64,000 nt of DNA from Candidatus Nitromaritima sp. SCGC AAA288-L16 (GTDB taxonomy: Bacteria; Nitrospinota; Nitrospinia; Nitrospinales; VA-1): assembly GCA_000372225.1 (NCBI GenBank), contig AQTY01000001.1:83272-147271 (forward strand). The letters run 5' to 3'. Positions 1 to 64,000 of the stretch are shown in pieces. Numbering within the stretch: the first letter of the stretch is position 1; the number at the start of each line of letters is the position of its first letter. Under the pieces are notes generated by a model, which saw only the letters and a list, made by a program, of their open reading frames with translations, searched no databases and was not told where the DNA came from. The translations under genes and the position numbers were made by a program.

Positions 1-87
1 ATATCATTAAAGGAAGCCATAATTAAGCACTGCCATAAAAACAAACTTCCTTCAGTTAGTAATTATTTAAAAAAAATAAAGCTTCCC

Positions 88-477
88 ATGAAAAACAAAT
101 CTCTTTCATCCTCAATTAGAAAACAATTAGATAAATTTGATAAAATTAAAAATGCTATAAAAAAAATAGAAGGCAAGTATCTAATCAACAACAAACAAGC
201 AATAGACGAACGGAAATTTGTTTTAGAAATGGAGTCTTTTTATGCTGACTTACTCAAAGACAAAACTACAACTGCCATAATGCAGGGCTATGATTACATA
301 GCATTCGTGGAGTGGAACCAAAAAACAAAAAAAATAAACAATGCGGCAAACAAATCATCAGCAAGCGATAGTATTCAAAAAAAGAATTTACGGGATCAAG
401 TTTTTATTGTCAGACTATCAAAAACAATCGATTTCCTAATTCATGGATTTAGAAACTTGGAAAACCAATTATGCTAA
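88..477 (+). CDS. hypothetical protein (129 aa, Lys/Asn-rich)
   Basis: Intact ORF in the track. No motif I recognise. The 3' end overlaps the convergent methyltransferase gene by 4 nt. Confidence 0.35.
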   Translation: MKNKSLSSSIRKQLDKFDKIKNAIKKIEGKYLINNKQAIDERKFVLEMESFYADLLKDKTTTAIMQGYDYIAFVEWNQKTKKINNAANKSSASDSIQKKNLRDQVFIVRLSKTIDFLIHGFRNLENQLC

Positions 478-1469
478 ATTTTTATTGCTTCAATAATGCT
501 GGACCCATCTCCAATTTTTTTTTTTTTAATGCGAGCGAATCCTACGTTTCTCAATAACGAGTCAACTTCACCAAAAGCATATGATTTTCCAGTTTTCGTA
601 TACAAAAGCATTGTAATGGCAAATAGAGCTGCATCGTAGGGTTCTGTTTTTGAATTATTTAAAAAAAGATCATACAAAACAAAGCGCCCACCCTTTTTAA
701 GTGCCTTATTTATTTTTTTAAATATGGTTTTATTTTCTCTAGCATTGTAGATATGAATAATATTGGACAAGAGGACCGTATCGTAGTCCTCCCCAAATTC
801 ATTATCAAACAAATCGCCACTAACAAAATGTAAACGGTTATATACAGATTGAGTTTTACATATTTTACGTGCCACTTTGATTGCAGCTTCACGGTCCATT
901 AATGTCGCTGTGGCTGTTTTATCTTTCTTTAAAATTGCTGCCGTATAGGATCCTGGACCACAACCTAAATCAAGTAACTTACCGACCTTTTTTTGACTTA
1001 CCGCATCCGCTACCTTATCAGCGGATAGTTCACTTCGCTCATGCATCGCATAAGTAAAAAGGTTCCTGAATTTAGGATCCTCTTCACTCTCAAACTCTTT
1101 ACAGTTTCTTCCTTTTTTTATGATTTTGGAAAAATTTTCATACTCACCCCTACTATCCAACATGAGCATGACAGTTCCTATTCTAAAATTAGGACTTGAT
1201 TTGCAAAAATATTTATAAGTCACGGGTGTATTCCTAAAAGTATTCTTATTCTTATTCTTATTCTTATTTAACACACCCATTGCAGTAAGAGCATTTAAAA
1301 GTATTTCCATACCCTCAAGTTTTGTTTTTGTAAGGATTGCTACTCGTTTAGCCGACAATGATTTTTTCCCTAGAATTGAAAAAACATTAAAATCTAAAGC
1401 TGAAAGCAGTATGTTAGCTTCTTCGAGTTGATCAATTTTATTAATGATATCCTTATATGAAAGCATCAT
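474..1469 (-). CDS. class I SAM-dependent (O-)methyltransferase
   Basis: SAM motif I LLDLGCGPGSY, acidic LMDRE, GDLF, YDTVLLSNIIH, GGRFVLYD. N-terminal ~100 aa helical region as in the O-methyltransferase dimerisation/wHTH type. Internal (KN)n linker. Confidence 0.75.
   Translation of the reverse strand: MMLSYKDIINKIDQLEEANILLSALDFNVFSILGKKSLSAKRVAILTKTKLEGMEILLNALTAMGVLNKNKNKNKNTFRNTPVTYKYFCKSSPNFRIGTVMLMLDSRGEYENFSKIIKKGRNCKEFESEEDPKFRNLFTYAMHERSELSADKVADAVSQKKVGKLLDLGCGPGSYTAAILKKDKTATATLMDREAAIKVARKICKTQSVYNRLHFVSGDLFDNEFGEDYDTVLLSNIIHIYNARENKTIFKKINKALKKGGRFVLYDLFLNNSKTEPYDAALFAITMLLYTKTGKSYAFGEVDSLLRNVGFARIKKKKIGDGSSIIEAIKI
1241..1270 (-). repeat. tandem hexanucleotide TATTCT x4 plus one imperfect unit; encodes NKNKNKNKN linker in the methyltransferase
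   Basis: Read directly: tattct tattct tattct tattct tattta. In frame on the minus strand. Confidence 0.9.
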
Positions 1470-1563
1470 TTTTTTACAAAGGGTTACACTTGAAATACAA
1501 ATTATGGGAAATTGGTAGCTGAAATTCGAGGTTTGACGATGAAAACTCTAGTTCAGCTACAGA

Positions 1564-2364
1564 CTACTTATGAATCAATTTATTTAAATTCATAAACATG
1601 GACCGGATAAAGTAAGGCGGGTTCTTTTTTAATCCCTTCTGAAGGAAATATAAGGCTTGACTTTTTTCTCTTTTTTTATAGTGAGTTAAAGCGAGAACCA
1701 AATGTGACATATACCACTTTTCACTATCAGGGTATTTAGAAATTAGTCGGGATAAGGGCTTAGAAACCTTTGAGATATTACCCAACCTATACTGCGACAT
1801 ACCTAAGCCAAATAATAAATTATCGGTTAGCTCGTATGGTGGATTCGACTGAAGAGCCTTTCTAAACAAATTTGCACTTTTTGCATACTGACGTTTTCTA
1901 AAAGACAAGAATGCATCAACATAATCCCTTGAAGAAAAAATGGGATCCAGCTTAATTGTCTGATTTAATCTTTCAATCTCAGTATCAAAAATTTTATTAT
2001 TTTGTCTGACATAGTTTAATTGTTGGCCTAAGTTATTAACACGACTTTCTTCCTGTTTAATCATACCTGATACTGTTTTATCCATAGATTCGATGTCTGG
2101 AGGAATTTTTTTTATTCCTCCTCGCATATTTATTTGATCTGAACCAAGCACATCTATCCTTAGAAATAGTGATTCAATATCTTTTTCGATTTCATCAAAT
2201 CTCGCCTGAAGAATACGCCTTTGTTCTAATTCATTCTCATCAGCGGGAATCCAAATCTGACGGTCTGCTGTGTTTATAATTGAATCAGTCGATTGCGATT
2301 GGGAAGTTACTGAGCAACCAGAGAAAAAAGAAATAAAAAATACTAAAATCAATTTTTTAATCAT
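1564..2364 (-). CDS. TPR-containing lipoprotein, CpoB/YbgF-like architecture
   Basis: Lipobox FFSGC at the N-terminus, a central coiled-coil segment (QLNYVRQNNKIFDTEIERLNQ), and a C-terminal TPR-like region (YAKSANLFRKALQSNP, LALTHYKKREKSQALYFLQKGLKKNP). Confidence 0.45.
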   Translation of the reverse strand: MIKKLILVFFISFFSGCSVTSQSQSTDSIINTADRQIWIPADENELEQRRILQARFDEIEKDIESLFLRIDVLGSDQINMRGGIKKIPPDIESMDKTVSGMIKQEESRVNNLGQQLNYVRQNNKIFDTEIERLNQTIKLDPIFSSRDYVDAFLSFRKRQYAKSANLFRKALQSNPPYELTDNLLFGLGMSQYRLGNISKVSKPLSRLISKYPDSEKWYMSHLVLALTHYKKREKSQALYFLQKGLKKNPPYFIRSMFMNLNKLIHK

Positions 2365-2450
2365 TTTTTTTAGTAAATAATTACTTTATAATTAAATTAT
2401 AACTATCCTATATTAATAGAAAACTCCAACTATTTCAACTGGTTATAAAT

Positions 2451-3341
2451 ATGAAAGATTATTATTCAATACTAGGTGTGCCTCGTGGGTCTTCTGAGGA
2501 AGATATCAAAAAAGCATTTCGAAAAAATGCCATGAATTATCACCCCGATAGAAATAAGGACAAACCAAGTGCAGAAGAAAAATTTAAGGAAATTAATGAG
2601 GCCTACGCTGTTCTGAGTGATAAAGAAAAGCGGTCTCAATATGATCGATTTGGAAGTGATGGGTTTCATAAACGTTTTTCAAGAGAAGATATATTCAGAG
2701 ACTTTGATTTTGGTGATGTTTTTAGTTCTTTTGGAGCCAAAGCCGGATCTCGTGAAACTGGAGGATTTCCTGATCTAGATAGTTTTCTATCAGGGCAAGG
2801 TTTTGGAGGTCCACGTACACGCAGAGGAAAGGACATAAGGCAGGATTTTTATATATCTTTTCACGAAGCAGCGCTGGGTACTAAACGTAGTATAATTGTT
2901 GAATTAAATGGAAAAAAAATAGAAACAACCTTCAAGGTACCGGTAGGATCTAAAGATGGGTGTCAATTGAGGCTCGTTGGGAAAGGTCAACCTGGAGAGA
3001 ATGGAGGATCTCATGGAGATTTATACCTCAAAATACGTATTAAAAAACATCCTCATTTCTCGAGAGAGGGAGATGATCTAGTAATTAGTAGAGAAATAAG
3101 ACCAACAGAGGCCTTGCTAGGAACTTCAGTTGAAGTTCCCACGCTAAATGACTCAAAATTCTTAACAATTCCTCCATGCACTCAAAGTCACACAAAACTT
3201 AGGCTCAAAGGAGTGGGCATCCCATTCAATCAAGGTAAGAATACTGGGGATCAACTAGTTCGCATTATTGTCAAGTATCCAAAAAAACTCACAGAGCAAC
3301 AACTTGAACTGGTTCATAAGTTAAAAGTTTCTGGTTTGTGA
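2451..3341 (+). CDS. J-domain co-chaperone, CbpA-like (DnaJ class II, no zinc-finger region)
   Basis: J domain DYYSILGV...YHPDRNKD...[21 protein letters not shown], a G/F-rich linker, and C-terminal DnaJ_C-like beta domains. No CxxCxGxG repeats. Confidence 0.85.
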
Positions 3342-3390
3342 TCTAAGAATTATATCCGTTATCATTTTTTTTAATATGTCATTATAAGAT

Positions 3391-3687
3391 GTGGCTTCCA
3401 TAAATTTTATACCAGACAAGGTAATTCATCACATTGAGGATGGTTCTCGATTAATTGACATATGCGATGATATCTGTGTTTCTTTAGCTTTCGGTTGTAC
3501 CGAGGGAAGTTGCGGTGTTTGTGAACTTACTGTTTTGGATGGAAGAAGTAATTTATCGAAAGTTACTGATGAGGAAAAAAATTATTTACTGCCCGAAGAT
3601 TTGGACCAAGGAATGCGTTTAGGATGTCAATTAAAAGTCCGAAAAGGAGAGGTATCTTTAACATGGAGAAAAAGCAAGAAAGCTTAA
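3391..3687 (+). CDS. [2Fe-2S] ferredoxin-type protein
   Basis: GTG start. Plant-type cluster motif C-x4-C-x2-C (GCTEGSCGVCE) plus a distal Cys in RLGCQL. Confidence 0.7.
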   Translation: MASINFIPDKVIHHIEDGSRLIDICDDICVSLAFGCTEGSCGVCELTVLDGRSNLSKVTDEEKNYLLPEDLDQGMRLGCQLKVRKGEVSLTWRKSKKA

Positions 3688-3763
3688 AACCATTTAAATA
3701 TTCTTATATTAATATTCTCATTATTTATTTTTTATTTATTAGATCAAGGAGTTTTTTTATCTA

Positions 3764-3792
3764 TTGACTTACCCTCGACTTATAAATAAAAT
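3764..3792 (+). promoter_or_regulatory. putative sigma70 promoter of the pyr operon
   Basis: TTGACT (3764-3769), 17-nt spacer, TAAAAT (3787-3792). The predicted TSS at about 3800 lies just upstream of the PyrR-type hairpin. Confidence 0.4.
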
Positions 3793-3815
3793 GATTTGTC
3801 TACATTTGAAACTCT

Positions 3816-3846
3816 TTAAGTCGGTTCTGAGAGACCGTTAAGGGAT
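3816..3846 (+). promoter_or_regulatory. PyrR-binding (anti-antiterminator) hairpin candidate
   Basis: AAGUCGGUUCUGAGAGACCGUUAAGGG: stem CGGU/ACCG (3822-3825 / 3834-3837) with loop UCUGAGAG, followed by UUAAGG. This resembles the conserved PyrR binding-loop pattern (..UCCAGAGAGG.. then AAGG) known from Bacillus pyr leaders. Confidence 0.5.
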
Positions 3847-3872
3847 TTGATGATATGTCACATAATAAGCCA

Positions 3873-3911
3873 GCTCCTTCGTGTATAGATTTACGTAGGG
3901 GCCATTTTTTT
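3873..3911 (+). terminator. intrinsic terminator / attenuator in the pyrR leader
   Basis: Stem 3873-3883 / 3892-3902 (GCUCCUUCGUG / UACGUAGGGGC; 1 U-U mismatch, 2 G-U pairs), 8-nt loop, then CA plus U7 (3905-3911). It ends 8 nt before the pyrR start. Confidence 0.55.
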
Positions 3912-3919
3912 GTCTTGAT

Positions 3920-4468
3920 TTGGGGTCGAAATTGAATTCTGTTGTTTTTAGTGAACAAGATATTTCCAGGGCGGTAACGCGTATAACTCATGAAATACTG
4001 GAAAAAAATAAAGGGGCTATAAACCTAGTATTGGTAGGAATCCGTACAAGGGGCGCAACTCTCGCAAAAAGAATTGCAAAAAAAATTAATGACATTGAGG
4101 GTTTAGAAGTAGATCTTGGAGTTTTAGATGTAACTTTATACCGAGATGATTTATCCGCGGGAAAACAAAATCCGGTAATCGAGCAAACAACCATTCCCTT
4201 TGCTTTAGAGGGCAAGCACATTGTCTTAATTGATGATGTTCTTTATACGGGCAGATCAATAAGGGCCGCTATTGACGCTCTGATTGACTTTGGCAGACCC
4301 GCCTCTATTCAGCTTGGTGTCTTGATAGACCGAGGCCACAGAGAGCTCCCGATTAGACCTGATTATGTTGGTAAAAATATTCCAACCTCTAAAGCTAATC
4401 GCGTGCAGGTTCTAATGCGAGAAGATGACGGTAAGGATGAAGTTTGCATAATAGACGCTTTAACATAA
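3920..4468 (+). CDS. pyrR: bifunctional pyr operon attenuation regulator / uracil phosphoribosyltransferase PyrR
   Basis: TTG start per the track. ISRAVTRITHEILE, LVGIRTRG, PRPP-binding loop VLIDDVLYTGRSIRAA, RELPIRPDYVG. First gene of the pyr operon. Confidence 0.9.
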   Translation: MGSKLNSVVFSEQDISRAVTRITHEILEKNKGAINLVLVGIRTRGATLAKRIAKKINDIEGLEVDLGVLDVTLYRDDLSAGKQNPVIEQTTIPFALEGKHIVLIDDVLYTGRSIRAAIDALIDFGRPASIQLGVLIDRGHRELPIRPDYVGKNIPTSKANRVQVLMREDDGKDEVCIIDALT

Positions 4469-4479
4469 GACAATTCGTG

Positions 4480-5412
4480 ATGTTTAATCTTAAAAATTTT
4501 TTGGGAACGAAATGCCTATCAAATGAAGAGATAACTACTATTTTAGATACAGCCGATTCCTTTAAAGAAATTTCCACTCGTCCCATCAAAAAGGTCCCTA
4601 CCTTACGGGGAAAAACCATCATTAATTTGTTTTTTGAACCGAGCACTAGAACTCGTACTTCATTTGAAATAGCAGGTAAAAGGTTAAGCGCCGATGTTAT
4701 CAATATTTCAGGGTCTTCTAGTGGTACGGTTAAAGGTGAGAACCTAATAGACACCGCGCTAAACCTTGAAGCCATGCACCCAGACATTATGATTGTACGT
4801 CATGCTCTCTCAGGAGTATCTGAAATGATTTCTCAGTATGTTAAATGCCCTATCATTAATGCAGGTGATGGTTACCATGAACATCCTACTCAGGCCTTAC
4901 TAGATTTGCATACCATCAGAGAGGCAAAAGGAAGCTTGAAGGGCTTAAATATAATGATTGTTGGAGATATAGCGCACAGCCGAGTGGTCAGGTCTAATAT
5001 TTATGCCATGAAAACAATGGGAATGAACGTAAAACTTATCGGTCCCCCGACTATGATGCCTCTAGGAATAGAGAAGATGGGAGTAAGTGTAAGCTATGAC
5101 TTAGAAGGATCAATACATGACGCAGATGTTATCATGATGCTCCGCTTACAAAAAGAAAGACAAAGCAGGTACCTCTTACCCAGTATTCGCGAATACTCTA
5201 ATTTATATTGTCTTACCTCTAAATTCCTAGAAAAAGCAAAAGATGATGTGCTTATTTTCCACCCAGGTCCGGTCAACCGTGGAGTTGAAATTTCTCTAGA
5301 TGTTATGGAAAATGAACGATCACTTATATTAACTCAGGTCACTAACGGAGTTGCTGTTCGTATGGCACTGATGTATCTCCTTCTAGGAGGCAAAAATGAC
5401 AATACTAATTAA
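4480..5412 (+). CDS. pyrB: aspartate carbamoyltransferase catalytic subunit
   Basis: FFEPSTRTRTSFE, HEHPTQALLD, HSRV, HPGPVNRG. I prefer the ATG at 4480 (MFNLKNF..., 11 nt after the pyrR stop) over the track start at 4444, which overlaps pyrR. Confidence 0.92.
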   Translation: MFNLKNFLGTKCLSNEEITTILDTADSFKEISTRPIKKVPTLRGKTIINLFFEPSTRTRTSFEIAGKRLSADVINISGSSSGTVKGENLIDTALNLEAMHPDIMIVRHALSGVSEMISQYVKCPIINAGDGYHEHPTQALLDLHTIREAKGSLKGLNIMIVGDIAHSRVVRSNIYAMKTMGMNVKLIGPPTMMPLGIEKMGVSVSYDLEGSIHDADVIMMLRLQKERQSRYLLPSIREYSNLYCLTSKFLEKAKDDVLIFHPGPVNRGVEISLDVMENERSLILTQVTNGVAVRMALMYLLLGGKNDNTN

Positions 5413-6691
5413 AAATGGAAGGGTTATTGACCCAGCCAATGGTTTAGATGAACCAAAGGACCTCTTGATCAATAAAGGAAAAATTAAAGCTATAAAGTCA
5501 CCAGGGACCATAAGTTTTGATGCTGGAGAAAACCCATCCGTTATTGATGCCAAAGACTGTATTGTCTGTCCAGGGTTGATAGATATGCATGTACATTTTA
5601 GAGAACCTGGGTTCGAGTATAAAGAAACCATTACATCTGGGTGCCAATCAGCGGCAGCTGGTGGGTTTACTTCTGTGGCGGTCATGCCAAACACTAACCC
5701 CGTAAACGATACACGAGCAGTCACAGAACACATTCTATCCCTAGCAAGGACTGAGGGTGTTATTAATGTGTATCCCATTGCTGCTATTACGCAAAAACTT
5801 GAGGGAGAATGTTTGTCTGAAATGGCAGATCTAAAGAATGCTGGAGCGATAGCGTTTTCAGATGATGGGCGCCCCGTTATGAACAGCGAGCTAATGCGCA
5901 GGGCATTTGAGTATAGCAAAATGTTTGAACTTCCACTGATTCAGCACAGCGAAATGCTAGATCTTACTGAAGGAGGTTGCATGAACGAGGGAATGGTATC
6001 AACAGAACTCGGATTAAAAGGCATGCCTGCAGAGGCCGAAGACATAATGGTATACCGTGATATAGCACTACTTGAAAAAACTGGAGGGCGGCTTCATGTC
6101 GCACACATAAGTAGTAAAAATTCTGTTGACCTTGTACGACAGGCAAAATCCAGAGGATTATCTGTGACCTGTGAAGTAGCACCCCATCATTTTACTTTGA
6201 CAGACGAAGCTGTTCGTGGATATGACACAAACACAAAAATGAGTCCTCCGCTTCGCGCAATTGATGATGTTGAAGCTATTAAAGAGGGTTTAAGAGATGG
6301 GACAATTGATATTATTGCTACCGACCACGCACCCCATGATATTACAGACAAGCAGGTCGAATATCAGAATGCGTGCTTTGGAATCGTTGGATTGGAAACT
6401 GCCCTCCCCCTTTCTTTAAAATTAGTAGATGAAAAAATCTTATCTATGGGTGATGTCATCAAGAAGTTTACCTCTACTCCTGCGGATATATTCAATCTAA
6501 AAGCTGGAAGCCTTTCGTTGGGCAACGAAGCAGATATTCTAATTTTCAACCCAAGTTTTGAATACTCGATCGACATTACAAAATTTCATTCCAAAAGTAA
6601 GAATAGTCCTTTTGATGGATGGAAAGTTAAGGGAAAGGTCATCCACACATTAGTTAAAGGAAAAACTGCGTACTCGGTAAATGGAAATTAA
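5396..6691 (+). CDS. pyrC: dihydroorotase (type I)
   Basis: [13 protein letters not shown] (HxH), [22 protein letters not shown]. Overlaps the pyrB 3' end by 17 nt. Confidence 0.92.
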
Positions 6692-6720
6692 TACTCCTTT
6701 TTAAAATTCAAAAAAATATT

Positions 6721-7851
6721 ATGAAAGCTATTCTGGCCTTAGCGGATGGAAGAATATTTGAAGGAACGTCCTTTGGTGCGCAAGGTGAGGCTAATGGTGA
6801 AGTAGTATTTAACACCAGTATGACTGGATATCAGGAGGTTCTAACCGACCCTTCATATTATGGACAAATGGTGGTCATGACCTACCCTCTCATTGGCAAT
6901 TATGGGGTTAATTCGGAAGACTTTGAATCAGACCGGCCTCACCTTTCTGCTTTTATTATAAAAGAATTAAGCACTATCCCAAGTAACTGGCGATCTCAAG
7001 GAACATTACATGATTTTCTTGCCATGCATGGCATAATAGGAATCCAAGGGATTGATACAAGAGCATTGACACGCCACATTAGAAACATCGGGGCCCAACA
7101 GGCAGTCATTTCAACTAAATCAACAGATCGACAGAATTTAGTTACTCAAGCAAATCGATTACCTTCTTTAGAAGGTCGTGACTTAGTAAAAGAAGTGACC
7201 TGCAAAGAACCATACGAATGGTCCGAGGGTGAGTGGGAATTGAACAATGGGAAAACTATTTTTAAAAGTGCTCCTCCTATGCCCAGCAACTATTTTATTA
7301 TTGCCTATGATTTTGGCATTAAAAGAAATATTTTGCGAAAGCTTGTTCAGGCAGGATGCCGGATAAAGGTAGTGCCTGCCTCAATGCCGGCCAAAGATGT
7401 TCTTGCAATGAATCCAAGCGGTATATTTTTATCAAACGGACCGGGCGATCCAGCAGCAGTGGAATACGCTTTGAAAAATGTAAAATATTTAATTGGAAAA
7501 ATTCCTATATTTGGAATATGTCTTGGGCACCAAATTCTTAGCCTTGCATTAGGCGCACGCACTTATAAATTAAAATTTGGTCACCATGGAGGCAATCAAC
7601 CTGTTATTAATTTAAAAACCAGCAGAGTTGAGATAACAGCTCAAAATCATGGGTTCGCTGTTGATGCGAAATCCCTGAGCAGTGATTGTGACATCACATC
7701 CACTAATTTAAATGACAATACGATCGAGGGAATCCGGCATAAGTCTCTTCCAATATTATCGATTCAATATCATCCAGAAGCATCACCAGGACCACACGAT
7801 TCGTCACACTTATTTAAAGAGTTCACTGAATTGATAGATTTAAAAAAATGA
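6721..7851 (+). CDS. carA: carbamoyl-phosphate synthase small (glutaminase) subunit
   Basis: N-terminal CPSase_sm domain ([21 protein letters not shown]), GATase triad region GICLGHQ, and [12 protein letters not shown]. Confidence 0.93.
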
Positions 7852-8720
7852 TAAAAGAAAGCATCGAGTATTTAATTAAAATCGCAACAAATCCCCCGTA
7901 CTCAAACAATCTATTGCCAGGTCGTCAGGAATATCAAAAATATGCAGGTGATATTTTTGAAGATGATAAATCCTATGAGAACCAAATGGCCTTATTTCTT
8001 GAATGGTATATTTTTGACCGTATTGAACCGACCCATAACCAAACAGTACTTGAATTAATAATTAATAACGGTAAAGGACCATCTCTTGATCTACTAAAAA
8101 ATATCAAAGTGTTTATCTCTCACATCCACGGTCTTTTCATAATCAAAAAAATAAAAGACGATTGGGTCAAAGTAATCAATTTATTTGACAACGAACAATA
8201 TATGGTTATTGAACCTTTAGGAAAGCTCTATTTCAGTAAAAATAGTATATTCGAGGGGAGAATTCTTGCTTATGAAAATTCCTATTATTTTACAGGCAAT
8301 TTTTGTTTTCACCCAGAGGGTTCAAAAAAATTCATTAAAAGTGAAATAAAAAAAAATTCCTCGTTGCACGCAGTAAATGTAAAAGAACTAAAGTCAAAAA
8401 ATTTAAAATTAAATAATGAGAATGAAAAACTAAACAAAACTATTGGCAGGATAAAAAAAATACAACTAAAACTTCAACATTCAAAATCTGAGAAAAAACT
8501 ATTCGAATTTAAAGAAAAATTATCTAAGTTTGAATCTATCAAAGCGTTTTATGAAGAATGTTGTTCTTTGCTAACAAAAGAAATAACTATATTTACTAAT
8601 GAAAAAATAATTCGTGAAAAAAAAACAAACCAAATAATATTAATTTTAAAGCTTTCTTCTATGCAACTTTTATTTGAACGTTCTCGTAATATTGAACTTA
8701 AATATATTTATAAAAATTAA
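7848..8720 (+). CDS. hypothetical protein: ~170-aa unknown N-terminal domain plus Lys-rich coiled-coil C-terminus
   Basis: The start ATG overlaps the carA stop (ATGA, 7848-7851). Its stop overlaps the carB start (TAATG, 8718-8722). No recognisable motif. The C-terminal half is a heptad-like K/E/L/N-rich sequence. Confidence 0.6.
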
Positions 8721-11700
8721 TGCCTAAAAGATCGGACATAAAAAAAATTTTACTTATTGGAGCTGGACCAATTGTCATCGGTCAAGCTTGTGAATTTGAT
8801 TACTCAGGAACACAGGCATGCAAAGCTTTGAAGGAGGAAGGTTATGAAGTTGTCCTCGTTAATAGTAATCCAGCAACCATAATGACCGACCCTGGGTTTG
8901 CAGACAAAACTTATATCGAGCCAGTAACTTCTGATATTGTTGAAATGATCATTAAGAAAGACCGTCCTGATGCCCTTTTACCTACAATGGGAGGTCAGAC
9001 TGCTCTAAACACGGCTCTAGAGGTTGCTGACAAAGGTGTGCTCGATTTATACAACGTTAAATTAATTGGGGCCGATATTAGGTCAATTCGAAAAGCCGAA
9101 AATCGTCAACTTTTTAAAGAAGCAATGGTAAGCATAGGGCTTAAAGTCCCTCCTAGTGCGCTTGCTCAAACTCTTGACGAGGCGTTGCAAATTGTTAAAG
9201 ATACGGGTTTTCCCGCCATCATTCGTCCATCATTTACCCTTGGAGGTAGTGGTGGAAGTATAGCTTATGACCATAAAGAATTTGAATCCCTTGTAAAATC
9301 CGCGCTCAATACAAGCCCCACCAGTGAAGTTCTTATTGAAAAATCTCTCATCGGTTGGAAAGAATTTGAACTAGAAGTGATGCGCGACCACCAGGATAAC
9401 GTTGTCATAGTCTGCTCAATTGAAAACCTTGATCCGATGGGAATACATACTGGAGATAGCATTACTGTAGCTCCTGTTCAAACACTATCAGACAGGGAAT
9501 ATCAATTAATGCGTAATGCTGCAATCGATATCATTCGTGAAATAGGTGTCGAAACAGGTGGATCTAATATTCAATTTGCTGTAGATCCAAAAAATGGAGA
9601 TATGATAGTAATTGAGATGAACCCTCGAGTATCTCGAAGCTCAGCGTTGGCCTCAAAAGCAACAGGATTTCCAATAGCCAAAATCGCCGCTAAACTTGCT
9701 GTCGGATATACATTAAATGAGATTAAAAATGATATCACCCGTGTCACACCGGTCTCATTTGAACCTACAATAGATTATTGCGTTGTAAAAATTCCACGAT
9801 TTACTTTCGAAAAATTCATCAAAACCGACCCAGTTCTCTCTACTCAAATGAAATCAGTTGGAGAGGTGATGGCCATAGGCCGTACCTTTAAAGAATCCCT
9901 TAATAAAGCTCTTCGATCTTTAGAAATAGATGTATTTGGTTTAAGTAAAACAATAAAGGACATTTCTAGCAATTCCATTTCAAATCAAAAACAAATAAGA
10001 AATGAGCTGAAAAATATTTTAAACAGACCTCTTTGGGATCGGCTGTGGTATGTGGCAGAAGCTATTAGAAACGGATTTTCTGTTGAAGAAATATATAAAA
10101 TTACTTTTATTGATCCGTGGTTTCTTCAGAATATCAAGGACCTTATATCAATTGAAAGAGAACTAGTTTTAGCAAAAAATCTTGATGGAATGTCTAATGA
10201 ACTACTTAAAAAAGCTAAAAAGAATGGTTATTCAGATACTTTTATCGCGAATGTTCTCAATTGCAGTCCCACCGATATCCATTCTAAGCGGATTTCATCT
10301 AACATTAATCCTGTTTATAAAAAAGTTGATACCTGTGGAGCTGAATTCGAGGCTCATACACCCTATCTATACTCAACATACGAAGAGGAATGCGAGGCTA
10401 ACCCTACGAATAAAAAGAAAATCATGATACTTGGCAGTGGTCCCAATCGTATCGGACAGGGAATTGAATTTGATTATTGCTGTGTTCATGCATCCTTTGC
10501 ACTTAAAGAATATGGTTTCGAAACAATCATGGTCAATTGTAACCCTGAGACAGTGAGTACTGATTACGATACTTCTGATCGTCTATATTTTGAACCTCTC
10601 ACTTTTGAGGATGTTTTAAATATTATAGAGGTTGAAAAACCAGATGGCGTTATAGTTCAGTTTGGAGGACAAACACCTCTAAAACTTGCCGTTCCACTAA
10701 TGAGCGCTGGGGTACCAATCATTGGAACAAGTCCAGAAAATATTGACAGAGCCGAAAATAGAAAATTATTTTCTGAGGTTATGAAAACTCTCAATTTAAA
10801 ACAACCATCAAATGGAACAGCAACTACATCTGAAGAAGCGCAAGAAATTGCTGAAAAAATTGGTTACCCAGTTGTTGTACGACCCTCCTACGTTTTAGGA
10901 GGTCGCGCAATGGAAATCGTATATGATCGAGACCGCCTTGAATACTATATGAGAAATGCTGTTGAAGCATCACCTGAGCATCCAGTTTTAATTGATAGTT
11001 TTCTTGAAAATGCCACTGAAGTTGATATCGATGCTATTTCTGATGGCAAATCAGTGGTCATAGGGGGCATTATGGAACATATTGAAGAAGCGGGTATTCA
11101 TTCAGGGGATAGCGCCTGTTCACTTCCTACCTTTTCTATAAAACCTGAAATCTTAGTATCTATAAAAGATCAAACACGTAGACTTGCTCTAGAGTTAAAT
11201 GTGGTCGGTTTGATTAATATCCAGTTCGCAGTTAAGAGCGAAGAGATCTTCATTCTCGAGGTTAATCCAAGGGCGTCTAGGACTATACCGTTTGTGAGTA
11301 AGACTACCGGGATTCCTCTCGCAAAAATAGCGGCCCTTGTGATGGTTGGAAAATCATTAAATGAGCTCGGATTGACAAAGGAGCCTAGCGTATCGCATAC
11401 AGCCGTGAAAGAATCTGTTTTCCCATTCAATAAGTTTGATAACGTGGATATTCTTTTAGGGCCCGAAATGAAATCCACCGGTGAAGTCATGGGAATTGAC
11501 AAATCTTTTGGAATGGCATTCGCCAAAGCTCAGCTAGCGACTGGAATAAAACTTTTAAATAAAGGGCATGCATTTATTAGTGTTAAAGATTCAGACAAAC
11601 CTAAAGCACTAAAAATCGCTCAGGACTTTTCTAGGTATGGCTACACTATTATAGCAACGAAAGGAACAGCCCAATACCTTAACAAAAATAATTTAAATGT

Positions 11701-11974
11701 AGTTAAGGTCAATAAGGTAAAAGAGGGTTCTCCGCATATTGTCGAAAAAATTGAAAGTGGAGAAATTCAATATGTAGTTAACACAACGTTTGGTGAGCAA
11801 TCAATCAAAGATTCTTATTCATTACGGCGAGCTTCACTCAACACCAATATCCCTTATTACACAACGATGGCTGGAGCACTAGCTTTGCTCGAAGCATTGC
11901 AATCTCTAAAAGAAAATGATATGACCGTTACCTCTCTGCAAGAATTTGGATTAGAGCCGGGGAAAATTAATTAG
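8720..11974 (+). CDS. carB: carbamoyl-phosphate synthase large subunit
   Basis: 1084 aa. Duplicated ATP-grasp halves ([21 protein letters not shown] / [20 protein letters not shown]), an oligomerisation domain and a C-terminal MGS-like domain. Confidence 0.95.
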
Positions 11975-13005
11975 TATGACAAGGACGGCAGCCCCTTGTA
12001 GGCTCCCCAAATAATTTCGCCTTGAAAGAGATTTTTTTTCTTATCTCGATTAGAATACTTTTTGGCCAAAGGAATTATTTTACTTACCTCTAATGATTTT
12101 TTAGAGCTTCTGTTTTTAGGGACAACTAAATCACCCGGAGTAAAATTTACTCCCACAACTATTTGAGCTTTCGAGAACCGTCCTTGAACCTCACTAATCT
12201 TTATGATCCCTTTCCGGGAAAACCTGTCTCCCAAGTCGACATTATCGATTGGATCATTGAATTTAGGTTCTACAGAAAATACAGTGAACACATCTTGCAC
12301 ATTAACCCCATTTGCTTTCCCTAAATTTATAATAGCACTCTTATTTTTGTGATCGACCGATATCAAATCCCCCTCAAGCGGAACTCTATTTAAGGTTTTA
12401 TAAATAAATATCTGTACTTGATTATTCAAATTCAATAGAGCTTCCCCAATTGAATGAGTATTGAATTTGTCTAATTTATAGCTAATATTCTCCGAATCTA
12501 TATCAAAAGATTTTCGTCCGGTATTTGATTTGACTGTGAAGGTTTTTTTTGCTAACGAGCGACCCGTATGCAAATTCAACAACTCTATATTTACCTGTAT
12601 GAGTGCCTGTTCCTTATGGAATTTTGCTTCTTTCTTTGTATGCCCTTTTTTAAGAGGATTAGTATCTGGGTCGAATATTAAAATATTTCCTCGGATTTTA
12701 TACTGGCTTAATGGAGTATTTCTCAAAGAGGTAAAACTCGTCACATTGCGTTGAGATTCCTTACTAGTTTTTTCTTCTTTCTTTCCTTTATTCCCTATTT
12801 GATTTTTCATCTTATTAAATATATTTGTTTCTATTTTTTTAAAGGGTACCATTTGAAAGAAGCCTGAATCAGTAAGGCTATTTTCAAGCATCAAGGAAAA
12901 AAACTTACCTGGTTTGAATGATTTCTCCCAATCAACTGGATCAGAAAATGATTCTACTGTTATTTTTTTTATAAATTTAGCCTCTACATTGCTCTCAGAG
13001 AACAA
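11971..13005 (-). CDS. hypothetical, probably exported protein (344 aa)
   Basis: Long intact ORF. The only in-frame start candidates are TTG/CTG at 13005/13008. Upstream sequence encodes signal-peptide-like hydrophobic stretches but the ATGs are out of frame (see findings). C-terminal region [33 protein letters not shown] looks like a small beta-barrel domain. No family recognised. Confidence 0.5.
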
Positions 13006-13185
13006 CAGTAAAAAAAAATAAGAAAAAATATTAAATATGACTTTAAAAACATTTTTTTAGTTAAAGTATTCATAATAGTAAATATCGACAGTTAAGCATA
13101 AAAACTTCATAAAAATTTTTTATTTTATTAGAATAATACCTTTATTTTCTCAAATTTTGACCCTCTATACTTGCTTCCAATCATC

Positions 13186-13214
13186 TTGACCTAAGGCTTA
13201 TAGAAAAGTACAAT
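13186..13214 (+). promoter_or_regulatory. putative sigma70 promoter giving a near-leaderless transcript
   Basis: TTGACC (13186-13191), 17-nt spacer, TACAAT (13209-13214). The ATG at 13223 lies only 8 nt after the -10 element and has no Shine-Dalgarno sequence. Confidence 0.35.
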
Positions 13215-13222
13215 CACTCGCT

Positions 13223-13984
13223 ATGAAAAATTTACTATATCTTCTTTTCTTTTCTTCCCTATTGCTCCCAAACTATCAAGCACGAGCTAATTCAACGCCA
13301 GAAAATATGGTTCTTATAAAAAAGGGTTGTTTCATGATGGGAACCAACAAAATACACGACTATTTGGCTTTTGATCCAGATATCCGAGAACGCCCCAATG
13401 ATCGTGAACGACCAGTTCATAAGGTGTGCCTTGATGCATTTTATATGGATACCTATGAAACGACACAAGAAAAATGGAACAAGGTGAAGCTTTCAAATAA
13501 TTCTGTGTACAAAGCCCCCAATATTGCTGTCAATCAAATGGAATGGGAAGATGCAAATGATTATTGTGAAAAGCTCGGGAATCGTCTCCCTACGGAAGCT
13601 GAGTGGGAATACGCAGCTCGAGCAGGTACCACAATGGAGTACCCTTGGGGCGATAAAATGGACCGAAATTATGCTTGGTATGGTGGGAATTCAGGACATA
13701 CACATCATCCGGTTGCTACTAGAAAACCAAACCCATGGGGATTATATGACATGCATGGAGGGGTTTGGGAATGGGTTAGTGATTGGTATGGCGAGTTCTA
13801 CTATAAAACCAGCCCACTGAAAAATCCAAAAGGTCCATCAAATATTTTGAGCTGGCATGTAATCAGAGGAGGATCATGGATTGATGACAAACAATTTGTT
13901 CGAACCACCATCCGATATCCCGGGTTAGCTGATCATACGGATGATTTCTGGGTTGGCTTCCGATGTGCCAGAGATTTAAATTAA
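13223..13984 (+). CDS. formylglycine-generating-enzyme (FGE/SUMF1) family protein, secreted
   Basis: Signal peptide MKNLLYLLFFSSLLLPNYQARA. LPTEAEWEYAARAG, NPWGLYDMHGGVWEWVSDWY, IRGGSW, GFRCARD. Confidence 0.85.
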   Translation: MKNLLYLLFFSSLLLPNYQARANSTPENMVLIKKGCFMMGTNKIHDYLAFDPDIRERPNDRERPVHKVCLDAFYMDTYETTQEKWNKVKLSNNSVYKAPNIAVNQMEWEDANDYCEKLGNRLPTEAEWEYAARAGTTMEYPWGDKMDRNYAWYGGNSGHTHHPVATRKPNPWGLYDMHGGVWEWVSDWYGEFYYKTSPLKNPKGPSNILSWHVIRGGSWIDDKQFVRTTIRYPGLADHTDDFWVGFRCARDLN

Positions 13985-14018
13985 ACAATACGTCAAATCA
14001 AAAATCTCTCACTCTGTA

Positions 14019-14663
14019 ATGTCTTTTGTTTTTGATTCACGAACAGTCAATCGTTTATATAAAAAACTTAGATCAAGTATTCCTATAGCCAGAACAGAGT
14101 TGGTCTACAGTAATTATTTTGAACTGTTAATAGCAGTAATGCTTACTGCTCAGGCAACAGATAAAATCGTAAATGAAGTAACCCCATCACTTTTTAAAAA
14201 ATGTCCCAGCCCAAAAAATTTTATTTTATACGGTGAAAAAAAACTAGCTCACTTGATAAAAAGAATCGGGTTAGCACCTACCAAAGCTAAAAATATTATT
14301 CTCACGTGTCAAATATTATTAAAAAATCACAATGGTGTTATACCTAAAACTCGAGAGGAGTTAGTAGAACTTCCGGGTGTTGGTAGAAAAACGGCGAATG
14401 TTGTTTTAAATGAAGCATTTGGAATACCTACTATAGCAGTCGATACACATGTTTTTAGAGTTGCCAATCGCACAGGATTAGCGAAGGGAAAGACTGTCCT
14501 TGAAATAGAAAAAAAATTAATAGAAGTAACTCCAGATAAGTGGAAAAAAGACGCGCACCACTATCTAATTCTCCATGGACGTTATGTTTGCAAAGCAAAA
14601 AATTTTAAATGCTCAAACTGCTCCATCAAAAAAGAATGTCAGTTTAAAAATAAAACTAAATAG
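14019..14663 (+). CDS. nth: endonuclease III
   Basis: HhH-GPD motif LPGVGRKTANVVLNEAFG, VDTHVFRV, and a C-x6-C-x2-C-x5-C [4Fe-4S] loop (CKAKNFKCSNCSIKKEC). Confidence 0.9.
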   Translation: MSFVFDSRTVNRLYKKLRSSIPIARTELVYSNYFELLIAVMLTAQATDKIVNEVTPSLFKKCPSPKNFILYGEKKLAHLIKRIGLAPTKAKNIILTCQILLKNHNGVIPKTREELVELPGVGRKTANVVLNEAFGIPTIAVDTHVFRVANRTGLAKGKTVLEIEKKLIEVTPDKWKKDAHHYLILHGRYVCKAKNFKCSNCSIKKECQFKNKTK

Positions 14664-14665
14664 AA

Positions 14666-15424
14666 ATGACCACAAAAAGAAATTATGCAGAGCTTGTAAA
14701 TCGATTAAGCAAAAAACTAAATAATACCTTGCAATTTTTTACACTTGACCACATAAAATATTCAAATAACAAATATCCCTTCTATAAAATAATATTAGGA
14801 GATCATAATCCGAAGCGGGCGCTAATTTCAGCAGGAATTCATGGAGATGAACCGGCTGGAATTGAAACAATATGCTCTTTTTTAGAAAATGGTAGATACA
14901 AAGCACATTTGGATCAATGGGAAATCACTATACTTCCATGTATTAATCCTTATGGTTTTGAAAATGATACCCGTGAAAACCATGAGAACAAAGATTTAAA
15001 CCGCTTATTTAAGGATCATAATCCTCCACTTGAAGTACAATTAGCGAAATCGATTTTTAAGCCTTCATATTTTGATATATCAATTGAATTACATGAGGAT
15101 TGCGATAGCCACGGCTATTACTTGTTTCAAAAATCTAATAAACCCAATGGGCTTAAAATCGGAGTTAAAATTATTGAAGCACTGAAAGGCATTATTTCAA
15201 TTAACTCAGATAAAACTATTGAGAACATGCCTGCCGATAAAGGCGTTATACACAGAATAAAAGACATCAATCAGATGGAATGGTGGCCTATGGCTGGATA
15301 TTCGCTTTCAATGAAAACAGACCATTGCTTAACCCTTGAAACTCCAACCAAGCTAGCTATGGCGACTCGTGTACGTGCGCACCTCGTGGCCCTGGATAAT
15401 GCCTTAATGTGTTGTCGACAATGA
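14666..15424 (+). CDS. M14 / succinylglutamate-desuccinylase-aspartoacylase superfamily zinc hydrolase
   Basis: ISAGIHGDEPAG (HxxE zinc motif), NPYGF, and a distal His in IELHED. Confidence 0.65.
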   Translation: MTTKRNYAELVNRLSKKLNNTLQFFTLDHIKYSNNKYPFYKIILGDHNPKRALISAGIHGDEPAGIETICSFLENGRYKAHLDQWEITILPCINPYGFENDTRENHENKDLNRLFKDHNPPLEVQLAKSIFKPSYFDISIELHEDCDSHGYYLFQKSNKPNGLKIGVKIIEALKGIISINSDKTIENMPADKGVIHRIKDINQMEWWPMAGYSLSMKTDHCLTLETPTKLAMATRVRAHLVALDNALMCCRQ

Positions 15425-15475
15425 AGCCGTAGTATTCAATTTCATACAAGGGTAGCAAAAAAATATGCGGGGGAC

Positions 15476-17674
15476 TTAACTGGACTTGATGGGAGATATA
15501 ATAGGAACAACTATTGGCTCTCCAACGGGAATAGAATTGATGTCCTTCCCTGGATTATAACTATCAAGCAACCAGAAAGGGATAGCGTATATTTCGTTAC
15601 ATATTTCCCATGCGGTTTCTCCCTTGGCCATATTTCGTACTAAAAGCTTATCAATCATAAAATTATTAAAAAAATCTTCCTGTATAGCTTTATGGTATTC
15701 CTGTCGTTTTTCTTCAAAAAGATCTGGTTGCACATTTAAGAATGGAATTTTTATTTCTGCATGAATATTTAACTTAGAACTCTTATTCATCCTATTAAGA
15801 TTTATAATTTTTTTAACCGGTAATTTACTCCACTCCGCATAGTGACTTAATGTTTCATCAAAATCTACAATAATGATTCCAACCTGAGATGAGCTTTGGG
15901 TATTGTTCCTAGTAGCAAAGGAAACCGGGCGAAATGCAGGCCTACCCTGATTGGCTTTATCTACAGATTTAATATGAGCAAGATTAACTTTAAAGTCTTT
16001 AGTTGTTAGTTTTTCTGAATTATTTCTTTTTGGATCAGATTTATAAGCATTTAGGTGGACAACTTTAGATCTGGATGCAATCTGTATTCGATTATTTAAT
16101 GATTTTTCTCCAGAAGGAACTTTTAACAACTGACCGCGAATAATCTGATCCGGATATTTAATTCGATTTAACCTGAGTAACTCGTTTACTTCAGTATCAA
16201 ATCGATTAGCAATTTTCGTTAGATTATCATTGCTACGTACTTGATAGTTAATTAGCTCACCACTATATTTCTTCTGATTTTGCTTTACCATACGAACTGA
16301 AGGGTAAGCCGAACCTCCCCTACTAGGCAAACGAACTACCTGCCCTATATATATTTTATTTCTATGAGTCAGGTTGTTATATGAATATAACTTATTGACT
16401 GAAGTTGTAAATCGCGATGCAATTTCCGAAAGGGTATCCCCTCTCCGAACGGTATACCATTTTGAGCGAATCTGATTATTATGACGCTCACTAGCTGGAA
16501 TAATCTGATAAAAATCTCTTCGTTGAGAAAATTTATTTTGGGGTGCTTGAAAGGTAAAGTTTCGTGGGATTCGCTTCTGACCAGATATAACTGGCCTTCT
16601 AAGAGCAGGATTATATTTTGCTACTTCATCTCTTGTCATATTCAAGCTAGACATAACACTATTTATGTGGACAAAATCTTTAAAAACAACGGAAGATAAA
16701 TTTAGAGCTTTATTAAAATTAGCATATGGGAAGTATTTATTCTTATTTTTCACAACATGCAGTGCCGCTAAAAATTCCGCATAGAAATTTTTAGAGGCAA
16801 AACCAAAGCTACGGCTTCTGTAGCCATTGATCACATCAACAATGTTGGCTCCATAACGTTTTTTAGCATTTTTCATTCCCTGAGTGCCATGATTATATGC
16901 TGTAATTGCAAGTGGCCAACTTTGCAACGCATCAAAGTTTGATTTTAAAAGTTTCGCTCCAGCAATAGTAGATAAAATTGGATCTCTGCGTTCATCCACA
17001 TCATAACCAACATTCATAAACAAACGCCCTGTTCCACGAGTAAATTGCCAAATTCCAGCCGCCCCGGCACTGGAGTAAGCATTTACTTGAAATGAAGACT
17101 CGACATGCGGGAGCACCGTTAACTCTAAAGGTAGTTTAGCTTCAGAGAAAATTTGATTAATTTGATCTTTATACATGCCGGAACGTTCAATACCTGACTT
17201 AAAGCGATCCTTCTGGCCTACTTGAACTCTTATTCTCCGGGAGGCTTTTCTAAAATCTGACTTAACCAAGTGGTACACTCTTTTAGCGTCACCTTTTAAG
17301 GACAGATGTTTTTTTGTTCTGGCTATTTGGAGTAGCAACTTTTTATACTTTCTTTTAACCCTTTCAAACCTGTATTCCCTTGCCCTATTGGACATTTTTG
17401 AACCGTTTTTTATATAAACAATCTCATAAATTATGCCAAGGTTATCCATGTCATGAACAACATAATGATCTGTAGAGTATTCAGAATAGATTTTTTTCCA
17501 AAACTCTACCTTTGACTCAAGGCCTACCGGGGTCGAAAAATGATAATGGTGCAATGTGTGAACTTCTCTGTTCAGCTTTGCATGTGCATTACCTTGAAAA
17601 GAAAACAACAATATCAAAAACAGGGGAAAAGTCTTTATAGCTATATCCAATAAATTTTTATCTTTCACTTGCAT
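15476..17674 (-). CDS. membrane-bound lytic murein transglycosylase D-like (SLT domain plus LysM repeats)
   Basis: Signal peptide. SLT catalytic region PHVESSF..SSAGAAGIWQFTRGTG. LysM repeats YTVRRGDTLSEIASRF and YQVRSNDNLTKIANRF. Confidence 0.85.
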   Translation of the reverse strand: MQVKDKNLLDIAIKTFPLFLILLFSFQGNAHAKLNREVHTLHHYHFSTPVGLESKVEFWKKIYSEYSTDHYVVHDMDNLGIIYEIVYIKNGSKMSNRAREYRFERVKRKYKKLLLQIARTKKHLSLKGDAKRVYHLVKSDFRKASRRIRVQVGQKDRFKSGIERSGMYKDQINQIFSEAKLPLELTVLPHVESSFQVNAYSSAGAAGIWQFTRGTGRLFMNVGYDVDERRDPILSTIAGAKLLKSNFDALQSWPLAITAYNHGTQGMKNAKKRYGANIVDVINGYRSRSFGFASKNFYAEFLAALHVVKNKNKYFPYANFNKALNLSSVVFKDFVHINSVMSSLNMTRDEVAKYNPALRRPVISGQKRIPRNFTFQAPQNKFSQRRDFYQIIPASERHNNQIRSKWYTVRRGDTLSEIASRFTTSVNKLYSYNNLTHRNKIYIGQVVRLPSRGGSAYPSVRMVKQNQKKYSGELINYQVRSNDNLTKIANRFDTEVNELLRLNRIKYPDQIIRGQLLKVPSGEKSLNNRIQIASRSKVVHLNAYKSDPKRNNSEKLTTKDFKVNLAHIKSVDKANQGRPAFRPVSFATRNNTQSSSQVGIIIVDFDETLSHYAEWSKLPVKKIINLNRMNKSSKLNIHAEIKIPFLNVQPDLFEEKRQEYHKAIQEDFFNNFMIDKLLVRNMAKGETAWEICNEIYAIPFWLLDSYNPGKDINSIPVGEPIVVPIISPIKSS

Positions 17675-17859
17675 GAAGTTTTGTTTTTTAAAAGGGGTGA
17701 AAACAATAAATAAAGTAGGACTTGAAAAGGGTTTAAAGTTTTATTATAAAGCCATTTAAACGCTTTATTTTTCAACAAGCTAACAAAGCTTATGCATACA
17801 GTCAAGAAAAACCTCCCCCCTGAAATTAAACTTTTAAAATCATTAACTCCCATCTAAGC

Positions 17860-18150
17860 TTATTTAACTTTCGACGAATACTCACCATTGAGCTTATACA
17901 CAAAGGACAATAATTCAGCCACAACCTGGTATAAGGATGCCGGAATTTCTCTATTTAAATCAACTTGCGAGAGAAGGTGGACCAAGTCTGGATCTTCCTT
18001 AATCGGAACATTATTTTCTTTTGCCAAAGAAATAATTTTTTCCGCAATTAGTCCCTTACCCTTTGCAGTAACAACGGGAGATTTGTTAACTCGATTGTCG
18101 TACTGAAGCGACACTGCAGACCGATCGGGCTTCTTTTCGATGTTACTCAT
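17860..18150 (-). CDS. free-standing FlhB C-terminal-domain protein (EscU/YscU/HrcU family fragment)
   Basis: SAVSLQYDNRVNKSPVVTAKGKGLIAEKIISLAKENNVPIKEDPDLVHLL...EIPASLYQVVAELLSFVYKL aligns with the FlhB segment immediately after the NPTH autocleavage site (AVALQYD..APKVVAKGAG..). No NPTH, no TM region. Confidence 0.8.
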   Translation of the reverse strand: MSNIEKKPDRSAVSLQYDNRVNKSPVVTAKGKGLIAEKIISLAKENNVPIKEDPDLVHLLSQVDLNREIPASLYQVVAELLSFVYKLNGEYSSKVK

Positions 18151-19706
18151 GTTGTTAAATCCACCAATCTATCAGAGTCACATGCTAATAACTGGTTTAA
18201 TTGTTTATCCAATTCTCTGTCAATATTACCAACAACTGAACAGGATGCATTAACCTCAAAACCTAAGTCTCCTAAGCAAGAACAAAAATCTTTAAGATTA
18301 CTGTCTATAAATTGGGCTACATTTTGATTTTCAACATCAATTCGGACTGATATAGACTCCTTATTCATTTTTGCATCAACACGAAGGTTTCCGAGCGCTG
18401 ATAATTGCAACAGAAAAACAAGAAGCACATCATCATTATTTTTATTGCCTTTTCCTTTTCCCTCATCTTCAGGCCGTCGCAAATAAAGATTAACTGTCTT
18501 ACCAATCATAAAGGGATCAGGAATTTGTAACAAGATAAGTTGATTTTCTTGACGTGCAAATTGATTGGTCAACTGCTGTAATTCAATATTTTCAATTGCT
18601 CGGTGTAAAACTTTAACAATCTCCATAAATTGACGCCGCTGACTAACTGAAGTATCTTTTTCAACACTCCGTATCTCTATCAATTCCAATAACTTTATAA
18701 GTTGCCCTTTTAAGTCATTTTTTACATTAAGTGGGACTTCAAAAGGCTCTTTCCTTTGAAAAATATTTTTTACTTTTGGCTCGTAATTTATGCCTGATAA
18801 ATCTATTTGTTGTTTTAGTTGGGCACTGCCTTGACTTGGAAAATTTTTTACCAGGGGTGGAGTTTTGAGAAAATTCAAAGTTTTGGCTAAACGCCCAACT
18901 AAACCGGTTTTAGCACTGAGATTTTTAATATCCTCAGATGAATTAACCAAGATATCTAGTTTTTCAAGCATTTCACCAAACGGCTCTTTAAAAGGTAATA
19001 AAGATTTAATTTTAAAAATATCAACCAGCTTAGGCGTACTATCCGGAGGAACCACAAGCCTAAATCCATCTCCGTGTGGGGTTACTACTAAAGAAACATT
19101 TTCCCCAGTCTTGGGTAGCACAGAAGAAAAGTAGGCAGTTATCAATTTATTTTCAAAATTAACAACTATATTATTTTTTCCAGAAACATCTACAACGGTA
19201 GCCTTTATTGATTCACCCGATGTGAGGTTCATATTGTCGATTTCACGTGCCGACAAATCTCTAGAAATAATATTACTAGGTTTTGATAGGGTGGGATTAG
19301 GGTTAGAATCAAAAATTGATTTTTTATCGAACACTTGACTTGATGGAATTTTAGAAAAATTTTTGTCAGAGATTTGGGTTCTATCCTCAAAACTAGGTGA
19401 CGGGGAAGCTAAATGAGAGTCGAGTATTTTTATCTGTAATGGTAATTCAGAGGAAGGTTTATACACTCGAGCGGAAAATGAATGCCCTGGAGTTAAAGGA
19501 TGTCGTGTTTCAACCGTTACCCGTTTATTAAACATTTTTATAATAGCTTTATTTTTCTCGGGCAATGATTCTAAAACGGTAGCCTGGAATAGTGCTCCCG
19601 ATTTGAGAAACTTGTTTAAGCTAGGGAGAGTATCGAGAGAACTATTGACCAATATCAATTTCAATGAATTTTCAGATAGACCTTCAGGAATCAATTCAAC
19701 CTCCAA
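18147..19706 (-). CDS. FliK-like hook-length-control-type protein
   Basis: 519 aa with a Ser/Pro/Asn-rich disordered middle. The C-terminal segment LLQLSALGNLRVDAKMNKESISVRIDVENQNVAQFIDSNLKDFCSCLGDLGFEV fits the Flg_hook domain pattern. 4-nt overlap with the downstream FlhB-C-like gene, a pairing seen in many genomes. Confidence 0.55.
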   Translation of the reverse strand: MEVELIPEGLSENSLKLILVNSSLDTLPSLNKFLKSGALFQATVLESLPEKNKAIIKMFNKRVTVETRHPLTPGHSFSARVYKPSSELPLQIKILDSHLASPSPSFEDRTQISDKNFSKIPSSQVFDKKSIFDSNPNPTLSKPSNIISRDLSAREIDNMNLTSGESIKATVVDVSGKNNIVVNFENKLITAYFSSVLPKTGENVSLVVTPHGDGFRLVVPPDSTPKLVDIFKIKSLLPFKEPFGEMLEKLDILVNSSEDIKNLSAKTGLVGRLAKTLNFLKTPPLVKNFPSQGSAQLKQQIDLSGINYEPKVKNIFQRKEPFEVPLNVKNDLKGQLIKLLELIEIRSVEKDTSVSQRRQFMEIVKVLHRAIENIELQQLTNQFARQENQLILLQIPDPFMIGKTVNLYLRRPEDEGKGKGNKNNDDVLLVFLLQLSALGNLRVDAKMNKESISVRIDVENQNVAQFIDSNLKDFCSCLGDLGFEVNASCSVVGNIDRELDKQLNQLLACDSDRLVDLTT

Positions 19707-19766
19707 TTAAAAAGCAAAGGATTGATCATTGCAAAAACAAAAGAACATATAGTTTTTGATTTTTTT

Positions 19767-20108
19767 TTAAACGGTAAGATTGATGTTCTGCCCTTGGTGA
19801 GAATCACCTTTAAAGACATTTTCTTGAGTAGAATTTGGGAGGGCCTTTTCAAGATCATTATTTTGCTTTGATTTATTGCGAAGTCTAATCTCGCGCCTTC
19901 GTTTGGCCTCAGGGCTAATTGAGTCTGCGGCTTCTGTTTTCTCAGGGTCCTGAACTTCAATTTGTTTCAATTCATTTACAGCAACTTGTTCCTCCTGAAT
20001 TTGCTGAGCAGTAATTGACGGAAGTTGCTGCATAGTCTGCTGCAACTTTTCCGCATGTGTTCCCATTTGAAGAGTTTGCTGAGTATTTACAATTTCTGTG
20101 GTTGGCAT
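19767..20108 (-). CDS. hypothetical Gln/Glu-rich protein (113 aa)
   Basis: Intact ORF upstream of the FliK-like gene with a promoter-like element upstream. No recognised motif. Confidence 0.4.
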   Translation of the reverse strand: MPTTEIVNTQQTLQMGTHAEKLQQTMQQLPSITAQQIQEEQVAVNELKQIEVQDPEKTEAADSISPEAKRRREIRLRNKSKQNNDLEKALPNSTQENVFKGDSHQGQNINLTV

Positions 20109-20146
20109 GGGTTAAACCAATCGATTACAAATAAGAGACATTAATC

Positions 20147-20174
20147 AATATAGCTCAACAACCTCCATTGTCAA
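20147..20174 (-). promoter_or_regulatory. putative sigma70 promoter for the 113-aa/FliK-like/FlhB-C-like genes
   Basis: On the minus strand: TTGACA (20174-20169), 16-nt spacer, TATATT (20152-20147). About 40 nt upstream of the ATG at 20108. Confidence 0.35.
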
Positions 20175-20229
20175 GCGAACCAATACAAGCAACCAGTTAG
20201 TTATTAACTTATACGGCAAAAGAAAAAGT

Positions 20230-20817
20230 CTACTTAACTATAAATTCAGAAAAATAGACCTCTTGAACCACACCCGTCCCAACTGGCAAAAGTTCGTTAA
20301 CCTTAGTAATAATCCTTTTTTTTACTCGTTCTTTAGTGGACTCTATTTTTGTGGTGAGATTTTTATAGCTTTGCCTAAGAAGAATATTATAAATTCTTTT
20401 TCGAATACCGGGCAGATTTTTAGAAATCTGCCCTCCTAACCCTGCATTGCTCATACTAAAACTAGGGGTAACCAGAAGGAAACGACCTGATTCTTCCTTA
20501 CTCTTTAGTTTAATAGGGAAAAAAAATGACTTGAGAGGGTACATGTGAACTTTTTCAAACTTTGGTTGAGCTAATCCACTACCAGAATCGTCGACCTCCC
20601 CTAAAGCGTCTTCTGTTTCTGAATCAACCCCCTCTTCCGTCACGACATCGTTTTTTGGCTCATCTCCTGAGAGAAAATAATACGCAGCACCACCAATAAG
20701 CAAAAGAAGAAGCAAAGCACCGCCGCCAACCATAATCATTAATTTTTTATCGGATTTAAGCTTTGCAATTAAGCTCGGTTCACTACTATCTGATTCAGTT
20801 GTATCGTCTTCGGCCAT
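20230..20817 (-). CDS. FliL-like flagellar basal-body-associated protein
   Basis: Acidic N-terminus, a single TM (LMIMVGGGALLLLLLIGGAAYYFL), then the FliL pattern: MYPLKSFFFPIKL...RFLLV...LPGIRKRIYNILL...ERVKKRIITKVNELL...VQEVYFSEFIVK at the C-terminus. Confidence 0.6.
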   Translation of the reverse strand: MAEDDTTESDSSEPSLIAKLKSDKKLMIMVGGGALLLLLLIGGAAYYFLSGDEPKNDVVTEEGVDSETEDALGEVDDSGSGLAQPKFEKVHMYPLKSFFFPIKLKSKEESGRFLLVTPSFSMSNAGLGGQISKNLPGIRKRIYNILLRQSYKNLTTKIESTKERVKKRIITKVNELLPVGTGVVQEVYFSEFIVK

Positions 20818-20838
20818 AATTCTTGATTAAATATTACT

Positions 20839-21444
20839 CTACGCAAGAGTCTTAAGTTCGGAGTACAAACGATGTACCTGAGATTTTAATAAGTCTCGCC
20901 CCCTTGTGTTATCTAAAACATAATCGGCATAATTCAATTTTTCCTCTAGTGACATTTGTGATTTAAGACGACTTTTAACGGATGCACGAGATTCTCCGTC
21001 ACGGTTCATAACACGTTGAATTTGCTTGTTTTGAGTACTTTGAACAATTATAACTTTAGCAACATTTTTATAGTTTTGTGATTCAATCAATAACGCGGAA
21101 TCAATAATAACTACAGCTTCAGGGTTTATCTTTTGGTGGTCTGAATATATATTTTTTTCTTCTGCTATAACGCGGCGATGCAAAATAACTTCTAGAGTAT
21201 CTCTCTTTTTAGCACTTTGGAATACTTCAACTGCTAATTTTGACCTATTCAAAGTTTTGTCAGAGTTCAGGTATTCCTTGCCAAACTTGTCAACAATTTC
21301 TTCCCAAGCGGGTTGATGGGGAACAACAAGCTGTCGACTTATAAGGTCTGCATCAATAATATATGCACCTAATTCCTTAAAGTACGATGCAGCAAGGGAC
21401 TTTCCTGATCCTATATTCCCCGTCAATCCAATTAATATGGACAT
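20839..21444 (-). CDS. coaE: dephospho-CoA kinase
   Basis: P-loop IGLTGNIGSGKS, IIDADLISR, ~200 aa. Confidence 0.9.
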   Translation of the reverse strand: MSILIGLTGNIGSGKSLAASYFKELGAYIIDADLISRQLVVPHQPAWEEIVDKFGKEYLNSDKTLNRSKLAVEVFQSAKKRDTLEVILHRRVIAEEKNIYSDHQKINPEAVVIIDSALLIESQNYKNVAKVIIVQSTQNKQIQRVMNRDGESRASVKSRLKSQMSLEEKLNYADYVLDNTRGRDLLKSQVHRLYSELKTLA

Positions 21445-21456
21445 AGCAATCCTTTA

Positions 21457-22314
21457 TCACTCGAAGCGCTCTAGAAAGTTTTCATACAAACAAATCAAAC
21501 TTCGAGTAATGGGACCTGGCTTCCCATCACCAACAATTTTCCTATCCAAACGAGTAACGGGCATAAGATTTTTAACGGAACCAGTCAAAAACATTTCATC
21601 AGCATTTTCAAGAACCTCAACAGGCCAAGCCCCTTGTTCTAATCGAAATCCATTTTCCTGGCTGAGTTTAATAACCACATCTCTTGTTATACCAGCTAAT
21701 ATTCCACAATCTAAAGAAGGTGTCATGAGAGTTCCATTTCGAACAAAAAAGAAATTACTTGTTGTGCTCTCGGTTAAATGACCGCGTGAATTCAGCATCA
21801 ATGCATCATGAGCACCAAGACGCTCAGACTCAATTTTAGCAAGTACATTATTTAAATAATTTCCAGTTTTAATGCTAGGACTCAGGGCATTTTTTGAATT
21901 TCTCTGAACGCTGACAACAGCAAGATGAATCCCATTTTCATAGAAATCTGATGGGTATATATGCGCAGGAGTCACGTAAATGAGAACGAGTGGAGCGTGG
22001 CAGGACGAAGGGTCAATATTTATGTCTCCCACACCACGAGTCACAACTATACGGACATAGGATTCTTGATTTGCCGCATCTGCGAGAGTGCGGTCAATCT
22101 GTTCCCTCAACCAAAAATCATCAAACGGAATGACAAGTTCGATTCCTCCCGCGGAACGACGCAATCGTTTTAAATGTTCATCAAGAAAACAAGGACGATT
22201 TTTTCTAGTATTAACAACCTCGTAAACACTATCGCCAAATAAAAAACCATGGTCAAAAACTGAAACAAACGCTTCTTCTTTTATCATTCCGTTAATATTA
22301 ATACGTGTCATCAT
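21457..22314 (-). CDS. class IV PLP-dependent aminotransferase (IlvE / D-aa aminotransferase / PabC family)
   Basis: FDHGFLFGDSVYEVV, HLKRLRRSA, catalytic Lys context SIKTGNYLNNVLA, LMLNSRGHLTESTTSNFFFV. Confidence 0.85.
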   Translation of the reverse strand: MMTRININGMIKEEAFVSVFDHGFLFGDSVYEVVNTRKNRPCFLDEHLKRLRRSAGGIELVIPFDDFWLREQIDRTLADAANQESYVRIVVTRGVGDINIDPSSCHAPLVLIYVTPAHIYPSDFYENGIHLAVVSVQRNSKNALSPSIKTGNYLNNVLAKIESERLGAHDALMLNSRGHLTESTTSNFFFVRNGTLMTPSLDCGILAGITRDVVIKLSQENGFRLEQGAWPVEVLENADEMFLTGSVKNLMPVTRLDRKIVGDGKPGPITRSLICLYENFLERFE

Positions 22315-22342
22315 GCAATCTAATATTAAAATATATAAAAAT

Positions 22343-23086
22343 CTATTTAGTAGGAAATGTTTTCAGGAGGTCGTTTAATTCGTTCTTATCTTTTTTTGTG
22401 TGGTTATCCATAGCACCTTCTTCAGGTCTATTTTTTATTCCCCCTTGAATCGCATCCAGCAATTCTTCTTTTTTATGTTTTATACCTTGAGTAATTGCAT
22501 TAAGGTCACCTATTTTTTTTAATTTTTCTTGAACCTCATCCACGGACATTTCTGAAGAAAAATCTAAAAATTTGTCGATGTAAGGTTCTTGACTGACCAA
22601 GGAAATAATTTTTTCTAAATAGGGTGTAATAATCGATCCCTGAGTAACCTTTTCATAACCCCCGCTAAATAAACCTAATGGAAACATTATAATAGCTACA
22701 ATAACAAGTCCTTTTAGAACTCCAAGCGCCCCACCTACAATGCGATCAAGAAAGGAAATAGCAAGTGTCCCCTCTACACTTTTTCTGATCAATTGACCAA
22801 GCAGACCAAAAATGATTTTTACTATAAAAATAATAAACAGCCCTACTGAAATTTTAACAACAGTGAAAACTATCGTGAATTCGGAAATACGAGCCATAAT
22901 CTCTTGAGAAACCATCGACTGAAGAGTCGTGGCAAATTCCTCGTAGTAATCCATGGCCAAAACATAACCTACCAAATAACCAAGCAAAGAAAATATTTCC
23001 CTAACCATTCCCTTAGAAAAGGAATAAACAAAACAAATACCAATAATAAAGATAATGACAAAATCAAATATACTCATAATAACCAA
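22343..23086 (-). CDS. CvpA-family membrane protein with a soluble C-terminal extension
   Basis: Four predicted TM helices at the N-terminus (FDFVIIFIIGICFVYSFSKGMVREIFSLLGYLVGYVLA...), typical of the CvpA/colicin V production family. Confidence 0.65.
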   Translation of the reverse strand: MVIMSIFDFVIIFIIGICFVYSFSKGMVREIFSLLGYLVGYVLAMDYYEEFATTLQSMVSQEIMARISEFTIVFTVVKISVGLFIIFIVKIIFGLLGQLIRKSVEGTLAISFLDRIVGGALGVLKGLVIVAIIMFPLGLFSGGYEKVTQGSIITPYLEKIISLVSQEPYIDKFLDFSSEMSVDEVQEKLKKIGDLNAITQGIKHKKEELLDAIQGGIKNRPEEGAMDNHTKKDKNELNDLLKTFPTK

Positions 23087-23136
23087 TTGAGAATCGCATA
23101 ATCATTAACTGCGCTGCGATAATAAGGAATGATAGC

Positions 23137-23646
23137 CTAACCAAGTTTATTTATATAGTTGGCATAAATGAAGCTAAAGGTTGACGTATGTATTTCAGGG
23201 TTTAATTGCATCAAAGCTCTTACTTCGGATAACTTCATATATCTACCCTCAGAAATCTCATTCTTATTGATACAGATATTACTATCTGTAACACATTTAT
23301 ATACACGAACATGCTCCCAAAAGGTCATACTTTGAGCGGGAATGGATAAAACCTCATCTAATTGAACATCCGAAAGACTTAATTCTTCATTAAGTTCTCG
23401 TTTTGCACAAGTAATATAATCTTCCTCTGATTCGACATGCCCTGCTGCAGAAGAATCCCATAACCCAGGGCTTTCGTCCTTAATCATCGCCCTCTTCTGA
23501 AGAAACAAACTACCAGTAGAGTTAAAAACAAGAATATGTACCGACCTATGCATTAAGTCATTATTATGGACTTGGAGTCTAGACGCTTTACCTATAACCA
23601 TATCTTCTGAATCGACCACATCAAAAATTTCATCGGATTCACTCAT
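23137..23646 (-). CDS. NUDIX hydrolase
   Basis: Nudix box GHVESEEDYITCAKRELNEELSL (Gx5Ex7REUxEExGU). Confidence 0.85.
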   Translation of the reverse strand: MSESDEIFDVVDSEDMVIGKASRLQVHNNDLMHRSVHILVFNSTGSLFLQKRAMIKDESPGLWDSSAAGHVESEEDYITCAKRELNEELSLSDVQLDEVLSIPAQSMTFWEHVRVYKCVTDSNICINKNEISEGRYMKLSEVRALMQLNPEIHTSTFSFIYANYINKLG

Positions 23647-23670
23647 AAAACTATCAAAAAATAAAAATTA

Positions 23671-24999
23671 CTACTCTGGTTTTTGATATTCTCGTAGATA
23701 AGAAAGTCGAGATGGGATTTCTCCTTTCTCGCAGTAGTTATGTTTTACAAGTAGTTTAATATCATCAATAACTCTTTTGTCACCCTCAAATAATATAGTC
23801 TGATAGCCTTTATCAGCAACAAGTCCACCAACTTGCAAAAGACTCATAACAGACTTGGCATTAAATTTTTTCTCATCAACAACCACAAACAAATCCATAT
23901 TTTCGTATTTTCTGGCAATAATAGATACAAGAGTGCATGGACGAGCGTGAAAACCTAATGGTTTAGGAATAGACAACTCCACTCTCACCACTATAGAAAA
24001 GAATTTTAATATTTCCTCCGCCAGATTATTCCCTTCATTGATAAAGTATTGACTATAAAAAAAACCAAAATTGACGATTTTATCCAAAAGCACATCTTTA
24101 TTAACTATCATGGAAATACGTTTCCTATTCTCTCCAGGACGAATCTCATCCTCATGACGCTCATAAAAATGTACCAACCATAAAGACACTTCAAGAAGGT
24201 GCAAGGGCATTGACACATAACCACGCAATATTTTTAACTCTTCATGTTCAGCCTCAAGCTTTGTATTTTTAACATATGTATCAAAATCCGATTGAATATT
24301 ATGAATTAAGTTTTTGTGAAGCCTAGCTCGGTTTTCATTATATTTTTGTAAAACGACTAACTTAAGTTTTTTAATATCCTCTATTTGAGAAATCTTTGAA
24401 TCATTCATTAACCTCGAAATATGTTTGATTTTTTCGCATACTTCGATGACACGTTCTTCTTCGTCTTTCACTTCATCCTCAGCTACATTGCGAGGCAATC
24501 TTTTATTAGATTTAATATCAGAAAATTCAATCTGAATATCACTATCAATAGATATTTTCAGACTATTTACTTCGGTAGCAGCATATAACTCCTGGAGAAG
24601 ACTAAGGATAGACTGATTAAGAAAAAAAAGTACAGCTATAGAAGCATTTTTAAATTCATTTTCCTTATTGCTAGGTTCTTTCAGATTATAATAAGGGTAT
24701 CGATCTAATATATGGCGAGTAAAAAATGCTGCAATAGATAAGTTTCGTATAGAGGCTAGACACTCAACAAAGAAACTCCATTTTTTATTTTCTCTTGCTC
24801 CATATTGGTCCATAAAATTTTCTAAAGACTCCGACTCTTGAATAAGGTTAGAATAAAATTTTCTTGAGATATCTTTTTTATCTTGGTTGCGACTCTTAAA
24901 AAGAAAGAATACGTTAAAAAATTGCTCACATGGGACTTTAGCCAGCACAAGAAAATCTTTCTCGGTTATGATTTGGGTTAACGATTTAGGCTCAACCAT
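23671..24999 (-). CDS. fusion protein: unknown ~350-aa helical N-terminal domain plus C-terminal HPr phosphocarrier domain
   Basis: The C-terminal ~90 aa read LGFHARPCTLVSIIARKYE...FNAKSVMSLLQVGGLVADKGYQTILFEGD, matching HPr (GIHARPAT...NLKSIMGVMSLG). Both the His15-equivalent and Ser46-equivalent are retained. I do not recognise the N-terminal domain. Confidence 0.75.
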   Translation of the reverse strand: MVEPKSLTQIITEKDFLVLAKVPCEQFFNVFFLFKSRNQDKKDISRKFYSNLIQESESLENFMDQYGARENKKWSFFVECLASIRNLSIAAFFTRHILDRYPYYNLKEPSNKENEFKNASIAVLFFLNQSILSLLQELYAATEVNSLKISIDSDIQIEFSDIKSNKRLPRNVAEDEVKDEEERVIEVCEKIKHISRLMNDSKISQIEDIKKLKLVVLQKYNENRARLHKNLIHNIQSDFDTYVKNTKLEAEHEELKILRGYVSMPLHLLEVSLWLVHFYERHEDEIRPGENRKRISMIVNKDVLLDKIVNFGFFYSQYFINEGNNLAEEILKFFSIVVRVELSIPKPLGFHARPCTLVSIIARKYENMDLFVVVDEKKFNAKSVMSLLQVGGLVADKGYQTILFEGDKRVIDDIKLLVKHNYCEKGEIPSRLSYLREYQKPE

Positions 25000-25091
25000 A
25001 GATCTCCATTCACTTTATTGCTCATAATGAAATTAAAGATTATATTAGCAATAAAAAACCAAAGTAGAATAATTCATAAAACAAAATATCA

Positions 25092-25634
25092 TCAAATCAA
25101 AGACTTGGAAATCATGGATGCAGGAAGATATTTTTTCCAGATTTCTAAATGAGAGGTTGGGCCTGTTGGAATGCTAAAAAAAGGCCAATAAGAGCTAGGC
25201 TTGGATGGTTTAGTGAGTAGTTTCATTCCTTTTTCCGAAGGTGTTTGATCACCTTTTTTTAAATTACAAGATTTACAGGCACCTACTACATTAATCCAAT
25301 TGGATTTGCCTCCACGTGATTTTGGGAGCACATGGTCGACAGTCAATGAAGTATTGATTGTGCCGCAATACTGACAAGTAAAGTTATCACGACGTAAAAT
25401 ATTTTTTTTGCTAAAAGAGATTCCCCTACGTTTGGACCGTTTTACAATATTAAGAACGCGAATTACTGCCGGGAGTTTGAAGGATGTTGTTGGCGTTCGG
25501 ACCACGTAACCATCACTTTCAATAAATTCAGCCCGCTCATTAAAAACCATAATAATTGCGCGTTTTGCACTACAAAACTGAAGTGGCTCATAAGAATAGT
25601 TTAGAACCAAACTTTTCACTGAATTTAACATCAT
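25092..25634 (-). CDS. HNH endonuclease (small conserved COG1403-type)
   Basis: CQYCG...LTVDHVLPKSRGGKSNWINVVGACKSCNLKKG (HNH with CxxC pairs). Confidence 0.85.
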   Translation of the reverse strand: MMLNSVKSLVLNYSYEPLQFCSAKRAIIMVFNERAEFIESDGYVVRTPTTSFKLPAVIRVLNIVKRSKRRGISFSKKNILRRDNFTCQYCGTINTSLTVDHVLPKSRGGKSNWINVVGACKSCNLKKGDQTPSEKGMKLLTKPSKPSSYWPFFSIPTGPTSHLEIWKKYLPASMISKSLI

Positions 25635-25756
25635 CTAGGCTCTCTACAGTTACCAGAAATCAATCACACTACGAAAAGAATGTTTAGCTTACAGAATTCT
25701 ATCTTCACGTCATACGCGCTGTCAATATAGGTAATATTTTCAAACAAACAGAGTTA

Positions 25757-27184
25757 TTAAAAAATATTTCCCCTCCCAAGGATAAAATCTGGGTCAAAAA
25801 TCTCCTTAATAGCCTTAAGTTGACACAAAGACTCCTCCCCAACCATCATCAAAAAATATTTTTTCTTCAATTTGCCAATACCGTGTTCGGCTGAAACCGT
25901 ACCATTCCACTCAAGAATCTGCCGAACAAGCCTAGAATACAGTTCATGAGCTTTTGGAATCTCTTGTTCGTCTGGTAAAAAGTTTATATGCAAATGATTA
26001 TCACCAACGTGACCGAAGATAACATAATCAATACCTGATCTCTCAAGTTCATTTTTATAAAAAAACATCATATCTTTAAAGTGTAATCTTGGGACAGCCA
26101 TATCAGTTCCTATTTTGGTTCTTTTCAGGCGGCTATTTTCTTCATTTAATAAAACAGGGATCGCGTGTCTAAACTCATGAAAACGCTTTAAATCACTGCT
26201 GGATTGAGCAAACCATGAATCACGAAGCGCGCTAGTTTCTTTCAAATAATCGAACCACGCTTCTAATGCAGGGTCATGATCCGATTGACGGTCAATATCA
26301 TTTTCAAAAAACAGGGCAGATTGAGCGTTAAGAGGAATATTTGCAAACTTTTTACGCAAGCGATTCAAAGAATGCCTATCAAAATATTCAAGTGAACAAG
26401 GGTTTATAAATTTGCTATTTGTTTTTTTTATAAAATCAACCAAATCCCAGCACTCTTCCTCCTTATGAAAAAATAAAATCCCGCTAATAAAAGACCAGGG
26501 ACGAACCTCAAGTTTTAATCTAATACGAGTAAAGATACCTAATGTCCCATCAGAACCGATGAACAAATCCAACCAGTCCATATCAGCCCTTACATAATAA
26601 CCAGCAGCGTTTTTACATAGCGGGCTCTTGTAGGTAGTCTCAGGAAAAAATAATTGCCGACCATCAGAAATATTCAGAGGATTAGTGATGGTTAATCCCC
26701 TTTTCAAAGTGATCGTATTCCCATCAACCAGGATAATATCCGCCTCAAGCACATAGTCTCTGGTCACACCAAACTTATAACTTCTTGAACCAGATGCGTT
26801 GGTTGCAAGTGTTCCCCCAATAGAAGCAAGGCTTTCAGTAGGATTGGGTGGATAGAAATATTCTGTTGCTTCTAATTTTTTATATATGTTAGCAAGAGAT
26901 GCAGCAGGACCAACATCTATAATGCCGTTCTCTGGGTTACCAATACTATCAAATCGCTCAAGAGATATAATACAACCAGATTCTGGAATACGTGATGCTG
27001 TCATACCTGTCCCAGCGCCTGCGATCGTAATTTGTTGTGTGTTAGTTTTTAAAAAACACGTAAGTTCTTCAATAGATTCTGGGATAACAACTTTATTTGC
27101 AAAACCACCTACGTAATTTGAAGCATCCTGCAGATATGGAGAGATTGCTTGAGAATCTGTCTTATAAATCATTTGAATTGCCAA
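25757..27184 (-). CDS. FAD-linked oxidase (GlcD / D-lactate dehydrogenase family)
   Basis: FAD_binding_4 region ITIAGAGTGMT, LATNASGSRSYKFG, and C-terminal SAEHGIGKLKK. Confidence 0.85.
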   Translation of the reverse strand: MAIQMIYKTDSQAISPYLQDASNYVGGFANKVVIPESIEELTCFLKTNTQQITIAGAGTGMTASRIPESGCIISLERFDSIGNPENGIIDVGPAASLANIYKKLEATEYFYPPNPTESLASIGGTLATNASGSRSYKFGVTRDYVLEADIILVDGNTITLKRGLTITNPLNISDGRQLFFPETTYKSPLCKNAAGYYVRADMDWLDLFIGSDGTLGIFTRIRLKLEVRPWSFISGILFFHKEEECWDLVDFIKKTNSKFINPCSLEYFDRHSLNRLRKKFANIPLNAQSALFFENDIDRQSDHDPALEAWFDYLKETSALRDSWFAQSSSDLKRFHEFRHAIPVLLNEENSRLKRTKIGTDMAVPRLHFKDMMFFYKNELERSGIDYVIFGHVGDNHLHINFLPDEQEIPKAHELYSRLVRQILEWNGTVSAEHGIGKLKKKYFLMMVGEESLCQLKAIKEIFDPDFILGRGNIF

Positions 27185-27196
27185 TCAATAATAAAT

Positions 27197-27877
27197 TTAC
27201 CATGCATTAGAATTTATTTGTATAAAGGCATTCAGTCGCTCGCAAGCTAATTCTCTAGCCATAGGGATTTGTTTTTTCTCCAGACACTGATTCACGCTTT
27301 TATCTCCAAGTAATTCGTTAAGAAATTTTTTTCTATACTCTACTGATGGAATCATTTTTTTAGACATACTCCTAAGTTGATCTTGCAAATTAATTTGCAT
27401 GAGAATCAAATCGCTAATCGATTTTTTTATTAAAGGTTCGAGGTTTTGTCTTATGGACTTACCCATTAAAGGACTTCTGCCACCAGTGGAAACAGCAACT
27501 TGAACAGTGTCATTAATATTAATAACTGATGGATGACTAAAATCACTCACTTGAGGATCGTCTGCTGCATATACATAACAACCATATTTTTTTTTCCCAA
27601 CAACAAGAATTTCTCTATTTATATCTGGATCATCAGTTGTAGCAAGAATCAAGTCCAGTTGTTTGTAATCCTTTAAAAAATCAACATTTTCTATTTTTCT
27701 TAAATCAAGTGAAACTTTTCCTTTTTCAGCATAATTTTTTATCGATTGTTCAGCTTTTTCAGCCACCACAAAGATCTTGCATTGCTGCGAAAGAAGCGCT
27801 TCAACCTTACGGCTCGCTTCATTACCTCCACCAATAACGAGAGCACGTTTTCCAATTAAATTAAGATCAACAATCAT
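27197..27877 (-). CDS. precorrin-2 dehydrogenase / sirohydrochlorin ferrochelatase (SirC / CysG N-terminal type)
   Basis: DLNLIGKRALVIGGGNEASRKVEALL, ILATTDDPDINREI, AVSTGGRSPLMGKSIR. Confidence 0.8.
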   Translation of the reverse strand: MIVDLNLIGKRALVIGGGNEASRKVEALLSQQCKIFVVAEKAEQSIKNYAEKGKVSLDLRKIENVDFLKDYKQLDLILATTDDPDINREILVVGKKKYGCYVYAADDPQVSDFSHPSVININDTVQVAVSTGGRSPLMGKSIRQNLEPLIKKSISDLILMQINLQDQLRSMSKKMIPSVEYRKKFLNELLGDKSVNQCLEKKQIPMARELACERLNAFIQINSNAW

Positions 27878-28011
27878 ATAAAAAACTCCATTTTATAATT
27901 CTAACATATAACTCTATTCATAAATGCATCAGAAAATACGTTTGTAGATTGAGCAATAGTCATATAACATTTCAAGTTAGAGATACATGGATATTTTCTT
28001 TTGGGGGCTAG

Positions 28012-28956
28012 ATGAATCAACACAGTTTTAGTAAAACTGAAGTAATAGATGGAGTCACTTTAACTTTAAGTAAACCGGACACGACAAAACCTGAATGGAT
28101 TGGCCAAAGTGAAGTTTTGAAGCAAGTTTTGGCATGCTGGATGGTTATATCAGATAAAGATCTTCCATTATCTCCTAGAATCATTGGTATGCCAGGAATA
28201 GGGAAAACCACTTTAGGAATGGTTGCGGCTTTAGAAAGAAAACAACCGCTTTATATATATCAATGTACAAGTGATACACGACCAGAAGATTTAATTGTCA
28301 CTCCTGTTTTGGCTGAATCAGGGAAAATTTCGTACCATGCATCACCATTAGTGACAGCAATGATTAGCGGAGGAATCTGCATACTAGATGAAGGCAACCG
28401 AATGAACGAAAAAAGCTGGGCTTCTCTAGCTCCTCTTCTTGATCACAGGCGCTATGTTGAATCTATTATTGCCGGACTTAGGATAAAAGCCCACGAGGAA
28501 TTTCGTGCTTGTGTCACGATGAATCACGATGAATCCACATTTGAAATCCCCGATTATATATTATCAAGACTTCAACCTACCCTAACATTGAATATGCCTA
28601 ATACTGAAGATGAGATGGCCATCTTAAAATATCACCTTCCATTCGCTGAAGCAGAATTACTTGAAATGACCGTAAACTTTCTGCAAAGATCTCACCAACT
28701 TGACCTTGAATTTTCTCCCAGGGACGGTTTACATATATTGCAATATGCGATGAAAAGGTTAATTCAAGACAAAGATCACCCCATAGCAAAAGATATGGTT
28801 TGGCAAGAATCAATTCAAAAGGTTCTTGGGGACGACGCACTAGATTTAGATGAAATGGCAGAGAAGAAAAATCGGGCATTAGGAGGAACACAATTACCGC
28901 AAGGGCTGGGTGATTTTTTTTTCGATGAAGACAGCCCGATCCATCCAGATCGATAA
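28012..28956 (+). CDS. AAA_5 / MoxR-class AAA+ ATPase (CbbQ/NorQ/GvpN/YehL-like)
   Basis: Walker [12 protein letters not shown], Walker [12 protein letters not shown], sensor-1-like ACVTMNHD. Single AAA+ module plus a helical lid, 314 aa. Confidence 0.85.
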
Positions 28957-28961
28957 CAACA

Positions 28962-30788
28962 ATGGGAATCTTTTATCTAAGTAAAAAAATCCAGTTTTTA
29001 CCCGTAATACATGGAAGCGCCTGCTTCACTCATATTATAAGAGACCGTTTATTATCATCTTCAACTGACTGTTTAGCAGTAAGCCTTCCTCCCGAATTTC
29101 AAACAACAGTAGAAGATGGAATTAATCGCCTACCACAAATCACTCTTTGCTCCCAGAAAGAATCATCGGGATCTTATAATTATGTTCCTATAGATCCTTG
29201 CCAGCCAGTCATTATGGGCCTTCGCATCGCTTCGCAAGAAGGAATCCCTAGAAAGTTTATAGATTATGGTTGCGATATCTATGAACCAAGAAAAATAAAC
29301 TTCCCTGATTCATACGCATTAAGACATATGTCGTATGAAAAATTTTGCGCTACTCTTTTACTCTCGATTAAACGCCCTGAAACTAACACGCTTCATGACA
29401 AAAGAGCGCGATGGATAGCCTACCAGCTTCATCAACTAGAATTTGATTTTAAGAATATAACTTTCATCTGTTCGATTCTAGACTGGCCTTGGATAAAAGA
29501 AGCTTATAATGAGAGAAAACCATACGATAAAATAATTTCACCTTTAAATAATCCAAAAATATTTGGGGTAGTAAAAGAAACACTCTTTTTTGCTCTGGCA
29601 GAATTTCCTTACATAACTTATCTGAATGAAATATATCGACAACAAATAAAGTCTGACAAAGAGGTTGTAGTTGACGGAATAAAAGAAATTCTTATAAAAG
29701 CTCGAAACATATTCACTAAAAAACATAAATTACGCTTTCATAATCTTACATCACAAACTTTCCAAACATACTTGCAGTACGTAAGAAATTTGACATTGAT
29801 GGAAAGCCGCTTAACACCAGATCTGTATACTTTAATAACAACTGCAAAACAATTCAGCGGCGACCCTTTCGCAATTGCTGTTCTTGAAGCGGCCAGAGAG
29901 TACCCATTTCAAGACCTTGAATCTACTAGTCTCGAACCTTTAGTGCTTGGAATCGATAAAGCTGTTGATAGTGGAAACAACCCTATTAATATGAAAAATC
30001 GCCTATCAGAAATTCAAACTGAATGGCGTGGAGTCAATCTAAAACCTGAACCTGATATAAAAAAACAAACTCAATGGAAATACAACTGGGATCCCTACGG
30101 TCAATGCTCCTGGCCACCAGAAGATGATCAAATAGAAAGCTTTAATACTCATGTTCGAGAGCAATCCAAATTACTTTTAAGCAATGACCTCGCAAGGTCC
30201 GAAAAGTTTACTTCCTCTATAAAAGATGGTGTAGACATGAGAGAATCACTTCGTCATTGGCACGAAGGTGATATCTACGTTAAAGAAATACCGCCTTCCC
30301 GCGGACGTGTTGAAATCGTTGTTTTTATTTTTGATATAGAACCCGATCCAAATAACTACCAATGGTGTCAAACTTGGTACGCCGAACATAACGAAGAATC
30401 AACATTATGTTTTTTTGCAACAAACTACATGAATGATATGGTCGGCCCTGGAGTGGGTCGTGCCACATATGGAGGATGCATGATGATCTATCCCCCTAGG
30501 CCAATACCTGACATCTGGAAAGATCCTAGAATTCATGCAGGAAAAACTTTAGAAGAAAAATTATTAGAAGCAGCCTTTTTTCATTCACAAGAAAAACATA
30601 TAGCAGTGGTTACGCCATGCCTCCCAAAATCAAACTGGCGAAAGCTTTCTCGCAAATATCACAAAAGTATTATCCACATTCCTTTAAAACGTTTCTCTAA
30701 TCAAACCATCGAAAAAGTTCGACGATTTCATGTCCTTAATGGAAAACAAATTAGATCCTTTGCAAATCATTTTATTCAAGATTTATAA
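28962..30788 (+). CDS. uncharacterised 608-aa partner of the AAA+ ATPase (possibly YehM/DUF5682-like)
   Basis: Starts 5 nt after the ATPase stop. No signal peptide/TM, no Walker motifs, and no DxSxS MIDAS motif that I can find. The N-terminus FLPVIHGSACFTHIIRDRL..CLAVSLPPEF recalls, from memory only, the DUF5682 N-terminus. Confidence 0.55.
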   Translation: MGIFYLSKKIQFLPVIHGSACFTHIIRDRLLSSSTDCLAVSLPPEFQTTVEDGINRLPQITLCSQKESSGSYNYVPIDPCQPVIMGLRIASQEGIPRKFIDYGCDIYEPRKINFPDSYALRHMSYEKFCATLLLSIKRPETNTLHDKRARWIAYQLHQLEFDFKNITFICSILDWPWIKEAYNERKPYDKIISPLNNPKIFGVVKETLFFALAEFPYITYLNEIYRQQIKSDKEVVVDGIKEILIKARNIFTKKHKLRFHNLTSQTFQTYLQYVRNLTLMESRLTPDLYTLITTAKQFSGDPFAIAVLEAAREYPFQDLESTSLEPLVLGIDKAVDSGNNPINMKNRLSEIQTEWRGVNLKPEPDIKKQTQWKYNWDPYGQCSWPPEDDQIESFNTHVREQSKLLLSNDLARSEKFTSSIKDGVDMRESLRHWHEGDIYVKEIPPSRGRVEIVVFIFDIEPDPNNYQWCQTWYAEHNEESTLCFFATNYMNDMVGPGVGRATYGGCMMIYPPRPIPDIWKDPRIHAGKTLEEKLLEAAFFHSQEKHIAVVTPCLPKSNWRKLSRKYHKSIIHIPLKRFSNQTIEKVRRFHVLNGKQIRSFANHFIQDL

Positions 30789-31036
30789 TAGTCCCCCTCC
30801 CTTTTCAACATAATCTCTTATACTTTTGCTTACATTTTATTCTTTGGGTAAAATAACCTTAAATTTAAACCATTAGGCTTGTTTACAATATTTCTGTATA
30901 ATTTCAATGAGTTACATGGTCACTATAGATCCATAATTAATTTGTCCGCTAAGTCTTATCTTCTCTCAATAGCACATCATTGAATTATCTTTTAACTCAA
31001 ATCTAAACCTTCATCTGTTAGTCAATACCAATCAAC

Positions 31037-32608
31037 ATGGAAAATAATCAAAAGCTAGGTCAGGCCGCAGGAACCGTTGGAGGCATGACACTCGTCTCTC
31101 GTCTACTAGGCTTGATTAGAGATCTTGTAATAGCAATGCAGTTTGGAGCAACTTCTGCGGCAGACGCTTTTTTTGTTGCATTCAGAATTCCTAATGTTCA
31201 ACGCAAGATACTAGGTGAAGGGGCTATTTCCGCGGCTTTTATCCCAGTTTTTACAGAAATCCGAAATCAAAAAGGAGAAGAGGACGCCTGGATAATGACT
31301 GCCAATTTATTTAATATTTTGTTGACTGTATTGATAACTTCTTCTCTGGCATTGGCAATATTTGCACCTTATATAATAATGGTTTTTGCGCCTGGATTCA
31401 TGCCAACCCCTGAAAAGTTCAACCTAACAGTTCTCCTAACTCAATGGATGGCTCCTTATTTTCTTTTTATAGGGTTGGCTGTTTTCTGCATGGGTATACT
31501 CAACACTTACAACATGTTTGCTTTACCAGCAATAACCCCAGCCATTCTGAATATATGCATGATCTTAGGCACACTGATAATTTCTCCCAACCTTGACCAA
31601 CCAGTTATAGGCCTAGCAATTGGAGTGATAACTGGGGGGTTTCTTCAATTCGTAATCCAAATACCAGCTATTTTCCGATGCGGATTCAAATTCATTCCAT
31701 CCATTGATTGGAAAAATCCTGAGGCTTTAAGAATTACCAAGCTGATGATTCCCGCTATATTCGGCTTGGCGATATACGAACTTAATATGTTGGTGGATAC
31801 CCTCCTTGCTTCCTTGCTTCCAGAAGGATCCATTTCTTATTTATATTATGGGAATCGTCTGGTGCAACTGCCTCTTGGTGTATTCGGCGTTGCACTAGGG
31901 GTTGCAATCTTACCAATGCTATCGCACCAGGTTGCAAATAAGGACTTCTCTGAAATGATAAAAACAATCGCTTTTGGAATTCGGTTGATTTTATTTATTA
32001 CAATCCCTGCAACTATTGGTCTTATCCTTCTAAGGTTTCCAATTGTGAACACATTATGGGAGAGAGGGGAGTTTAATCGTTTGACAACTGAAGGAACGAC
32101 CATTGCACTGCTCTATTATTCTGTTGGGCTATGTGCTTTTTGTGGAATCAAGGTCATTGTCCCAGCATTTTACTCGTTACAAGACACCAAGACGCCAGCA
32201 AAAGTTGGAATCTATTCCATTTTACTAAATATAATTCTTAATTTAATACTCATGGGCCCCTTAAAACATGGTGGACTAGCTCTAGCAACCTCGATATCTG
32301 CCCTGTTTAATGTGATTCTATTAATCTATTTACTTAGAAAACGAATTGGATTAATGGGGGGGCGAAAGATATTATCATCTGTGATCAAACTATTTTTCGT
32401 ATCGGGAGTCATGGGTATTGCAGTATATTTCTTTAATGTAACTTTTTTTGATCCTAATTCCAAATTAGTATTAAAACTTTTAATTCTTTCCGCAGATATT
32501 GCGATTGGCGTTTTAGTATACGCAGTCCTCTCACGCATAATACAAAATGAGGAATTGACATTCTTAATTGAGTTAACTCGCAAACGTAAAAATAAATCTT
32601 CTGCCTAA
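31037..32608 (+). CDS. murJ: lipid II flippase MurJ (MviN)
   Basis: GGMTLVSRLLGLIRDLVIAMQFGATSAADAFFVAFRIPN, about 14 TM helices, 523 aa. Confidence 0.9.
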   Translation: MENNQKLGQAAGTVGGMTLVSRLLGLIRDLVIAMQFGATSAADAFFVAFRIPNVQRKILGEGAISAAFIPVFTEIRNQKGEEDAWIMTANLFNILLTVLITSSLALAIFAPYIIMVFAPGFMPTPEKFNLTVLLTQWMAPYFLFIGLAVFCMGILNTYNMFALPAITPAILNICMILGTLIISPNLDQPVIGLAIGVITGGFLQFVIQIPAIFRCGFKFIPSIDWKNPEALRITKLMIPAIFGLAIYELNMLVDTLLASLLPEGSISYLYYGNRLVQLPLGVFGVALGVAILPMLSHQVANKDFSEMIKTIAFGIRLILFITIPATIGLILLRFPIVNTLWERGEFNRLTTEGTTIALLYYSVGLCAFCGIKVIVPAFYSLQDTKTPAKVGIYSILLNIILNLILMGPLKHGGLALATSISALFNVILLIYLLRKRIGLMGGRKILSSVIKLFFVSGVMGIAVYFFNVTFFDPNSKLVLKLLILSADIAIGVLVYAVLSRIIQNEELTFLIELTRKRKNKSSA

Positions 32609-32655
32609 AACACCATACAAAATAAGACCAAACAATCTAAAAAAGGAATATTATT

Positions 32656-33267
32656 ATGCTTGCATGTCTTGACCTTGAGGGAGTTTTGCTACCTGAAATA
32701 TGGATTGCTTTTGCAGAAAAAACAGGGATAGAACAACTTAAACTTACAACCAGAGAAATCCCCGATTACGACGAATTAATGCAAGGCCGGTTAAAAATTC
32801 TTAATGACAACAACCTAAAGCTAATAGACATACAAAATGTTATTAAAACATTATCACCACTGGCAGGAGCGATTGATTTTCTTGCTTGGCTGAAATCCGA
32901 ATTTCAAGTAATCATATTATCTGACACATTTTACCAGTTTGTAAGGCCTCTCATGAAGAGTCTTGATTATCCAACCCTATTCTGCAACGATCTCATTGTT
33001 AACAGTAAAGGGGACATAACAGGCTATCAACTAAGACAGAAGGATGGTAAAACTAAGGCGGTTTCAGCGTTAAAAAAACTAAACTTCAAAGTAATTGCAG
33101 CCGGAGACTCCTACAATGATACCGGGATGTTGCAAGAAGCAGATGCAGGGATTCTATTTTGCCCACCTGACAATGTTATTAAAGAGTTCCCACAATTTCC
33201 TGTTTCGCGAAATTATGCGGAATTTAAGAATACCCTTCTAGATTTGAGAGTCGCCCTAAAAAAATAA
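32656..33267 (+). CDS. thrH: phosphoserine phosphatase / homoserine phosphotransferase ThrH
   Basis: ACLDLEGVLLPEIWIAFAEKTGI...TTREIPDYDELMQGRLKIL...VIILSDTFYQF...GYQLRQKDGK...VIAAGDSYNDTGML...EFPQFP closely follows the Pseudomonas ThrH sequence as I recall it (HAD family). Confidence 0.8.
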   Translation: MLACLDLEGVLLPEIWIAFAEKTGIEQLKLTTREIPDYDELMQGRLKILNDNNLKLIDIQNVIKTLSPLAGAIDFLAWLKSEFQVIILSDTFYQFVRPLMKSLDYPTLFCNDLIVNSKGDITGYQLRQKDGKTKAVSALKKLNFKVIAAGDSYNDTGMLQEADAGILFCPPDNVIKEFPQFPVSRNYAEFKNTLLDLRVALKK

Positions 33268-33270
33268 AAG

Positions 33271-33786
33271 TTATTTTACGCTTTGAACTTCTGATTTAAT
33301 TAACCCACTGGCAATCCATCCTATTTTTTGAAACACGCGAACCTTTGTCCAGTCGCCTTTTTTCTCAATAAGAGTAAGATTCATCCCTTTCTTCACTATC
33401 GCAATAACATGCCCATCCAACGAAGGCTTTGAATGAACGTTTGCTGATGATGGTAATACCGTGTGTATTAACTCGAACCCATCATCTTGAATCTTTTTCC
33501 CATCGATCGATGATTGAACCTCCCTATCTTTATCTGTAAGAGAAACAAAATCATCAGTAAAAACGTCAAACTTAACTAGAGCAACACATACAAACAAAAA
33601 CATCAAGCCTGCAATGCGCACAACAGCTTGCTCTAACGAAATACCTATTTCTTCTGATTCTGTTTTTGGAAGATCTGGAGGTCCGCATTCAAAACAAAAA
33701 ATTGATTTCAGTAAAATTTTCGCACCACAGACAGAGCAAAAAGAGGTGGGTTTTGATTCTTCTGAATATTCTCGGCCAAAAGTCAT
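33271..33786 (-). CDS. zinc-ribbon / single-TM / SH3b-domain protein
   Basis: CSVCG...CFECG zinc ribbon, TM VVRIAGLMFLFVCVALV, and C-terminal bacterial SH3-like ANVHSKPSLDGHVIAIVKKGMNLTLIEKKGDWTKVRV. Confidence 0.55.
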   Translation of the reverse strand: MTFGREYSEESKPTSFCSVCGAKILLKSIFCFECGPPDLPKTESEEIGISLEQAVVRIAGLMFLFVCVALVKFDVFTDDFVSLTDKDREVQSSIDGKKIQDDGFELIHTVLPSSANVHSKPSLDGHVIAIVKKGMNLTLIEKKGDWTKVRVFQKIGWIASGLIKSEVQSVK

Positions 33787-33821
33787 TTAACAAAATGGGA
33801 AGGTCACACAGGTTTCAGTTG

Positions 33822-35339
33822 TTAGAGCTTATAAATTTCACTATATTTTTTTTTAAGATAGTCTATAAAAAAACATGGGTCTAGTTTTTCTCCAGTAACT
33901 TTTACAATAAGATCATCAGTTGAGTATAGTCGCCCTTTCTCATGAATATTGTCATTAAGCCATTTTTTCATACACGAGAAGTTTCCTCCCTTAATCTTTT
34001 TAGGAATATCGTTTATATCAAGCAACATCCTGGAATAAAACTGACACGCATACATAGCCCCAAGGGTGTAGGAAGGAAAGTAGCCAAATGCTCCTCCACT
34101 CCAATGTACATCCTGCAAGACTCCTTCAGAGTTAGAAGATGGCCTCACACCCAAATACTCTTCCATCTTATCATCCCAGACATCAGGTAGGTCTTTCACA
34201 CTAATGCTTTCGTCAAACAAACCCTTTTCGATCTCGTAACGAAGTATTATGTGCAGTGGATAAGTTACCTCATCCGCTTCTACCCGAATAAAAGACGGGT
34301 TACATCTATTAATGGCTGCATAAAGCTTATCTAAAGAAACACCTTGTAATGATTCTGGAAAGGTCTCCACAAAAAGGTTAAGATAAATATCACAAAAATA
34401 AATATTCTGCGCAATCATTCGCTCCCAAAACAAGGATTGAGACTCATGAATTGCCATGGTTAACGAATCAGAAACAGGTAAATCCAGAAAACCTGGCATT
34501 CTACCTTGTTCATATAACCCATGCCCTGTTTCATGTATTACCGCAAAAAGTGACTCAATAAAGTTTTCTGATCGATAGCGTGTTGTAATACGCACATCAG
34601 TCGGATGACCCCCTCCACAAAATGGGTGCACCGAAACATCCATGCGGCCCCTATCATAGTCAAACCCTATATCCTTACTGATAATTCTCCCCAAGGACTC
34701 TTGCTTATCAATTGGGAAATTACCTTTTAAAAAATCTACATCAGGATTAATAGATGATTTTCTAATTGCGTCAATGAGTGGAATTAATTCTTTTTTTAAT
34801 TTGTCAAAAATTGGAGTGAGGCGTTCCATCCTCATCCCTCGTTCAAAAACATCAATATTAGCATCGTAAGGATCTAGTTCTGGAAACGCAAATTCGGCCC
34901 ATTTCTTTTTTAAAATAATTAATCGCTCGAGAGTGGGAGCAAAATCTTCAAATTTATTTTCTTGCCTTGCCTTAGCCCATATTTGATGACCCCTGGAACT
35001 TAATTCTGCTATCTCCTGTATCAATTCTTTTGGAATTTTTGTTTCCAATTCATATTCACGCTTCGCTTCATAAATATTACATTTCTCGATCTCCGTGAAG
35101 TTATTTATATCGGCATTAACTAGTTCATCAATCAACTGGCCAAACTCCACATTAACAGATTTTTCATGTAAGACTCCCGCTAACGCTGCCATCTGCTTTG
35201 ACCGATTTTCTGCTGCCGCTATAGGCATAATGACTTCCTGATCCCAGTGCATGGTTGCCATTACACCACCTAACCTGCTGCGTTCTTTAAGCTTGATGAC
35301 TAACTGCTCATACACATCTTTTATTTTTTTGGGATTCAC
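33822..35339 (-). CDS. M32 carboxypeptidase (carboxypeptidase Taq family)
   Basis: HETGHGLYE (HExxH), HESQSLFWE, IRVEADEVTYPLHI, GVLQDVHWSGGAFGYFPSYTLG. Confidence 0.9.
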   Translation of the reverse strand: MNPKKIKDVYEQLVIKLKERSRLGGVMATMHWDQEVIMPIAAAENRSKQMAALAGVLHEKSVNVEFGQLIDELVNADINNFTEIEKCNIYEAKREYELETKIPKELIQEIAELSSRGHQIWAKARQENKFEDFAPTLERLIILKKKWAEFAFPELDPYDANIDVFERGMRMERLTPIFDKLKKELIPLIDAIRKSSINPDVDFLKGNFPIDKQESLGRIISKDIGFDYDRGRMDVSVHPFCGGGHPTDVRITTRYRSENFIESLFAVIHETGHGLYEQGRMPGFLDLPVSDSLTMAIHESQSLFWERMIAQNIYFCDIYLNLFVETFPESLQGVSLDKLYAAINRCNPSFIRVEADEVTYPLHIILRYEIEKGLFDESISVKDLPDVWDDKMEEYLGVRPSSNSEGVLQDVHWSGGAFGYFPSYTLGAMYACQFYSRMLLDINDIPKKIKGGNFSCMKKWLNDNIHEKGRLYSTDDLIVKVTGEKLDPCFFIDYLKKKYSEIYKL

Positions 35340-35576
35340 CCAACAACCTTTCTATAATTTTTTGCAAAAAACATGCGATATAATCGCGTTTCATCACAAA
35401 GCTAGTTTCGCAATCCATAAAACAATAAAACTGTCGAAAAAACGAGAGGTTTTAGGGTAGAAGAAGATTCTTAGAAAGAAGAATTAATGAGAGAGGGAGG
35501 GTGACGAAATAAAAAAGATTTGCCCAGCATCAATATTTTTTTATAACAAACAATAACGACTATTATCCTTAGCTTA

Positions 35577-35837
35577 TTAGTTAATAAGGTTTTCACCTTC
35601 TTCTTTTTTTAACATTTCAAAGCTTCCATCCTTTGATGAATCTATTTTTTTAAACTCCTCCCAATCATCTCGAAAAAAATTAAACCCCACAAAATTAATT
35701 GCTTGCATAATTTCAAGGTCTGAGTACCTACCTTCTCCACCGTCAACTTCTCTAATGCAGTCTTCGATTGACTCACATAATTTCACAAACTTTGTATCAT
35801 CAGACAACATTGAATCTTTCATAAAATCAAATGCCAT
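35577..35837 (-). CDS. hypothetical small acidic protein (86 aa)
   Basis: Intact ORF only. Confidence 0.35.
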   Translation of the reverse strand: MAFDFMKDSMLSDDTKFVKLCESIEDCIREVDGGEGRYSDLEIMQAINFVGFNFFRDDWEEFKKIDSSKDGSFEMLKKEEGENLIN

Positions 35838-35871
35838 GGAGTCCCCAATTTTAAAAAATTATAAAAATGAA

Positions 35872-36537
35872 TTAAGGCTTGGAGTAAAAAAAATTCACAG
35901 TAGAAACAAGATCCGTAATGGCCATTTTAATGGAGTTAAAATCCTTATTTCTCATTCTCGTTACTGTAAACAACGACCCACCAACCGCTACAGCAGAAGC
36001 ACCCGCCTTAAGGTACTCAACCACATTAGATAAATCAACACCACCTACTGCCATTAATAATAACTCATTAAATGGCCCGCGAACAGTATTAAAATAACTT
36101 GCACCCATTTGCGAGGCCGGGAAAACCTTGACCATCGTAGCACCAGCGCTCCACGCCTTTTCAATTTCCGTAGGAGTAAGCGCTCCAGGAAAATAAGCTA
36201 TATCGTTTTCAACACAAAACGCCGCCACATCAATACTTAACGTTGGCGATACAATAAATTGAGCCCCCGCATTGACCGCCTGTTTGACATCGGTTAACGA
36301 GAGAACCGTTCCTGCTCCAACGCAAAGATCTTCTGAAAACTGTTGAGACGCTGATTCAATCAGAGACAATGCTTCTTCTGTATTGAGAGTCAATTCAACA
36401 AATCTAAGCCCTCCGGTAACACAAGCATCCAACACACCTTGAATTGAGTCCTTGGGTACGCCACGAATAATACCAAGAACTGGGGACTCTTTGAATCGGC
36501 TCAGATTAAAAGTCGGTTTTCTTACCAAATCGTTCAA
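35872..36537 (-). CDS. eda: KDPG / 4-hydroxy-2-oxoglutarate aldolase
   Basis: VLGIIRG, GGLRFVELTLNT, GAGTVL, FIVSP, FPGALTPTEI, Schiff-base Lys context MVKVFPA, GGV. Confidence 0.85.
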   Translation of the reverse strand: MNDLVRKPTFNLSRFKESPVLGIIRGVPKDSIQGVLDACVTGGLRFVELTLNTEEALSLIESASQQFSEDLCVGAGTVLSLTDVKQAVNAGAQFIVSPTLSIDVAAFCVENDIAYFPGALTPTEIEKAWSAGATMVKVFPASQMGASYFNTVRGPFNELLLMAVGGVDLSNVVEYLKAGASAVAVGGSLFTVTRMRNKDFNSIKMAITDLVSTVNFFYSKP

Positions 36538-37484
36538 GCGCTATCACTCTGAGCAAGACTATCAAAAAAACCTAGATAGTCATCTTTGCTTTCTGATTTT
36601 CTCAGCTTCATCCCTGCTCTTGGATGCAAATCAAGAATTCCCGTGATCATATAAGGGATTGTATATCCCCATTCGATTTCATCCTTTAATTTCACAAAGT
36701 GGCTTTCCAGAATTTCCAGTATAGGACGTAAATCGTATTTAGGGTTTTTTAGAAAGCCAAGCAATAACTCCAATGGGCAGTTGCCAGCAGCACGACCAAT
36801 TCCAAAAATGGTTCCATCCAAATAGTTAACACTTTGTATAATTGCTTCTATTGTATTTGCAAAAGCCAATTGTTGATTATTATGCGCGTGAATACCTATT
36901 TCTTTTGTAGGCATTATTGACTTGTATTTTTTTGCTAAATGAGAAATCTGTTCAGAATAAAGAGCACCAAAACTATCCACAAGATACAAAGCATCGACAT
37001 TAGATTCTTTTTCTACTTGCATCAATGCCTCATCTAGTTCTCGTTCTCTAGCATGAGATACCGCCATCAGGTTTATTGTCGCCTCATAGCCCTTTGCTTT
37101 TATTTGATTTGCTAAATCAATTGCTTTATCAATATCTTTCACATAACTTGCCACACGCATCATATCAATCAAACTATCACTCTTCTGAGGTATTGTGGAA
37201 GGATCTACTCGGCCAATATCAACCATTACAGATATTTTACTTTTCACTTCCTCCCCATTAATAACTTTTTCAATATCTTTTTCACTACAAAACTTCATCG
37301 ATCCGTATTCACTTCTGGAAAATTGACTTTCGTCAGCCTTATAACCAAGTTCAACATAATCAACTCCTGAGCTATTAACCGCTCTAAAAACAGCGGACAG
37401 AAAATCATCAGTAAACAAATGATTATTCATAAGACCACCATCTCTGATCGTGCAGTCTAAAACCTTAATTTCTTTACGATACAT
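36534..37484 (-). CDS. DRE-TIM metallolyase (HMGL-like / pyruvate carboxyltransferase domain) aldolase
   Basis: VLDCTIRDGG, VDYVELGY, and the metal-binding GIHAHNNQQLAFANT. 316 aa. 4-nt overlap with eda. Confidence 0.75.
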   Translation of the reverse strand: MYRKEIKVLDCTIRDGGLMNNHLFTDDFLSAVFRAVNSSGVDYVELGYKADESQFSRSEYGSMKFCSEKDIEKVINGEEVKSKISVMVDIGRVDPSTIPQKSDSLIDMMRVASYVKDIDKAIDLANQIKAKGYEATINLMAVSHARERELDEALMQVEKESNVDALYLVDSFGALYSEQISHLAKKYKSIMPTKEIGIHAHNNQQLAFANTIEAIIQSVNYLDGTIFGIGRAAGNCPLELLLGFLKNPKYDLRPILEILESHFVKLKDEIEWGYTIPYMITGILDLHPRAGMKLRKSESKDDYLGFFDSLAQSDSA

Positions 37485-37719
37485 ACCAATCCTCTAAAAA
37501 AAGTATTCCTCGGTCAAACTAATATGGCATTTAAAAAGCGAGTGTAAGAGCTATAAAATAATTATATTTTGATTACTCAATCAGGTCAATCTATTAATTA
37601 AAATCAATACTTTACTCTATTAATTTTTTTCTAAATGAATTGGCATTGTAAGTGTTCCGTTGGGTGTTATATACTTGGCTTCTTTAGGCAACCTGCAACT
37701 ATTATTTTATTTTAAGGCT

Positions 37720-38142
37720 ATGAATTTTTGGCTTGTTAAACAAGAACCGTCCCAATATAGCTGGGATCAGTTTGTAATAGATAAAGAAACCTACTGGGAT
37801 GGAGTACGTAATTATCAGGCACGTAATAATCTTAAAAAAATGAAAATAGGTGATCTTGTTTTTTTCTATCACAGCGTCGTAGGAAAGGAAATTAAGGGAA
37901 TTGCGAAAGTATCTAAGGAGAATTACCCTGATCCAACCTCAGATAATCCAAACTGGGTGGTGGTAAACCTTAAGCCATACAAAGCGTTACTAGTACCGGT
38001 TACCCTCAACAATATCAAAAACCAACTAAAATTAAGCAACGTGGCCTTAATAAAACAATCCCGGCTATCTGTAATGCAGCTCACAAAATATGAATTTAAG
38101 TTTATTTTGAAGATGGGAAATACGAAACTTTCCGACTTATAA
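37720..38142 (+). CDS. EVE (PUA-like) domain protein
   Basis: MNFWLVKQEPSQYSWDQF...WDGVRNYQARNNLKKMKIGDLVFFYHS...IKGIAKV. I prefer the ATG at 37720 over the track start at 37660. Confidence 0.8.
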   Translation: MNFWLVKQEPSQYSWDQFVIDKETYWDGVRNYQARNNLKKMKIGDLVFFYHSVVGKEIKGIAKVSKENYPDPTSDNPNWVVVNLKPYKALLVPVTLNNIKNQLKLSNVALIKQSRLSVMQLTKYEFKFILKMGNTKLSDL

Positions 38143-38147
38143 GCCCA

Positions 38148-38834
38148 ATGCCTTTAAATAAGCGGAAAACTTTAAGAACTAAAAATATTTTTATATTTTT
38201 ACAATCAATTCTATTAACATCTTTTGTGTCAACAGCATTTGCGAGTCCGTCCTGCCATGAATTGTTCACCCCACTTATAAAAACTAACGATAGCATCGCC
38301 TTAAATGGAGGTCTATGGGGATATTTTGAGAAAGATCCATTCTTACGAAAATATTCAACGCAAGCCGTGCAACTTGACTCACGTATTAATAAAGTGTTCT
38401 TCCTTCTTAATTATCTTTGTGAAACAAAAAATGGTATCCCTTTTAATGATCTTGCAACTTATATATCGCGCAGTATTGCCAACAAAGGTGAACATGCATT
38501 TAAAGAAGAACTTATTATCTTAGGCAAGACCTCTAAACAAATTAAAAACTGGTTTAATTTTTTTAAGTTTGCGCAAAGTCATAGACTTCGAACCCTTAAC
38601 TCATCTACAATCCGGGCTACTATCAATAAAGCAATCCCTTTGATAAACAATTACGTGTCTTTAGAAAAAAATATTAATCAATCAAAGCAATCAAAAATTA
38701 TATTAGAAAATGCGGGGGCACTTATAATTAAAATTGATGGATTTCTTTCAAGCGATCCATATATCACTCAAGCTTTAGATGAAATTGCACATGTACCATA
38801 CTGGGATATCAACGAAAGTACTGGGGGATCCTGA
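38148..38834 (+). CDS. hypothetical secreted protein (228 aa)
   Basis: Signal peptide IFIFLQSILLTSFVSTAFA. No recognised domain. Confidence 0.5.
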   Translation: MPLNKRKTLRTKNIFIFLQSILLTSFVSTAFASPSCHELFTPLIKTNDSIALNGGLWGYFEKDPFLRKYSTQAVQLDSRINKVFFLLNYLCETKNGIPFNDLATYISRSIANKGEHAFKEELIILGKTSKQIKNWFNFFKFAQSHRLRTLNSSTIRATINKAIPLINNYVSLEKNINQSKQSKIILENAGALIIKIDGFLSSDPYITQALDEIAHVPYWDINESTGGS

Positions 38835-38891
38835 ATAAGTCGTGTCAACTACAAATAATATAATCACAAAAATACTAACTGAAAGGGTCCA

Positions 38892-39698
38892 ATGAAATTT
38901 TTTTTAGTCATAGGTGGAACAGGTGTTATGGGAACATCTGCTATCAGGGCAATACGTGAGCACTTTGACCAAAACAGCGTGATTATTGCTAATTGGTACG
39001 GCAAAGAATCTCCTGGTTTTCAAATTGAAGGGGCTGACAACACTATTTTTGGTGACATTAACGATCTCAGTTGCAGAGAACAAATTAAATCTTTTAATAA
39101 TGGAATATTTGAGTACATGTTTTATGCAACAGCTCTTGGAGACGTTGGCATTCCAATAAAGGATGCAACTCAGGAACAAATTGACCACTCCAACAAACTT
39201 TCGTTTGATCCAATTCCTCAACTTGAAAATGAGCTTGATATCACCACAATAGTTGCTTATTCGACATTCTATACAATACGACATCAATTAAGCACTTACG
39301 GCGCTATGGGACATTCAAAGGAGAATATAGAAAAATGGACCGTGGCCTCAGATGGAGCAACGAAACATGCTTGCATACGTGCCGGTCTTTTTGAATCTCC
39401 TTCATCCAGAGGAATAAAACTACTTCTCAGGAAAACCTCCAAAAATCTAGACAATTTAAAGGACCCTCTTCTCCGTTCCTATTTCGAAAATACTCCTTCC
39501 AGCGAAGGGATAAAAAAATTTGAAGAAGGGATCTTCACAGAAGAGAAAGAAGCCTATGGGGATTGTCGAACTGATAAGGAGGATCTTCTAAGAGCACACC
39601 TTGAATTATTCAAATCAGATAACCCAATTTTTATAAATGTTTGCGGTAAAAAGATATGGCCAAGCAAGGAACCTCTTTTGCTCAAGGAGTTTATCTAA
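38892..39698 (+). CDS. divergent SDR-fold protein with a FabI/FabL-type Y-x6-K motif (candidate enoyl-ACP reductase)
   Basis: N-terminal LVIGGTGVMGTSAIRAI (compare FabI LVTGVASKLSIAYGIA). AYSTFY...STYGAMGHSKENIE gives Tyr-x6-Lys as in FabI YNVMGLAK. The rest is divergent. Confidence 0.4.
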   Translation: MKFFLVIGGTGVMGTSAIRAIREHFDQNSVIIANWYGKESPGFQIEGADNTIFGDINDLSCREQIKSFNNGIFEYMFYATALGDVGIPIKDATQEQIDHSNKLSFDPIPQLENELDITTIVAYSTFYTIRHQLSTYGAMGHSKENIEKWTVASDGATKHACIRAGLFESPSSRGIKLLLRKTSKNLDNLKDPLLRSYFENTPSSEGIKKFEEGIFTEEKEAYGDCRTDKEDLLRAHLELFKSDNPIFINVCGKKIWPSKEPLLLKEFI

Positions 39699-39868
39699 AT
39701 GTAACGAACCTTAGGGATAAAAACGGGTAAGAATTTAAAAATTCAAACCCACAAGATTTAATTGATTTTATAGTATTTTCAGACAATAATAATTTAAATT
39801 ACTAGCAGTTAGAGCGCTGAGCATTAAATCCCAAATTTTATTTAATTTTCACCAAGAATGCATTAAAT

Positions 39869-41659
39869 ATGAGAATTGTTTGTACTCATTGCCAAACTGG
39901 ATATCAAGTAGATATTTCTGAGGTAAAACCAGAGGGAATTGATTTTAAGTGCGTGAAGTGTAACCAGTTTTTTCTAATAACACCTAAAGAAATTGACCAC
40001 CATAAATCAGGAGTTCAAAATAATATGAACACTGAACAACCCCGCTATTCTGAAGATGACAATCTCAATACCCTTGTGGCCAGTGTTGTCGATGACCTTA
40101 AAGGTTATGGCAATCGACTAAATAGTCAGCTAGGCAAACTATCTGAAATTGGAATTGCCTTATCAGGCGTTACTGATCTCACCGTTTTACTAGAAATGAT
40201 TGTGGATCAGGCCAGGGAATTCACAAATGCCGATGCTGGGACCCTCTACCTTAAAGAGGAAAACAAACTAGCCTTTAAAATTGTTCAGAATGAAAGTCTG
40301 GGAATTCGCATGGGTGGAACATCGGGAAAAGATATCACTTTTCCCCCTGTTGAACTAAAAGAAAGCAATGTTTCGGCCTATGTGGCGATCAAAGGTGAAC
40401 CTGTAAACATTCCCGATGTATACCAAACCGAGCTATTTGACTTTACTGGACCAAAAAACTTTGACAAATCATCTGGGTATCGATCTAAATCCATGCTTGT
40501 GGTGCCTATGCGAAACCATGAAAATGATGTCATTGGCGTCTTACAACTTCTTAATGCTCAAAACATTAAGACAAATGAGGTCATCCCGTTTTCTAAAGAT
40601 TATGAAAATTTAACCGAATCTCTCGCGTCCCAAGCAGCGGTTGCCGTGACTAATGCCCAACTAATCAGAGAAATGGACAATTTATTTGATTCTTTTGTCC
40701 AGGTGATGGCAACAGCAATTGATGAAAAATCTCCTGTTACCGGAGGTCATATACGACGAGTTGCAAATATGACGCTAACATTTGCCGACATTCTCAACAA
40801 AAACCAAGATACGTACAAAGATATTTCTTTTAATGATGATCAGATCCATGAACTCCGAGTTGCCGCATGGATGCATGATATTGGCAAAGTCACAACCCCG
40901 GTAGAAGTTGTCGAAAAAGCTAAAAAACTTCAAACTATTTTTGATCGAATTGAATTTGTTGATTTACGGCTATGCTTTATTATCGAACAAATGGAAAAAA
41001 GCTTTCTAAATAAAAAAATAAAAATATTACAAAATGGATCAGACACCAAAAAAGTAGCAGCGCTTGAAGACAAACAGAAAATAAAGCGTCAAGAATTAAT
41101 GGACATCCGTGATTTTATTAATCAGTGTAATAATCCAGGAGAATTTCTTGAAGATGAAAAGATCGCACGTTTAGAAGAAATTTCAAAAATGACCTGGACA
41201 GACTTTGATGGCAATAAACAATCCTTTCTCAATGAGGATGAAGTACTTAATCTCTCGATACGAAGAGGAAGCATAACGGAATCTGAGAGAAAGAAAATGC
41301 AGAATCACGCTGCAGTCACCTTAAAAATGCTCAAGAAAATTCCTTTCACCAAGAAGTTAAAAAATATACCTCTCTACGCTGGAGCCCATCATGAGTTTGT
41401 AAATGGTGGCGGATATCCTCTGGGTTTAAAGGGAGACGAAATACCATTTGAAGGAAAAATAATGTGCGTAACAGACATAGCAGAAGCTCTTACGGCAAGT
41501 GACCGTCCTTATAAAAAAGCGATGCCGTTAGAGGTGGTCTACCGGATTCTTCGAGAAATGGCTGACAAGGGCGAATTAGATAAAGAACTAGTTGAGTTCT
41601 TCATTTCAGAAGAAGTTTTTACCAAGTATAAAGAACAACACGAATCCAATGGTAATTAA
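39869..41659 (+). CDS. zinc-ribbon - GAF - HD-GYP domain protein (putative c-di-GMP phosphodiesterase)
   Basis: MJ0042-type ribbon CTHCQTGY...KCVKCNQFF. GAF region (TNADAGTLYL...SMLVVPM...IGVLQLLNA). HD-GYP region (GHIRRV, AAWMHDIGK, HHEFVNGGGYP). Confidence 0.85.
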   Translation: MRIVCTHCQTGYQVDISEVKPEGIDFKCVKCNQFFLITPKEIDHHKSGVQNNMNTEQPRYSEDDNLNTLVASVVDDLKGYGNRLNSQLGKLSEIGIALSGVTDLTVLLEMIVDQAREFTNADAGTLYLKEENKLAFKIVQNESLGIRMGGTSGKDITFPPVELKESNVSAYVAIKGEPVNIPDVYQTELFDFTGPKNFDKSSGYRSKSMLVVPMRNHENDVIGVLQLLNAQNIKTNEVIPFSKDYENLTESLASQAAVAVTNAQLIREMDNLFDSFVQVMATAIDEKSPVTGGHIRRVANMTLTFADILNKNQDTYKDISFNDDQIHELRVAAWMHDIGKVTTPVEVVEKAKKLQTIFDRIEFVDLRLCFIIEQMEKSFLNKKIKILQNGSDTKKVAALEDKQKIKRQELMDIRDFINQCNNPGEFLEDEKIARLEEISKMTWTDFDGNKQSFLNEDEVLNLSIRRGSITESERKKMQNHAAVTLKMLKKIPFTKKLKNIPLYAGAHHEFVNGGGYPLGLKGDEIPFEGKIMCVTDIAEALTASDRPYKKAMPLEVVYRILREMADKGELDKELVEFFISEEVFTKYKEQHESNGN

Positions 41660-41765
41660 TGCCACAGGACAACTAGTTACGATTAACCTCTCCCCAATAA
41701 TGTATAATTAGCAACAAAACTCTCCTTAAGAAATAACCAATTCAAATAATTAGTATCAATTCGTA

Positions 41766-42008
41766 TTACTTTTTTTTAGGTTTGTAGGGGCCTGTTCGCA
41801 AAAAATTATCATTCATTTTAAGGTGTTCATCTATTGTAATATTCTCGTCCACCCCTTTACTCTTAGGATCGTCACCAAATTTTTTAAACGCTCGACTTTT
41901 TAACTTATCAGACATTTTAGTTGTTCGTTTTGTGCGAACTCTAACTGTTTTAGGCTTAAGACTTTCTTTATATTTTTTTTTATCCTCATGGGATATATTT
42001 AAAACCAT
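41766..42008 (-). CDS. hypothetical small basic protein (80 aa)
   Basis: Intact ORF, Lys-rich. No motif. Confidence 0.35.
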   Translation of the reverse strand: MVLNISHEDKKKYKESLKPKTVRVRTKRTTKMSDKLKSRAFKKFGDDPKSKGVDENITIDEHLKMNDNFLRTGPYKPKKK

Positions 42009-42107
42009 AATATTTTATTCGGGGAGAAACGTGGTTAACAAAACATTAAATCATCAACATAACTACATAAATGATATCATTTTAATGAATTAGCTTGAAT
42101 AGAAATT

Positions 42108-43460
42108 ATGCCTATCCAAAAAATAGAAGATTTAATCGATAATCTTCCTAAAAGCCAATACCAATTAATTACGGAAGTTAATGCTAACGACCATTTTGAA
42201 TTAGCTCGACTTCTTCATCAGTTATCACCTGAATCAAAAGTTCACGTTTTTAACAACTTAAACTCTGATTTGAAACGTCAAGAGGTTCTTTATGAAACTG
42301 ATTTAGATAGTAGATTAGAGATTGAAAGCTCTCTTGGCAGTAAGGGTCTCGCAATTTTATTGAGTAGTATGCCGGAAGATGAGGCCACGGATATTATTCA
42401 GGAGCTTGAGGTCGATGAACAAAAGAATATTCTTAGTCAAATGGAGGTCAAAGATGCTGTCGTCATTAAAGACCTCATAACATATAAGGAAGAAACAGCT
42501 GGTGGACTCATGGTCCCAAAGTTCAATTCTGTTAAAGAAAACCAAACTGCAAGCGAAATATTAATGCAATTGAAACACGAAAACAATTCCGAAATACCAC
42601 CATATTTTTATGTGGTTGATCCTGAAAATAAACTAAAGGGATATTTCAAACTACGTGACCTCTTAAATGTTTCAACTAATATTAAGGCATTACAAATAAT
42701 GCGAAAAGTCACACCTAAAGTCTTCACCTCAGACTCATGTGATAAAGTTGCAAACCTTATGGATAATGAGCACTTGAGCACCATTCCAGTAGTCGACGAT
42801 ACCAATACCATACGTGGGGTTATTACTTTTGATGATGTTATTCGTGTAATGCAGGATTTGGCAAGCGAAGACATCTTCACTATGGTAGGAACGGCCAAAG
42901 TAGACCCATTTGCGAAAAAAATAACCAGCAAAATTAAGGTTCGCGCCCCATGGCTACTAACAACTTTTATCGGTGGTTTATTAAGTGCTTATATTCTCAA
43001 CCGGTTTCAAACCACCATAACTGATTTTTCGACTGTTTTATTTTTCATTCCTTTTGTGCTGGGAATTTCTGGAAATGTCGGACTCCAGGGTTCTACCGTA
43101 ATCGTTCGAGGCCTTGCTACTGGGGATATTCAAAAAGATAACATCCTAACTGTAGTGAGGAGTGAACTTGTGGTCGGCATAGCGAATGGGATTATTTTTG
43201 GATTTTTGTGCGGATTTATTATCACGTTAATAGCCGCACCATTACTTCAAACAACCCCGATCTTAGGAACCGCAGTAGGCTTAGGGATAGTGCTAGCTGT
43301 ATGTGTTTCAGCGGTCATTGGATCGACTGCACCAATCCTCTTTATAAAGATAAACGTAGACCCAGCAATTAGTTCAGGTCCATTCGTAACGGTAACTAAC
43401 GATATTGCCGGTATTGCCATATACCTTTTAACAACCTCATATATCTACTCAGCCATATAA
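42108..43460 (+). CDS. mgtE: magnesium transporter MgtE
   Basis: MgtE_N region, a CBS pair (GGLMVPKF..., TIPVVDDTNTIRGVITFDDVI), and the TM domain with GNVGLQGSTVIVRGLATG and PFVTVTNDIAGIAIY. Confidence 0.92.
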   Translation: MPIQKIEDLIDNLPKSQYQLITEVNANDHFELARLLHQLSPESKVHVFNNLNSDLKRQEVLYETDLDSRLEIESSLGSKGLAILLSSMPEDEATDIIQELEVDEQKNILSQMEVKDAVVIKDLITYKEETAGGLMVPKFNSVKENQTASEILMQLKHENNSEIPPYFYVVDPENKLKGYFKLRDLLNVSTNIKALQIMRKVTPKVFTSDSCDKVANLMDNEHLSTIPVVDDTNTIRGVITFDDVIRVMQDLASEDIFTMVGTAKVDPFAKKITSKIKVRAPWLLTTFIGGLLSAYILNRFQTTITDFSTVLFFIPFVLGISGNVGLQGSTVIVRGLATGDIQKDNILTVVRSELVVGIANGIIFGFLCGFIITLIAAPLLQTTPILGTAVGLGIVLAVCVSAVIGSTAPILFIKINVDPAISSGPFVTVTNDIAGIAIYLLTTSYIYSAI

Positions 43461-43474
43461 GTATTCATCCCTCA

Positions 43475-43720
43475 CTATTTTTCAGCTAAGGTGATCGACA
43501 TCAAAGCAGCATCAACCTCCACATACTCGCCCTCAGAAACATAGTATTCCTTAACCCTCCCGTCTACTTCAGAAAGCAAAGTAAAGTAACCCTCTGAGAT
43601 TATTTCACATACGGCCATACCTTTAATTACTTTATCTCCAGGATTAACCAGAAACTTATCAACTTTACCAGAGGTCATTGTTGGATACATGGCTGACATC
43701 AAAATATAATCTTCCATCAA
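43475..43720 (-). CDS. biotinyl/lipoyl-like hybrid-barrel domain protein lacking the modifiable Lys
   Basis: TSGKVDKFLVNPGDKVIKGMAVCEIISEGYFTLLSEVDGRVKEYYVSEGEYVEVDAALMSI follows the biotin/lipoyl attachment fold pattern. The position of E-A-M-K-M / D-K-A reads E-I-I-S-E. Confidence 0.5.
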   Translation of the reverse strand: MMEDYILMSAMYPTMTSGKVDKFLVNPGDKVIKGMAVCEIISEGYFTLLSEVDGRVKEYYVSEGEYVEVDAALMSITLAEK

Positions 43721-43845
43721 CGTGCCTTTCTAAAAAATAACAAAAACTAAATTGCCTTCAACCATTAATCGATAATAGGTATAATAAATATGATTAAAAT
43801 CGAACGAATTAATATCACAAAAAATTTCTGAGAAAAAAACCGCGC

Positions 43846-44052
43846 ATGAAATTAAATGTTGGAGATGTGTTATTTGAATCAATGTCACAAAACATTGGTG
43901 CAATCACTAAAATTTTTAATCACCCAGACGGCAAAATAATCAAAATTCGATGGCAGATGGAAGGGCACCTTCCCCATGACACAGAGCATTCATATAAAAA
44001 AGTACTACGTTGCGTCAAAAACGGTGAATATGAACTAACTCCTAAATTTTAG
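43846..44052 (+). CDS. hypothetical protein (68 aa)
   Basis: Intact ORF only. Confidence 0.35.
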   Translation: MKLNVGDVLFESMSQNIGAITKIFNHPDGKIIKIRWQMEGHLPHDTEHSYKKVLRCVKNGEYELTPKF

Positions 44053-44106
44053 ACAAATAGCCAAGTCGAACCAGATAAATAATATATATTATCTCTATTA
44101 GTATAA

Positions 44107-44391
44107 TTATTGTTTATAGACAGTATGAGAAGGACGACCAGCTAAGATACTTTCTTTCCCCCAGTTTGTAACCTGTTTAAATTTATCAGATTGACAAAAA
44201 TCATTAAAAGCATTTTCAGATCCCCACTCAGATGCAATTAAGTAAGACTGCCCATCATTAACATCTTTGTACAGAAAAGATTTCTCGTGACCATCGATGC
44301 CATTCATTGCCTCAATTACCCCTGTACAAGCTTTTTCAAAAACCTCTTCTTTTCCTGATAATACCTTATAGTTCATTCCTATAGTAACCAT
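44107..44391 (-). CDS. ABM (antibiotic biosynthesis monooxygenase-like) domain protein
   Basis: 94 aa with the size and pattern of a dimeric alpha-beta barrel (GHEKSFLYKDVNDGQSYLIASEWGSENAFNDF). Confidence 0.55.
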   Translation of the reverse strand: MVTIGMNYKVLSGKEEVFEKACTGVIEAMNGIDGHEKSFLYKDVNDGQSYLIASEWGSENAFNDFCQSDKFKQVTNWGKESILAGRPSHTVYKQ

Positions 44392-44422
44392 CTAGCTCCT
44401 TAATTCATTTTTAAGTATTATA

Positions 44423-45439
44423 TTAAGCAACCAACTCAATTTCGCTACATAGCTCTTCACCGACAAGAAATACTTCATCAAACCCAAACCGATCCTTAAT
44501 ATAGAGTATATTCTCACGTTTGTTGCCTGTAAAAACAGAAACAGAATTCTTTGGAACCCTAAATAGTATTTTGTTAGGCATGCGATTTAAAGAAAGAATT
44601 TTTTCAACCATTAAATCCAGACTTGTCTGGCAATCAATAAGATAACGCAAAGAAGGATGAAACGGACCCGCTACCAGATTTTCTTCTAAAGAACGATCAG
44701 GCTGAACCCCTACCCTTATTACAGGAATACGGAATTGATTGAATAATGCTAGAGCATTTTTTAACGCAGCAAGAGTCCTACTCAAAGACCAAGGTGAATA
44801 TAATCCTTTTTGGTACATTGAATATAACAAGGTATGGCGCAATACTAGTGCAGGGTAAAGCCGCACAAAATCGGGTTTCATCCCAATAACATCCATTACC
44901 GATCTTTGAAAACGTTTCTCGTTGTCGCCAGGAAGGCCCAACATTAACTGGAGGCCTAGTATGAAGTTACGTTTTTTAATCAAAGATATTGATTTAAGCA
45001 AATCTGCTTTAGAACATGGGCGCCCAGACTCTTCAAGAACTTGCTTGCATGTAGATTGCACACCCAACTCTACCGTCTTCACACCATAAGCCTTTATCAA
45101 GTCAAGTCGTTCAGAATTAATAAATAATGGGTGAGTCGAAACACGAATAGCATCAATTCGACCATTTTCAAGAAATGGCCTAACCAAAGACAACAGAAAT
45201 TTCTGTCTCTCCTTTGGCAGCCCGGTAAAGCTCCCTCCGTAAAACGCAACCTCACATTTAGAAGCACGTTTTGAATTATATTTGGGGCCAAGGTAAGTTT
45301 TTAAAGTGTCCAAAACATGTTTTTCGTCTGCCGTAAACCGAGTGCCAGTAATATCAACTTGGCTACAAAAAACACACCGGTAAGGACACCCTTCATGAGG
45401 AATAAAAATTGGAGCGATCAGCATATTCTTTTTCTTCAT
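44423..45439 (-). CDS. radical SAM protein (ELP3/MiaB-like core)
   Basis: FIPHEGCPYRCVFCSQ (Cx3Cx2C), GGSFTG, VELGVQS. Confidence 0.85.
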   Translation of the reverse strand: MKKKNMLIAPIFIPHEGCPYRCVFCSQVDITGTRFTADEKHVLDTLKTYLGPKYNSKRASKCEVAFYGGSFTGLPKERQKFLLSLVRPFLENGRIDAIRVSTHPLFINSERLDLIKAYGVKTVELGVQSTCKQVLEESGRPCSKADLLKSISLIKKRNFILGLQLMLGLPGDNEKRFQRSVMDVIGMKPDFVRLYPALVLRHTLLYSMYQKGLYSPWSLSRTLAALKNALALFNQFRIPVIRVGVQPDRSLEENLVAGPFHPSLRYLIDCQTSLDLMVEKILSLNRMPNKILFRVPKNSVSVFTGNKRENILYIKDRFGFDEVFLVGEELCSEIELVA

Positions 45440-45452
45440 ACTCTTAAACCTA

Positions 45453-46163
45453 TTAATCTTTATTAGTTAAAAAACTACTCAAAGCCTCCTTTGCCGCATT
45501 CTGCTCAGCTTCTTTTTTGCTGCGTCCTTTTCCGGATCCCCGTACTTGGCTGCGAATTTTAACCTTAACATCAAATCGTTTGTCATGACCAGGTCCCATT
45601 TCCCCCACAACCTCATACAAGGGGACACAAGAAAATCTATTTTGTGTGTATTCTTGCAAATCACTTTTAAAATCTATAGCTATACAGGCACTCCGATACT
45701 CATCAATTTTCTCAACCAACTGCGGCAAAAATACATCAGCAGTTGTTCGAAAATCACTATCGCAAAAAAGAGCTCCCACTAAGGCCTCATAAGCATTAGC
45801 AAGAATAGATGCTTTTTGTCCACCTCCAGAAAAAGACTCCCCTTTACCCAGCAAAATATAACTACCTAGTTCTATTTTTTTTGCTAGTCCAGCAAGGGAA
45901 TTTTCATTAACAACAGCCGCTCGAATCTTTGACAATGATCCTTCAGGCAAGTCTGGATACATTAAAAACATATAATCAGCCACAATAAGGTCAATAACAG
46001 AATCGCCTAAAAACTCAAGCCTCTCATTATTTTTTAATGAGAGAAGAACCTCATTGGAAAAAGACTTATGGGTAAGCGATTTGTTGAGTAGTTCGATATC
46101 TTTGAATTGATAACACAATAATCTCTGCAAAGGGATTAATGCATTAATTCGGGCTTCCTGCAT
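45453..46163 (-). CDS. rnc: ribonuclease III
   Basis: Signature ERLEFLGDSV, NAYEALVGALF, C-terminal dsRBD (GPGHDKRFDVKV...GSGKGRSKKEAEQNAAKEAL). Confidence 0.93.
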   Translation of the reverse strand: MQEARINALIPLQRLLCYQFKDIELLNKSLTHKSFSNEVLLSLKNNERLEFLGDSVIDLIVADYMFLMYPDLPEGSLSKIRAAVVNENSLAGLAKKIELGSYILLGKGESFSGGGQKASILANAYEALVGALFCDSDFRTTADVFLPQLVEKIDEYRSACIAIDFKSDLQEYTQNRFSCVPLYEVVGEMGPGHDKRFDVKVKIRSQVRGSGKGRSKKEAEQNAAKEALSSFLTNKD

Positions 46164-46176
46164 TATTTTTTTGGAT

Positions 46177-47415
46177 TTAATTAATCAATCTCTTGAATAC
46201 AAGAACAGCGTTTGTTCCACCAAACCCAAATGAATTTGAGATAGCTGTAGTAATATTTACTTCCTTAGCTTGATTAGGAGTATAATCCAAGTCACATTCT
46301 GGGTCAGGAGTATTATAATTTATGGTGGGTGGTAAAATACCGCGGCTTATTGCCAATAATGTATAAATGGCTTCTACACCACCGGCAGCTCCGAGCAAGT
46401 GACCAGTCATCGATTTAGTCGAACTAATGGATAGATCATAAGCATGATGTCCGAACGTAGATTTTATAGATTGTGATTCAGTGGAGTCTGCTACTGTAGA
46501 GGTTCCGTGAGCGTTAATATACTGAACCTCGTTTTTGTTTATGCCTGCATTATTTAAAGCCAGTTTCATACAACGAGCTGCTCCTTCACCGTTAGGCGAT
46601 GTAGATGTTATATGATACGCATCACCATTCAATGCATATCCAATAATCTCACCATACACTTTAGCGCCACGACTTTTTGCAGCTTCATACTCCTCTAATA
46701 CTACAACGCCACATCCCTCTCCAACAACAAACCCATCTCGATCCTTGTCAAATGGTCGGCTTGCAGCTTCGGGGTCTTCATTACGCGTCGACAAAGCTTT
46801 TGCCGCATGAAATCCCCCAACACAAAGTGGCGTGATAACTGACTCTGTACCTCCAGCAATCATAGCATCAGCATCGCCATACTGTATCAAACGGGCTGCA
46901 TCTCCAATAGAGTGAGTCCCCGTAGCACAAGCGGTGGCAACACAGGTATTAGGACCTTTCGCTCCCGAATGAATTGAAACTTGACCTGATGCAAGGTTAG
47001 CAATAACCATAGGAATAAAAAAAGGGGAGATCTTACGAACTCCTCTTTCTTTATATATATTATGGTACTTCTCTATCGCTGGTAATCCTCCAAGACCGAC
47101 GCCAACTTGAACTCCGACTCTCTCGGCATTTTTCTCAGTAATTTCATATCCTGAGTCTTTGAGGGCATAGTCGCTAGCAGCTACTGCAAAATGAATAAAT
47201 CTATCCATTTTTTTCACTTCTTTGTGCCCCATATACCGCTCAGCATCAAAACCAGCAACCTCACCCGCAAACCTTACAGGAAAAGATTCCGTATCAAACC
47301 TTGTAATTGGACCGATTCCAGATTTCCCATTAATGATAGCTGACCAATTCTCTTCAACACCAATACCAAGTGGTGAAATAATACCCATACCTGTAACAAC
47401 TACGCGCCTCCTCAT
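46177..47415 (-). CDS. fabF: beta-ketoacyl-ACP synthase II
   Basis: RRVVVTGMG, active-site Cys in ATACATG, HGTST, GHLLGAAG, NSFGFGGTN. Confidence 0.95.
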   Translation of the reverse strand: MRRRVVVTGMGIISPLGIGVEENWSAIINGKSGIGPITRFDTESFPVRFAGEVAGFDAERYMGHKEVKKMDRFIHFAVAASDYALKDSGYEITEKNAERVGVQVGVGLGGLPAIEKYHNIYKERGVRKISPFFIPMVIANLASGQVSIHSGAKGPNTCVATACATGTHSIGDAARLIQYGDADAMIAGGTESVITPLCVGGFHAAKALSTRNEDPEAASRPFDKDRDGFVVGEGCGVVVLEEYEAAKSRGAKVYGEIIGYALNGDAYHITSTSPNGEGAARCMKLALNNAGINKNEVQYINAHGTSTVADSTESQSIKSTFGHHAYDLSISSTKSMTGHLLGAAGGVEAIYTLLAISRGILPPTINYNTPDPECDLDYTPNQAKEVNITTAISNSFGFGGTNAVLVFKRLIN

Positions 47416-47443
47416 CCACTCACTCCATATTCATCAGAGTCGA

Positions 47444-47677
47444 TCAATTAGTGTTATTGTTGATATAATCGATTGCATCCTGAACTTTTGAAATTTTTTC
47501 AGCTTCTTCATCTGGAATTTCAATATCAAACTCCTCTTCAAGGGCCATGACAAGTTCAACGGTATCAAGAGAGTCCGCCCCTAGATCGTCAATAAATGCA
47601 GCGTTACCAGTAACCTGTTTTTCGTCCACACCTAATTGATCCACTATAATTTCTCTTACTTTTTCTTCAACAGACAT
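47444..47677 (-). CDS. acpP: acyl carrier protein
   Basis: [20 protein letters not shown], 77 aa. Confidence 0.95.
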
Positions 47678-47698
47678 AATTAAAACTCCTAAAAAATA

Positions 47699-48442
47699 TT
47701 ACATCAACATTCCACCATTTACATTTATAACCTGGCCAGTAATATAATTAGAACGGCCAGAAACAAGGAAAGCTACACTATGGGCTATATCATCAGGCAA
47801 CCCCAAACGTGAAAGAGGTATCTGCTCAACCAGCTTGTCTCTTATTTTTTCATCAAGCACACGAGTCATTTCTGTATCAATAAATCCCGGGGCTATAGCG
47901 TTAACTGTAATATTTCTCGGGGCTAGTTCTCGTGCCATAGTTTTTGTCAAACCAATCAAACCTGCTTTAGAAGCAGAGTAGTTTGCCTGCCCAGCATTTC
48001 CCATAACACCAACAATGGAAGCAATATTAACTATAGCGCCTTGACGTTGCTTCATCATATGTTTTGCTGCTTGTTGTCCACAAAGAAAACTTCCTTTAAG
48101 GTTTACAGCAAGAACACGATCCCAGTCATCTTCCTTCATCCTAACAAACAATCCATCCTTAGTAATTCCGGCGTTATTAATCAAAATATCTAAGGGCTTA
48201 AATTCCTTTGCTATTGAATCAAATGCTACTTTAACATTTTCTGTATCCGCTACATTTATTAAAGTAGCGGATGCATTCCCCCCATTGGCGAGAACACTTT
48301 CAGCAGATTTTTTAGCATTTTCAAGATTAATGTCCCCAAAAATAACGTGCGCCCCAGATTTTGCCAGGTTATTCCCGATCACCTGCCCTATCCCTTGCCC
48401 CCCACCGGTAACTAGGGCAATTTTATTTTTAAGTTCCATCAA
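47699..48442 (-). CDS. fabG: 3-oxoacyl-ACP reductase
   Basis: ALVTGGGQGIG, NNAGI, YSASKAG, and its position in the fab cluster. Confidence 0.93.
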   Translation of the reverse strand: MMELKNKIALVTGGGQGIGQVIGNNLAKSGAHVIFGDINLENAKKSAESVLANGGNASATLINVADTENVKVAFDSIAKEFKPLDILINNAGITKDGLFVRMKEDDWDRVLAVNLKGSFLCGQQAAKHMMKQRQGAIVNIASIVGVMGNAGQANYSASKAGLIGLTKTMARELAPRNITVNAIAPGFIDTEMTRVLDEKIRDKLVEQIPLSRLGLPDDIAHSVAFLVSGRSNYITGQVINVNGGMLM

Positions 48443-49398
48443 TTATTCTCTGATTTTATCAAGTTTTCACAGGCTTTAACGGTTGTCTTTAAGGAGTCTG
48501 GATCTCCGACCTGAAAACATCTTACATTTTTATTAAACCGTCGCATAAGACCAGACAGAACCCTTCCCGTACCAAGCTCAATAGCAACATCTATTTCTTG
48601 GTCAATCAAATACTGCATTGTTTCAGCCCACCTAACAGGCGAACACACCTGCCGTATCAATGCTTCACACGCCGAGGAACCCGCGATAAGGGGCCGAGCT
48701 TGAATATTAGATACAACAGGATATTGATGATCGGCAAACTTTGTTTTTTCCAGTTCTTTTTTAAGATTAATTTCTGCTGGTTTCATCAAAGGGCAGTGAA
48801 AAGGAGCGCTAACTGGTAACATGACTGATTTTTTAGCCCCCTCCTCTTTTGCTAATCGAGAGACTTCCTCAACAGCCTTAAGGTGACCGGCAATAACAAT
48901 TTGTTCATGACTGTTAATATTGGCAGGTTGAGCAATAAAATCTTCTTTTGTAACTCTATCGCATAATAATCGAACTTTATCTAAAGACATTCCAATTATA
49001 GCAGCCATACCTCCAACACCAACGGGAACAGCTTCCTGCATGAAACGCCCCCTCAGGTGAACTAACCGAACAGCATCCAAAAATTGAATGGATCCTGCCG
49101 CAACATTTGCTGAATACTCACCAAGACTATGGCCAGCCGCTATTGTGGCATTGATACCATTTTCCCTCAGCATATTCAAGGCTATTATACTGTGGATAAG
49201 AAGAGCTGGTTGGGCATTTTGTGTAAGCATTAACTTCTCATCAGGCCCATTAAAACACAGGTCTGTAATGTCAAACCCAAGAATTTCTCCGGCGTTATCA
49301 AACAATTTTTTAGACTCTAAAGACGCCTTATAAAATTCCCTACCCATACCTACAATTTGTGACCCTTGACCAGGAAAAAGAAAAGCAATTTTTACCAT
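48439..49398 (-). CDS. fabD: malonyl-CoA:ACP transacylase
   Basis: FPGQGSQ, GHSLGEYSA, SAPFHCPLM. Confidence 0.93.
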   Translation of the reverse strand: MVKIAFLFPGQGSQIVGMGREFYKASLESKKLFDNAGEILGFDITDLCFNGPDEKLMLTQNAQPALLIHSIIALNMLRENGINATIAAGHSLGEYSANVAAGSIQFLDAVRLVHLRGRFMQEAVPVGVGGMAAIIGMSLDKVRLLCDRVTKEDFIAQPANINSHEQIVIAGHLKAVEEVSRLAKEEGAKKSVMLPVSAPFHCPLMKPAEINLKKELEKTKFADHQYPVVSNIQARPLIAGSSACEALIRQVCSPVRWAETMQYLIDQEIDVAIELGTGRVLSGLMRRFNKNVRCFQVGDPDSLKTTVKACENLIKSENN

Positions 49399-50393
49399 CT
49401 AATCAACGCCGCCCCCCAAGTTAATCCAGCCCCGGCCACAACAAGAAGTGTAAGGGATCCTGGTTTTATTAAACCAGCTTTACTGGCCTCATGCATGGCT
49501 ATAGGAATTGAAGCCGATGATGTATTTCCATATTTTTCAATATTCATAAAAACCTTTTCTTTAGGAATACCTAATTTATCTGTTACCGCATCAATGATAC
49601 GTCGATTAGCCTGATGAGGTACAACTAAACCAATGTCTTCAACTGAAAGCTCATTAAAATCCAGAGCTTCTTTAGAAACTTCCGCCATTCGCTTGACTGC
49701 AACCTTAAACGTGGCATTGCCAGACATATGAATAAAATATTCTTTTTTATCTATAGCTTCGTGCGATATTGTTTTTTTTCCGATACCACCAGGAACAATG
49801 ATTAAGTCAGATTTACCCCCATCTGAATGAATATGAGTCGAAAGCAAACCCCTCGGTTCATTCATTTCACTTTTTTTTAAAACTATGGCTCCAGCCCCAT
49901 CGCCAAACAATATGCAAGTCGAGCGATCCGACCAATCTACAATACGCGAATTGGTTTCACTGCCAATTATTAAAACGTGGCGGTACCTACTACTCTTTAT
50001 ATACTGCTCTGCTATAGACAATCCAAAAACAAACCCAGAGCATACAGCAGAAATATCATAGGCAGCGGCATTCACAGCACCAAGTCCATTCTGAACAAAG
50101 CAGGCTGTAGCTGGAAAAAGAATATCAGGAGTGGATGTACAAACAATAATAAGATCTAGTTCATTAGGTTGGATTCTTGCTGACTTAAGAGCCATCTTTC
50201 CTGCTTGAATCGCGAAAGTTGATGAGGACTCTCCCTCATCAGCAATACGTCTTTCACAAATTCCTGTACGTGTACGAATCCACTCATCAGATGTATCAAG
50301 AGTTTTTTCCAAGTCTGCGTTGGTAAGAACTTTACCGGGAAGAAAGATACCTGTACCTGCAATTTCGGCTCTGATTTTATTACCAGTATTCAT
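49392..50393 (-). CDS. fabH: beta-ketoacyl-ACP synthase III
   Basis: SAVCSGF, PHQANRRI, GNTSSASIP. Confidence 0.93.
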   Translation of the reverse strand: MNTGNKIRAEIAGTGIFLPGKVLTNADLEKTLDTSDEWIRTRTGICERRIADEGESSSTFAIQAGKMALKSARIQPNELDLIIVCTSTPDILFPATACFVQNGLGAVNAAAYDISAVCSGFVFGLSIAEQYIKSSRYRHVLIIGSETNSRIVDWSDRSTCILFGDGAGAIVLKKSEMNEPRGLLSTHIHSDGGKSDLIIVPGGIGKKTISHEAIDKKEYFIHMSGNATFKVAVKRMAEVSKEALDFNELSVEDIGLVVPHQANRRIIDAVTDKLGIPKEKVFMNIEKYGNTSSASIPIAMHEASKAGLIKPGSLTLLVVAGAGLTWGAALIRW

Positions 50394-50401
50394 AAAGCAA
50401 G

Positions 50402-51508
50402 TTAATGAGGTCTGTCTTCTTCAGAGTCTTTAGAGATATCGCTATTTTTTTCTTCTTTACCCGGCGTAAAAGTAATTTTTTTTATCTGCTTCCAAAAAGG
50501 TTCTTTGCCAGACATAAGATTGGACTCTATATCATCGCGAATGTGTCCATTCATCTTTTTTTCTACTAATTCTTTAGCACGAATAATGGCATTTTTAATC
50601 GCTTTTGGGGAGGAACCACCGTGGGCAATTATACAAACTCCATTCACCCCTAAAAGAGGAGCCCCTCCTGTCTCGGAGTGGTCAACCATTTTTTTAAATT
50701 TCAAAAAATTGGGTTTAATCAAATAATACCCCAACTTAGTAACCCAACTGGCCATAAAAATTAGCTTTAAGTTTTCACCTATCATCTCGGCAAGACTCTC
50801 ACTAATTTTCAAAGCCACATTTCCGGTAAAACCATCGCATACTATGACATCAGCATTGCCTTGATAAACCTCTTTTCCTTCCAAGTTGCCAATAAATTTA
50901 ACGTGACTATTTTTTAACAAATGAAAGGCTTCGCGAGTGACCTCGTTTCCCTTTGAGTCCTCTTCACCAATACTCAATAAACCCACATCAGGAGTAGTTT
51001 TTCCATGAATGTACTTGGCAAAAGAATGCCCCATAATACCAAACTGGAACAGTTGACTGGATTTACAATCAACATTTGCTCCCGCATCTAGCAAAACAGA
51101 ATAGCCTTTTAATGTTGGTAACTGAATGGCAATTGCAGGGCGATCTACTCCCTTTAGAAGGCGCAGAGTAAAAGTTGCAAAAGCAAGAACAGCGCCAGTA
51201 TTACCCGCGCTGACAAAAGCAGACGCATGACCATCCCTAACTAAGTCAAGCCCGACTTTGATTGATGATTTTTTTTTCCCCCGTAACACCTTGGAAGGCG
51301 TTTCATGCATTTCAACAACATCTTCCGCGTGCACGATCTCAATCGGAAGGTCCATCCAATCCTCATATTTAGATAACTCTGCTTCAATCAAACCAGATAA
51401 GCCAGTCAGAGTAATCTCCACATCACACTCTTTTAATGCCATCACCACTCCTTCAACGATAGATCCAGGAGCATGATCACCGCCCATAGCGTCAACCACA
51501 ATTTTCAT
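50402..51508 (-). CDS. plsX: phosphate acyltransferase PlsX
   Basis: KIVVDAMGGDHAPG, DGFTGNVALK. Position between rpmF and fabH. Carries a ~30-aa acidic C-terminal extension. Confidence 0.93.
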   Translation of the reverse strand: MKIVVDAMGGDHAPGSIVEGVVMALKECDVEITLTGLSGLIEAELSKYEDWMDLPIEIVHAEDVVEMHETPSKVLRGKKKSSIKVGLDLVRDGHASAFVSAGNTGAVLAFATFTLRLLKGVDRPAIAIQLPTLKGYSVLLDAGANVDCKSSQLFQFGIMGHSFAKYIHGKTTPDVGLLSIGEEDSKGNEVTREAFHLLKNSHVKFIGNLEGKEVYQGNADVIVCDGFTGNVALKISESLAEMIGENLKLIFMASWVTKLGYYLIKPNFLKFKKMVDHSETGGAPLLGVNGVCIIAHGGSSPKAIKNAIIRAKELVEKKMNGHIRDDIESNLMSGKEPFWKQIKKITFTPGKEEKNSDISKDSEEDRPH

Positions 51509-51687
51509 ATTCGAATTTCACTCCATCAAGAGATGGATTTCCTTAAATAAAATACGTAGGGTTAATAAACATAGGAAACATCTGGCATGTAAATCTCACC
51601 CCTCACCCCAAGCAAAAAGCACCTAAATAAAAACTTATTAGCTTAGGATAAAATAAGACCTGATAGGCGGCACTATGTGAATGGCAC

Positions 51688-51870
51688 TTAGACAACTTCT
51701 ACCTCCATTACTTCTTTATCTTTGTAATATCCGCAATGGGAGCATACATGGTGTGGCTTACGCATCTCATGACATTGCGGACATTCGCTCATGGTTGGTT
51801 GCTTGAGCTTGTCATGTGCTCTACGCTGCCCTTGCCTAGATTTTGACATTTTTTTCTTAGGAACTGGCAT
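51688..51870 (-). CDS. rpmF: 50S ribosomal protein L32
   Basis: MPVPKKKMSKSRQGQRRAH plus a Zn-ribbon CPQC...CSHCG. Confidence 0.93.
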   Translation of the reverse strand: MPVPKKKMSKSRQGQRRAHDKLKQPTMSECPQCHEMRKPHHVCSHCGYYKDKEVMEVEVV

Positions 51871-52410
51871 CTATCCTCCTTTAATAAATTTATCTTTAAA
51901 AATTTTCAATCTTTCCAACCTTGGATCCGTAAATGACTCAATCTCGCACTTGCAAAGTCCCTGATTTAGGTTCTTTCCACACTGGGAACAAATGCCTCTG
52001 CAGTTTTCTTTGCACAAGCATATAACGGGAACTGCGAGCAGTATGCTATCGCTGATCGATTGAGTGAGGTCAATTTGTTGATTTTCGTATACCTCCGCAT
52101 CAATGTCAGACGCATGCAATTCCACATCTCTCACTGCTGTAAACCGATCATCAGATGGTACAAAATGAGATTTAAAATCGCTATCAATCGGATATGATAA
52201 TGTATCAAGGCAACGAGAACAACTAGCAACCACACTAGTCCTTACTGTACCCTTTAGGTAAACATCATCATCTATTCTATTTAGAGAGCCATTAACAGTA
52301 ATATCAACGTTTACACTCAACCCCGCCTGATCAATCTCAAGTTGATCTTTCTTCAAAACCAAGCTAAAGCACAAACCTTCGTCACCGATCTCCTCTATAC
52401 CAAACACCAT
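51871..52410 (-). CDS. yceD: YceD/DUF177 family protein
   Basis: Immediately upstream of rpmF (0-nt gap). Cys pairs CSRC ... C-x-C...CxxC. ~180 aa. Confidence 0.8.
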   Translation of the reverse strand: MVFGIEEIGDEGLCFSLVLKKDQLEIDQAGLSVNVDITVNGSLNRIDDDVYLKGTVRTSVVASCSRCLDTLSYPIDSDFKSHFVPSDDRFTAVRDVELHASDIDAEVYENQQIDLTQSISDSILLAVPVICLCKENCRGICSQCGKNLNQGLCKCEIESFTDPRLERLKIFKDKFIKGG

Positions 52411-52554
52411 GATGTAAGACCACTATAAAAGTGAGAATTAACTCAAAAGCTTTTAAAATCCAATATGTGGTAGAAAGTCAGGCAGGATTGCGGGTGATCC
52501 TATCTTTAATTGATGGCATCGTCAAGAGAAATATAAGCCTATCGCCCAAGTCTA

Positions 52555-53436
52555 TCAAGCTCTTGGATGAAAACATTCGTGAACATCACGCATTCTCTCC
52601 CTTAAAACGTGAGTATATATTTGCGTGCTAGAAATATCCGCATGCCCCAGCATTTTTTGAACAGAACGCAAATCTGCTCCTCGTTCCAGGAGATGAGTAG
52701 CAAAGGCATGCCTCAAGGCATGCGGAGAAACTATACCCACTATTTTTGCCTTGATAGAATATTTTTTTAGAATTTTCCAGAAACCTTGCCTGGTCATAGA
52801 ATTCCCGCGTCTAGTTAAAAACAAGTCCTCAGTCGTACATTTTTTTTGTAATAATGGGCGCGCATTAATGACATAATTTTCAATAGTAGTTTTAGCTATA
52901 TCTCCAATAGGGACTACCCTTTCTTTAGACCCTTTACCAAGTGATCGAAGGTATCCAACTTCTAGATTGACCGCACTCATTTTCAGCGATACCAACTCTG
53001 AAACACGCAATCCAGTTGCATACATTAATTCAAGCATAGCTAAGTCTCTAACACCAGCAAGTGTATTAATATCTGGAGCGGCAATAAGCGCATCAACCTC
53101 TTGCATAGACATTACATTTGGAAGTTTTCGCCAAGGGCGTGGGGAAGCAATTGTTTCGATAGGGTTCTCGGAGATTAAATTCTCGACATATAAAAAATTA
53201 TAAAAAGATTTTAACGAAGATAAACACCTTGCTACCGAAGATGGCGCCAAACCCTCTTCATTTCTGAGAAAAACAAGAAATGACCTCACATCGCTTGCCT
53301 TATCACCACCAAGTTGATTATTTGAAAGATATTTTGCAAAACGACTAACATCCCGCCGATAAGAATCAACTGTGTTTTGAGACTGCCGTTTTTCAATTTT
53401 TAAAAAATCAGTATATTCAGAAATGTAATTATACAT
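52555..53436 (-). CDS. xerD: tyrosine recombinase XerD-like
   Basis: LRHAFATHLLERGADLRSVQKMLGHADISSTQIYTHV, ARCLSSLKSFY, GLRVSELVSL. I prefer the ATG at 53436 (MYNYISEYTDFL) over the track start at 53520. Confidence 0.85.
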   Translation of the reverse strand: MYNYISEYTDFLKIEKRQSQNTVDSYRRDVSRFAKYLSNNQLGGDKASDVRSFLVFLRNEEGLAPSSVARCLSSLKSFYNFLYVENLISENPIETIASPRPWRKLPNVMSMQEVDALIAAPDINTLAGVRDLAMLELMYATGLRVSELVSLKMSAVNLEVGYLRSLGKGSKERVVPIGDIAKTTIENYVINARPLLQKKCTTEDLFLTRRGNSMTRQGFWKILKKYSIKAKIVGIVSPHALRHAFATHLLERGADLRSVQKMLGHADISSTQIYTHVLRERMRDVHECFHPRA

Positions 53437-53589
53437 GATGAATTTATCTAATATTAACAAATACTTATGATACATTAGACAGCAATGTATATCTAGAGTA
53501 TTCTCATTGCCGTTGTTCATTATATACTGTAGAATCTCAGCCTGCAGTAATTAAACTGCCCTTCATTCGATACTCTTCAAGCCAATCTC

Positions 53590-54579
53590 ATGGAGCAAAC
53601 CACCTTAGTGCAGCACTTGCAACATCAGCAAAAATTTCTAGGAGCGACCGGTGAATTCACCAGTTTAATGAACGAAATTCTAGTCGCCGCTAAAATTATC
53701 TCGTTGGAAGTCAATAAAGCGGGGATCGGTGGGAACATACTAGGAGTAACCGGAAATATTAACGTACACGGTGAAGAAGTCCAAAAACTGGACGAATTCG
53801 CAAACTCAACCTTTGTTAACATAATGGGAAAGTCTGGAACGGTATGCGCTATCACCTCCGAAGAAATGGAAAACCCTGTCATTGTCTCAGAGGAGAAGGC
53901 TGGTAAATATATTTTTATGATGGACCCCCTAGACGGTTCCTCAAATATTGATGTAAACGTTAGCATAGGAACAATCTTTTCGGTGTACCGAAAAAAAAGC
54001 AGCGGTGACTCCGTAACCAAAGATGACCTCTTGCAAAAAGGAGCAAATCAAGTCGCTGGCGGTTATATTGTATATGGTTCTAGCACAATGTTTATATATA
54101 GTTCTGGAAGTGGAGTTCACGGCTTTACATTAGACCCTTCTATTGGAGAATTTTTTTTATCCCATCCAGACATGAAAATTCCAGTACGAGGTAACATCTA
54201 TAGTGTTAACGAAGGAAACCAGATAATTTGGGATGATAGGCAAGTAAAGTTAATAAATTACTTTAAGGATTTTGATGAGAAAACTAGTCGCCCGTACAAG
54301 GGTAGGTATATCGGTTCAATGGTATCTGATTTTCATAGAACTCTTCTAAAGGGGGGTATTTTTATGTACCCCAAGGACAGTAAAAATCCAAATGGAAAAC
54401 TACGATTTGCCTTCGAAGCAAGTCCTTTGGCTTTCATTGTCGAAAATGCTGGTGGGCGTGCTTCTACAGGAAAAGAACGGATTCTAGATATTGTCCCAAG
54501 TGATATCCATCAATGCGTTCCCCTATATATTGGTAGCCGCGAAGATGTTAAAACTGCGGAGTCATTTCTAAAAGATTAA
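53590..54579 (+). CDS. fbp: class 1 fructose-1,6-bisphosphatase
   Basis: MDPLDGSSNIDVNVSIGTIF, GRYIGSMVSDFHRTLLKGGIFMYP, LRFAFEASPLAFIVENAGG. Confidence 0.92.
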   Translation: MEQTTLVQHLQHQQKFLGATGEFTSLMNEILVAAKIISLEVNKAGIGGNILGVTGNINVHGEEVQKLDEFANSTFVNIMGKSGTVCAITSEEMENPVIVSEEKAGKYIFMMDPLDGSSNIDVNVSIGTIFSVYRKKSSGDSVTKDDLLQKGANQVAGGYIVYGSSTMFIYSSGSGVHGFTLDPSIGEFFLSHPDMKIPVRGNIYSVNEGNQIIWDDRQVKLINYFKDFDEKTSRPYKGRYIGSMVSDFHRTLLKGGIFMYPKDSKNPNGKLRFAFEASPLAFIVENAGGRASTGKERILDIVPSDIHQCVPLYIGSREDVKTAESFLKD

Positions 54580-54607
54580 CTTTCATACTCGACGCACCTC
54601 TAAAAAA

Positions 54608-55876
54608 ATGAGAATTCAAGCAATCCGCGGTGTCAAAGATATCATGCCAGATGAAATTGAAAAATGGCGCTGGGTCGAAAATAAAGCCAACCAAATTTTT
54701 AATCGTTATGGATTCAAGGAAATCCGTTTACCAATTTTTGAAAAAACCATGCTGTTTTCAAGAGGAATTGGGGAGACAACTGATATTGTAGAAAAAGAAA
54801 TGTATACATTTGAAGACCGTGGTGGAGAAAAGGTCACCCTACGCCCTGAAGGAACAGCCTCTGTGGTTCGCGCTTTTATTGAGCATAAAATGTATACAAC
54901 GCAAACAGTTCAAAAGTTTTACTATCTGGGCCCAATGTTTCGTTACGAGCGACCTCAGGCAGGGCGGTTCCGACAGTTTTACCAAATCGGAGTAGAGGCA
55001 ATGGGGTCTCATAATCCTTCCATTGATGCGGAAGTAATGATCATGCTTATGGAATTCTTTAATGTTTTAGGACTCAATCAATTCGAACTACAAATAAATA
55101 GCCTAGGATGCAGCAAATGCCGCCCAGAATACCGGGAGACTATTAAAAAATCTATAACCAATCATTTAGCTGATCTATGTGAAAACTGCAACAAACGTTA
55201 TCAAAAAAATCCCTTGCGAGTCCTAGACTGTAAAATCGAACGCGACATAGAAATTGCATCTGGACTTCCCAAAATAACTGACCATATTTGTAATGAATGT
55301 AAATGCCATTTTGCAAAAGTACAGGCCTTACTTCGTGAGACACAGATCCCATATAGTATCAACTCTAATCTTGTACGTGGCCTTGATTACTACACTCATA
55401 CAGCTTTTGAAGTCACTTCTAGAGAATTGGGTGCCCAAAATGCAATAAGTGGGGGCGGACGATACAATACGCTAGTGGAGGAATTTGAAGGCCCCCCTAC
55501 CCCTTGTTTTGGGTTTGCGCTAGGACTTGAAAGGCTCATCTCTCTGATTCCATTTAATAAGATGGAAAGTATAGAAACGAACCCTGACGTTTTTGTTGTG
55601 TCCTTAGGTGAAGAAGCAAAATTGAAAGTTTTTAGCCTGGTTCATCAATTGCGGTCTGGAGGAATATCGGTAGAAAGAGATTACAATGAGGGAAGTATAA
55701 AAAGCCAAATGCGTAAAGCAAATAGGTCTGCAAGTAGTTTTGCGCTAATTATTGGAGAAAATGAAATCAAGTCAGGAATCTACCAATTGAAAAATATGCA
55801 GGACGGAAAGCAATCAAACATTACTGCAGACTCTTGCGTAGAAGAAATCAAAGCTTTAATCAACCACTTTAACTAG
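54608..55876 (+). CDS. hisS: histidine--tRNA ligase
   Basis: RGVKD, LRPEGTASVVRAF, FRYERPQAGRFRQFYQ, SGGGRYN, C-terminal anticodon-binding domain. Confidence 0.95.
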   Translation: MRIQAIRGVKDIMPDEIEKWRWVENKANQIFNRYGFKEIRLPIFEKTMLFSRGIGETTDIVEKEMYTFEDRGGEKVTLRPEGTASVVRAFIEHKMYTTQTVQKFYYLGPMFRYERPQAGRFRQFYQIGVEAMGSHNPSIDAEVMIMLMEFFNVLGLNQFELQINSLGCSKCRPEYRETIKKSITNHLADLCENCNKRYQKNPLRVLDCKIERDIEIASGLPKITDHICNECKCHFAKVQALLRETQIPYSINSNLVRGLDYYTHTAFEVTSRELGAQNAISGGGRYNTLVEEFEGPPTPCFGFALGLERLISLIPFNKMESIETNPDVFVVSLGEEAKLKVFSLVHQLRSGGISVERDYNEGSIKSQMRKANRSASSFALIIGENEIKSGIYQLKNMQDGKQSNITADSCVEEIKALINHFN

Positions 55877-55966
55877 ATTCAACTTTAAATAGAATCCGTG
55901 CTCATTATAGGTTAATCTGGATTCGAATCCTTTTGGATTTTAGCACATCGAAGATTTAGTGGATTC
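55876..55966. promoter_or_regulatory. cluster of GGATTY / RAATCC half-sites including the 12-bp perfect palindrome GGATTCGAATCC
   Basis: GATTC 55876-80, GAATCC 55892-97, GGATTCGAATCC 55919-30, GGATTT 55935-40, GGATTC 55961-66. Lies between the hisS stop and the fur start. Confidence 0.25.
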
Positions 55967-55998
55967 GTGATGGCGTATTGCATTAAATAAGAGGTGAA

Positions 55999-56427
55999 AT
56001 GGTTAGCGAAGAAATCAATGTTTTAGAAGAATATATCTCGGAAAATAAACTAAAGATCACCAAACAGCGACGAACTGTTTTAAAAATCTTTCTTGAGTGT
56101 AAAGATCATGTCAGCATAGAAGAGCTATATCAAATAGTACTAAAGACAGAGCCTAAAATCGGACTTGCAACTGTATATCGCACTTTAGCTCTACTAACTA
56201 AAAGTGGGCTGGCCCTGGAAATGGACTTTGGTGATGGACAAAAACGATATGAGAGTTCCTACAGGAGTGACCACCATGATCACATGGTATGCACTGAGTG
56301 TGGCAAAATTCTTGAGTTCAATCACCCCTTGATAGAAAAATACCAGGAAGAAGTCGCTAAACAAAAGAACTTCAAAATCACTTCCCATAAATTGGATCTT
56401 TTTGGTCTGTGTCAACACTGCAAATAA
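55999..56427 (+). CDS. fur: Fur-family metalloregulator
   Basis: RBS GAGGTG. wHTH (TKQRRTVLKIF...ATVYRTL), HHDHMVCTECG, C-terminal CQHC. Confidence 0.88.
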   Translation: MVSEEINVLEEYISENKLKITKQRRTVLKIFLECKDHVSIEELYQIVLKTEPKIGLATVYRTLALLTKSGLALEMDFGDGQKRYESSYRSDHHDHMVCTECGKILEFNHPLIEKYQEEVAKQKNFKITSHKLDLFGLCQHCK

Positions 56428-56484
56428 GAGCCTACCTCACTTAATTAAGAATCGCTACAAAATAAACGCTTCCTTGGTCCGCAA

Positions 56485-57363
56485 TTATTTCGGAACTTGA
56501 GTTATTGATTGTGCGCAACGAAACCCCACATAGTTGTATATTTCGTTCATTATCTGACCATGTGTGGTAACTTTTGGGAAAACCTTGTTCTTGGGGTGTA
56601 GCCAAGTACGATTGGTAATACGCAAACCTCCGGCGGATGAATCAAAAGCACCTCCACGAACCACTTTAAAATCTCCCTTCTTAACACCAGTTGGGTTTAC
56701 CTGTTTACCACGAGGGTAAGCTGCGTCATACCAATCGGCGACCCATTCCCAAACATTTCCCATCATATCGTAAACTCCGAACTGGTTTGGTTTTGTTTTG
56801 CCAACCGCATGAGTTTGAGCAGTCGAATTATCCTCAAACCAAGCATACTCACCATTCATCATATTCCCCCAAAAGTACCTCGCTTCAGCATGACCCCTTG
56901 CTGCATACTCCCATTCAGCCTCGGTAGGAAGGCGACACCCAGTGTTTTCAGTAAATTCCTGTGCATCATAAAAAGTAACCTGCTCTACTGGCCTATTAGA
57001 CCCAATAAACTTGGAGGGGTTAAAGCCCATTACTTTTTCCCAACGAGCCTGAGTAACCTCATACCTATCAAGATAAAAATCGTCAACACAAGCCTCATGC
57101 TCTGGAGCCTCATCGACTTGCGCATAGTTATTACCTAAAACGAAACAACCTCCTTTTATAAACACCATTCCTTTTGGTGCCTTATTAGCTATAACCTCAT
57201 CCTCTGGGGCTATTATTACTGTCTCAAATTTGAAACTCTCCTGAAAGTTATCAAACGTAGCTATATCATCATGATCTTTCACAGAGTTGTTTACCTCTTC
57301 TGATGAACAAGCAAAAATCAAAATAAAGAAAAAATAAAATATGATATTTTTTAGACTGTCCAT
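56485..57363 (-). CDS. FGE/SUMF1-family lipoprotein
   Basis: Lipobox ILIFAC. LPTEAEWEYAARG, NQFGVYDMMGNVWEWVADWY, VRGGAF, GFRCAQS. Confidence 0.85.
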   Translation of the reverse strand: MDSLKNIIFYFFFILIFACSSEEVNNSVKDHDDIATFDNFQESFKFETVIIAPEDEVIANKAPKGMVFIKGGCFVLGNNYAQVDEAPEHEACVDDFYLDRYEVTQARWEKVMGFNPSKFIGSNRPVEQVTFYDAQEFTENTGCRLPTEAEWEYAARGHAEARYFWGNMMNGEYAWFEDNSTAQTHAVGKTKPNQFGVYDMMGNVWEWVADWYDAAYPRGKQVNPTGVKKGDFKVVRGGAFDSSAGGLRITNRTWLHPKNKVFPKVTTHGQIMNEIYNYVGFRCAQSITQVPK

Positions 57364-57564
57364 TATTTATAGAGATTTTGAAAAGGCTGATACTATCACT
57401 CAGGGCCATTTACGCACAACCAAAATGTAATATAAAAGATTCTGCTCCAAACATGAATAAATCCAACCAAAATTTACTAAAAAACCATAAAATGCGCTTT
57501 AAAAATATATATTTGTGCCGATAAGCCTTAATGAAAGTAGTATCTTTGTTTAACTAGGGTAATC

Positions 57565-60105
57565 ATGAATCTCTTCAACCTAACGACTTTTAAATTCTAC
57601 GGTATATTTATTTGCGTAATCCTACAAGGGACTATTTCTGGTTGCACTACGATACAAAATATCATAAACCCCATTAGTGATACCTTAAGTAGGACGATTA
57701 AACCTGAAACCAATAAGACTTTTAGTAGTGCTAAAAAACTGGCCTCAATCTTAGGTATTAAGTCATCTTCCAACCGTGACTTACGCTTTGCGCTACAACA
57801 ATTTAATCAGAGTAATTTTGAAGTCGCAGAGTTTTACCTAAAAAAAACACTGGTAAAGTTTCCCGGTAATCCAATAGCGATGAAACTTTTACCTTGGGCC
57901 TATTTTTATCAAAAGCAGTATGACAAGGCCTTAACAACCTTCAAACGAACTAAAGCTCTCAACAGAAAAAACCCAGAACCATCAATTGGTATGGGATGGT
58001 GCTACTTCGCCTTAAGAAGGTACGACCGTGCAATAGAACAATTTGAATATGCAAAAAAACTTGATGGAGATAATTATCAAATTAATAAGGGGGAAGGGTT
58101 TGCTGAACTAAAAATGAACAGGAAGTTAGAAGCAAAAAATAATTTCTCCAAAATATACAACCCATCTCAAATTAAGATCATTTTTGAGATATGGTCAACT
58201 TGGCATGAAAAAGATGTAGATGGGTTAATTGACATACTGCCGACTTCAACAGAATCGTTGTCATTATTCACACTTCCGATAGAATCCCCAAGATATCCAA
58301 GTTTATTGTTAGGCTTACCCAAAAATAAAGATCTGTCCATCGATCATGCATGGAACGCCTTTTGGAAAGGGCAATATAAAAAAGCCTCGGACTATTTTGA
58401 AAACACATCGGTGAATGCTGAGTCACCAGATGCAAAAAATGGATTAGCTTGGAGTCATTTAAAAAATAAAGAAATCAGAGAAGCTTCAATATTATTCAAA
58501 GAAATACTACAGACCTGGCCTAATTTCATTGGGGCTATTGAAGGAAAAAACGAGATTGAGAGCATAAAAAGAAGGCAGGCTATTCATGCTGACCACTACC
58601 TTGGCATAAATAAACTAGGCATCGCTGAAAAAAAATACAAAGAAATACAAAGTAGGTACCCTAACTGGCAATACCCACACACACAATTGGGAAAGTTAAA
58701 GTTAGCGCGGAAAGATTATTTATACGCACGCGATCACTTTTTGGATGCACTAGACCTCGCTCCAAATAATCCGGAAGCGAAAGCAGGAATCGACGAGGTA
58801 AGAAAAGTAACTGATTCAAACCTTTTTCAAGCCGATCAGAGTTTAAAATCTGGTGACTATAAAAAAGCCGCATTACTTTACGCTGAATATATTGAAGAAT
58901 ACAAACCAAATGCCAGCTCTTTTTTAAATATCGACAAAGCATTGTTCCAGTTAGGATTCATGGATGATCCTTGGAAAGAATATTCCGCAAAACAAAAGCC
59001 AATCGCCCAACCTATTTCATTTTTTTCCCAAGTGTTAAACAAAATTGGACTAGGAGATTCAAGTCCAAACAATATTTATCCTACTATACCATCCAGCAGC
59101 AGTTCTTTAGCACACGCATATAACGGACTTGGTTGGAGTCAATACTACAAAAAAAAATATTTACAGGCAGTTGAAAAATTTAAAATCGCTCGTACTGACC
59201 GGGAATATTTTCTAGATTCTTCTAGAGGCTTGGGCCTTGCACTTTATGAAGAAAGTCAATTTAAACAAGCCGCAAATAACCTTAAATTTGTAGTCAAATC
59301 AAATCCAGATCAGTTGAACCTAGCCTACAAATTAGACATGAGTATACTAATGAGCTGGGATGTTGCAAGTGCACGAAAATATTTCTTAAAAAATCTTGTT
59401 CATTACCCTCTAAGATCTTCCTTGTATATGGGGCTTGGTTGGCTGAATTACAAGGATAAGAATCCGGATTTAGGTATTGAATATTTTTTAAAAGCAATAT
59501 CGTTGGACCCAGAGTTTGCTTTAACTGACGAATTCAAAACTCTCCTAGCCAAAGAACGTTTTGGCTGGCAAATATATAATAAATTTGGCTGGGCATATTA
59601 TGAAAAAGATGATCATAAAAATGCGATCATAATGTTTCAAAATGCGTTAAAAGAGCAACCTAACAAATCAGAATCACGAAAGGGCATGGGATATACTTTA
59701 AATAAGGTAGGAAAACTATCTGAAGCTGTTAAATATTTGAAACAAGTATTGGAGCTAAATAATGATCCAAACCCAATCAAAGAAATTATCTCTGGGGAAA
59801 ATACTATTTCACCTTACTCAGCAACCACCACCACCCGTACCACACTAGGTAACATACTTCTAAAGCAGGGAAAACCGTACGAGGCAATCGCACTATTTAA
59901 AGATGAACTTGAACTTAGACCAAATTTAGCAGTCGCTCACGATGGACTTGGATGGTCATATCTCGAACTAAATCAACTCACGCAATCCCGTACCGCATTT
60001 AAAGCCGCTCTTAAAGCCCAACCGCTTAGCTATTTGACACACCAAGGCTTAAGAGAAGTTAAACAGAGAATTGCCAATATTAAATTAAGCCAGAATCCCT
60101 CCTAA
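57565..60105 (+). CDS. large TPR-repeat lipoprotein (846 aa)
   Basis: Lipobox TISGC. Many TPR-like units with a recurrent G(L/M)GW motif (IGMGWCYF, NGLAWSHL, NGLGWSQY, MGLGWLNY, DGLGWSYL) and A..Y..AL...P patterns. Confidence 0.75.
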   Translation: MNLFNLTTFKFYGIFICVILQGTISGCTTIQNIINPISDTLSRTIKPETNKTFSSAKKLASILGIKSSSNRDLRFALQQFNQSNFEVAEFYLKKTLVKFPGNPIAMKLLPWAYFYQKQYDKALTTFKRTKALNRKNPEPSIGMGWCYFALRRYDRAIEQFEYAKKLDGDNYQINKGEGFAELKMNRKLEAKNNFSKIYNPSQIKIIFEIWSTWHEKDVDGLIDILPTSTESLSLFTLPIESPRYPSLLLGLPKNKDLSIDHAWNAFWKGQYKKASDYFENTSVNAESPDAKNGLAWSHLKNKEIREASILFKEILQTWPNFIGAIEGKNEIESIKRRQAIHADHYLGINKLGIAEKKYKEIQSRYPNWQYPHTQLGKLKLARKDYLYARDHFLDALDLAPNNPEAKAGIDEVRKVTDSNLFQADQSLKSGDYKKAALLYAEYIEEYKPNASSFLNIDKALFQLGFMDDPWKEYSAKQKPIAQPISFFSQVLNKIGLGDSSPNNIYPTIPSSSSSLAHAYNGLGWSQYYKKKYLQAVEKFKIARTDREYFLDSSRGLGLALYEESQFKQAANNLKFVVKSNPDQLNLAYKLDMSILMSWDVASARKYFLKNLVHYPLRSSLYMGLGWLNYKDKNPDLGIEYFLKAISLDPEFALTDEFKTLLAKERFGWQIYNKFGWAYYEKDDHKNAIIMFQNALKEQPNKSESRKGMGYTLNKVGKLSEAVKYLKQVLELNNDPNPIKEIISGENTISPYSATTTTRTTLGNILLKQGKPYEAIALFKDELELRPNLAVAHDGLGWSYLELNQLTQSRTAFKAALKAQPLSYLTHQGLREVKQRIANIKLSQNPS

Positions 60106-60185
60106 CAAAAAAGACCGGTAAAAATGACAATAAACATGAAAGTGCCTACTAAAGTCATGCGGTTAAAAAAACTAAAAATCTTTTG

Positions 60186-60213
60186 TTGACACTTTTACAA
60201 AAAAAGTTATAAT
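60186..60213 (+). promoter_or_regulatory. orphan consensus sigma70 promoter (TTGACA-N16-TATAAT)
   Basis: TTGACA 60186-60191 and TATAAT 60208-60213, both perfect hexamers with a 16-nt spacer. It sits in the convergent intergenic region between the TPR gene and acs and points toward the acs 3' end. Confidence 0.4.
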
Positions 60214-60352
60214 TAGTAATTCATTGATATATAAGGATTTATTTCTCATGCATTTGGGGTAAGTCAGGTTTTTTTATTGCGAGATGCAAAAGGTAATGAA
60301 TCTCGTTGCCTCTAACTTCAAAGCGTATGATCTAATAAGATGCGAGAGATAG

Positions 60353-62329
60353 TTATTTTCTCACCATCTGATCATAAGTTGATTTTAGTGACCCCACAAC
60401 TGAAGGATCCGCTAGGGTAGAAATATCACCTAGTTTATCGGATTCGTTGGCAGCAATTTTACGCAGAATTCGCCTCATAATTTTTCCAGAGCGAGTTTTA
60501 GGAAGCCCAGGCGCCCAATGAATAATATCAGGAGCTGCGATAGGGCCGATTTCGTTTCGAACAAACAAGACTAGTTCCTTCCTTAACTCTTCATTTGATT
60601 CAACACCTGCCATCAATGTTACATAAGCATAAATACCCTGCCCTTTTATCTCGTGTGGGAACCCCACAACCGCAGCCTCGGCAACCTTATTGTGTAACAC
60701 TAAAGCCGATTCAACCTCGGCTGTGCCTATACGGTGACCTGAAACATTAATGACATCATCTACCCTACCGGTTATCCAATAGTAACCATCTTCATCTCGA
60801 CGGCAACCATCACCTGTGAAGTAGTATCCCGGATATAATCTAAAATAGGTTTCTTCAAAACGGTTATGATCTCCATAAATAGTACGCATCTGGCTAGGCC
60901 ATGGTTCTTCTATAGCGAGCACCCCCTCAACTCCATTCCCTTTTAAAACTTTCCCTGTTTCGGCTTCAATGACCACAGGTTTCACACCAAAAAATGGAAA
61001 GGTTGCAGAACCAGGTTTTGTAGGAGTGCAACCAGGTAATGGGGTTATAAGGATGCCCCCTGTTTCTGTCTGCCACCAAGTATCAACAATAGGACAGCGC
61101 CCTCTCCCAATATTATTGTGATACCATCGCCATGCTTCCGGATTAATAGGTTCACCCACTGAACCCAGCACCCTAAGTGTGGAAAGATCGTAATTACTAG
61201 GTACTTCTTCCCCATGGGACATCAGGGCCCTAATAGCTGTTGGTGCTGTATAAAACTGGGTTACCCTTAGGCGGTCAACCACGTCCCAGAATCTACCGGC
61301 ATCTGGATATGTGGGAATACCTTCAAACATAATAGTCGTTGCACCATTTGCTAAAGGGCCATAGACAATATAAGAATGGCCAGTGACCCATCCTATATCG
61401 GCAGTACACCACCAAATATCTCCATCGTGATAATCAAAAATATATTTATGCGTCAGTGAGGTAAAAACCATATAACCGCCCACATTATGCTGCACACCTT
61501 TTGGCTTTCCTGTTGAACCCGATGTATAAAGAATAAACAGGGGGTCTTCTGCATCCATCTGCTCGGGTTCACAGATAGGCTCGGCTGCCTTCATCTCATC
61601 ATGCCACCAATAATCACGACCTGATATCATTTCTGTTGAAATTTTTGATCCTACGCGCTCAACAACTATACAAGTTTTAACCTCCACCCCCTTTATTGCT
61701 GCCAATTTGATAGCTTCATCTGCATTAACTTTGACTGGTACAGGTTTTTTTCCACGAAAAGAGCCATCCGTAGTAATAAGGAAGGTACAACTGGAGTCAG
61801 TTATTCGATCCGCTAGGGAAGTTGAAGAAAAACCACCAAATACAATTGAGTGTATCGCCCCAATTCTTGCACAAGCTAACATTGCAATAGCCAATTCCGG
61901 AACCATAGGCATATAAATAGAGACGCGGTCACCTTTCAATACACCACGTCTTTTTAGGACGTTAGAAAAACGGCACACCTCAGAATGTAATTGATTATAG
62001 GTAAGAGAGCGATTTTCTCCTGGTTCATTCCCTTCCCATAAAATTGCTACCTGCTCACCCCTTGTCTCAAGATGGCGATCAATACAATTCATAGCTATAT
62101 TGGTTTTACCACCTTTAAACCACTCAATAGAAATACGTCCTTTCCGAACATCGTAGTTGAACTGGCGAACAGTATCCCATTTATCAAACCAAACAAACTT
62201 ATCAGCTTCCTCTGCCCAAAACCCATCAGGGTCATCTAAAGATCGTTGATACTTGTTTTTGTATTCACCCATACTTTTAATGAATGAATTGGAAGAAAAT
62301 ATTTCTGGAGGATTATAAGTTTCACTCAT
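60353..62329 (-). CDS. acs: acetyl-CoA synthetase
   Basis: [20 protein letters not shown], and the C-terminal [15 protein letters not shown] (regulatory Lys context). 658 aa. Confidence 0.95.
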
Positions 62330-62353
62330 TTAATAAATCTCCTGAACAAGTCA

Positions 62354-62794
62354 TCATTTATTAGCAATTTTTTCATCTGCACCAATACTGCGGACGGCGC
62401 GAGCCGCCTCTGTTAAGGTCCACAATCCATCTGGTTGAGTATATTCTCCCGTGCGTAAATTCAGCACAAAGGTACGCATGCGGCCGCTCACTTGCTGCGC
62501 AATCACAGAAAACCCACCACCAGGAGAAAAAGAGTCACTTATATGGATGTTTTTTTCAAATTTATCTTTAATAGAATAAGATTTATTAAAAAGAGTATCC
62601 AGTTCTTCTCGAGAAGGTAATCGCCAATCACTGAATCCTGCAATTTTTGATTCACAAAGATTCCGTACGTAATCGACACTTTCCTGATAGTTGACCCATT
62701 TTTCCATATCATTCATACTATCTGTACGCATCCACATCAAACACGTCTCTTTATCAATAACAGTATGCTCTCCATCCAAAATAAATCGATCCAT
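62354..62794 (-). CDS. DUF1566 (Lcl C-terminal-like) domain protein
   Basis: CLMWMRTDS...W..A..Y...L...GFSDWRLPSREELDTLF. 24 nt upstream of acs on the same strand. Confidence 0.7.
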   Translation of the reverse strand: MDRFILDGEHTVIDKETCLMWMRTDSMNDMEKWVNYQESVDYVRNLCESKIAGFSDWRLPSREELDTLFNKSYSIKDKFEKNIHISDSFSPGGGFSVIAQQVSGRMRTFVLNLRTGEYTQPDGLWTLTEAARAVRSIGADEKIANK

Positions 62795-63007
62795 TTAAAT
62801 TATACTTACCCAATGATTATATAAATTAACAAAATAGCATTTTCACGAAAAGATATCAAAAAACTTACAATAGAGAGAAAGTAAACATAGTTATTTGTTG
62901 ATTAAATAATATTTAAACATCCCAGAAAAAAAATTATAATTTAAACAAAATAAAAGTATTCTATTGGATATAAAAACATCAGAATCAACAAATCTTCAAA
63001 TATTGAA

Positions 63008-63409
63008 ATGGCTTCTCCGCAATCTCCACAAATTATCCTGCCACATCTAAAATGGTCACTTGCTAGATTAAAAGAAGCAATAGAAAAAGAAGATACGGAT
63101 TACTATCGAGGGGCTGCTCTTCAACGGTTTAGCCTGACTTATGAAGTTGCGCTTAAAGCTATCCGCGCTTTCGCAAAACAAGAAGGAAAAATTTTTTCCT
63201 CTGATGAATCATGTTTCCAGTGGATAGAAGAAAAACAATGGTTTAAAAAAAAATCTGACTGGATCACAGTGATTCAAAACTACAAGAAAGTAAAAAAATT
63301 ACCCGAAGAAAAAATCAGGGATAACACTTACAACCAACTTCAAGCTCACTACGCTCTATTAGATTACATGAAAGAGTCCATGAGTATAGCATTGAATAAA
63401 ATTCTATGA
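63008..63409 (+). CDS. HEPN-fold nucleotidyltransferase substrate-binding protein (HI0074 family)
   Basis: LARLKEAIEKE..DYYRGAALQRFSLTYEVALKAIRAFAKQEG fits the HI0074-family pattern (RDAxIQRFExTxELxWK). ~130 aa. Confidence 0.65.
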   Translation: MASPQSPQIILPHLKWSLARLKEAIEKEDTDYYRGAALQRFSLTYEVALKAIRAFAKQEGKIFSSDESCFQWIEEKQWFKKKSDWITVIQNYKKVKKLPEEKIRDNTYNQLQAHYALLDYMKESMSIALNKIL

Positions 63410-63587
63410 GCTTGAAAAAAAACTTACAAGATAGCATCGGCTTTGCAACATAACAACTATCAGAGCAACAAAACATTGCAACAAAATGCCTAACGGAAAA
63501 TCTATTAGCATTATCGTTTTTCAGCGATAATAAACCTATGTCTAAAATAAATATAGCATCCAAAGTCAAAGCAATAACTAAAGTCTA

Positions 63588-64000
63588 ATGAGCAAATCTA
63601 ACTACACCTATTTCTCTAACGCTACAATTTTCCCCAGCTCTATCATAATTCTGATTCTAGTTGGAATATTTCTGCGTATACAGGAAATGGCCAGCCCTAT
63701 CACGGGCGACCTTGCAGGTATGCTATTCATGCATTTCCCAAATTCATGGGATTCTCTTTTACTTAATTACCAAGATACTAACCAAAGAACCCTATACATA
63801 CTATTGGCAAAATTATCTATGACCATATTTGGCGAAAATGAGTTCGCATTACGCCTTCCTGCTTTATTAGCTGGAACTCTTTCTCTACCACTAGCATATA
63901 AAGTTGGCGTTCTTACAACTGGCTCTCGATTAGGGGCTTTGATAGGCACGCTATTATTAACTTTTTCCTTTCCACACTTAATCCATATAAGAGAAGCTAA
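63588..64000 (+). CDS. ArnT/PMT-like (GT39/GT83-type) membrane glycosyltransferase, 5' partial (runs off the window)
   Basis: My own translation: MSKSNYTYFSNATIFPSSIIILILVGIFLRIQEMA...GENEFALRLPALLAGTLSLPLAYKVG. The NEFALRLPsaLaG..s.pl.Y pattern is typical of this family. Open to the window end, so it is absent from the ORF track. Confidence 0.55.
   Translation, partial: MSKSNYTYFSNATIFPSSIIILILVGIFLRIQEMASPITGDLAGMLFMHFPNSWDSLLLNYQDTNQRTLYILLAKLSMTIFGENEFALRLPALLAGTLSLPLAYKVGVLTTGSRLGALIGTLLLTFSFPHLIHIREA

Follow-up and report, generated by a model that had tools for sequence, protein, structure and literature searches.

To our knowledge, all mechanistically understood MoxR-class ATPases (CbbQ/O, NorQ/D, RavA/ViaA, CoxD/E and the midasin MIDAS system) act via a VWA/MIDAS adaptor. 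What kind of machine, then, would such an ATPase form with a partner that has no VWA domain? This question is raised by a gene pair in a 64,000-nt stretch of DNA from Candidatus Nitromaritima sp. SCGC AAA288-L16 (contig AQTY01000001.1, positions 83,272 to 147,271; hereafter the window, in which all positions below are counted). At present the two genes carry no annotation beyond 'AAA family ATPase' and 'hypothetical protein', and no description of this pair was found in the literature on DUF5682, YehM/YehL, MoxR with TraB, MoxR with Nitrospina, or APE2220.

Results

A closely spaced gene pair

The first-pass annotation of this DNA had described two + strand ORFs separated by 5 nt, and both the ORF list and the sequence itself agree with this. 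The ATPase ORF (28012..28956, + strand) encodes a 314-aa protein with a single AAA+ module, assigned to the MoxR-class AAA_5 proteins by Pfam. Its TAA stop codon is followed, on direct reading of the sequence, by a 5-nt spacer, CAACA (28957..28961, + strand), and by the ATG of the partner ORF (28962..30788, + strand), which encodes a 608-aa protein of an unannotated family. At orthologous loci, the junction between the two genes mostly measures -4 to +23 nt. Pfam annotation of the flanking genes confirmed that the pair lies between a SirC-like gene (NAD_binding_7 and Sirohm_synth_M) and murJ; in Nitrospinota, a gene for a sirohaem-type precorrin-2 dehydrogenase is transcribed divergently from the operon. 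A scan for promoters and terminators returned counts no higher than expected from shuffled sequence.

The ATPase is a single-module AAA_5 protein

The ATPase matched Pfam AAA_5 (PF07728) over residues 57-186 with 64.2 bits (cutoff 22, E = 1.6e-17). The three motifs quoted in the first-pass annotation are all present, starting at residues 59, 123 and 168. Walker A (GMPGIGKTT, residues 59-67, 28186..28212, + strand) is near-invariant in 53 orthologues, in which LDEGNRM of the Walker B region (CILDEGNR, residues 123-130, 28378..28401, + strand) is invariant and TMN of the sensor-1 region (VTMNHD, residues 168-173, 28513..28530, + strand) is conserved. Judged from its sequence, the ATPase is a single-module MoxR-class AAA_5 protein with intact catalytic motifs. 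Its closest sequence relatives in the PDB are ring-forming MoxR/midasin modules: the AAA modules of midasin (6.7e-13), CbbQ (5c3c, 1.4e-8) and NorQ (2.1e-6). The placement as a single-module AAA_5/MoxR-class protein thus stands, but the ATPase falls outside the CbbQ/NorQ, GvpN and YehL subfamilies to which it had been likened. Orthology to CbbQ/NorQ was rejected, with no CbbQ_C among the Pfam matches at E <= 1 and no VWA in the partner; so were identity with GvpN (TIGR02640, 24.8 bits; cutoff 266.8) and orthology to YehL (best BLASTP match to E. coli YehL, E = 0.79). Identity of the ATPase across phyla is 62-85%, and 51% to an archaeal orthologue. This unusually slow evolution indicates strong constraint and a probably important cellular role.

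The partner contains no detectable VWA domain

No Pfam, NCBIfam or PADLOC match was obtained for the 608-aa partner, and HMM profiles of the full-length partner and of its N-domain retrieved nothing meaningful from the PDB sequences. A motif scan of the partner found no D.S.S, D.[ST].[ST] or P-loop, and neither a CxxC nor an HExxH metal-binding motif. With a highest 19-residue Kyte-Doolittle mean of 1.31, the partner shows no evident TM segment or signal peptide. These analyses bear out the earlier statement that the partner has no DxSxS motif, nucleotide-binding loop, signal peptide or TM segment. Moreover, the Pfam scan, which covered the window partner and 85 family representatives, detected no VWA domain in any of them, and hhalign of the partner family gave 10.6% against YehP (VWA) and 0.3% against YehQ (SWIM). 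An AF2 model of the partner based on a 120-sequence alignment (pLDDT 94.9, pTM 0.88) replaced an earlier run on 19 sequences, in which the C-terminal part was poorly modelled (pLDDT 54.8). With the new model, Foldseek found no significant match in the PDB and no VWA structure among the matches. A cryptic VWA or SWIM domain was rejected on the basis of Pfam, the comparisons with YehP and YehQ and the motif scan, and the reported absence of VWA/MIDAS held in motifs, Pfam, hhalign against YehP and Foldseek alike. A weak Ribonuclease_T2 match in the partner (E = 0.012, below cutoff) was considered noise because it is absent from the other family members scanned.

The strings quoted from the partner in the first-pass annotation were located at residues 12, 37, 382, 468 and 504. 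The last third of the protein had been called Cys/Trp/His-rich; His is indeed clearly enriched (4.9% vs 2.0%) and Trp slightly (2.5% vs 1.7%), but Cys is not (2.0% vs 2.0%). Two of the Cys residues in the quoted strings, C483 and C506, lack conservation across the wider family, and the 'Cys/Trp/His-rich' character of this region is mostly lineage-specific.

The N-terminal region is related to YehM and may resemble TraB proteins

Residues 1-200 of the partner (28962..29561, + strand) form an alpha/beta domain that hhalign identified as a homologue of the YehM/DUF5682 N-terminus and that is TraB/TIKI-like by Foldseek. It is followed by a helical region in the AF2 model (residues ~205-312, 29574..29897, + strand), which by the extent of the hhalign alignment lies mostly within the YehM-homologous stretch (to ~294). 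The hhalign values were 93% for the partner against YehM, with a homologous stretch of ~10-294 that corresponds to the N-terminal third of YehM/DUF5682, 95.7% against the YehM family (E = 1.1e-8) and 97.2% for the N-domain against the YehM N-domain (E = 3.4e-11). The likeness to YehM/DUF5682 proposed earlier is therefore real over the N-terminal ~300 residues, but the window partner did not match Pfam DUF5682 (PF18934) at E <= 1. Weak DUF5682 matches occurred in 21 of 75 distant family members, the best seen falling just short of the cutoff of 26 with 25.4 bits. Full DUF5682 membership was rejected, only the N-terminal third being homologous.

The top BFVD Foldseek match of the partner model was a TraB family protein (probability 1.00, E = 3.1e-3, TM 0.42 on target). 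Distant family members gave weak matches to TraB_PrgY_gumN and DUF5694, none of which reached the Pfam threshold, and hhalign of the partner family against E. coli YbaP was not significant. Enzymes of the TIKI superfamily hydrolyse peptides or esters via a 2His/2Glu site (PMC6254334). In the partner family, these residues follow the expected order (beta1, beta2, a helix and a GxxH strand), and 70 of 120 family representatives, as well as YehM, carry the complete HEEH set. The window partner has H17, S41, M85 and D174 at these positions and so retains only H17; two to three of the four TIKI residues are lost throughout its clade.

The C-terminal region is the most conserved part of the partner family

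Conservation in the family is highest in the family-specific C-terminal alpha/beta region (residues ~325-608, 29934..30785, + strand). G423, E475, P511, H590 and R598 are invariant, and S383, E387, D388, E392, D422, R431, H476, E479, S480, G495-P-G497 and G504-G505 are near-invariant. Foldseek found no PDB fold match for this region. In hhalign comparisons, the C-domain scored below 1% against the partner N-domain and against either half of YehM: its probability was 0.3% against the YehM C-terminal profile, leaving the C-terminal ~430 residues of YehM unmatched, and 0.9% against the N-domain, of which it is thus not a duplicate. An HTH suggested by weak 'Mor' matches at the extreme C-terminus of three members was rejected because the AF2 model has a beta-strand there.

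The pair is widespread and lies in housekeeping contexts

One search with the partner gave 2939 matches and another gave 1171 clusters at 50% identity. At least 585 stretches in the species-representative genome set match the family of the pair, which was found in some archaea and in seven or more bacterial phyla. Both genes are genuine, and conservation of their products extends across phyla. The ATPase gene lies directly upstream of the partner gene in 63 of 76 assessable reference genomes (spanning Nitrospinota, Nitrospirota, Latescibacterota, Gemmatimonadota, Planctomycetota and Omnitrophota), and the same adjacency occurs in 8 of 10 distant contexts, Archaea and Chlamydiota included. No ATPase gene was found within ~7 kb at nine Planctomycetota loci and two distant contexts, so adjacency is conserved but not obligatory. 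The first-pass annotation had named a match to a characterised family, a cryptic VWA domain and a lack of conserved adjacency as outcomes that would speak against it; none of them arose.

Besides the ATPase and partner genes, nothing in the neighbourhood is conserved, and the surroundings are unrelated housekeeping genes whose synteny is stable within phyla. The first-pass annotation had asked whether VWA or SWIM genes accompany the pair in relatives; none was present among the recurrent neighbour clusters, the Pfam-annotated distant loci and the window ORFs scanned, although a VWA/MIDAS partner gene nearby is typical, if not universal, for MoxR-class AAA_5 ATPases. Likewise, no Rubisco or NOR genes are conserved near the pair. 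SirC and murJ were rejected as functional partners because their synteny with the pair is limited to Nitrospinota (SirC: cluster 17, 8 loci). KsgA, a TRAM methyltransferase, TtcA, QueG, XseA, LigA and archaeal S13/S4/S11 recur near the pair, and we judge these RNA-modification, ribosomal and DNA-repair neighbours not to be clearly above the expectation for any housekeeping neighbourhood.

Searches of 50,697 phage records and 72,556 plasmids gave zero matches and one match to the family, respectively. In PADLOC, the best match of the ATPase was IetA (E = 0.043), and the partner had none. A defence island or mobile element was rejected on the PADLOC, phage and plasmid searches, and the flanking genes together with the near-absence from phages and plasmids support the earlier view of a core context rather than an island.

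Discussion

We favour the reading, with a probability of roughly 45%, that the pair encodes a conserved MoxR machine for remodelling in the cell, whose adaptor or effector is of a new kind. The two genes would then be a translationally coupled operon for a cytoplasmic MoxR-class AAA+ machine. By homology with CbbQ/NorQ, the ATPase presumably assembles into a hexameric ring for ATP-driven remodelling, and the partner would be dedicated to this ATPase in place of the VWA/MIDAS adaptor of characterised MoxR systems. Since Yeh operons too pair a YehM-like module with an AAA_5 ATPase, the N-terminal TraB/TIKI-like domain and the helical region of the partner may dock onto the ATPase. In this lineage, the N-domain would be structural rather than hydrolytic because three of the four putative catalytic residues have been lost. 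The C-domain, with its invariant or near-invariant Glu/Asp/His/Arg cluster, would be the working end that binds, and possibly processes chemically, a conserved cellular client. Three features suggest that this client is a widely shared cellular substrate rather than one related to defence: the pair lies among housekeeping genes, its ATPase evolves slowly, and it occurs in Bacteria as well as in Archaea. Because most of the family retains the HEEH set, the partner may act as an enzyme and not as an adaptor in most lineages, as it may have done ancestrally.

The pair resembles CbbQ-CbbO and NorQ-NorD in that the gene for a ~300-aa single-module AAA_5 ATPase precedes that for a large dedicated partner, but differs from them in having no detected CbbQ_C, no VWA/MIDAS in the partner and no conserved Rubisco or NOR genes. 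In E. coli YehL-YehM, an AAA_5 gene likewise precedes one for a protein homologous to the partner over its N-terminal ~300 residues, and YehM and the partner family carry the H/E/E/H set at equivalent positions; the C-terminal halves, in contrast, are unrelated, and the two ATPases are not similar by BLASTP. Moreover, the Yeh system includes YehP (VWA) and YehQ (SWIM), whereas no such genes accompany the pair at the loci examined. The best fold match would connect the partner to the TIKI/TraB/PrgY/GumN superfamily (Tiki, PrgY, RRSP and erythromycin esterases), although no family member reaches a Pfam threshold and the window partner keeps a single residue of the set. We know of no TIKI/TraB superfamily member partnered with an AAA+ ATPase, and no paper linking MoxR with TraB partners was found. 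In McrB-McrC, an AAA_5-class NTPase ring has a non-VWA partner encoded directly downstream. The window ATPase shares this fold class and this arrangement; unlike McrB-McrC, its partner has no sequence or Pfam relation to McrC, its context is housekeeping rather than restriction and its P-loop is of the ATPase type.

Several other explanations were weighed against this reading. It is possible, if doubtful, that the pair is an ATP-gated hydrolase, in which the partner would be catalytic (a protease, an esterase or another enzyme) and the AAA+ ring would deliver or unfold the substrate or license catalysis, as in McrB-McrC or the AAA+ proteases; the active site would be HEEH in most of the family and the acidic/His cluster of the C-domain in this lineage. 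AAA_5 proteins with non-VWA enzymatic partners do exist, McrBC being an example, and the invariant E475, H590 and R598 with their near-invariant acidic and His neighbours are typical of a catalytic or metal site. TIKI enzymes work through a 2His/2Glu site (PMC6254334), and the equivalent HEEH set is intact in more than half of the representatives and in YehM. However, both genes remain strongly constrained in the window clade despite its loss of TIKI residues, so that TIKI-type hydrolysis cannot be the indispensable activity, and Foldseek PDB, Pfam and PDB sequence searches revealed no known hydrolase similar to the C-domain. MoxR-class ATPases, moreover, are not known to be unfoldases. It is unlikely that Bacteria and Archaea share the pair as an ancient AAA+ machine with a housekeeping role, whose C-domain would be a fold or enzyme not seen before, acting on a universal cellular client. 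This client would possibly be a ribosome- or RNA-associated complex, by analogy with the AAA_5 modules of Rea1/midasin, the best solved relatives of the ATPase. If this reading holds, the pair would establish a further class of MoxR systems, one that can do without a VWA/MIDAS adaptor.

We regard as likewise unlikely a metal- or cofactor-insertion chaperone like NorQ/NorD, CoxD/CoxE or CobS/CobT, with the acidic/His cluster of the C-domain replacing MIDAS. NorQ and CbbQ are among the nearest characterised relatives of the ATPase, conserved carboxylate and His residues could ligate a metal, and the divergent precorrin-2 dehydrogenase gene in Nitrospinota would fit such a role. That adjacency, however, is confined to Nitrospinota (eight loci), other phyla have no candidate metalloenzyme as a conserved neighbour, and the partner contains no CxxC or HExxH. 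A reduced or diverged YehLMPQ-type system, whose YehP-like VWA and YehQ-like SWIM proteins would be encoded elsewhere, would explain the YehM-homologous N-terminus and the AAA_5 gene immediately upstream in both systems. It is nevertheless very unlikely, given that YehM has no relation to the C-terminal 310 residues of the partner, that BLASTP finds no similarity between the ATPase and YehL, and that neither gene search at the loci examined nor hhalign against YehP and YehQ recovered the missing components. An anti-phage or conflict system, for instance McrBC-like or another NTPase-effector pair, is hardly credible. An NTPase with a large effector in a two-gene architecture, the AAA_5 fold class of McrB and weak Foldseek matches to Argonaute- and CARF-associated proteins (all non-significant) would be in line with it, but there was no PADLOC match, no phage match and a single plasmid match, the housekeeping synteny is stable, no defence genes were seen nearby, and the ATPase is still half identical between Bacteria and Archaea.

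The pair thus presents a different partner architecture for a MoxR ATPase, in which a TraB/YehM-like module is joined to a C-domain without detectable relatives. It also offers a first way into the N-terminal module of DUF5682/YehM, a family not yet characterised, and a natural experiment, because the putative TIKI set has been lost repeatedly with the pair retained.

Conservation and genomic setting of the gene pair

The ATPase gene (314 aa; 28012-28956, + strand) and the partner gene (608 aa; 28962-30788, + strand) were found where the first-pass annotation had placed them, and their junction reads TAA, then CAACA, then ATG. As also proposed there, the pair is flanked by a SirC-like gene on one side and murJ on the other; the SirC-like gene is divergent and encodes a precorrin-2 dehydrogenase. 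The locus belongs to the core chromosome of a marine Nitrospinota bacterium, with a low GC content in the window (about 36%), and further window genes include pyrB, pyrC, carAB, plsX-fabHDF, hisS, acs, mgtE and similar genes. For both proteins, the nearest homologues are found in MAGs of Nitrospinales and Nitrospinaceae.

Among the best 80 loci from species-representative genomes, the ATPase gene lies immediately upstream of the partner gene on the same strand in 63, is displaced 0.6-2.9 kb upstream in 4, and is absent within ~7 kb in 9, all from Planctomycetota; at the other 4 the upstream sequence is too short for assessment. Junctions across loci mostly range from -4 to +23 nt. In ten distant contexts, partner identity falls to 25-30%; eight of these still have the ATPase (49-53% identity) directly upstream, among them an archaeal locus where Rpb5/Rpb2 and S13/S4/S11 genes flank the pair and a Neochlamydia megaplasmid where RefSeq annotates an 'AAA family ATPase' and a 'hypothetical protein'. 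These data indicate that the adjacency of the two genes is conserved. In the loci compared, conservation of any other neighbour ends at phylum level; recurrent flanking genes encode LigA, anthranilate synthase, MurJ, an amidohydrolase and similar housekeeping functions. VWA and SWIM genes were found neither among the recurrent neighbour clusters nor in the Pfam-annotated distant loci, and neither domain occurred in any window ORF scanned.

RNA-modification, translation or DNA-repair genes often adjoin the pair in unrelated lineages (L084-L088, L090, L092, L093, L098 and Nitrospirota loci), such as those for TRAM/U5-methyltransferase, TtcA, QueG, pseudouridine synthase, LigA and archaeal S13/S4/S11; genes for KsgA and XseA also occur and overlap the partner's stop codon. 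We judged this recurrence not clearly above background. Rubisco is activated by CbbQ-type relatives, and a RuBisCO large-subunit-family gene occurs at a single distant locus (L083, 3967-5343), about 1 kb away from the pair and on the other strand. Carboxypeptidase Taq (M32) is encoded within about 3 kb of the pair in the window (33822-35339, - strand) and again at the distant locus L092 (10154-11653), probably by coincidence.

Elsewhere in the window, a 442-aa protein (23671-24999, - strand), whose gene is syntenic across other Nitrospinota loci, can be recognized only in its C-terminal part, as an HPr-like domain (PF00381, E = 7e-7, residues 341-391); the rest of this fusion, about 340 residues, is unknown sequence, and HPr is not usually built in this way. 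A 180-aa HNH endonuclease (HNH_5, E = 3e-14; 25092-25634, - strand) in housekeeping surroundings keeps its position across about 10 Nitrospinota loci (neighbour cluster 11) and is therefore no sporadic mobile insertion. The tyrosine recombinase at 52555-53520 (- strand; Phage_integrase and SAM-like N domains), also among housekeeping genes, most likely represents XerC/D, not a prophage integrase.

The ATPase

The ATPase is an AAA_5 protein (64.2 bits against a Pfam cutoff of 22), and the motifs quoted in the first-pass annotation were all confirmed at their places. Its nearest solved relatives by sequence are midasin AAA modules (E = 6.7e-13), CbbQ (1.4e-8) and NorQ (2.1e-6). Its proposed membership in the CbbQ/NorQ, GvpN or YehL subfamilies did not hold: the Pfam scan detected no CbbQ_C domain, the GvpN equivalog score was 24.8 bits where the cutoff is 266.8, and BLASTP showed no similarity to E. 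coli YehL. In public sources it is named no more precisely than 'MoxR-like ATPase' or 'AAA family ATPase'. Across 53 orthologues, near-invariant positions comprise Walker A, Walker B, the TMN sensor-1 and several Arg residues. Over six phyla, ATPase identity is 62-85% (median 67%) and partner identity at the same loci 41-79% (median 47%), and an archaeal ATPase orthologue is 51% identical to that of the window; the ATPase evolves slowly. A C-terminal tail motif, G-D-F-F-F (residues ~299-304; window 28906-28923), is kept in closer orthologues and lies outside the region alignable to distant ones, where alignments stop near residue 277; it may serve as a docking peptide specific to the clade.

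The partner protein

Apart from a sub-threshold Pfam match to Ribonuclease_T2, the window partner matched nothing in Pfam, NCBIfam or PADLOC, and profile searches of PDB sequences returned nothing. It indeed lacks a DxSxS motif, a P-loop and a hydrophobic segment (Kyte-Doolittle 19-residue mean peaking at 1.31). Its last third, described earlier as Cys/Trp/His-rich, is clearly enriched in His but not clearly in Cys or Trp. The family has 2939 matches in a 90%-clustered database and 1171 clusters at E <= 1e-3 in a 50%-clustered representative library, 364 of them at E <= 1e-30. A poor structure model from a shallow alignment was superseded by one from a 120-sequence alignment (pLDDT 94.9, pTM 0.88). 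At a few loci (L045 5753-8821, L043 and L028) the mechanically called partner ORF begins 200-400 residues ahead of the conserved start, which may reflect either true N-terminal extensions or ORF-calling artefacts.

The suspected resemblance to YehM reflects real homology to the E. coli YehM family, but is confined to residues ~10-294. Profile comparison of the partner family gave a probability of 93% (E = 3e-7) against YehM and 95.7% (E = 1.1e-8) against the YehM-family profile, rising to 97.2% (E = 3.4e-11) between the two N-domains. Among 75 distant members, sub-threshold matches were to DUF5682 (21; best score 25.4 bits, cutoff 26), TraB_PrgY_gumN (5) and DUF5694 (4). The top Foldseek match in BFVD was a 'TraB family protein' (probability 1.00, E = 3.1e-3, TM 0.42 on target, 236 columns). 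Because direct hhalign comparison with E. coli YbaP (TraB family) was not significant, TIKI/TraB-superfamily membership of the N-domain is suggestive, not proven.

Enzymes of the TIKI/TraB superfamily use a 2His/2Glu set (PMC6254334). The equivalent columns (HEEH) hold H in 102, E in 90, E in 103 and H in 86 of 120 partner-family representatives, with the complete set in 70, and all four residues are invariant in YehM. The window partner carries H17, S41, M85 and D174, its Nitrospinota relatives H-A-M-D, and relatives of 30-50% identity have also lost one to three each. Yet the clade conserves the N-domain well, at a mean column identity of 78%, and thus keeps it in a role other than that of a TIKI-type hydrolase. 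In the Nitrospinota clade the family GxxH is replaced by an invariant C170-S171-x-x-D174-W-P-W (residues 170-177; window 29469-29492) and H17 is kept; these residues might conceivably form a repurposed Ser/Cys-His-Asp arrangement where the TIKI site used to be.

The best-conserved part of the family is the C-domain (residues ~325-608), with G423, E475, P511, H590 and R598 invariant and S383, P386, E387, D388, E392, D422, R431, H476, E479, S480, GPG495-497 and G504-G505 near-invariant.

A candidate two-protein machine

Our results support a machine of two dedicated proteins that serves a conserved role in the cell. A defence system is less likely: as the first-pass annotation argued, the flanks are housekeeping genes, and the partner family occurs in 0 of 50,697 phage records and 1 of 72,556 plasmids, with 2 matches among 2.9 million IMG/VR contigs. 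The ATPase would act as a MoxR-type remodelling ATPase, with the partner standing in for the VWA adaptor. Since the pairing of AAA_5 with a YehM-like protein recurs in Yeh operons, the N-module may be the ATPase-facing part, and the invariant C-domain may form a client-facing or catalytic head. Reading the pair as a Yeh-like system itself, or as a metal-insertion system, is less likely. The main rival is an ATP-gated hydrolase with the partner as catalytic subunit. For the majority of the family, which bears HEEH, this reading is plausible; the window lineage weakens it as regards the TIKI site but not as regards the C-domain.

Searches of the available literature turned up no account of the pair, and the partner is covered by neither Pfam nor NCBIfam. 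The ATPase adds a new member to a known class. Taken as a system, the pair varies the MoxR and adaptor theme in a new way, through a non-VWA partner whose C-terminal domain has no detectable relatives.
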